34,293 nucleotides of DNA from Chrysochromulina tobinii (lineage: Eukaryota): positions 1 through 34,293 of the forward strand of contig JWZX01003121.1 in assembly GCA_001275005.1 (NCBI GenBank), read 5' to 3'. The position numbers and the translations under genes are program-made. How positions within the stretch are numbered: position 1 is the stretch's first letter; every line of letters starts with the position of its first letter. Shown here one piece after another: positions 1 to 34,293 of this stretch. Below the pieces are notes generated by a model, which saw only the letters and a list, made by a program, of their open reading frames with translations, searched no databases and was not told the origin of the DNA.

Positions 1-511
1 CCGCGCTGGCGCACGGCCGCGGGCTGGGCGCGCGCGCGTCGCCTCTCCCTGGTCGGCGCGCGAATGCGCCGCGGCCCGCGCGCCGAACGCGCCGACTAAA
101 CGGCGACGCGCGCCGTCCGGCGCGCTCGCGCGCATCGGTCGTTCTCGTTCACGTCGTTGCGACGCGCCTCAAATAGAAATACTGATGTCTGATCGCCGGT
201 TACCACGTGCGTTTTCGTGCTTATCAGTGCTGTAGATGGTTACAATTGGAATGAAAATCTCACTACAAGACTGTGGGTGGGACTGGGAGCGTATGGACAG
301 CTTCATTCATGTTTCATGCCGTCCGAACGCATCCTGGCAGAGGACGAGCCTTGACGCTTTGTTCGACCTGCTCCGCTGCATCCCGGAGTCCTGACCATCA
401 ACGAGACAGCTGCTGCAGGGCCCACCCGTTTGCGCCCCGTGACCTCGATCGAGGCGTACGCCCTGAACATGGATTGCTTCCCCCCGCTACTGCTCAGCGA
501 TTAAGAGGAGC

Positions 512-757
512 TTACTTCCCGCGCTTGGCGAGGTACTCGGCGAACGACTCGGCCTTGTGGATGGCCTGCTGCTTGCCCTTCGGGTCGTTCGGGTCGACGT
601 ACGTGGGCGCCGGGTCGCGGGTAGCCTCACCACCGCCGAAGCCCTTGCCGCCCATGGCGATCTTGGACTGCGCCAGCTTGGGGGCGAAGGCGGGGCCAGT
701 GAAGGCCTGAGCGAGCGCGAGCACGGCGGCAAGGACGACGATGCGGAGGTACAGCAT
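512..757 (-). CDS. Small (81 aa) putative plastid-targeted protein of unknown function
   Basis: ATG-TAA ORF with GC3-rich codons; signal peptide MLYLRIVVLAAVLALAQA followed by F (ASAFAP-type cleavage), transit-like FTGPAFAPKLAQSKIAM, mature part GGKGFGG...SFAEYLAKRGK. Confidence 0.85.
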   Translation of the reverse strand: MLYLRIVVLAAVLALAQAFTGPAFAPKLAQSKIAMGGKGFGGGEATRDPAPTYVDPNDPKGKQQAIHKAESFAEYLAKRGK

Positions 758-1293
758 GTTGCGAGTCGATATTGCTTTTAGCGAGATCGGGATCGTCGCA
801 GATCGCAGATCGCAATCCCGCGACGAAACGAGATTCGCTCAGGAGACGCGGTCCGCGTTTGGGACCCTCTTTTCGGTGGTCACGGAGGCTGTGAAAACGG
901 CAAAAAACCCGTGGGCTAACACTTACCTCACATGTAGTATGTACCCAAGGCTACCCATATCCCATAGAGTGTGCATAGTTTGTAACTTAGTTTCGTAAGT
1001 CGTGCTGCACTGAGCACTCTGGCCCGGGGGCGCCTCTCACGTCCGTCATGGCTCATGCCTCTCTCTAATCATGGCAAATTAATGGATAACATGGCGGGTG
1101 AATACTCTGAGGATCGCACGGAGTTGCCACACGTATGCCACACGGGCCACAAAAAGTTGTACACGCGGCTCGCGGGACGGACGCGGCTCGGTCGCGCAGC
1201 GGTTCGCAGCGAGTGTCTTGTCAAATTGTGCCTTCGTCCGTCCGCATGCCCACACACGCACACCCCCATGATGCAGCCGCTGTGCTGATGTGC

Positions 1294-1978
1294 TCACTTC
1301 TTGGTCTTCGCCTTCTGCGCCCTCTTGGCCGCCGCCCTCTTGGCCGCGCGGTTGGCTCCCGGCGGTGTGGCCATGCTTTCGTTGACCTCATCGGGGTCCT
1401 CTCCTGCCGCGATGCGGCGCGTCGACTCACGCATCGCCTCGAACTGCATCAGGAAGAGTCCGACCTCCGTCTCGGGCTGGCCGCTCGCGACGGCGAGCCG
1501 TTGGATGCGAGGGCCGGGCCTGGCGCCGCCTGACTTGAGGTCTTCAATCAGCATCTCGGGATTTGCCCGCTCGTCTTCTAGCATCACCTCGACGATTTTC
1601 TCGTGCTTCAGAAATTTCTGCTTGGTCTCCGCGAGCTGTGCGTCGGTGAGCGTCGGCATCCCCGGGATACCCTTGCCTCCCAGTTTGGCGAACGCAGAAG
1701 ACATTGTAAGGAAGTCCTCGAATGAGACCTCTCCGCTCGCAGCTCGCCGGTCGATTCCAGAGACGACCTCATCGGCACCGGTTGACACCGCCTTTGGTGC
1801 AGCCTCATCCCCTGCGGGGGTAGAGGTCCCAGCAACCTTTGCAAACTGATCAGCCGCCGACTTAAGGCCACCAAAGACGTCTCCAAACATCTTCGACGCG
1901 AGACTCTCCATCCGTGGGTCCTGGACCACGCGCCTTTTGCTGCTGGTGATAATGCTGCTGCTGCTGCTGCTGCTGATA

Positions 1979-2023
<45 letters not shown>

Positions 2024-2094
2024 CTGTACAGCGTGCGTGCTGACCAAGCCTGCACGGACAGCACGTACAACATGTTGAGCACGAGCTTTCGCAT
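1294..2094 (-). CDS. Putative plastid-targeted protein with a stand-alone SRP54/Ffh M-domain
   Basis: Start at ATG 2094 (MRKLVLNMLYVLSVQA-W), Ser-rich transit-like region; SFEDFL..M...GIPGMP...KIVEVMLEDERANPEML...RIQRLAVASGQPETEV..FLMQFEAMR follows the M-domain pattern; no GTPase motifs. Confidence 0.75.
1938..2022. repeat. Interrupted (CTG/CAG)n microsatellite encoding poly-Ser in the transit-like region
   Basis: Runs of gctgctgctg interrupted twice by gataat. Confidence 0.95.
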
Positions 2095-2446
2095 TGTTTT
2101 GCTTCGGAGATCGGACCGTTCTCGTAAACTTCTCACCTCATAAAGAGATGCAAAACCCAACCCATGGCCCTGTTGCTACGACGTGCCTTCACAATCGTAA
2201 AACAACAAACGATGGATCTGTGACGATCTGAGCGTCCGTGGTCACGTCGGCCCTGTGCGCGGGCCCGTGCATGCGGCGCGGCGGTCCGCGGTTCAGTATA
2301 GACAACGATACATAAACCCGACAGGTGCGTGCTTGTGGCACTCCTTTTGCGTGAAGTCATGCGCCAGAACCCCCTGCCGATCCAGCGTGGAGCATGCCCA
2401 TGCTGCACGCGTGCTGCCCGTACACTCACCCGCAGGGCTCGAGAGC

Positions 2447-5029
2447 TCAGAAAGCGTCAGAGAAGCGGCCGCCACGATAGCCGCCGCCACCGCTGCCGCC
2501 GCCGCCACCGCTGCCGCCGCCGCCGCCGCTGCCGCCGCCGCGCTCCCCGCCGTACCGCCCGCTGCCGCCGCCACCACGGTCTCCATGATCGTTGTACCGT
2601 GCACCCCCGCCACCGCCGCCGCGGGAGCCATACGGTGAGCCGCCGCCACGATCGCCGCCGCGATCGTTGTAGCTGCTGCGGTACCCGCCGCCGCCACCAC
2701 GGAACCCGCCGCCGCCGCCGCCGCGACCGCCGCGACCGCCACGACCGACGCCACGACCGACGCCACGACCGCCTGGGCCGAAGGGCCGGTCCTTGCGCAG
2801 TGGCGGCAGATCGAGGCACTCAGAGAGCGTCAGAGGTCCCAAAGTCTTCGAGGCTGTCGAAGCGGTGACCATGTCTATGGCCATCTCGACTGGCAAGTCG
2901 AACACGAGCTGCGAGCGAGGAGCACGATACAGCGACGGTCAGCAGCACGCAGCGCGAGCAACATCGCAGCAGGCCTGGCGTGATGGTACCCGCAGCGGCC
3001 CCGGCCCTCCAAGGCCGCAGCAAGGGAGGCGCAGCCATTGGCGAAGCACGCAAGTGTTGTGCGCCGCATCGACGTCCGCAGGTGCCACGGCGGTGAAGGG
3101 CACGACTGCGGTGCTTTTTATGCGGCGGAGGCTAGGGTAGCCGAGGGCGCAGTGCATCCGAAGAGGGGGGCAGTGCGTTCGCGAGGCACGTACCTGGCTT
3201 GCGTCTTCGCACGCACGGATCTTACCAACGTGATCGGCAGCGCGCTCACCACTCGAAGTCTTCCCGAGACGATTGATGGCCGCCATGGCGTCGCCGGCGG
3301 TGAGCATGCTGCCATCACTTGCCTCGAGGAGCAAGGTCGTCTGCCCCTCCTCGCCCGTAAGCAGTGAGCGCTGCGTGAGCGTCACCTTGCCTGCAACGAG
3401 CGCGAGCGCCTGCGCCACGTGGGCGACCACGTCGTCACCCGCAAGCAGCTCGGCTGCCGCTGCCGTGAAGTACTTTTGAACCTTGGGCTCAACGGCCTTG
3501 AGCCGGCGTGGCACGAGCTGCGCGGCCGCCGCCATCACCGTTGACGTCGAGGGCGGTCCGGACTTGACGAAGCGCACGTTGGCGCGCCGCTCGAGATTGG
3601 TGACCTCGCGCTCTTCTCGCTCCGAGTAAAGGAGTAGCGACGTACCGGTACGGCCTGCGCGGCCTGTCCGGCCCGAGCGGTGCACGTACGAATCGGGGTC
3701 CTGTGGCAAGCGATACTGAACCACGAGGTCGATGCCCTGGATGTCGATGCCACGCGCTGCCACGTCCGTCGCCACGAGCACGTTGAAGTGACCCTCACGG
3801 AATCTCCGCAGCGTCAGATCGCGCTGAGCCTGTGAAAAGTCGCCGTGGAGAGCCTGCGGCGAGAGGGCGGAGAGGGCCGAGGAGGCGCACAGCTCGTCGA
3901 CTTCGCGCTTGGTCGAGGTGAACACGATCGTCTTCGCATTCTCCGTTCCGTACACGGCGATCACATCCGCGAGGGTCGAGCAGCGTGCCGTCTCGGCAGC
4001 GGGCGTGAGCACAGCGCGGTGGTCTACCGATGTGGCCGCCTCCGATTGGCCCTTGCCCACGGCGTCGATCTCGATCGGGTCAGTCTGATGCTGGCGCGAT
4101 ACGTCGCGCACCCATGGCGGATGCGTTGCCGAGAAGAGGACCGTCTGCCTGTCCTGCGCAGAGGCCGCCTCGAGGATCTGTTCCACGTCCTCCTTGAAAC
4201 CCATGTTGAGCATCTCGTCCGCCTCGTCGAGCACCACGTGGCGCAGGTTGTCGAGCAGCAGCCCGCCGTTGTTCAGATGGTCGATGATGCGCCCTGGCGT
4301 ACCCACGAGCACGTCGATGCCGTTGCGCAGTGCACGCTCCTGCGGCGGATATGGGGTGCCACCCGTGAAAGTGTGAACTTCCATGCGGTGCGGCCGGCCG
4401 AGCATTTGGATGACCTCGCCAACCTGCTTGGCGAGCTCGCGCGTCGGCACGAGCACGAGCATGCGCGGCGCCCGACCACGTTCGGGCCGCTCGCGGCGCT
4501 GCTCTTCGGCCAGCCGCTGCACGAGTGGGAGCGCGAAGGCAAGAGTCTTGCCTGTACCCGTGCGCGAGCGCCCAAGCATGTCATGCCCCGCACGCAGCAT
4601 GTCGTACGACTGGGCCTGGATGGGCGTAAAGTGAGTGATGCCCTTCTCGGCGAGCATGGTGACCGTGGTCTCGTCCACGTTAAACATCGCGATCGGCGGA
4701 CGGTCAGGATCGTCCGGATCCGGCGTGGGTGCGGCATTCGGGTCGTCGTCATCCAGGGCCCACAGCTTCTCTGAGTCGCCGGCTATGCCGCCGTCGTCGT
4801 CGAGCGCTAACGATGCGAGCACGTCCGCAGCCTCGACCTCCTCATCTCCAGGAATCGAAATGTATTCATCATCAAACGGCGTGGATTTACCGTCGACACG
4901 CTCGGCTGCGACGCACTGCACTGCGGTGCGCTGGTGATGCGCCGCGCGGCAGGTGAATGGTGTTGGAACCAGCGAGGTCGGCAACCAGGAAGCCGTAGTC
5001 AAGGCTAGGGCAAACATCGCTCCCGTCAT
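2447..5029 (-). CDS. DEAD-box RNA helicase, RH3/DDX21-type, probably plastid-targeted; exons 5029-3194 and 2908-2447
   Basis: Q motif FTPIQ, SRTGTGKT, PTRELA, TPGR, DEAD, SAT, HRSGRTGRAG; GUCT-like C-terminal region; RGG/Gly tail; leader MFALALTTAS-W. Splicing gives EDASQ|LVFDLP in frame. Start could be 5029 or 5017. Confidence 0.92.
2909..3193 (-). other. Spliceosomal intron (285 nt) of the helicase gene
   Basis: Donor CAG|GTACGT, acceptor CTCGCAG|CTC, phase 0; joins two ORFs in frame. Confidence 0.85.
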
Positions 5030-5418
5030 ATGACGTGAAGCGGTGAAGGCCTCGGGGCAAAAACCGTTTCCTCGAAGTTCACATATGAGATGCAATCTCA
5101 ACCTCATCTCAGAGATTCACGTCCCGGTCCACAGTGTCTACTTGGTCTGGTCTTTGTGCGCGACAAACCGTGCTACGGCACATACAATTGTATGTGCATT
5201 GCCGAACTGAACTTGCTTCGTGCCCACTCGTGTGCGCACGTTCGGTCGTTCGCACCCAAACATGCCCAAGCTCTTACCTGTAGGTGAGATGGGGCGTGCT
5301 CGCATCGCGAACCGTTCCTCTTAACGGAGCCGTTCACGACAACACGTCGGTTGCCACTTCACGGTTCACGCCGACTTTGACTTGACTTCACGCCGCATCG
5401 CGCTCTCATTTCGCATAA

Positions 5419-6810
5419 ATGGCGGCGAGATGGGAACCGCCCGCCTGGGCGACCCTACCGAAGAGCAGCTTGGTTGCGCTCGAGGTGCGCCATGGTTCCA
5501 CCGTGCTCAAAACGCACAGTCTGGTTGCGAAGAAGGCCTTCGTGCTCGGTCGGCAGGTCGGCGTTGCGGATCTCCTCGTTGAGGATGAGGGTGTCTCTCG
5601 CCAGCACGCAGCGCTGGTGCACAAGGATGACGCGCTCTTCCTCATCGATCTCAAGTCACTCGCGGGAGTCACCGTTGACGGCCAGCGCGTCAAGCCGCTC
5701 GAGGCCACGACATTGAAGGAGGGCTCCGAGATCGCGCTCGGAGAGACTGCTCTCCGCTATTTTGTCAAGGGCCTTGCAGCAATGCCGCCTCCGCCCGCAG
5801 CATCGGTGTCCGCCTTCGAGCCGCCTGCGTGGGCTGTGGTGCCACCAGTGCCCGTCATCATGCAGCTTCAGGAGGGTGGCCAGAAGATCCAGTCTCTCGA
5901 CCTCTCTCGGCATTCCTCATACGTGCTCGGTCGGAGCAGTGCCTCTGCCAAGATCATCGTGCCACACGATTCAGTCTCTCGCCAGCACGCTGCCATCGTG
6001 CACGGCCTTCGGGGCGATGGTGGTGCGCCTTCGGTCCACATCATCGATCTCAACTCCGCTAAGGGCACGTTCCTCGACCTCGGCCGCGGGTGGACGCGAT
6101 TAGTGCCAAACGCGCCCACCCTCTGGCCGCCTGGTGGTCGTCTACGCCTCGGCGACTGCCCGACGCGTGTTGTCTTCCCGCCGCCCGTGGGCTCTGCGCC
6201 CCCAGCAGGTGCCAGCACAGCAGCCCCCTCGATGGCGGCTGCCGGCTCATTAAAGGCCCCGCTGCAAATGCTACCGCCCCCTGCCCTAGGAGCGAGCCAG
6301 GCCCTTTCCTCTGCATCCACCGCTGTGGGCGCCGCTGCACACACCGCCGTCGACCGTGTCGCAAACGGTGCCTCCCAGACGGACGGTGCGGCGGACGACG
6401 CGCCGCAGTTCTCCTCACTGCTCTCGAGCACTCTCGTGAGACCCGCTGAGCCGGAGCAAGAATCAGTGAACACGGCTACAGATGCTGCTGCTGCTGAAAA
6501 CAGCGACATCTCGATTGGTGCTGCCGGTCCGGGCGCGCCGATTCCGCTGAAGAATGCCGACTTCCGCAATGCGTTGCTGCCCTTCTTGAGCGTCAAAGTG
6601 GTCGAAGAACCGTCTGCACGCAACGGCAGCGAGAAACCCAAAGGTAAGCACAGCAAAAAGCGACGCGCTAACGACGACTCTGAGTCAGACGGTGAGGCGC
6701 CACCGCCGCCGATGGTGCTCGACAAAAGCGAGCAGTCCGGCGGGCTCATACTTCGCAAGGAGAAAGCGGCAGCAGGAAAGAAAAAGGCCTCGACGAAGAT
6801 CAAGTTCTGA
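5419..6810 (+). CDS. Tandem FHA-domain protein (NIPP1/kanadaptin-like FHA type)
   Basis: Two units of (W/F)EPPAWA...VLGR...VSRQHAA...IDLxSxxG; basic NLS-like C-terminus ending KIKF. Confidence 0.88.
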   Translation: MAARWEPPAWATLPKSSLVALEVRHGSTVLKTHSLVAKKAFVLGRQVGVADLLVEDEGVSRQHAALVHKDDALFLIDLKSLAGVTVDGQRVKPLEATTLKEGSEIALGETALRYFVKGLAAMPPPPAASVSAFEPPAWAVVPPVPVIMQLQEGGQKIQSLDLSRHSSYVLGRSSASAKIIVPHDSVSRQHAAIVHGLRGDGGAPSVHIIDLNSAKGTFLDLGRGWTRLVPNAPTLWPPGGRLRLGDCPTRVVFPPPVGSAPPAGASTAAPSMAAAGSLKAPLQMLPPPALGASQALSSASTAVGAAAHTAVDRVANGASQTDGAADDAPQFSSLLSSTLVRPAEPEQESVNTATDAAAAENSDISIGAAGPGAPIPLKNADFRNALLPFLSVKVVEEPSARNGSEKPKGKHSKKRRANDDSESDGEAPPPPMVLDKSEQSGGLILRKEKAAAGKKKASTKIKF

Positions 6811-7514
6811 TGAAGACTGCACCGCGACGGGATGCCACTGCCATGTCTGACTCGCTGACGACGGAGTGAGAAGTGCAGCCGAATCGGCTGCCCGCCGCGC
6901 GTTTTTGGACCACACCTCTGCGTGCAGTGCGGTGACCGGTGCCGGCCGGGTGGCGTGGGCGCGCGGATCGCGGGACGCCGACCCGCCGCGCTCAAAATAG
7001 GTTTTTAGCTTTCGACGGGCCGATACGTTGCGGGGTAATCCGTTGTCGTCCTTCGCCGCCGTGTCACGCCAAACGCCCAACGAACGGCGGACGAAAATCA
7101 AATTAACGTAAAATCAAGAGTCATATAAATCGCCAACCGAGACGCGACCAAGAATGAAGAAATGTCCGCATATGCCCGGCCGTATATCTCTACTGCGTCT
7201 CAATGCTTGCCGCTCGTCTATACCGTACCGCTCGTCTATACACCCGCTTACCTCATAAGTACTCGATACTAGAATCGCTCTTAGCCTTCTAAGGTTCTCG
7301 CTCTCGAGTGCAGGGCCTTGTAGGTCCGAGTATTTTGAATTTCGTTTGCAGTTCTCATTTCTGCGCACTGCGGCGGCCTTGCGCGCGTGAGACGGGTGAT
7401 GGAGTCGGCGCGTCGACATCGTGTGTTCGCCGCTGCTGTCACAATCGCCGCTGACTCATGAGCGGTCGGGTTGCCCCCATTCGCCTCTGGTCTGCCGACT
7501 AGCAGAACGAGCAT

Positions 7515-10500
7515 CTATTTCTGCTTCGTCTGCAACTCGTGCATTGCACCTGGCATAGAGTTGTCCTTCGCCCACGTGAAAAACTCAATTGCTGAGATTC
7601 GCACATTCGTGGTTCGGGTTGCACCTTCTGATGGGGTCTCATCCGAACCCTCAATGCGGCGAAAGATTATCTGCAGTAAATGTTCAAGGCACCGATGGAT
7701 CGGCTGACGAGGCGGCGAGTTCCACTTTCCGGTGCGCTCGGTCTGGAACACTTCGAACATGGCTGGCTTCTCGCGTTTCAGATGGGCCACAAAAACCCCC
7801 GCGTCCGGGAGTTCCGCGTCACGGATCTCATCGTCTGTGGGCAGAGGTGCGATGGCTGCGAACCGGCAGAGGGCTTCGAGGAAGCCCTCGAATGGCAGAT
7901 GCTTTTCCTTGAGCCGGCCGCCGACGGTCTGCCCGTCGATGACGCACATGATCGACCAAAGGAAGCAGTATGCCGACACGCTCTTGCTCGGTCCAGAATT
8001 CTCGCCGATCAGGCCAAGGCTGCGCAAAAAGCCTCGCCAAACCTCAAAGCTGCAAAGCTTTCCAAGCTGGCCGCGTGTGTTGGTAAGCGCGTCCAGGCCG
8101 TCAAAAATGACGCGCAGCGACATCTCGTGCTTCGTGAGTACGTCATGCACCTCTTGTGTGTAGCAGTGACCGCGCCTGAACTCGTCTGGGGCACTCAAAG
8201 ACGGCTGGAGAGTCGGACTGACGTCAGACACGAGAAGCTGCTCTAGTGCCACACTCATGTTGGTTGTGACGCCACTCAGAAGATAGCGACTGAGTGCGAC
8301 ACGGACGATGGCGCACATAAACTCGATTCGGGTCAGGCCACTCTGCCGATTCTTTTCGTCCTTCTTCTCGATCGTCGTGGCGGTCTCGCTCTTCAACGCG
8401 TTCTCACTCGTGTGTTGCCGCGCTTCCCCCATGGCGACCGCCTCGGAGAAGATCAAGTCTATGTCAACCCTCTTGCAGTGCTCAGAGTCGTTCACGAAAA
8501 GCTTTGAATCATTGGCGAATCGGGTCCATCCATCTAGCGCAACCAAGTCGACATCGTCCTCTGAAGACAGCGCCGCTTTGCAATAGTAGCTAAACGCAAG
8601 GTTGATCAGCTGGTGATGAATCAACAGTATCGCACCAACCTCTTCATACTCTTCTGGAATGCCTTCGGAGTCGTGGTTCGTCGCGGCGTCGCCATCAAAA
8701 CGGAAGATCGTGCGCATGACGTTGTGGCGTAGCACCCGCCTCCATTCATTGGAGAATCGCTTGAACAGAACTTCCTCGTTGTCGTAAAAGTCCTTGGCGT
8801 CACACCACCTTTCACGCGGCGCCCAGATTGATTTGCGCAAGCTGAAGGGCGTAACTTGCACTTCGAAGAAGCCATAGGGTGGAGGTCGGCTCGGGATGGC
8901 ATACCAACGTCGAGCCAAGGTGAGTTTCTGCTGCTTCTGCGCAAGCATCGCGTTCGACGATGGTAGACCATATCCGCCTGGGCGGGCGCCGCTACGTCTC
9001 AGTTTCTCCCTCCGCACCAGGTCAGCCTCTTCGCCAGGTTGCGGCTCTAACCAGACACTCGTCAAGTGGTCGAGATATGCTCGCGTATCGTCGCTTTCAC
9101 GAGAGAGCTCGTGTGGCGAATATGACTCAATGTCCCGAAAATGCGCGACGCTGATCTCTGGCCTTGCAGGGAGATGTGGTGGCTGCTGCAAGGTGCGTCT
9201 CGACCGTTGTTTCGGACTCGCCGCCGATTCTGGAAAGGTCTGCCAAGCCCACGTCTTCTCCATCAAGAGTTGAGAGTGCGGAGCGGTAGAGTCTGCTGCC
9301 TTCACACCTGGCGCCGCCGCTTGTTGTAAGGGTCTTGATGGTGCAACCCGATGCGTCGGTGCCTGGTTGCGACCGCTACTCCCAGCGCCAGCCTTGATAC
9401 GCATCATCTCCGTCATGCGCAACTCTGTCAGCATGCCATCCAATGCATCTCGGGTGACCCTTTGTCGACTGCTATGCTTCTTGTACTCGAGTGGTATCTC
9501 AGGAACCTTTGCACGCTGAATGATCCCCGCGGTCGAGGCCGTCTGCTCGAGCGGAAACTGCAGGTGAAATGGCTCTTTGCGTGCGTACAGCTCAGGCACG
9601 GAGGCAGCATGTTCTTTAGGTGTATCGCGCTGGTTTTTCGCCGCTGCATTGGTGACATGCGGACGCCGTGCGTCGATCACGACATTCTCCTCCTCATCTT
9701 CATCATAGAGACCGTCAACATCGTAATCATGCCCGGGCTCGTCATCTGAAGGAAGAAACCAAAGCTTTGTCGCCAACGAACGGCCATGATTCACATTCTG
9801 AACAAGACGTCGAGACTGCGTCCGGCCATCCGCTATGATGCGCAATGCGAGGCTGCGCATCCTTTGGAGGTGGTTGGCGAAAGCAGCATGCCGCGCACGG
9901 TTCCAGCTGCTTTTAGCTGTGTTCTTAGCATCGGCCTCGACGTTCACTTCATCCAGAGCGTGCCCGGCGGCCAGGGTTCCGGTCACCAAGTAGTGATCTG
10001 CCTCTTGAGGGAGGCGTACAGGCGAGGATAGCTGCTGCAGGACAATGCTCTCTCCACGCATGCACCGGTTGCCGAGCGATGCAGCAGCGTTCAAGTTGTA
10101 CTGCAGATGAGTCAGCTTCATTACTACCAACTCGAGAACAACTTCATGGTCGTACGTCCAGCGATGTGAGCATCGTGTCAAGAGGGGCGTGCGCGAGAGA
10201 CTACGCACGAAAGCAAAGAAAATGGCCACCCACGTCGCGGAGGCCCCGAGCAACGCGCCTGGCCTCTGACGTGACACCTGCAGGAAAGCAGCGCGTGCTA
10301 TCTCTGTTGTTGCTATTCCCAGCTGAGAGCAGCATGACATGAAGCGCTCTAATGCGAGTGCATGCTCGCCAAGTTGCGTAGTGCCTGCAGCAACCGACGT
10401 CGCTTGAGCCTTTTCCCTGGCATTCCGACTGCCGATGTTGAAGATAGAGTGCGCCATGGCAGCGTGAACAATTGAAGTGGTGACCATCTCACCATAGTAG

Positions 10501-12038
10501 CGAATGATGTAGCCAAGCACGGGTCGGATCGCCTCAGGAGGTTTGGGCACTGAGAGCGGAGGCGCAATGTGCACGTGGAGCAGGTATGTTCGGGTGGTCA
10601 GATCCTCCGCTACAACAACAATTCGAATGACGGCGACGGCCTCTGGGTGGAAGTGCTTCATCAAAGCTTGCTCGTTCGCATCATTAGCAGCAGCCAGCGC
10701 CGCATACTGATTGCCAGAATCGCCACCCTCGCTCTCATCAGGCTTGGTATCCCCGCCTTTACCTCCCTTGCCCTTCTTCGGCGACTTGCCCCCCTTGTCC
10801 TCCTTCGGCGCTTTACCCCCCTTGTCCTTCTTTGGTGGTTTATTGGATCCAGCTTTTGCGTTATCCGGCTGGCCCGCATTCGCGTCGTTCACGGATGCCT
10901 CAGGTGAAGTACTATACAAGCTCAGGCGAGTGACAACCTCAAAGTGTAGCTCAGACTCAGCCGGTAGTAAGAAAGAGGCGAGGTACCCCAGATTTACCTT
11001 GCGCCTGGGACCATCACGAATCGCCGGGCGCAGGCCCATCGCCTTATAAAGTGCAGCAAAGTGTGCCGGCGTGCTGGCAGCGCGGCTGAGACCAAGCTCT
11101 AAAAGTGCAGTCTCAAAAACGGTCTGGTCCACCAGCACCGCGTCACCCTCAGCATCCGCCGAGCCGCCGATGCCTCGAGGGCTCTCAGGAGGGCTTCCTC
11201 GAGGGCTTGTTGAACCACTGGCTGACTGCGTTTCCAAGTACTTGCGGCAATATGCATCCAAATCGACGAAGCTTGCCCTCAAGAAGCTTAGTAGCACCGG
11301 GTTGACGGTGCTCATAGCTTGTCGGAGCCCAATCTCGTGTTCGCTCAGCACGATCGCTCGTGGATCCTGCGCCGTCGCCGCGTCGGGATCAGCGCTGCCA
11401 CTCTTCTCGCCGCCATCTTTCTTGCCCTTCTTGCCACCCTTACCCTTCTTGCTGTTGAGTTTTGCCTCGAGCGCTGAACTTTCTGCACTCGTCGCTAGCT
11501 GCTGCTTTGCACGTTGCCATCGCTCGATCGCAGCACGCCCAACCAAGGCCGCCTCCTGGAACTGGTTGTGCACGCTGATTGGCAGCGGTGGCATTTGCAG
11601 CTTGCCCTCGGCACTTACCGAGCGCTGCCTATAGCGTGTCCGCACGATCCATCCACGCACCACCGATTGGATGCGGATGAGTGCTGGTTTTGACGGCGTT
11701 GGCAGCGGACGACAAGCAGTAAGATGAAGGAGCTCGACCATCTTGCACAAGGACTGGGATGCACTCGCATTCCAGCGATAAATGCGCACGGTGGAGCGGC
11801 GACTTCTTGCCACCGCTCGCACGCTCACGCACTTGGAGCCAGGTGGCAGCGCGTAGCGGATGCGAGTGACAAGTGGAAATTCGGGTTGCACATGTTGCAC
11901 GAGTGGCTCAGCAGTTCCATCAGCGGCAATCACCGTGAGCGAAAGCAATGCGGGGTCCGACCAGCTCGGTGGAAGTGGATCGGGTCCACGGGGCGACTTT
12001 GAAGCACGACCACGAGAAGGTGACTTCGACTTTGGCAT
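7515..12038 (-). CDS. Large (~1450 aa) IQ-motif protein with EF-hand-like helical C-terminal region; probable intron 10101-10277
   Basis: Long ORF; likely start MPKSKSPSRG at 12038; IQ motif IRIQSVVRGWIVRTRY; Lys/Gly-rich linkers; C-terminal LTRIEFMCAIVRVA and LPFEGFLEALCRFA helices. Confidence 0.8.
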   Translation of the reverse strand: MPKSKSPSRGRASKSPRGPDPLPPSWSDPALLSLTVIAADGTAEPLVQHVQPEFPLVTRIRYALPPGSKCVSVRAVARSRRSTVRIYRWNASASQSLCKMVELLHLTACRPLPTPSKPALIRIQSVVRGWIVRTRYRQRSVSAEGKLQMPPLPISVHNQFQEAALVGRAAIERWQRAKQQLATSAESSALEAKLNSKKGKGGKKGKKDGGEKSGSADPDAATAQDPRAIVLSEHEIGLRQAMSTVNPVLLSFLRASFVDLDAYCRKYLETQSASGSTSPRGSPPESPRGIGGSADAEGDAVLVDQTVFETALLELGLSRAASTPAHFAALYKAMGLRPAIRDGPRRKVNLGYLASFLLPAESELHFEVVTRLSLYSTSPEASVNDANAGQPDNAKAGSNKPPKKDKGGKAPKEDKGGKSPKKGKGGKGGDTKPDESEGGDSGNQYAALAAANDANEQALMKHFHPEAVAVIRIVVVAEDLTTRTYLLHVHIAPPLSVPKPPEAIRPVLGYIIRYYGEMVTTSIVHAAMAHSIFNIGSRNAREKAQATSVAAGTTQLGEHALALERFMSCCSQLGIATTEIARAAFLQVSRQRPGALLGASATWVAIFFAFVRSLSRTPLLTRCSHRWTYDHEVVLELVVMKLTHLQYNLNAAASLGNRCMRGESIVLQQLSSPVRLPQEADHYLVTGTLAAGHALDEVNVEADAKNTAKSSWNRARHAAFANHLQRMRSLALRIIADGRTQSRRLVQNVNHGRSLATKLWFLPSDDEPGHDYDVDGLYDEDEEENVVIDARRPHVTNAAAKNQRDTPKEHAASVPELYARKEPFHLQFPLEQTASTAGIIQRAKVPEIPLEYKKHSSRQRVTRDALDGMLTELRMTEMMRIKAGAGSSGRNQAPTHRVAPSRPLQQAAAPGVKAADSTAPHSQLLMEKTWAWQTFPESAASPKQRSRRTLQQPPHLPARPEISVAHFRDIESYSPHELSRESDDTRAYLDHLTSVWLEPQPGEEADLVRREKLRRSGARPGGYGLPSSNAMLAQKQQKLTLARRWYAIPSRPPPYGFFEVQVTPFSLRKSIWAPRERWCDAKDFYDNEEVLFKRFSNEWRRVLRHNVMRTIFRFDGDAATNHDSEGIPEEYEEVGAILLIHHQLINLAFSYYCKAALSSEDDVDLVALDGWTRFANDSKLFVNDSEHCKRVDIDLIFSEAVAMGEARQHTSENALKSETATTIEKKDEKNRQSGLTRIEFMCAIVRVALSRYLLSGVTTNMSVALEQLLVSDVSPTLQPSLSAPDEFRRGHCYTQEVHDVLTKHEMSLRVIFDGLDALTNTRGQLGKLCSFEVWRGFLRSLGLIGENSGPSKSVSAYCFLWSIMCVIDGQTVGGRLKEKHLPFEGFLEALCRFAAIAPLPTDDEIRDAELPDAGVFVAHLKREKPAMFEVFQTERTGKWNSPPRQPIHRCLEHLLQIIFRRIEGSDETPSEGATRTTNVRISAIEFFTWAKDNSMPGAMHELQTKQK
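10101..10277 (-). other. Probable in-frame, stop-free intron (177 nt)
   Basis: Donor CAG|GTGTCA; branch/acceptor CTGACTCATCTGCAG|TAC; its translation is compositionally atypical. Confidence 0.6.
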
Positions 12039-12273
12039 GCCACGCCTGTCAGCTCCTGGGCGTGGAGAACGGACGACCACAACGTCGTCCGAGACCCAGC
12101 CAAGCAGGAGCGCCCCACACCTCGAACGCAACGAGGCGCCGGGCACGTTGCGGAAACGTAACGGAAAATGCGTGCAGTATCGCTTGGTGCTCTTATAAAC
12201 ACGGACGTTGATCCGAAGAGTCACCATCTTTGTGGAATGCAACACACTCATAAAGCGCCGTGCCGGGCTGCCC

Positions 12274-14697
12274 ATGGCGGCGGCGTCGCTCCTTCGCGAA
12301 GCGACAGCGAAGCGCACCTTCGACGCTCGCGAGGCGGTGCATTTCGACGACGCATGGCAAACATCAGCCTACGACCACCTTTGCTTTGCACGCAAGAAAT
12401 GGGTTCTCTCTGTGCAGCAGCGGAGCGGATTGCCCAGGCTCAAGGAGTTTGGATCAGCCGCGTTTCAGCGGTACCCACTCCGCGTGCAGCCCGTGGCCAA
12501 CCTCACAAGCGCCCTTGGCGAACAGTCCGCACGCTGTGAGTATGGAGGTACGACCTTCGTTGCAGACTTGCGGCACGGCGGCGGTGCAACCATGGGCATC
12601 GCTCACTTTGCCAAGCGATTGCTGAGGCTGCACGGCATTCTCCAGCAGCCGTCCGTCTACGGGCTGAAGAGCGTCGACCGCATCGCCTTTCCAGCCACGT
12701 CAGCCGTCCATCTTGCACACTCGTGGCCCTCATCAATGCTGAGGCTCGTGGCACCTCGGGCCGAAATTGTGCCTGTCGACGCACTGATAGCAAAGCCAGA
12801 TGGCTGCTGCTTCCATACCGTCGTCACCGCCGCTCGAGAGAACACGTACTTTGTCAGGCGGGCAGACTCGGACGCGCTTCGCAGCGCCGCTTTTGGCGCG
12901 GCGCAAGTGGCGCAGGCTCGTCCTGCGTGCGCGTCCTTGCGCGCTTGCTACTTCCAACGGTCCGAGGGCAGCACCGGAGGCCGATGGGAAGGAGGCGCTC
13001 GCGTCATCGTCAATCGGCAACTGGTGCTCGAGGCGATGTTGCGCATCCTGCGCTCGCGGGCTCCAGACGGGCGGGTGGAGCTCGTTAATGCCAACTCAAA
13101 TCACACCTTCTCGCAGCAGCTGAGCGTCTTCGCCTCGTGTGACCTGCTTGTCTCAGTCCACGGCTCACAGAATGCCAACATTATGTTCATGCGGCCTGGC
13201 AGCGCCTTCATGGAGCTCAACCCGTACAAGTTCTTCTACTCGTCCTACGAGGAGCTTGCCACTGTCAGCGGCGTGCTCTACCTGCGCTCGCGCGATAATT
13301 CGATCGCCACGGCTGACACGGTCACACACAGTGCCAAGAAACGCGAGGCGTTCGAATCCAAGCGTGCAGCTTTCCTACGCGAATTCCGATCCTGGTCAGA
13401 CGAACGGTGCCAGCAGCACTCGCGCTGTCGCTCGCTCTCGCGCAATTTTCCCACGCTGATCAACCTGACGGACCTGGAGATACATTTTAGGCACGGCGTC
13501 GATCACGTCGTGCGCTCCTTCCCGCGACCACCCAGCTGCCCTCCGATGGAACCCACCATCGCACCCATGCCCATCGCTGCCGATCAGACCCCCGTGCCGC
13601 CGCCCGCTGGCCGGCCGGGCTGGCGACGCTTATTCTCAGGTGGCAAGGGTGGTGGCAAGGTCGGTGGCAAGGTCGGTGGCAAGGGTGGCGGCAAGAGCGG
13701 CGGCGGAGGCAGGATGGGTGGCAGCCGTTACAACACTGGCCCGGCCGACGGTAGCGGTAGCGGCGGGCTTCGCATCGCCGTTTGCGTGGGCGGCCAACTC
13801 TCCCGCCTTGAGATCGACTCAAAGGTCGAGAATGTGCTCAAGCCGACGGCGGCGACGCAGCCGGACGCTCTGGACCTTTTTTTGGCGCTCGAGGTGGGAG
13901 GGCATCTCTTCTCGAACTTGGACTTCGGCGCGATCCTCGCGCAGCAGGGCAGCAGTTGCGGCAAGGAGATCTCGCCAGACGAGGTGCGGCGGCGCTTCGC
14001 GCCCTTTGTCGCGGGCACAAGCTTCTCCAACCACACCACCCGCAGCATCGATCTTGCCGATTGGAAGCGTTACCGCAAGGACCGCCCGGCGGCGGAGCGC
14101 ATGACGCGCCTGCAGCACCACCTCTCGCAGTTTGCGCACATGCGCACGTGTGCTCAAATGATCGAGCAGCGCGAGATCGCCACGCACTCGCACTACGATG
14201 TGATCCTCAAACTCCGAGACAACACGGTCGCGGTCGCTCCCTTCGTCATCAGTCCGCATCACGCAACCGGCGGTGCGCGCACCAAGAAATGCGTCGAATG
14301 GGGAGGATACAATGACAAGGCCATGGTGTTGCCACGGCGATTCGCCGACAGCGCGTTGCGAGGGCCCTCTGAGGACTTTTTCCTCATCAAGGACCTTGGA
14401 CGCGGGATCACCAACTCGGAGCGTCTCCTGCGGGCGGTCCTCGACCGTCGCGGTGTGCGCGTGCAGCGCGTGTCGGCGGAGGACTTGCCACTTGTGGATG
14501 GCCGTTGCACCCCCCAAGGGTGGTGCCTCGTCGAGGAGGGCAAGGACTGCCGACCGGCGACGTGGCCATGGCCGGCGAGGCCTTGCGAGGAGCACAACAT
14601 GACGGCCACGCAGAAGGAGCTTTATCTACAGCGCTTCAGGCCTCGCAGTGAGATTGCGCCGCACATGGTCGCGGGCGTTTCCATGAATAACGCTTGA
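12274..14697 (+). CDS. Glycosyltransferase family 61 (DUF563-like) domain fused to a second putative glycan-modifying domain
   Basis: GT61 signature TFSQQLSVFASCDLLVSVHGSQNANIMFMRPGSAFMELNP; second domain LRIAVCVGGQLSRLE...YDVILKLRDN...GGYNDK...NSERLL. Start uncertain (in-frame stop at 12196). Confidence 0.8.
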   Translation: MAAASLLREATAKRTFDAREAVHFDDAWQTSAYDHLCFARKKWVLSVQQRSGLPRLKEFGSAAFQRYPLRVQPVANLTSALGEQSARCEYGGTTFVADLRHGGGATMGIAHFAKRLLRLHGILQQPSVYGLKSVDRIAFPATSAVHLAHSWPSSMLRLVAPRAEIVPVDALIAKPDGCCFHTVVTAARENTYFVRRADSDALRSAAFGAAQVAQARPACASLRACYFQRSEGSTGGRWEGGARVIVNRQLVLEAMLRILRSRAPDGRVELVNANSNHTFSQQLSVFASCDLLVSVHGSQNANIMFMRPGSAFMELNPYKFFYSSYEELATVSGVLYLRSRDNSIATADTVTHSAKKREAFESKRAAFLREFRSWSDERCQQHSRCRSLSRNFPTLINLTDLEIHFRHGVDHVVRSFPRPPSCPPMEPTIAPMPIAADQTPVPPPAGRPGWRRLFSGGKGGGKVGGKVGGKGGGKSGGGGRMGGSRYNTGPADGSGSGGLRIAVCVGGQLSRLEIDSKVENVLKPTAATQPDALDLFLALEVGGHLFSNLDFGAILAQQGSSCGKEISPDEVRRRFAPFVAGTSFSNHTTRSIDLADWKRYRKDRPAAERMTRLQHHLSQFAHMRTCAQMIEQREIATHSHYDVILKLRDNTVAVAPFVISPHHATGGARTKKCVEWGGYNDKAMVLPRRFADSALRGPSEDFFLIKDLGRGITNSERLLRAVLDRRGVRVQRVSAEDLPLVDGRCTPQGWCLVEEGKDCRPATWPWPARPCEEHNMTATQKELYLQRFRPRSEIAPHMVAGVSMNNA

Positions 14698-14812
14698 ACC
14701 AATCTGTTCAAACGGGAAATCCCGCCGGCGCGGTTGCGGTGTGTATGGTCAGTGACAATACCCACGCCCATCCTCCGCCCTCGGGTTTCCCTCGGGTGCA
14801 CACTTAAGTGCA

Positions 14813-14865
14813 CACCTAACTGAATGACACTTGACTGAATGACACCTAACTGAATGACACTTGAC
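14813..14865. repeat. 15-bp tandem repeat alternating two variants (30-bp higher-order unit)
   Basis: cacctaactgaatga / cacttgactgaatga / cacctaactgaatga / cacttgac. Confidence 0.9.
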
Positions 14866-15769
14866 GGTCGAACGAGTTTGAAGCCCCAGGCCCCCAGCTG
14901 AAGTTGTACATTGAGCTCGCGTCCTTTCGTTACTTCCCCGGCCCACGGCCATTAACACGGCCACGCCCACCGCCGGCATGCCACCGCGCCGGACACGCAA
15001 TCGAATTTAGCGTGTCGGTGCGGGCGACACGACCGACGACGGCGAGAGAGGCGACGACCGCAAACCGCCTCAGGGAACCGCCTAACCGCGGCGCCAAGAG
15101 GCAAGAGCGAGAAGGCCGATTTCTACAGTTACGATGTGATGCGTGAATTTCGGTCTGTCGGGTATCCAATACCGTGAGGATCGGTCGGGAATCAAATGCC
15201 ATGTATGTCCCTAAAGCAAAAGATCCTATTGACAGCTGCTAGCTAGTATGTGACCAAATTCCAGAGCGTCGGCGTTGTCACTCGATAAAAAAGGAAAATC
15301 CAATCGTTTACGGGGTACTCTGAGCTGCGCACTTTCCGGGCTCGCACGTCATTCGTGGGCGCACTCGCAGGCATTTTGCATGCGCTGCTGCTCCGTCCGC
15401 CTGCTTTTCGTCGCCATGCTCGCCACCCAGCACACCGACTTCGAATCCTTCGCCAATGCGCTCGGTGGCCTTCCGAATCAGCCGCCCGTTCCGATGGAGT
15501 GCGAGCCGTCGCCGAGTCCCATCGATGTGGACACCAAAGCCATCGTGCAGCAAGTGGTCGATGTGCTGCTGAAGCACAGCCCTTCGCCCTCGGTGTATCT
15601 CGTGTTGTGGTGAGGTGAAGGAGGTTTGTTGGAACCCAACATGTCCTGACATGTCTGTTTCTAGAGATTAAAAATGTCTAAAGTAAAACGAGAAGTTCGG
15701 GACAAACGAGATTGCGGGGAAGAGAAAAAAGAGGAGAATCGAGATTGCGTTGCTATCAGTCCTCGCGAC

Positions 15770-18097
15770 ATGGCGGCGCCCTTGGCGATGACGGCGCATC
15801 TCCAAGAGCCCAGTTCGTCGCAGCAGGGCTTCGGCCGCCAGGGCTATGGCTCACATCAGCAGCTCGCCAGCCCGCAGGCCGCGCACGCGCAGGTGGTGCA
15901 GGCGGTGCAGACAGGCCAGGCCGGCCATCCAGCGATGCTTCAAGTGCAGTTGACACAGGCGCCTTTCGTTGCTCTGCCAGGCGCGCAGCTGACACAGGCG
16001 CCCTACTGGCCGGTGGATATGGTCGCATACCCGTCGAGCCCGACCTTGCTCGAGCGCATCATCCACCAAGTGCACTACTACTTCTCAGCAGAGAATCTTT
16101 GTCGCGATGAGTTCCTACGAGGCCACATGGATCAGCACGAAGGCTGGCTACACATACAGTTGATCGCCTCCTTCAATCGGCTGCGCAGCCTCACGATGGA
16201 TGTCAATCTCGTCGCTGAGGCGCTGCGCCTTTCGCCGGAGCTCGAGGTGTGCAATGGCATGGTGCGCAAGCGACATGACTGGCAGCGCTGGCTGGTGCCA
16301 CAAGCGCAGCTCGGCGGGCCAACCTCGCCGACGCCGTCGTCGCCTGACAGCAGGTCGGATCCAACATCTCCGCTTGTTCGCACGGGCTCGACCGGATTCT
16401 CGCGCGTCACTGAGGCGCCGTCGTTGGACTCGACAGCGAACGTGATCCATGGGCAAACGGAGACCATGCAGCCGTCGCGCTCATCGCCGGCCTCGCCCAA
16501 CACGGCGCCATCGCACCAGCACGCGCAGGCCGGTGCCAAGCCTACGCACCAGCAGCCGCTGTTGCCGCCGTCGCTGCATCAGCAGCCGCAGCCGCGGCAG
16601 CCGCAACCGCAGCAGCTCAAGCAAAAGCAGCAGCAAAAGCAGCTGCAGCAGCAGCAAAAGCAGCAGTGGCCACGAGCGATGCTTGCTGTGGAAACGCCGA
16701 GCGTGGCTGCCGGCGGCGAGGCAGCCGGTGAGGCGCCCGTGCGGGGTCGAGATGCGGCAACGTCCAAGCAGCAGTCGAGGTTGGAGCCAAGGTCGGCCTC
16801 CTCTCGGAAAGCAAGCGCACCGTATGCGCAGCCGTCGTACGAGACGCGCAGCGCAGGCTCCGCGCAGGGCAGCAAGCTGCCATCGTACGGAGCGACAGCC
16901 GCAGCACACGGGCTGCCATCGAACGCTGCGTCGCGCGGGGGGCTCGAGGCGGCGGCAGCAGCAGGAGCAGCAACGTCCAGGCAGCGACAGGTACCACCTG
17001 CGGGCAGCTCCGGAACCGCTTCGGGTCAGTCTACGAGGCCGTCGACGGCAGAGGGCAACAGCGCAGGCAGCAGCGCAGGTAAACGTGCCGCGGCCGCGGC
17101 GCCGAGCGATCTGGATGAGGCAGAGGAGCTCGCGCTGCTGCAGGAGTGGCAGCTGCTCGGGAACGGCTCTTCCCTTGCCGACTGGCGTGCGGCGCACGAC
17201 TTGTGGGTCGAGGCGCAGCTCGGGGGCGCTTTGAGGGCTGCGGCGGCGCGTGAGCAAGAGGAGCCGTGGGAGACGGCGCCATCGAACCGTCGGAGCGCGC
17301 GCAAGGGCGGCCCTGGCGATCGAAAGGACTCCGGCAACGAGAGCGAGATCGGAATGGAGATCGGAGTGAGCGCGCTGCATCTGAAAGACGCGCCGCCGCT
17401 TTCGGACCGCTCTTCCAAGGGAGAGGTGCGTGGGAGCAACCAGAGCAAATGGGACGAAGGGCACTCGGACCAGACGACCCTCCTCAATGATGAGGACTGG
17501 TCGTCTTTGTCCGCAGGCTCCGCAGAGGACCCACGACCGAGCTCGCCCGATGCGCACACGGACGGCACCCCTACATCCGGGTCTGTTTTGTCTCCGGGAC
17601 GTGAGAAGCTCGGTGTGAAGCGATCTCCGTGCAAGACCAAGCCGGCGGACAAGGCCGGTGCTCCCCCGTGCAAGCCGCACGTGCTGCGCGAGCTGCGCGA
17701 CGCGCCGCTGCTCGAGTCGCGCGGCTCGGCGGCCTCGATGCTCGCAGCGATTGACCTCGACCTTATCGTGTCAGTCACGAGCGCTGCGGCCGCAGTCGCC
17801 TCGCGCTGTGCGGGCGCGCTATACGAGCGATTGCTCACGCACACGCCGCGCACGCGCGCCCTCGTGCTCAAGCACGGCGCCGAGCGGCACGCCCAGATGG
17901 CGCTCGTGCTCGTGGCGCTTCTCTTCCTCCTGCTGCTACCCACGAGCCGGCTGCCGCCTTCGTTGGGTGAGCTCGTCGCTCCACGCTGGCTCGAGCTGCC
18001 GATCGGGCTGATTCTGGGGCTCAAGGTGAACGACCTGGGCAATAAGCTCTGGACGATGTGCACACCATGCCCCACGCAGCATGGGCGCGCCGGATGA
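15770..18097 (+). CDS. La-motif (LARP-type) RNA-binding protein with Gln-rich region and C-terminal hydrophobic helices
   Basis: IIHQVHYYFSAENLCRDEFLRGHM...GWLHIQLIASFNRLRSLT...ALRLSPELEV...VRKR is a La motif; likely start MAAPLAM. Confidence 0.88.
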   Translation: MAAPLAMTAHLQEPSSSQQGFGRQGYGSHQQLASPQAAHAQVVQAVQTGQAGHPAMLQVQLTQAPFVALPGAQLTQAPYWPVDMVAYPSSPTLLERIIHQVHYYFSAENLCRDEFLRGHMDQHEGWLHIQLIASFNRLRSLTMDVNLVAEALRLSPELEVCNGMVRKRHDWQRWLVPQAQLGGPTSPTPSSPDSRSDPTSPLVRTGSTGFSRVTEAPSLDSTANVIHGQTETMQPSRSSPASPNTAPSHQHAQAGAKPTHQQPLLPPSLHQQPQPRQPQPQQLKQKQQQKQLQQQQKQQWPRAMLAVETPSVAAGGEAAGEAPVRGRDAATSKQQSRLEPRSASSRKASAPYAQPSYETRSAGSAQGSKLPSYGATAAAHGLPSNAASRGGLEAAAAAGAATSRQRQVPPAGSSGTASGQSTRPSTAEGNSAGSSAGKRAAAAAPSDLDEAEELALLQEWQLLGNGSSLADWRAAHDLWVEAQLGGALRAAAAREQEEPWETAPSNRRSARKGGPGDRKDSGNESEIGMEIGVSALHLKDAPPLSDRSSKGEVRGSNQSKWDEGHSDQTTLLNDEDWSSLSAGSAEDPRPSSPDAHTDGTPTSGSVLSPGREKLGVKRSPCKTKPADKAGAPPCKPHVLRELRDAPLLESRGSAASMLAAIDLDLIVSVTSAAAAVASRCAGALYERLLTHTPRTRALVLKHGAERHAQMALVLVALLFLLLLPTSRLPPSLGELVAPRWLELPIGLILGLKVNDLGNKLWTMCTPCPTQHGRAG

Positions 18098-19500
18098 GGT
18101 GTGTCACCGGCCCGCCGGCTGCGCCAGAGACGTGTTCGCACGACGTTCAGCTCGTGCCGCTATGGGTTCTGCACACACACGACGGCTACAACGACGGCTC
18201 GCCACTGGCGCGCCCATCGCTATTGATTGATGGGTTGGCGCACTCATGTTAAGGATAAGGAGGCTGCACTCCCACCCTGTGGGAAAGGAAGAGGCACACG
18301 CGGTTAGCATCGCCGGGGCTGTGGGCATGGACGCATGGGAGGCGGTTCGGCGAGCCACAGCCAAACGCATGATTTACGCCGCCAAGGGGCGAGAGGCGGT
18401 GAAGCACGACATGATGAATGCCGAAGCGTCGAAAATAGAGAGATGCGATCAGGGTGGTTAGCAGGATGGCAACGGCCACATGTCATATGAGATGATCCAT
18501 GCGAGATGATGTATGCGAGCATGCGGTTGCAGCGCGAGCAGTTCCGTGTCGCGCGGCGGCTAGCATGAAGCATGGCGAGCCGTCCGGTTGCGTTGCACAG
18601 AGCCGGCATTCGTATTTATTTATTATTCGGAAGGGGGGCGACGAATACCCAGCAATATGGCGACTATCTTTCGGCGCGCTTACACGTTTTTGCGTCACGT
18701 TACGACGAGCGTCCGTTATGCGCTCGTTAAAGTCCGGTTATCGACGCCGACGGGATAATACACGTAAAGACGTAATTATACCGCCGCCCTCGACGCGGCC
18801 GCGACCCGGGACAACGGTCGCCGGTCCGCCGGGCGGGGGGGGGCCGGGTCGCGTTATCGGCCTATAGCTGTATATAGCAGGAGCCGGACGCGGGAGGCCG
18901 GAGCACCGGGGCGCGGCGTTCATCCCACACTTGTACTATCTATAGAACTAGTACGCCGACGGTTGCCAACCACGGGGCGGCGCGGCGCTATCTCTCCAGT
19001 ACCGCTACCGGAACGCCGCTTCGACACTGGTCGAGCTTCTCGCGCTACGCCTTCTTGGCCTCCATTTCTCCATCGATCCGATCATCGATGTCCGGGCCTC
19101 GCTGGCCCCCGCTGCGGCGGGGCGCGGGCGGTGTCGGCGGACGCGTGCGATGGCGCGTCGGCGCGGCCATGGGCGCGCCGCGCCGCGCCAGTGCCGCATG
19201 CACCGTCCCGGCGTGCCCCGCCGGTCCCGCCACCGTGCGGCGAGTGCTTGTGGGTTCCTGCCGTGCCACGGTGGTAGCCCCGTGCGCGTGCCGTATCGCA
19301 ATCGGCATGGCGCGGACCGCTCGGCGCTCGGCTTTCGACGTTAGATCGACCTCATGACATTCGTCCGAGTGTCAGTTCGCGGTCGTACACTACCATGTTC
19401 CGTAACGCGGGGCCGCGAATTGGATCCAAACATGCGGGCGGGCGCGATGACGGTCGGCAGATGCGCGCCGTGTTCGTCGCGCTCGGCGAGCCATCGACGT

Positions 19501-21009
19501 TCAGTCAAAGATCTCGCACCCGAGATTCTCGCATGCATCTGTAGGCTCGATGCCAAGCACCGCTTCTAGGAAGCCAGATGAGACGCGCTCGACCCACGCT
19601 GGCCCACCGGTCGGGTCGGAAGGCTCGCACCAGCCGAGATGGCCGCCGTCGGCGGTGATTGCCATGAGCAGATTTGGGTTGGCACGCGCGTTGTCCAGAG
19701 CACGGCGCAGCGACACCCCGGGCACGATGGGGTCGTCATATGCGTTGAGCAGTAGTAGGGGACTCTCGATCAGGGCGAGACGCTGGTCGCTCGAGGCGGC
19801 AGCATAGTAGGCATCGACGCTCTCGTACCCGTACTGGCGGCGTGTCAGCGCCTCGTCGAGCTCCCGAATGGAGAGGGCCGTGCGCGCCAGCTGATCATCG
19901 GCTACAAAGCTACCACCTGACTTCTCCGCGCCAGTCGGGTCCAGCAGCCCAGGCCGGCCCAACCCCGACCAGTACGGCACGGGCACGGGGGTGTCCGTGA
20001 CGGCGTCGACAAACTGAGGGCGCGCTGCAGCCCACAGCCTCTGCAACGACTTACCCAGGTTGCGGTCGTATACAGCGGAATGGAAGCGGCGGCGGAGGTT
20101 TGCGCTATTCGCGGGCATGTTGAGAGGGCACGCGCACGCGACGCCAGCGTCGATGCGCGCCGTTCCGTCGTGCTCGTTCGCATGCGTGGTGGCTTGCTCG
20201 GCGAGAACATTATTCAGGATGGTGCCGCTGTTCGACCAGCCGATCACTGCGAGGCGCGCGTCGCCGACGCCAGCGAGCCTGGTGCGCCGCAGATGACTCA
20301 CTGCAAGCCGCAGATCGTCGTTCGCTCCACGGAATGCGGAGAAGAGGCGTGGCGACGTCACCGGCGAGCCTCCACAACCGCGCATGTTGACGACCGCCAC
20401 TTGCCAACCGCGTTCCGCGGCAGTGGCTGCCATGGAGCGCACGTACGTGTCTTGTGAGCCACCGCCCAGCCCTGAGGCGAGCAAGAGCATGGGGCGCGTG
20501 GCGTTGAGGTCGGGCGCCGCATCGACGAAATGCGTGTCGCCGCCTTCCTCGGCTGCACCAGGCAGCAAGCCGCCGCTACCGGTGAAGATGGAGCCGTCGC
20601 GCTGCATCTTTCGACGGATGCCCGCCAGCAAATCGATGGCTAGGGTGCCACCATCAGGAGTAGGAACGAGCAGACGGTGGTACCGGACTGCCCTTGTAAT
20701 CCGAGTCTTAGCCGCGAAGATGGTGTGCACGTGCCCGTTGCGCAAGAAGAGCGGGCTTCGGTACCAGTCTTCCCAGCGGGCTAGCTCAGGCACACGATTC
20801 AGCACACGCTCCATGAGAGGATCGCCAGGATCTGCGTGCACACCCTCAAGGGTTTGGCCATCACTTCGGCGGCAAGCATCTGTTCTGGGAAAGTTCGCAT
20901 CGAGTTGCTTCAGTGTCCCGAATGAACGTGCCGCTAGGCGAATTTCAGGTGTCACGACTCGCTGCAGCTGCACGGCCAGCGGCGCGTACAGCAAGGGCGT
21001 CAGAAGCAT
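19501..21009 (-). CDS. Alpha/beta hydrolase, ABHD1-3/YheT family (lipase/acyltransferase-like)
   Basis: NGHVHTI, DGGTLAID, GLGGGSQDTYVR, NMRGCGG, nucleophile GWSNSG, NAYDDPIV, GGHLGW. Confidence 0.92.
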   Translation of the reverse strand: MLLTPLLYAPLAVQLQRVVTPEIRLAARSFGTLKQLDANFPRTDACRRSDGQTLEGVHADPGDPLMERVLNRVPELARWEDWYRSPLFLRNGHVHTIFAAKTRITRAVRYHRLLVPTPDGGTLAIDLLAGIRRKMQRDGSIFTGSGGLLPGAAEEGGDTHFVDAAPDLNATRPMLLLASGLGGGSQDTYVRSMAATAAERGWQVAVVNMRGCGGSPVTSPRLFSAFRGANDDLRLAVSHLRRTRLAGVGDARLAVIGWSNSGTILNNVLAEQATTHANEHDGTARIDAGVACACPLNMPANSANLRRRFHSAVYDRNLGKSLQRLWAAARPQFVDAVTDTPVPVPYWSGLGRPGLLDPTGAEKSGGSFVADDQLARTALSIRELDEALTRRQYGYESVDAYYAAASSDQRLALIESPLLLLNAYDDPIVPGVSLRRALDNARANPNLLMAITADGGHLGWCEPSDPTGGPAWVERVSSGFLEAVLGIEPTDACENLGCEIFD

Positions 21010-21134
21010 CACGAGGGTTCCGTGCTCGCACCTTCGCGGCAATTTTTTAATTGCACAGCCGGCCCACATAAAACCGTCATCGTCTGTCCCGTGACGGATC
21101 TCGGCGCTGTGAACTGTTCACGATTGCGAGGGAA

Positions 21135-22052
21135 ATGCCTCAGGCCGCGTTGCTGTCCTCCGACGACGAGGAGGAGGAGGACCGCACGCGCGCGGCGCAG
21201 CCACCACTTCGGCTGGTGCGTGCTGACCTGGATCGGGCGCTCCCTGAGAAGCCTCCCGCGTCGGTGGTGCGGCGGCCAGGTGCTGCACTCTCGCTGGAAG
21301 AGCTCCAGGTCCGTGCCCGCGTCATCGACCGCCGCGCGCAGGAGCTCAATCGGGCATCCAAGATCGTCGCCGCCAAGGAGCTCCCTCCACCGAGCGACGC
21401 TGCAACCGAGGCCGACGAAACCGAGAGCCTCGCTGCTGAGCCAGAGCGCTGGCCAGAGGTCGACCTCGGACTATCCGAACACGTTGCCAACCTCAAGCGG
21501 CTGGCATCTACGGACGCACCGGGCGGCACCGATGCATCGACCATTGAGCTCGCGCTCGAGGATGCCGTGTGCTCGGTGAGCGCTTGCGACGCACAGCAGC
21601 GTGAGGCACTGCATACCAGCGTCGAGTCGCTGAAGCAGCACTTCCAACGGCGCCTTGAGGCGCTCGAAGCGGATTTCGTGCGCCGCGCACAGGACCTGAG
21701 CGATGCCCTCGCCAGGGCCGTGACGGAGCGCAAGCGCGCATCCGAGGCAGTTGTCGCCGCCCACGCTGAGGAGTGTGCGGATCGCCTTGCGACGATGACG
21801 CAGCACGGCGAGGTGCTCTCACGGTTGCCACCGACGCCGGCGCCGGGGACAGAGGTGGACGACCACGAGGACGACGCACTCATGTCCGTATCGGCGGATG
21901 TCGACGCCATCCTCGGCCGCAACCGGCCAATGGCATCAGGGCCTGGCCCACGAGCACGGCTCGATGAGCTCATCGCCGCGGCACGGCGCCGGCCGTCGGC
22001 GCACCTGCGTTTCGTGACGCCGATGCACAAGGCCGCGTTTCTCGATGACTGA
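21135..22052 (+). CDS. Hypothetical coiled-coil protein
   Basis: ATG-TGA 305 aa, coding-like codons, helical Glu/Ala/Arg-rich segments; divergent from the hydrolase. Confidence 0.7.
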   Translation: MPQAALLSSDDEEEEDRTRAAQPPLRLVRADLDRALPEKPPASVVRRPGAALSLEELQVRARVIDRRAQELNRASKIVAAKELPPPSDAATEADETESLAAEPERWPEVDLGLSEHVANLKRLASTDAPGGTDASTIELALEDAVCSVSACDAQQREALHTSVESLKQHFQRRLEALEADFVRRAQDLSDALARAVTERKRASEAVVAAHAEECADRLATMTQHGEVLSRLPPTPAPGTEVDDHEDDALMSVSADVDAILGRNRPMASGPGPRARLDELIAAARRRPSAHLRFVTPMHKAAFLDD

Positions 22053-22455
22053 AGACTCGACACGTCCGAGTGCCGCGCTGCTGCCCATGTGTGCGTTACT
22101 TTCCGTGCGTCATAGTCGATAGTGTAAGCATTCATAAATGAATACATGTGGTCTCATGTGCGCGTGCGAGGTGCGTTGCGTGTTGCACTGTTGTTACTTC
22201 ACGTGTGCGCGATTTCGTTCGTACGTGTTGGCGTGTTCTGAAATGAACATGCATTCTGAAGATCGGTGTCCTCAGACTCAATGTGAAACATCCGTTGGAC
22301 GGTACGCCGGTCAGTGACTTGCGTGTCGAATACTTGCTGTGAGTATGGCTGTGATAATAGGGGGTCCGGGGGTCCCCGAGCTAATGGTAACCGCATCCGT
22401 ATGTACGCCGGTCCGGTGTCTTGGGTGTCGAATTATAAACATTGGCTGTGAAACA

Positions 22456-23037
22456 ATGGCCGACATCGTCAAAGTCCCTCGCATGGAGCGCGCGACGAGC
22501 CTACCAGCAATCAAGAGCGCGATGGAATACGTCGATCTGTCAAGGCCATGGAAACGAGCCGTGCCTCCAAGTCCGCGGAAGCGATCACAAGGAGTGGACC
22601 TCTGTCGGCAGCCTCCGACCACACCGCTGTACGTACCGAGGGCCAACACAAAATCGACGACGAGGCTACCACCGACGGGAAAGGCGACTCAAACATTGCC
22701 TCCGCACTACGGTGGGGGGCCTCGCGCCACCTCAATCTTGATGATGCAGTGGAACCCGACGGCAGGGTGGGATCAGCATATGCCGCCTTCCTCACACAGG
22801 GAGTATGTCAGCTGGCTCATGGGCACGCATGACGTGCCTTTCACGAATTCAGCGCTGTCTCGAATCCGTGACGGCGTATTGCCCAGCGTGGCTAGGGTTC
22901 ATTGGGGCGATCGTGGAGAATTCCTCATGGGCAGAGCCCAGAGCAAATTCGGAATCCCTTCAAGCAGCGCGATGACGTCCTCAGCGTTTTCGATGAGGTC
23001 TTCGATGGCAGAGCAGGAGGAGAAAGGGGATCACTGA
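22456..23037 (+). CDS. Hypothetical protein (193 aa)
   Basis: ATG in acaATGG context, MADIVKVPRMERATSLPAIK...; no domain recognised. Confidence 0.55.
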   Translation: MADIVKVPRMERATSLPAIKSAMEYVDLSRPWKRAVPPSPRKRSQGVDLCRQPPTTPLYVPRANTKSTTRLPPTGKATQTLPPHYGGGPRATSILMMQWNPTAGWDQHMPPSSHREYVSWLMGTHDVPFTNSALSRIRDGVLPSVARVHWGDRGEFLMGRAQSKFGIPSSSAMTSSAFSMRSSMAEQEEKGDH

Positions 23038-23931
23038 GAGGCGGTGGGCGTGGAGGACATAGACAGGTCCTGCCAGCGTGTCAAAGCATCCGTGACGAAC
23101 GGACCACAAAGAGGGGATCCCTTGATGCATGATGGGCAATTGGGATCGGGGGGCGTGCGCGTAAGCGTCAAAACAATCAACAAATACACATTGAAGAACG
23201 CCGGGATTCGGACGCGACGTATCGAGTCTTGTTAACGCCGAGAAGGCAAGCAGGACGTGCAGAGTGCAGTGCCTATGCAGTGTCCAGTGATGCATCGACC
23301 ATTACGAGGCACGGCAATGACGGCATCAACCGACGGAGGCTGCCACCGTACGGGCCGTAGTGCGTAGATAGCGGCCAGCCCCGCCGGCCCGCAGCCACGG
23401 TCCGAGCCAACCCATCCGTCGTCGATACGCCGACCGGTCCGTTCTGGTAGGGATAATACACATCATACACAGCGTTCATACTATCGTGTGTGAGGGTTGT
23501 TTGCGGTTCCGACGAGGCTGTCCCCGTATAGACACCGGGGGAGCCGAGAGAGGCCTGACCGGTCCTGGGCCTCCCCGTGACCCCGACCGAGGGGCCGAGG
23601 TGTTTAGATTTCGACGGCTGGCTCACCTCCGTTAAACCTCCGGCAATGATCACCTGGGAATTATGCGACAGCTGGAGCCGCGCCGAGCACGTGGCGTTCG
23701 AGGCGATCGACACGTGCATCATGCTCACGTGTAAGGTGATTTTTGTCTTTTTACCGGTAAAAAGACACCGGGGGGAGCCGGGACTTTTTACCGGTAGCGA
23801 CGCTTTGCACGTGAGAGACCGTGTGAGAGGAGGGCGCCGACCACTGGAACGTGAGCGCCGCCGCGCGCGCTGAACAACGCGGCTGGGGAGGGGGCTCGCC
23901 GCACTTGTTGCACGTCGCGAGGGTAGTTTCG

Positions 23932-24712
23932 ATGACCTCGAAGAAAAAGGAGAATGAGCTGCGCAAGGCGGCATTGGATGGCGATTTGGAAACCATTCGT
24001 TCTTGTGTGGCCTCGGGTGTCAACGTTGACGCTCCTCATGCCAAGGTGTGTGCGCCCGCGTCCGGTGATGAGCCTCGGCTGCTGCTCATCTTTGGTGGAC
24101 TCCGCGTGCTCCAGGATGGGCAAACCGCCCTCATGTACGCGTCAGCCAACGGCCATGTCGAAGTGATTAAGTTCCTCCTAGCGTCGGGAGCCAAGATAGA
24201 GGCGACAGACAATGTGAGTAGAGCGACTGCACGTCTGGCGAGTGCCCTGCCGTACGCACGTATTGCTCACGTACGCCCGCTCGTGTGCTCGGTCTGCACA
24301 GTTCGTCTTCACGGCTCTCATGATCGCGAGCACTCAGGGCGAGCTCGACTCAATCGAGGTGCTCCTCGCGGCTGGGGCCAATCTGGATGCCAAGGACAAG
24401 TTTGGCAAAACGGCCCTGGACAAGGCGCGCCAGTGTGGCCATGCCGATGCGGTCAAGCTGCTCGAGAGCGGTCCCTCGGTGGCTGGGTCCAGCTCGAAGA
24501 GCGAGGGAAAGCGCCCAGCACCAGAGGCTGACGACGACGACGACGACGACGAGGATGGCGAGGATGACGACGACGAGGAGGAAGCACCGACCAAGAAGGT
24601 CAAGACTGGGCCGCTCAAGCAGGGCTGGCGCGAGATCATCGACGACGAAGGCGACTCGTACTATTGGAATGATGCGACGGGCGAGTCGACATGGGAAGCT
24701 CCCCTCGCGTGA
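23932..24712 (+). CDS. Ankyrin-repeat protein with acidic tract and C-terminal WW domain; exons 23932-24045, 24115-24213, 24302-24712
   Basis: Ankyrin repeats (ELRKAALDGD, GQTALMYASANGH, TALMIASTQGE, GKTALDKA); introns AAG|GTGTG..CCAG (69 nt) and AAT|GTGAGT..ACAG (88 nt) keep frame; WW domain LKQGWREIIDDEGDSYYWNDATGESTWEAP. Confidence 0.9.
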
Positions 24713-25163
24713 CCGGCAAGAGCTCTATGAGTCTCCGTTCGGGATGACGCAAACTGCCCTTTGGCTTTGCGACGTGTAGCAACTGCACTTTGAGAGCGCG
24801 CGTGAAGCTGCCGTTGCGGCAGCGCCGGTATTTTGGAGGTTATTATTGGGAGTCCGAGCACCGAGGGGGATTCGTGCGACGTTGTACGAAGCTGCTCTAG
24901 CGGGTCCGTTTAGGGTTCGACGGGGGAGGGGGGGGATGAGAACTCACGTGAGCCAAGAGCGGCATGTGTGTGCGTGTCTGCGTGTCATTGCGCCGTATTG
25001 GGCTTTTTTTGCGAATCGGGTCAGGCGAAACGCTGTTCGACGCGCATTCAACAAAGGGAACGGCTCTGGCTGTTCTTGAAGAAGATAAGGCCCTCACGGC
25101 GCTCTCGTGCTAAACGAGCGTGAGTGCTAGAACCCGGTGAGGTGCGTCCTGGTCGCGGCGACA

Positions 25164-25703
25164 ATGTCGACCCCTGGCGCGGGCTTGCAAAAGGAGGGCA
25201 AGAAGGGTAAGAAGGGTAAGGCGGCAAAGGTACCTCCGCGCCAGCTCTACTACGGTCCCGAGGAGATGGACACGCGTGGTGCGGTACCAATTCTGCGTAT
25301 CACGCGCCGCGCACGCACGGGGAATGACACAACCGAGCAAGGCTTCTCGGGCTGGTCGCAAGCACCTAAGCATCGGTCAGCACCCGTTTTCACCGCGCCG
25401 TCGCACCGTGCAGCGCCCATCCTAGACGCCATCAGCCTCGTTGACCTGACTGACATTCAGGTCAACATACCGCCAGTGCAGAGCGCAACAAACCGAGAGG
25501 AGGGATTCCGAGAACACTGGGCATTCCGGCCAGCGCCGACGTACATCCCATATAAAGAGGCGGCCAAAGATATGCGGCCATACATCGAAAGGATGCTCGC
25601 ATCTATCATGGATCGGCAGCAGCGCGAGCGTGAAGCGGCAGAGGAAGCGGCCAGGCTAGCAAAGCTCGCAGCGAAGGGAAAGAAGAAGGCCAAAACGGCA
25701 TAG
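25164..25703 (+). CDS. Hypothetical Lys-rich protein (179 aa)
   Basis: acaATG start; KEGKKGKKGK N-terminus; helical C-terminus ending AAKGKKKAKTA. Confidence 0.65.
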   Translation: MSTPGAGLQKEGKKGKKGKAAKVPPRQLYYGPEEMDTRGAVPILRITRRARTGNDTTEQGFSGWSQAPKHRSAPVFTAPSHRAAPILDAISLVDLTDIQVNIPPVQSATNREEGFREHWAFRPAPTYIPYKEAAKDMRPYIERMLASIMDRQQREREAAEEAARLAKLAAKGKKKAKTA

Positions 25704-26019
25704 CAGAGTAGCAGAGCTCACGTGATTTGAGATGATGAGTATGATGATTGATGACGATCTCGTGACCGAAGAGTATAAAGTAAGTACGTAAACACGTTGC
25801 CAACAATGAGGGTAACCGGTGTATTCTTCAAGAGGCTCATCCGCTCATGATTTCAAAGCAAATCGTCTTCAGTACTTAACCTTGAGTACGGCGGCCCGGC
25901 CGCGGCGGCGGACGGACCGACATCTCAGTCATGACGAAACCGCCACAGACCGGGGTGGCCGGGCGGCCCAGCTGCGGCCTGCGCCGCGACCCGCGTTCAT
26001 ACACGCCCATGTGGCTGGC

Positions 26020-26688
26020 TCAGGATGGGTCTGGGTCTATACATGTAGACGGCGGCGGTGGCAGTCGTGTGCATGGCACGATTTCGCCGTCGCTCCTAAG
26101 CTCACACCAAAAGTCCTCACAGTTAGCCAGCTTGGGTAGGCTGGTCATTGTGCTGAAGAAGGCCGAGTGTCCAACGAGGCAGAGGCAGCTCTCGGGACGT
26201 AAGAGCAACCATTCCTTGAACTCGAGGACTCTCGCGGCAACCTCTTGCTCGGCGTTCTTGAAGGAACGTGGCGGCCAGAATTCGTCTGGTAGCTCGTCGA
26301 AGCCCTGCCACTGCGCAATGTGCGGATGCTTGGCCAAAAGCCCAGCCTTGGGAGTTCCAACATCAGACGGGAAGATCGTGCGTTCGCACATCAAGTGGCA
26401 GAGCCGCTTCGGCGTCGGGTGAGTGCTAAAGATCTCGGTGGCAGTTTGGATTGTGCGGGTGAGCGGCGAGACGACGATGAGCTCGAAAGGCATCGCACTC
26501 ATCGGCTCCTCGAGCGCCTGTGCCTGGCGTTTGCCTTTGCCCGTCAGTGGGGCGTCGCGCTTCAAGAGCGATGGTAAGAAGGCCAACGCCAGCGGATTTC
26601 GTCGTGGATTGTGTTCGCCCTGCCCGTGCCGGATGAGACAGAGGAGCTTTCTCTTGGGTGGGGCGCAGAGGCAGGAAGGCTCGGCCAT
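26020..26688 (-). CDS. Histidine phosphatase (phosphoglycerate mutase-like) protein
   Basis: LIRHGQGEHN, DAPLTGKG, VSPLTRTIQTA, LVGHSAF. Confidence 0.93.
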   Translation of the reverse strand: MAEPSCLCAPPKRKLLCLIRHGQGEHNPRRNPLALAFLPSLLKRDAPLTGKGKRQAQALEEPMSAMPFELIVVSPLTRTIQTATEIFSTHPTPKRLCHLMCERTIFPSDVGTPKAGLLAKHPHIAQWQGFDELPDEFWPPRSFKNAEQEVAARVLEFKEWLLLRPESCLCLVGHSAFFSTMTSLPKLANCEDFWCELRSDGEIVPCTRLPPPPSTCIDPDPS

Positions 26689-26875
26689 CTTGAGCGCTTT
26701 TGCAATTCACGCGATTGCGTTGACGCACGCGTACATGTAAAATGAACGGCGGAACGGCGTTCGAAATTGATTGTCGTGCGTGTGTGCAGGTCTCGTGTGT
26801 GTGGCGAACTCGTCCGCATGTTTAGCAACTTACGAAAACGAGCACGAGTGCACGGCGACGTCGCAACCCAGAGCA

Positions 26876-29085
26876 ATGCGGCGAGGAAGCAAGAGCAAGG
26901 TCGCAGCGACCGGTAAGAATGGCAAATCTTCGCGTGCCACGCCGACGCCGTCTTCGGGCAACGGCGTCAAACGCAGCCGGCAGGCCGCACTCGATGAAGA
27001 GCTCGACAGTGGAGACAGCGGCGATGAGGAGGCTGCACAGCACGCAGCAATGCTTGCTGGCGAGGCGGAGGACGACGAGGAGCTGAAAGAGTCCGCTGAG
27101 GAACGTCGCGTACGGCTCGCCAAGGAGATGATCGCTGCCATGGACGCTGCCGCCGCAAGGCGCCGCGAGGGCGCCGCCGACGTAAGCGGTGTGGCACGTG
27201 GCGCTCATGCCGACGAGATCGCGCAGGAGCTCGAGGAGGACGCGATGCGTCGTGCGGGCCAATATCGCTTCTTGGCGGCCGAGCAGCTCCGGGGCGTCCA
27301 ACTGGACCCGAGTGCATCGCGCGTCTTCCGTGGTCCTCGGCTCAGTGCCACGAGCGTCGCGGTGGCACCCGATGAGAGCTTCGTCGTGTGTGGTTGCAAG
27401 GACGGCGCGCTCGTCCGATGGGACTTGCAGTCTGGCGCGCGAACCAAGCTGCTGGGCGGTCGCGCCACTGCCCTGCATGGTGCCAGAGCCGGCGGCGGCG
27501 GTGAACATGGCGACGGCGCTGGCACGTCGAAAGGGAACAGCGATCAGACCGGCCATCTGTCGGACGTACTCTCAGTGGTAGTGAGTGCCGACAGCCGGCT
27601 GATTGCCTCTGGTGGTCGCGATGGCGCCATCCTGCTGTGGGACTGCCGCACGTCGCGCGTGGTGCACCAGATGCGAGGGCATAAGATGCCGGTGAGCGCC
27701 CTGTCCCGGCGGCGGGACGCGGATGGTCCCGAGCTATACTCGGGCTGCGATGACCGGACGGTGCGCGTGTGGGACGTTGAGCAGCGTGGCTACGTCGAGA
27801 CGCTCTACGGCCACCAGGAGCCCATCTGCGCCCTCGACGCGTTGTGCGAGCACCATCTGCTCTCGGGCAGCGCCGACCGCACGGTCCGTCTGTGGAAGGT
27901 CGATGAGGAGACACAGCTCGTCTTCACCCATGGGCACACGGCACCCGTCGATTGCGTCGCTATGTTGCATGCTGACGCCTTTGTCAGCGGCTCGCAGGTG
28001 CGCACCTTCACACGTCCATTCACACGTCCATCCACACGTCCATTCACACGCACACGCGCCGCCGGCTCGCACGCTCGCGCAGCCATGGCCCACCTGCCCA
28101 CGCCCGCCGCGTCCATTCACACGCGTCCATTCACGCACTCCCTGCGCTCGCCATCGCCCGCGTCACCTGCACGCGCTCCCTGCGCACGCCAACTTAGCCG
28201 CCGCCACCTACGCCACGCCCCATTCGGCCGGACGCGCCTATAGCGCCTTTAAAGAAAGGCAGTTGCTGCTGACCTGGGCTGGCTGGGCTACCTGGGCTAC
28301 CTGGGCGCACGTGCGGCGAGCGGCGCCTCCAGTGACGAGCCCACATCACAACCTCTAAGAAGTCCCGACCCGAGGTAGCACTCGTGGCTTGACGAGCCTA
28401 GTTACACGAGGAGAGCGCGCGCCGCACACGGCGCCACGGCCACTGCCGCCGCCATGGCCACTGCCGCCGCCACGGCCACTGCCGCCGCCACGAGGCGGGC
28501 CTGCCTCCGAACCCTCCCTCCGACTCCTCACCCGCTGCGCCCTCAGCCCATGTCCTGACGCTGGTCGTGCCGTTCCGTGCTCAGGACGGCTCGCTCACGT
28601 TCTGGTCGGCGAAGCGCAAGCGACCGCTCGTCACACAGAAGCTCGCGCACGGCCTCGCGCCGTGGGGTGGTCCATGTTGGCTCACCGCGCTCGCGGCGCC
28701 GGCGTACTCGGACGTGGTCGTCTCGGGCTCGTGCGATGGCCATCTGCGCTTCTGGCACTGCGACGAAACCGAGCGTAAGCTCACGCCGCTGCTCTCGACG
28801 CCCCTGACCGGCTTCGTCAACGGCCTTGCGCTCGCGCCGAGCGGCAAGTTCGTTGCTGCCGCTGTCGGCCAGGAGCATCGGCTGGGCCGCTGGTTCAAGA
28901 TCAGCGAAGCGCGTAACTCGGTCGTGATCGTGCCGTTGCCCGCGCCGCTGCACATCAAGCCGCGCCTTGGGTCACGGCTGCAGGGCGGGAGCCGCAGGCG
29001 GCCGGGCGCCCTGGATGGGGACGAGGAGGAGGACGTACGAGAGGACGACGAGGACGACGAGGACGACGAGGCCGAGGACGACTGA
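26876..29085 (+). CDS. RRP9: U3 snoRNP-associated WD40 protein RRP9/U3-55K; exons 26876-27997 and 28585-29085
   Basis: ESAEERRVRLAKE, WD40 repeats, YVETLYGHQ, FVSGSQ|DGSLTFWS joined by the intron, AVGQEHRLGRW...RNSV C-terminal signature. Confidence 0.92.
28007..28050. repeat. 12-bp tandem repeat ttcacacgtcca (~3.7 copies), intronic
   Basis: Read directly; further degenerate copies near 28110-28136. Confidence 0.9.
28433..28492. repeat. 18-bp tandem repeat gccacggccactgccgcc (~3.3 copies), intronic
   Basis: Read directly. Confidence 0.9.
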
Positions 29086-29829
29086 CGCGCAAAGGTGCAG
29101 AGTGCATTCGTGAGCATTCCTAATTAGTGATCCTGAGCATTCATAACTAGGGATCCGAAGCATTCCTCACGATCGTGCTCTGTGGAGGGCGCGCGCAGGT
29201 GTTGCGGACACCTAATGCGGAGCGAGCAGCGACCCCGACCGGCGGCGAGCGTCGCGCGGGTCTCGCGGGGCGGCCGGCCCGGCCGGAGAAGAGAGAATCG
29301 GATACGATGTTAAGACACAGTCACCGTACTGCGACCGGTATGTGCAATGTGTTTCGTCTCTGACTCAGTCTCGGTATGACACAGCGCACGGCACAGCGCA
29401 CACGAGCGAGCACACCTCTCTACCTCAGAGCTCAGTCTCGACTCGCACGGAGTCGAGCCACCTCACGGCAGAGCGTCACACACACATCGATGCTGATGTC
29501 ATGTCCCTCCTCTCTCGTTGTTACATGGATACATCCCGTCCACCGGTCCCTCACGCCACGCGCGGCATCGTCATCCGTCGCGCGGCCGTCCTCGACCCGT
29601 CCCCGCGGCAGCGCGCACACATAACGACTTCGGAAGCGACTCACGAGTCGCGTCGGACGTCAGTCGTCACACCGCACCCCTCTGGCACCGCACGCCCGCA
29701 CGACACGTCGCGTCGGCAACCGTTCGGTACACGTTGACGACACGCCACAGACCACGCACCAAGCCGCCCAACAAGGTCAAAGTCCAAGGACGCTCTTACG
29801 GGCGACGCGTATTGCACAGGACGATACCT

Positions 29830-31612
29830 TTATTCCAGCTCCTCCGGTGGCACTGGTTTGGCTCGGCCGGCGTTGCCCCCAGCGGGAATGCGCTTACATG
29901 GAGGCAGCGAGTCGATGGGCGGTGGCTCATACTCCCAATATGGACCATCTGGAAGGTGCTCACGGTATGCTTCTGCGTACTCCTTCTCGACACTCGCGTG
30001 CAGGCGCCCAAAGTGATCATGCACGATGGGCGGTGCGTGGGTGCGGCAGGTCTCGAGCGCGGCGCCTGTGAGTCGTCGGCCCTCGGCGAGCCGAGCGAGC
30101 TGATGGCCGTACTCGTTCACGCGCTCGAAGACCGCGTCCGCATTTATCCGGTGCGTCTTGGCCGCATGCTGCTGAGCCAGCCCACCGAGCAGAAGCCGAT
30201 TGGCCTCAATGACCGCGAGCCATTCGGAGCTGAAGCTGCGAAACGGACGCTTGTTGGTGCGCCGGATCTGCTCAGACACCTCCTCGAACATGGACGCGCA
30301 CTCGGCCGCAAGTTTCTCGAGCATCTCTGGCTGCGCCGAGTTTTCCTCGCGTATCTTGAGATACAGGGCCTTTTGGGCCTGCGCGAGCATCAGGCCGCTC
30401 AGGATGCTGACCGTATCGCCGCTCAGGTCCTCGCAGCCGTGCCACGGGCCTTCCTGCTGGCTGACCTCGGCGAGCTTGTCCAGCGTGAACGCCGCCTGTT
30501 GATAAAGTTTGAACGCGTCCTTATGTGGCTTCCCGTTGGCCAGGTCGGCGAGCGAGGCGGCTAGGTTGAAGAGTGCGCATGCGAGCTCGTAACCCCACGA
30601 CGAGGTGGGCGGCTGCTCGTGGCCGGTGAACGCATCCGTCCATGCGAGCCGAGGCAAGTCCGAGGATGCCCTTCGCAAGCCACACGCCGCATCCGCCGCC
30701 GCTGCAAGGGTGTAATAGCGACCGCACAAGTTGCGACGATCGACCACGCCAGCGCCTTCTGTGGGGGCAGCCACGAAGTCATCCGCAATCTTCCTCAGAC
30801 TCTCGCGAAGGGCATCGCACTCCTTGGCTTTGGTAAGGGCCTCGGCTTCGTTCGCGGGCTGGCCGGCAGGGCTGCCGAAGGGCATCGAGCCGAAAGGCGA
30901 GCCGAATGAGGCCCGGCTCGGACGGCCGCCGACTGCCGGGGCGGGCGAGGTACCGGCGGTAGCAGCCGAACGCGAGGTACCGGCGTCCGCCGAACGAATG
31001 AGAGGTGCAAGGCACAAGCGGCTCCGAGGTACCTTGAGGCTGAAGCTGAGCATTCCGTGCGAGGACACGTACCAACGGGCGTTTGCGCGCCAGCGGGTGG
31101 CCCGCCAGCGCCACCGAGCGAGCTGCGCCCCGAACAAAGCGACAATGGTGATCGCCACGTAAGGCGCCAGCGCTAGGACGAAATCGCACATGAAGGCGTA
31201 CATCGCGTGCGTATTCGGGCTGACTCCCCAGAGCAGCACAGCGCACATGACAGCAAGGACGGCGCGTGCCTGTTCTTGGGAGGACCGCCAGCGCCACTGA
31301 GCGAGCTGCAAAGCGGCAACTGTGCCCGCGACGTAAGGCGTAAACGCGAGAACGCGACTGCGCACGAAGGCGTACATCGCGTGCGTAGTCGGGCTGACTC
31401 CCCAGAGCAGCACAGCGCACATGACAGCAAGGACGGCGCGTACGGCGCGTGCCTGCTCTTGGGAGAGCTGCGTCGCGGGGACGGCGGGTGCGGCCCTTGA
31501 CGCGGATGCGGTGGCAACAGGCGCTGAGAAACCGCTGTCTGGCCGCCCGCGCGCGGGCGAATGCGCGGGTCGGCTGAGCGGCGGAGCCGGAGGAGCCGCA
31601 GCCGCAGCCGGG
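29830..31612 (-). CDS. Transmembrane block + BRO1 domain (3' part of probable LEM-like-TM-BRO1 gene)
   Basis: BRO1 features: CDALRES, RYY, LAWTDAF, SWGYELACALFNLAA, AFKLYQQAA, LMLAQAQ, EYGHQLARL, terminal AKPVP; no V domain follows. Confidence 0.85.
31102..31465. repeat. Intragenic tandem duplication, period 174 bp, encoding hydrophobic segments
   Basis: gctgactccccagagcagcacagcgcacatgacagcaaggacggcgcgt is identical at 31219 and 31393. Confidence 0.92.
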
Positions 31613-32437
31613 CTAGCTCGCGCTGGAAAAGGTAACCTCGGAATCATATCTCTGTGGAGCTGCTGGGGCGGCCGATGGTCGCCACGCATACCATGGTCCG
31701 GCAGCAGGAGGAATGGGCGCCGGTGGCTGCGCACGTGGCTGTGATGATGACTGAAGCACAGAGGCCGCGGCGGCACTAGCAAATGCAGCAGGTGGGTGTT
31801 GTTGGCTCAGCGGCACATTTTGGTTCGGCGCGGGGGGGGCTGGCCAGGATGAGCGCCCTGAGGCTGCCGAAGCCGCAGGTGGACCCGTTGCTGGACCCGT
31901 CGAACGCCTTGCTGGACTCGTCGCAGATCGCCGTGCGCCGCTTGTGTGTGTGTGCCACAGTACCTCATAGTCATACTTCGTCAACTTCCCCGTAGGCAAG
32001 CGAATGCCGAGGCGCGTCAACTCACGTTTGTACTCCGCGATCGTGCTTGGCGGGATGAGTGCCAGGCGCCGAGCATTCAGTTCATCCAGATCTCCGTGGA
32101 GTCTTTGATCGCTGAAGGACCGCAGCCCGGCACCGCCGGCGGCCACCACATCAGGCTGCTTGATCAGGCTCGCCCAGCGACCGTCGAGCTCAACAAGATG
32201 TTTCACTTCGATCGTGGGTCGTGCCGGGCCCGGAATTTGCTTTGCAAGGACCTCGGCAAGATTGCGCCCCGCTTGAGGCGGAGCAAAGAGCACGCCATCT
32301 CGGAGGCAGAGCAGATCGCTGACGAGTTTGATGAACTCATCGAAGTCAAACATGCCATCTCCGTTATCGTCGTACAGCGTCACCACGGACACGACATTTA
32401 GTTCCACCTCGTACGCAGACCTGCGCCAAGGAGGCAT
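31613..32437 (-). CDS. EF-hand + LEM-like/HeH domain + Pro/Ser/Ala linker (5' part of the same probable gene)
   Basis: EF loop DDNGDGMFDFDE; TIAEYKRELTRLGIRLPTGKLTKYDYEVLWHTH fits the LEM-like/HeH pattern; first in-frame ATG at 32437, though an upstream exon is possible. Confidence 0.7.
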   Translation of the reverse strand: MPPWRRSAYEVELNVVSVVTLYDDNGDGMFDFDEFIKLVSDLLCLRDGVLFAPPQAGRNLAEVLAKQIPGPARPTIEVKHLVELDGRWASLIKQPDVVAAGGAGLRSFSDQRLHGDLDELNARRLALIPPSTIAEYKRELTRLGIRLPTGKLTKYDYEVLWHTHTSGARRSATSPARRSTGPATGPPAASAASGRSSWPAPPAPNQNVPLSQQHPPAAFASAAAASVLQSSSQPRAQPPAPIPPAAGPWYAWRPSAAPAAPQRYDSEVTFSSAS

Positions 32438-32745
32438 CAACTCACAGTTGCACAGGGGTCGTGCCTCGTTTGCGTCCCACGCGGAGAGAGGACGGCCCAC
32501 GAACGAGAGTCTCTCTCGAGGCAGACAGAGGGGGGGACCACGCGCACGGCCCGGACAACCCAAGCACAGTCTCGTGTGAACCGAATTCTAAACATTGGCT
32601 GTGAACCTGTGCTAATTTAACACTCTCGACGGTACGAGGACCCAGCGCGGGTTCCTAACAGTTGGTTCCTACCGGTACCCGTATGTTGGCTGTGACCTGT
32701 GACCTGTGCGGGAAAGCGCGAATCATGGCGCGAATCAGCGTGCAC

Positions 32746-32799
32746 AATGGTATCAATCACGCATTAAGTACAAAATGGTATCAATCACGCATAAGTACA
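32746..32799. repeat. Direct repeat aatggtatcaatcacgcat(t)aagtaca x2, partial third copy at 32875-32887
   Basis: Read directly. Confidence 0.9.
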
Positions 32800-32946
32800 C
32801 GTTCACGTTAAATTGCCATCTCGGCAAGACGCACAGCCACAGGTCCCGTGGAGACACAACGTGGGAGGCGCAGAACGCATAAGTACAGAGTAAACTCAAT
32901 TATGAGACATAAAGTTAGAGAGAAACCGTGAACGAACGCGAGACGA

Positions 32947-34096
32947 TCATACGAGTATCCGGCCGGCGCATGACGAGGCGGTGCGCGCCAGCCCAGCCAC
33001 CGTTGGTGTTGGATTGCGATTGGCCGTAGCTTCATATCGCTCGGGTGCCCAAATAAGGCCGACTCCAGTCCCTTGAGAAAGCTGCGCTCGATCATCTACG
33101 GACATCAAACGCGCCCACGGACGCATGGGTGCCCGCGGCAAGCCACGCAAGGCAATGACTGGCGACTCACCATTGATGGAGAAGACCAGGGTACCCGCAT
33201 CGTGATCCACGCCCACCTCTACGTCAACGACTCCTTTTGAGCCGCCGGCAGGCTCGCTGACGCTGTACATTTGATGTGTCGCCCAGCCAAAACTTGCGGG
33301 TTGTGGGCCTGACTGTGCCCCATTGCGGACCTTGCCATCACTGTCACGGGTCCACCGAAGCAAGCGGCCGGACTGCATGTGCAAGCCCCAGCCCACACGC
33401 GAATCCGCGTCGCACACGCCAATACAAGCACGTCCAGCTCGTCCATCGCGCTGCTCGACACGCAGAACAAAGGAGCACTTTCCCGACGGCGGAAGTAGAG
33501 AGCCTGCCGCCCATGCATCCAGCCCAGACTCACGCACGAGCAGGTCACCATGGGTGACACGGTGGCGCTGTGTAAGAGATGAATCCCAAGCCAAGTGGAT
33601 TAGCTGACGTGGTAAACGACGGCGCGACGTGGATGGCTGAGGCGATTCGCCAGGCGCTTGACGGAGCACCCTCCGCATGCGACGTCCAATCAACCCCGGA
33701 AGCTCGCGGATGGGCGGCAAACGATGTGCAGATTTGCGCGCCTGGAGTAATACTTGGTCGCGGATTTCTCGCAAAGGTCGTGCCCAACGCCTTCGCGCGG
33801 AGGCGGATGGGCTGCGCGAGCGCGTGGCCGCACTGGACGAGCCGGGTGCGATAGAGGCGCCGCGCGTGGATGCCGCACTACCGGAAGACGACCTGGACTG
33901 ATGGCGCAAAAAGCGAGGCATGAGGCGAATCGATGACGAATTGCGCCGTGACGGGCGCTTTCTGGAACGAACAACCAAGCACATACATAAATTCAGTCAG
34001 TGCTCTCGTGACCGAGCAGTACGCGCCGGCTACGGGGGCGGAGGGCGGGCGGGCAGCCACGAGCGCGCTTCGACTTGTCCGTTGTCCCAGCTCCAT
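32947..34096 (-). CDS. Protein with a SPRY/B30.2-like beta-sandwich domain; possible intron 33962-34022
   Basis: SGKCSFVLRVE...CIGVCD...WGL...VEVGVDHDAGTLVFSING...MRPWARL resembles SPRY; GC|GTACTG donor and CTGAC...TTCCAG acceptor join ATG 34096 in phase 2; alternative start 33921. Confidence 0.6.
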
Positions 34097-34217
34097 TTGC
34101 CGAGCTCCCAGGTGCCCGCTTCCGTACGTCGTCACTCGTTACCTCGTCACCTCGTCACTGACAGAAACGTCACAGCCGTGCGTGTGCTCATCGAAACTGT
34201 GAGAGATGGGGTGACGT

Positions 34218-34293
34218 GGGGTTTCCTATCCTTTTTGGGGGGGGTTTCCTATCGGATACGTATCCTGATGTATTCCGATGTATCCTGCATGTA
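34218..34293. repeat. Repeat-like terminus (ggggtttcctatc x2, palindrome ggatacgtatcc, gtat(c/t)c-gat units), possibly the edge of a dispersed repeat
   Basis: Read directly; truncated by the window end. Confidence 0.45.

What the first reader, a model, noticed from the sequence alone, without database searches (positions are those of the whole stretch)
29830..32437. Candidate LEM-like/HeH - transmembrane - BRO1 fusion: a nuclear-envelope protein with its own ESCRT-III adaptor
Seen: EF-hand, then a 34-aa segment (~31945-32050; STIAEYKRELTRLGIRLPTGKLTKYDYEVLWHTH), a long Pro/Ser/Ala linker, about four hydrophobic segments, and a C-terminal BRO1 domain with no V domain. The 34-aa segment aligns without gaps to the LAP2 LEM-like domain as I recall it (T, K.EL, LP.G, K..Y..L, H). 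Established: LEM2/MAN1/Heh1 have N-terminal LEM/HeH + linker + TMs + a C-terminal winged helix that engages CHMP7/Chm7 in nuclear envelope sealing, and BRO1 domains bind CHMP4/Snf7. Inference: BRO1 takes the place of the winged helix, allowing direct ESCRT-III recruitment from the membrane; an even TM count would put both domains on the same side. I know of no described protein with this architecture.
Basis: partly seen in the sequence, partly recalled or inferred. Interest (0 to 1): 0.88.

Follow-up and report, generated by a model that had tools for sequence, protein, structure and literature searches.

The report
Membrane-anchored LEM-like–BRO1 fusion in alga
A freshwater alga (Chrysochromulina) has one gene that joins a small predicted DNA-binding domain of the type found in nuclear-membrane proteins, a hydrophobic likely membrane anchor and a BRO1 domain, a combination that would let one protein call the cell's membrane-sealing machinery straight to the nuclear envelope.

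Summary
The fusion is real. The window splits it into two frames by one extra base at 31634-31635. A lake contig 99.9% identical to the window lacks that base, and 18 metagenome proteins of 837-950 aa carry all parts in one frame, so no intron is needed.

BRO1 is certain (Pfam E 3e-32) and has no V domain. The 33-residue segment is predicted as a helix-extension-helix whose structural neighbours are SAP/LEM/HeH domains; LAP2 has the highest identity (27%) but Z is only about 4. By eye it matches a protist LEM-like domain without gaps (11/33). Pfam and phmmer miss it.

Corrections:
- The EF-hand begins a ~115-aa module shuffled onto PARP, otubain and ubiquitin-like proteins.
- The four hydrophobic segments come from a recent duplication of one unit.
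- Half the variants carry a UIM-like motif that is absent here.
- There is no MSC domain, so this is not a LEM2/MAN1 family member.

I found it only in close Chrysochromulina-like sequences. Snf7 binding, topology, expression and nuclear-envelope location are untested.

The parts
29830..32437 (-). Single coding region (868 aa in the closest intact relative P0003), split in this assembly by one extra base; the 5' end may extend to an upstream exon (untested)
32057..32425 (-). Unnamed ~115-aa module starting with an EF-hand-like loop (32336-32371); found elsewhere with OTU/otubain, PARP+UBA and ubiquitin-like domains
   Evidence: Pfam EF-hand_1 E 0.0025, below cut-off
31946..32044 (-). LEM-like/HeH helix-extension-helix segment (residues 132-164)
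   Evidence: AlphaFold2 single-sequence model, pLDDT 77.5; structural neighbours SAP/LEM/HeH; by-eye gapless match to a protist LEM-like domain; no Pfam or phmmer hit
31465..31945 (-). Low-complexity linker (P0003: 160 aa, 27% Ala, 21% Pro, 14% Ser, 13 Arg, no Lys); 9 of 18 relatives carry a UIM-like motif near its middle, absent here
31634..31635 (-). One extra base relative to all four related loci; breaks the frame in this assembly (sequencing error or private allele)
31282..31464 (-). Hydrophobic unit 1 (derived tandem copy; its second helix is interrupted by two Arg)
31108..31281 (-). Hydrophobic unit 2, likely a two-helix hairpin
31072..31119 (-). Arg/Trp-rich basic stretch right after the hydrophobic block, pointing to a cytosolic or nucleoplasmic C-terminus (positive-inside rule)
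   Evidence: 5-6 Lys/Arg against 0-1 acidic residues in the next 25 residues in 18 of 18
29833..30852 (-). Divergent BRO1 domain without V domain or CAAX tail (Pfam match 29959-30651, profile 86-316 of 385)
   Evidence: Pfam E 2.8e-32; ALIX E 8e-9; ALIX 4.5e-12 and HD-PTP 3.5e-5 with the profile

Best explanation
This is a single Chrysochromulina gene encoding a BRO1 domain joined to a hydrophobic block and a predicted LEM-like (HeH) domain, and the product is likely an integral protein of the nuclear envelope or ER that would bind DNA with the HeH domain and recruit Snf7/CHMP4 (ESCRT-III) directly with BRO1. Shown: the one-frame architecture, the BRO1 identity, and frame-preserving variation among relatives. 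Predicted: the HeH fold, a hairpin topology with both ends on the cytosolic or nucleoplasmic side, and a retained CHMP4-binding patch. Inferred: DNA binding, location, and a role in sealing or quality control of the nuclear membrane, possibly gated by Ca2+ (EF-hand-like module) and ubiquitin (UIM-like motif in other alleles). It would work like LEM2-CHMP7 and farnesylated BROX combined, but it is a lineage-specific assembly and not a LEM2 family member.
For: One frame: 19 of 63 family proteins read hold all four parts, several on contigs of 14-32 kb. L001 is 99.9% identical to the window and open throughout. Frame kept: against L002, 8 of 11 indel runs in the CDS are multiples of three, two adjacent runs sum to 15, and the last is the window's own extra base; in the 3' flank 3 of 12 are multiples of three. 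pN is below pS in BRO1 (0.010 vs 0.024), linker and HeH (1 non-synonymous vs 3 synonymous), on few changes. HeH: 9 of 50 structural rows name SAP, LEM or LAP2; LAP2 entries have 27% identity, the highest in the list (1gjj Z 4.1, rmsd 2.8, 48 aligned). 11 of 33 identities without a gap to the N-terminal LEM-like region of the Naegleria MSC protein, 13 of 33 for the P0005 type, and 10 of 23 to Perkinsus (by eye; about 1e-6 per register). Patch: ALIX F199 -> L in 18/18, L216 -> L/F, K202 and K151 kept in 18/18. Topology: both flanks are basic in 18/18, and one-unit and two-unit alleles coexist with intact BRO1, which is simplest if each unit has an even number of passes (inference). Precedent: membrane-anchored V-less BROX acts at nuclear envelope ruptures (PMC8657813).
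Against: No Pfam LEM, HeH, Thymopoietin or SAP hit in 18 of 18 proteins and no PDB sequence hit for the segment. Structural Z-scores are 3-5, the top row is a lysyl-tRNA synthetase insertion, and Foldseek gives no E below 1. HeH folds occur in many non-nuclear proteins. The by-eye matches were the best-looking of 28 table rows. There is no MSC domain. The HeH is not N-terminal. The ALIX I212 position is Thr in 8 of 18 and D143 is not kept. Only 86-100% identical relatives were found. The N-terminal module and the hydrophobic block also occur in other architectures. No clear NLS. No transcript or read data were obtained.
Confidence: 0.42

Rival explanations
1. A young, shuffled chimera from Chrysochromulina's fast-changing modular gene pool. 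It is kept open but its parts do not act as one nuclear-envelope device, and any role is lineage-specific and unsettled.
For: The N-terminal module is 76-83% identical in unrelated architectures: PARP+UBA (C. tobinii/parva cluster), otubain+ubiquitin-like, ubiquitin-like, and a TIR-like one (TIR recalled, no Pfam hit). A second C. parva model, P0008, has the hydrophobic block and part of BRO1 behind a different N-terminus. Alleles are mosaics with gain/loss of the UIM-like motif, duplicated blocks and three versions of the BRO1 C-terminal stretch; 48 of 83 hydrophobic-block columns vary. No relative outside the near-identical group.
Against: The same domain order is kept across 18 distinct sequences down to 85% identity; indels preserve frame and pN is below pS in BRO1, linker and HeH. 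The word-based searches cannot see orthologues at about 30% identity. The HeH-linker-membrane order matches known LEM-like proteins.
Confidence: 0.28
2. A membrane-anchored ubiquitin-cargo adaptor acting at endosomes, lysosomes or ER. The UIM-like motif captures ubiquitinated cargo and BRO1 recruits ESCRT-III, as in the ESCRT-0/Bro1 route; the HeH has a protein-binding or vestigial role.
For: UIM-like motif in 9 of 18 full-length relatives (Pfam UIM_2 E 0.063, below cut-off). The N-terminal module travels with OTU, otubain, UBA and ubiquitin-like domains. The Atlas lists a mostly haptophyte BRO1+UBA cluster, score 0.83, a lead only.
Against: The motif is missing in 9 of 18, including the window's lineage, while the HeH is kept in 18 of 18 with its core columns invariant.
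Confidence: 0.2
3. In the window's strain the gene is a true frameshifted allele giving a soluble N-terminal piece and no or separate BRO1 product; the fusion works only in other lineages.
For: The extra base is in the window. The C. parva model P0007, nearly identical to the window where they overlap, skips the linker that holds this site. The protein on record for the window's own contig is the 351-aa BRO1 part only, P0013.
Against: Both single-base gaps between window and L001 are extra bases in the window, the CDS one lengthening a run, as assembly errors do. L001 is otherwise 99.9% identical and open.
Confidence: 0.1

Closest known systems
LEM2/MAN1/Heh1-Src1 (MSC-domain proteins) with CHMP7/Chm7
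   Same: LEM-like/HeH segment, long unstructured linker, likely two-pass membrane anchor with both ends on one side, and a C-terminal domain tied to ESCRT-III (PMC5630835, PMC6461442, bioRxiv 10.1101/049148; passages).
   Different: No MSC domain: no Cys-rich lumenal region between the helices and no winged helix. The C-terminal domain is BRO1, which binds Snf7/CHMP4 by another interface. An extra N-terminal module precedes the HeH.
BROX (human)
   Same: V-less Bro1 protein with a membrane anchor; BROX binds ESCRT-III and acts in nuclear envelope rupture repair (PMC8657813, passages).
   Different: BROX is anchored by C-terminal farnesylation and has no LEM-like or transmembrane part; this protein ends without a CAAX motif and has an internal hydrophobic block.
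ALIX / yeast Bro1 / HD-PTP
   Same: BRO1 domain with best solved-structure matches to ALIX, then HD-PTP; CHMP4-patch positions mostly hydrophobic or basic as in ALIX.
   Different: No V domain or proline-rich tail. The six-residue ALIX insertion around F105 is absent, as in the fungal Bro1 P0009. These are soluble proteins recruited by partners (recalled).
LAP2 LEM-like domain (PDB 1gjj, 1h9e)
   Same: Predicted helix-extension-helix fold; 27% identity in structural alignment.
   Different: Not detected by sequence search; the rest of LAP2 is unrelated.

Membership tests
LEM2/MAN1/Src1 (MSC family) | MSC domain: two membrane helices around a Cys-rich lumenal region, then a winged helix | tested here: not met
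   No MSC Pfam hit in 18 of 18; the hydrophobic unit spans 46-55 aa with no lumenal domain; the C-terminal domain is BRO1
LEM2/MAN1/Src1 (MSC family) | N-terminal LEM or LEM-like domain | tested here: inconclusive
   LEM-like segment likely, but it starts at residue 132 behind another module; fold and by-eye support, no profile hit
LEM2/MAN1/Src1 (MSC family) | Inner nuclear membrane location | not testable with these tools
   needs localisation
SAP/LEM/HeH fold | Two parallel helices joined by an extended loop | tested here: met
   Predicted model only: helices 16-25 and 37-48, pLDDT 81-89 over residues 11-50; neighbours are SAP, LEM, LAP2, endonuclease VII, Rho, Ku70 at Z 3.3-5.2
LEM-like (Thymopoietin/HeH) subfamily | Sequence profile match | tested here: inconclusive
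   No Pfam or phmmer hit at E <= 10, though HMMER filters drop weak matches; by-eye 11/33 gapless to Naegleria D2V886 and 10/23 to Perkinsus C5KFV5; 27% to LAP2 by structure
LEM-like (Thymopoietin/HeH) subfamily | Direct DNA binding | not testable with these tools
   property stated in PMC5630835
Bro1-domain proteins | BRO1 domain above the Pfam cut-off | tested here: met
   112.5 bits against cut-off 35.1; 18 of 18 relatives
Bro1-domain proteins | CHMP4/Snf7-binding patch | tested here: inconclusive
   Sequence only: F199->L 18/18; I212->T 8, M 5, L 5; L216->L 13, F 5; K202 and K151 18/18; K147 13/18; D143 0/18. F199 and I212 from PMC4772496; the other positions are recalled. Binding not modelled.
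ALIX/Bro1/HD-PTP subfamily | V domain after BRO1 | tested here: not met
   The protein ends 42 residues after the Pfam match; no ALIX_LYPXL_bnd hit
BROX | C-terminal farnesylation (CAAX) site | tested here: not met
   18 of 18 end in EELE with no Cys in the last four residues
UIM | Leu-x-x-Ala-x-x-x-Ser helix with acidic flanks | tested here: inconclusive
   Motif in 9 of 18 relatives, absent in the window; Pfam UIM_2 13.9 bits against cut-off 21
EF-hand | 12-residue loop with D1, N3, D5, G6, E12 | tested here: inconclusive
   Loop residues are present; Pfam 17.7 bits against cut-off 25.4; the module profile hits EF-hand proteins only over this loop; Ca2+ binding untested

The most novel reading that the evidence does not exclude
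Haptophytes, or at least Chrysochromulina, seal and police their nuclear envelope with a self-contained LEM-like-transmembrane-BRO1 protein that senses DNA and calls Snf7 directly, replacing the LEM2 winged-helix/CHMP7 step used from yeast to humans. It would be an independently evolved nuclear ESCRT adaptor and an integral-membrane Bro1 protein.
Probability: 0.22. Interest if true: 0.87.

Novelty: new variant of a known kind. Interest (0 to 1): 0.63.

Why it matters
In studied organisms ESCRT-III reaches the nuclear envelope through LEM2/Heh1 and CHMP7/Chm7, with the soluble or lipid-anchored Bro1 proteins in separate roles. A natural fusion of a LEM-like domain, a membrane anchor and BRO1 suggests a second route and is a ready test: does tethering BRO1 to chromatin at the inner membrane bypass CHMP7? 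It could be tried in yeast heh1/chm7 mutants. Practically, the gene is recorded in pieces (351-aa BRO1 only for this contig), so the architecture is invisible in current annotation. If it is only a young chimera, it still documents active shuffling of ubiquitin- and ESCRT-linked modules in Chrysochromulina.

Tried and rejected
Intron joining the two frames: 335 GT/GC-AG pairs could restore the frame, but the open frame in L001-L004 makes an intron unnecessary; rejected.

Pfam on the segment alone and on 18 full proteins: no LEM, HeH, Thymopoietin, SAP, MSC or UIM hit. phmmer of the segment against PDB: nothing relevant and nothing. Atlas on residues 100-175: no usable hit. Word search with the segment: only its own family, 3 of 22 candidates. 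Word search with the hydrophobic block: only the family and P0008.

The 175-residue N-terminal model was poor (pLDDT 52); its ferredoxin-like matches and Foldseek rows were ignored.

Idea that BRO1's first strand and helix start right after the hydrophobic block: no BLASTP alignment to fungal Bro1 and gapless scores no better than shuffles, 866 of 2000; not supported.

Viral origin: 35 candidate stretches, none confirmed. No whole genome is held, so CHMP7, Snf7 and a canonical LEM2 could not be sought. No sequencing runs were obtained, so expression, splicing and the extra base are unchecked by reads. Earlier findings: three look-ups returned nothing.

Literature: no paper describing this architecture in searches (listings only). 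In one search none of the 25 listed (of 27) held both Bro1 and LEM-like or HeH domain. The library lacks most subscription papers.
Full report
ORGANISM AND SETTING. The window is eukaryotic, GC 0.56-0.69. A Chrysochromulina parva gene model (P0007) is 100% identical over the BRO1 query, so the source is a Chrysochromulina. Neighbours are ordinary: a WD40 gene (U3-55K/RRP9-like by my recall) on the plus strand ending at 29085 and a SPRY-like ORF at 33996-32947 on the minus strand. No whole genome is held.

ONE GENE. In the window the parts lie in two frames: 32437-31613 (EF-like module, HeH segment, half the linker) and 31806-29830 (rest of the linker, hydrophobic block, BRO1). A search with the BRO1 part returned 9 proteins among 7995 candidates. 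Seven are 86-100% identical over most of it, one is a partial C. parva model and one a fungal Bro1 at 31%. Cluster look-up gave 63 family proteins (two clusters were listed only in part, 15 of 28 and 15 of 16). Nineteen hold all four parts; the rest are shorter calls that begin at or after the hydrophobic block, or fragments. Eighteen full-length ORFs of 837-950 aa align end to end at 85-100% identity, some on contigs of 14-32 kb. Four metagenome loci were fetched. L001 matches the window at 99.94% and 99.89% over 8017 and 2621 columns, and has a stop-free frame of 979 codons covering every part. All four lack one base that the window has at 31634-31635. So the coding region needs no intron, and the window's break is an assembly error or a private allele; I have no reads to decide. 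The C. parva model skips the same linker, which keeps the second option alive.

SELECTION. Against L002 (L003 shows the same set, so they are not independent) 8 of 11 indel runs in the CDS are multiples of three, two adjacent runs sum to 15 and the remaining one is the window's extra base. In the 3' flank 3 of 12 are multiples of three. pN/pS against L001: BRO1 0.010/0.024; linker 0.009-0.011/0.022-0.036; HeH 1 non-synonymous vs 3 synonymous changes; EF module 0.011/0.011; hydrophobic block 0.25/0.36 on an uncertain alignment. Counts are small; the frame evidence is the stronger.

N-TERMINAL MODULE. A full HMMER search with residues 1-175 gave 61 hits among 1.84 billion proteins. Apart from generic EF-hand proteins they define a ~115-aa module that ends at about residue 125, just before the HeH. 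Close copies (76-83%) sit in other architectures: two copies + PARP + UBA (cluster with C. tobinii and C. parva members), otubain + module + ubiquitin-like, module + ubiquitin-like, and module + TIR-like (TIR by recall; Pfam silent). Distant copies (30-43%) often precede an OTU protease (24 of the 61 were fetched). The module is therefore mobile and keeps company with the ubiquitin system.

HeH SEGMENT. Pfam and phmmer do not detect it, and it was found only in this family. Folded alone from a single sequence it gives two helices joined by an 11-residue extension, mean pLDDT 77.5. Against 48,161 chains the best Z is 5.2 (lysyl-tRNA synthetase insertion, rmsd 2.7, 48 aligned). Nine of 50 rows name SAP, LEM or LAP2, and others (endonuclease VII, Rho, Ku70, PIAS1, CDNF) are the same fold by my recall. 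LAP2's LEM-like domain appears twice (1gjj Z 4.1, rmsd 2.8, 48 aligned; 1h9e Z 3.6, rmsd 2.6, 45 aligned), each at 27% identity, against at most 22% for other rows. Foldseek's top rows include the same fold but none has E below 1. Such Z values alone show only a common arrangement. PMC5630835 (passages) states that fungal and protist MSC proteins carry an N-terminal LEM-like domain that binds DNA directly. In its supplement (parts 25-26 of 38 read, 28 MSC rows) the N-terminus of the Naegleria protein aligns by eye without gaps to the segment: 11 of 33 identical, 13 of 33 for the P0005 type; Perkinsus gives 10 of 23. The chance per register is about 1e-6, roughly 0.02 over all positions of those rows, and I picked the best-looking rows. 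I put HeH fold at about 0.85 and LEM-like type at about 0.7. No haptophyte row is among the 28; the later Haptophyta row (part 27, not read) looks BAF-like by recall. Figure 4 of that paper, which holds the distribution, was not visible.

LINKER AND UIM. The linker is low-complexity and variable in length (a 61-residue duplication in P0014/P0015). Nine of 18 full-length relatives carry a UIM-like motif at the point where the window's lineage has a deletion and the extra base; Pfam UIM_2 scores E 0.063, below cut-off.

HYDROPHOBIC BLOCK. Thirteen of 18 relatives have one 55-residue unit; five, like the window, have two units of 46 and 49 residues from a tandem duplication. Both flanks are basic in 18 of 18. 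Two passes per unit is the simplest reading: a unit with an odd number would flip BRO1 across the membrane on duplication, yet both forms keep an intact BRO1. This is inference; 55 residues could also hold three short helices, and no topology predictor was available. The unit has no Cys-rich lumenal region like that of the MSC proteins in the table, so it is not an MSC remnant.

BRO1. Pfam E 2.8e-32 over profile positions 86-316; ALIX, then HD-PTP, among solved structures; HHalign 96% to fungal Bro1; Atlas neighbours are mostly V-less BRO1 clusters. No V domain, no CAAX. Mapping ALIX numbering: F199 is Leu in 18/18, I212 is Thr/Met/Leu (8/5/5), L216 is Leu/Phe (13/5), K202 and K151 are invariant, K147 is kept in 13/18, D143 is lost. 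F199D and I212D abolish CHMP4 binding in ALIX (PMC4772496, passages); the other positions are recalled. The patch looks retained but degenerate, and the C-terminal stretch occurs in three quite different versions.

HOW IT LIKELY WORKS. A hairpin anchor would hold HeH and BRO1 on the same side of the nuclear envelope/ER. The HeH would bind DNA and enrich the protein where membrane meets chromatin, and BRO1 would bind Snf7's tail and seed ESCRT-III there. In yeast, Heh1/Heh2 engage Snf7 and Chm7 (bioRxiv 10.1101/049148, passages; PMC6461442, passages). In human cells farnesylated BROX works at envelope ruptures and promotes Nesprin-2G ubiquitination (PMC8657813, passages; PMC7618577, passages). 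That LEM2's winged helix activates CHMP7 is recalled; the paper was not held. I give this reading 0.42, a young chimera without a unified role 0.28, a ubiquitin-cargo adaptor on other membranes 0.20, and a dead allele in this strain 0.10.

NOVELTY. Seven searches (listings only) showed no description of a LEM-like-transmembrane-BRO1 protein or of haptophyte Bro1 proteins. The architecture appears undescribed, built from known parts. It works like LEM2-CHMP7/BROX if the inferences hold, but fails the membership tests for the MSC family, the ALIX subfamily and BROX. Its known range is a group of close Chrysochromulina-like sequences; the searches used would miss distant orthologues. Interest 0.63.

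Noticed in passing
window 32057-32425 (-); P0066-P0072, P0076, P0079, P0083, P0085, P0094, P0103: An unnamed ~115-aa module with an EF-hand-like start and a conserved DLLCLRD motif; often precedes OTU deubiquitinases and is shuffled at about 80% identity onto PARP+UBA, otubain, ubiquitin-like and TIR-like proteins. No Pfam family covers it; worth its own study.
   Followed up: partly
P0008 (C. parva model): Second model with the hydrophobic block and a piece of BRO1 behind a HET-like N-terminus (HET recalled, no Pfam hit). It also contains a stretch that equals the antisense reading of the window's BRO1 region, suggesting a rearranged copy or a model error.
   Followed up: partly
window 32947-33996 (-): SPRY-like ORF (Pfam E 0.001, below cut-off) about 500 nt upstream on the same strand, intact in L001 and L004; the C. 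parva model splices part of it onto this gene.
   Followed up: partly
window 15665-18097 (+): La-domain protein (Pfam E 2e-23) with a long low-complexity middle and hydrophobic segments near the C-terminus, an unusual-looking membrane-anchored LARP.
   Followed up: no
ESM Atlas, rank 30: A mostly haptophyte cluster of 58 proteins combining V-less BRO1 with UBA; a possible relative of this BRO1 (score 0.83, lead only).
   Followed up: no
window 28155: Second single-base difference from L001, inside the probable intron of the WD40 gene; again an extra base in the window.
   Followed up: no
window 1294-26706: Other ORFs: SRP signal-peptide-binding domain alone (1294-2175), DEAD-box helicase with GUCT, double FHA protein, 1617-aa ORF with no Pfam hit (7515-12368), glycosyltransferase 61, alpha/beta hydrolase, ankyrin, histidine phosphatase.
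   Followed up: no
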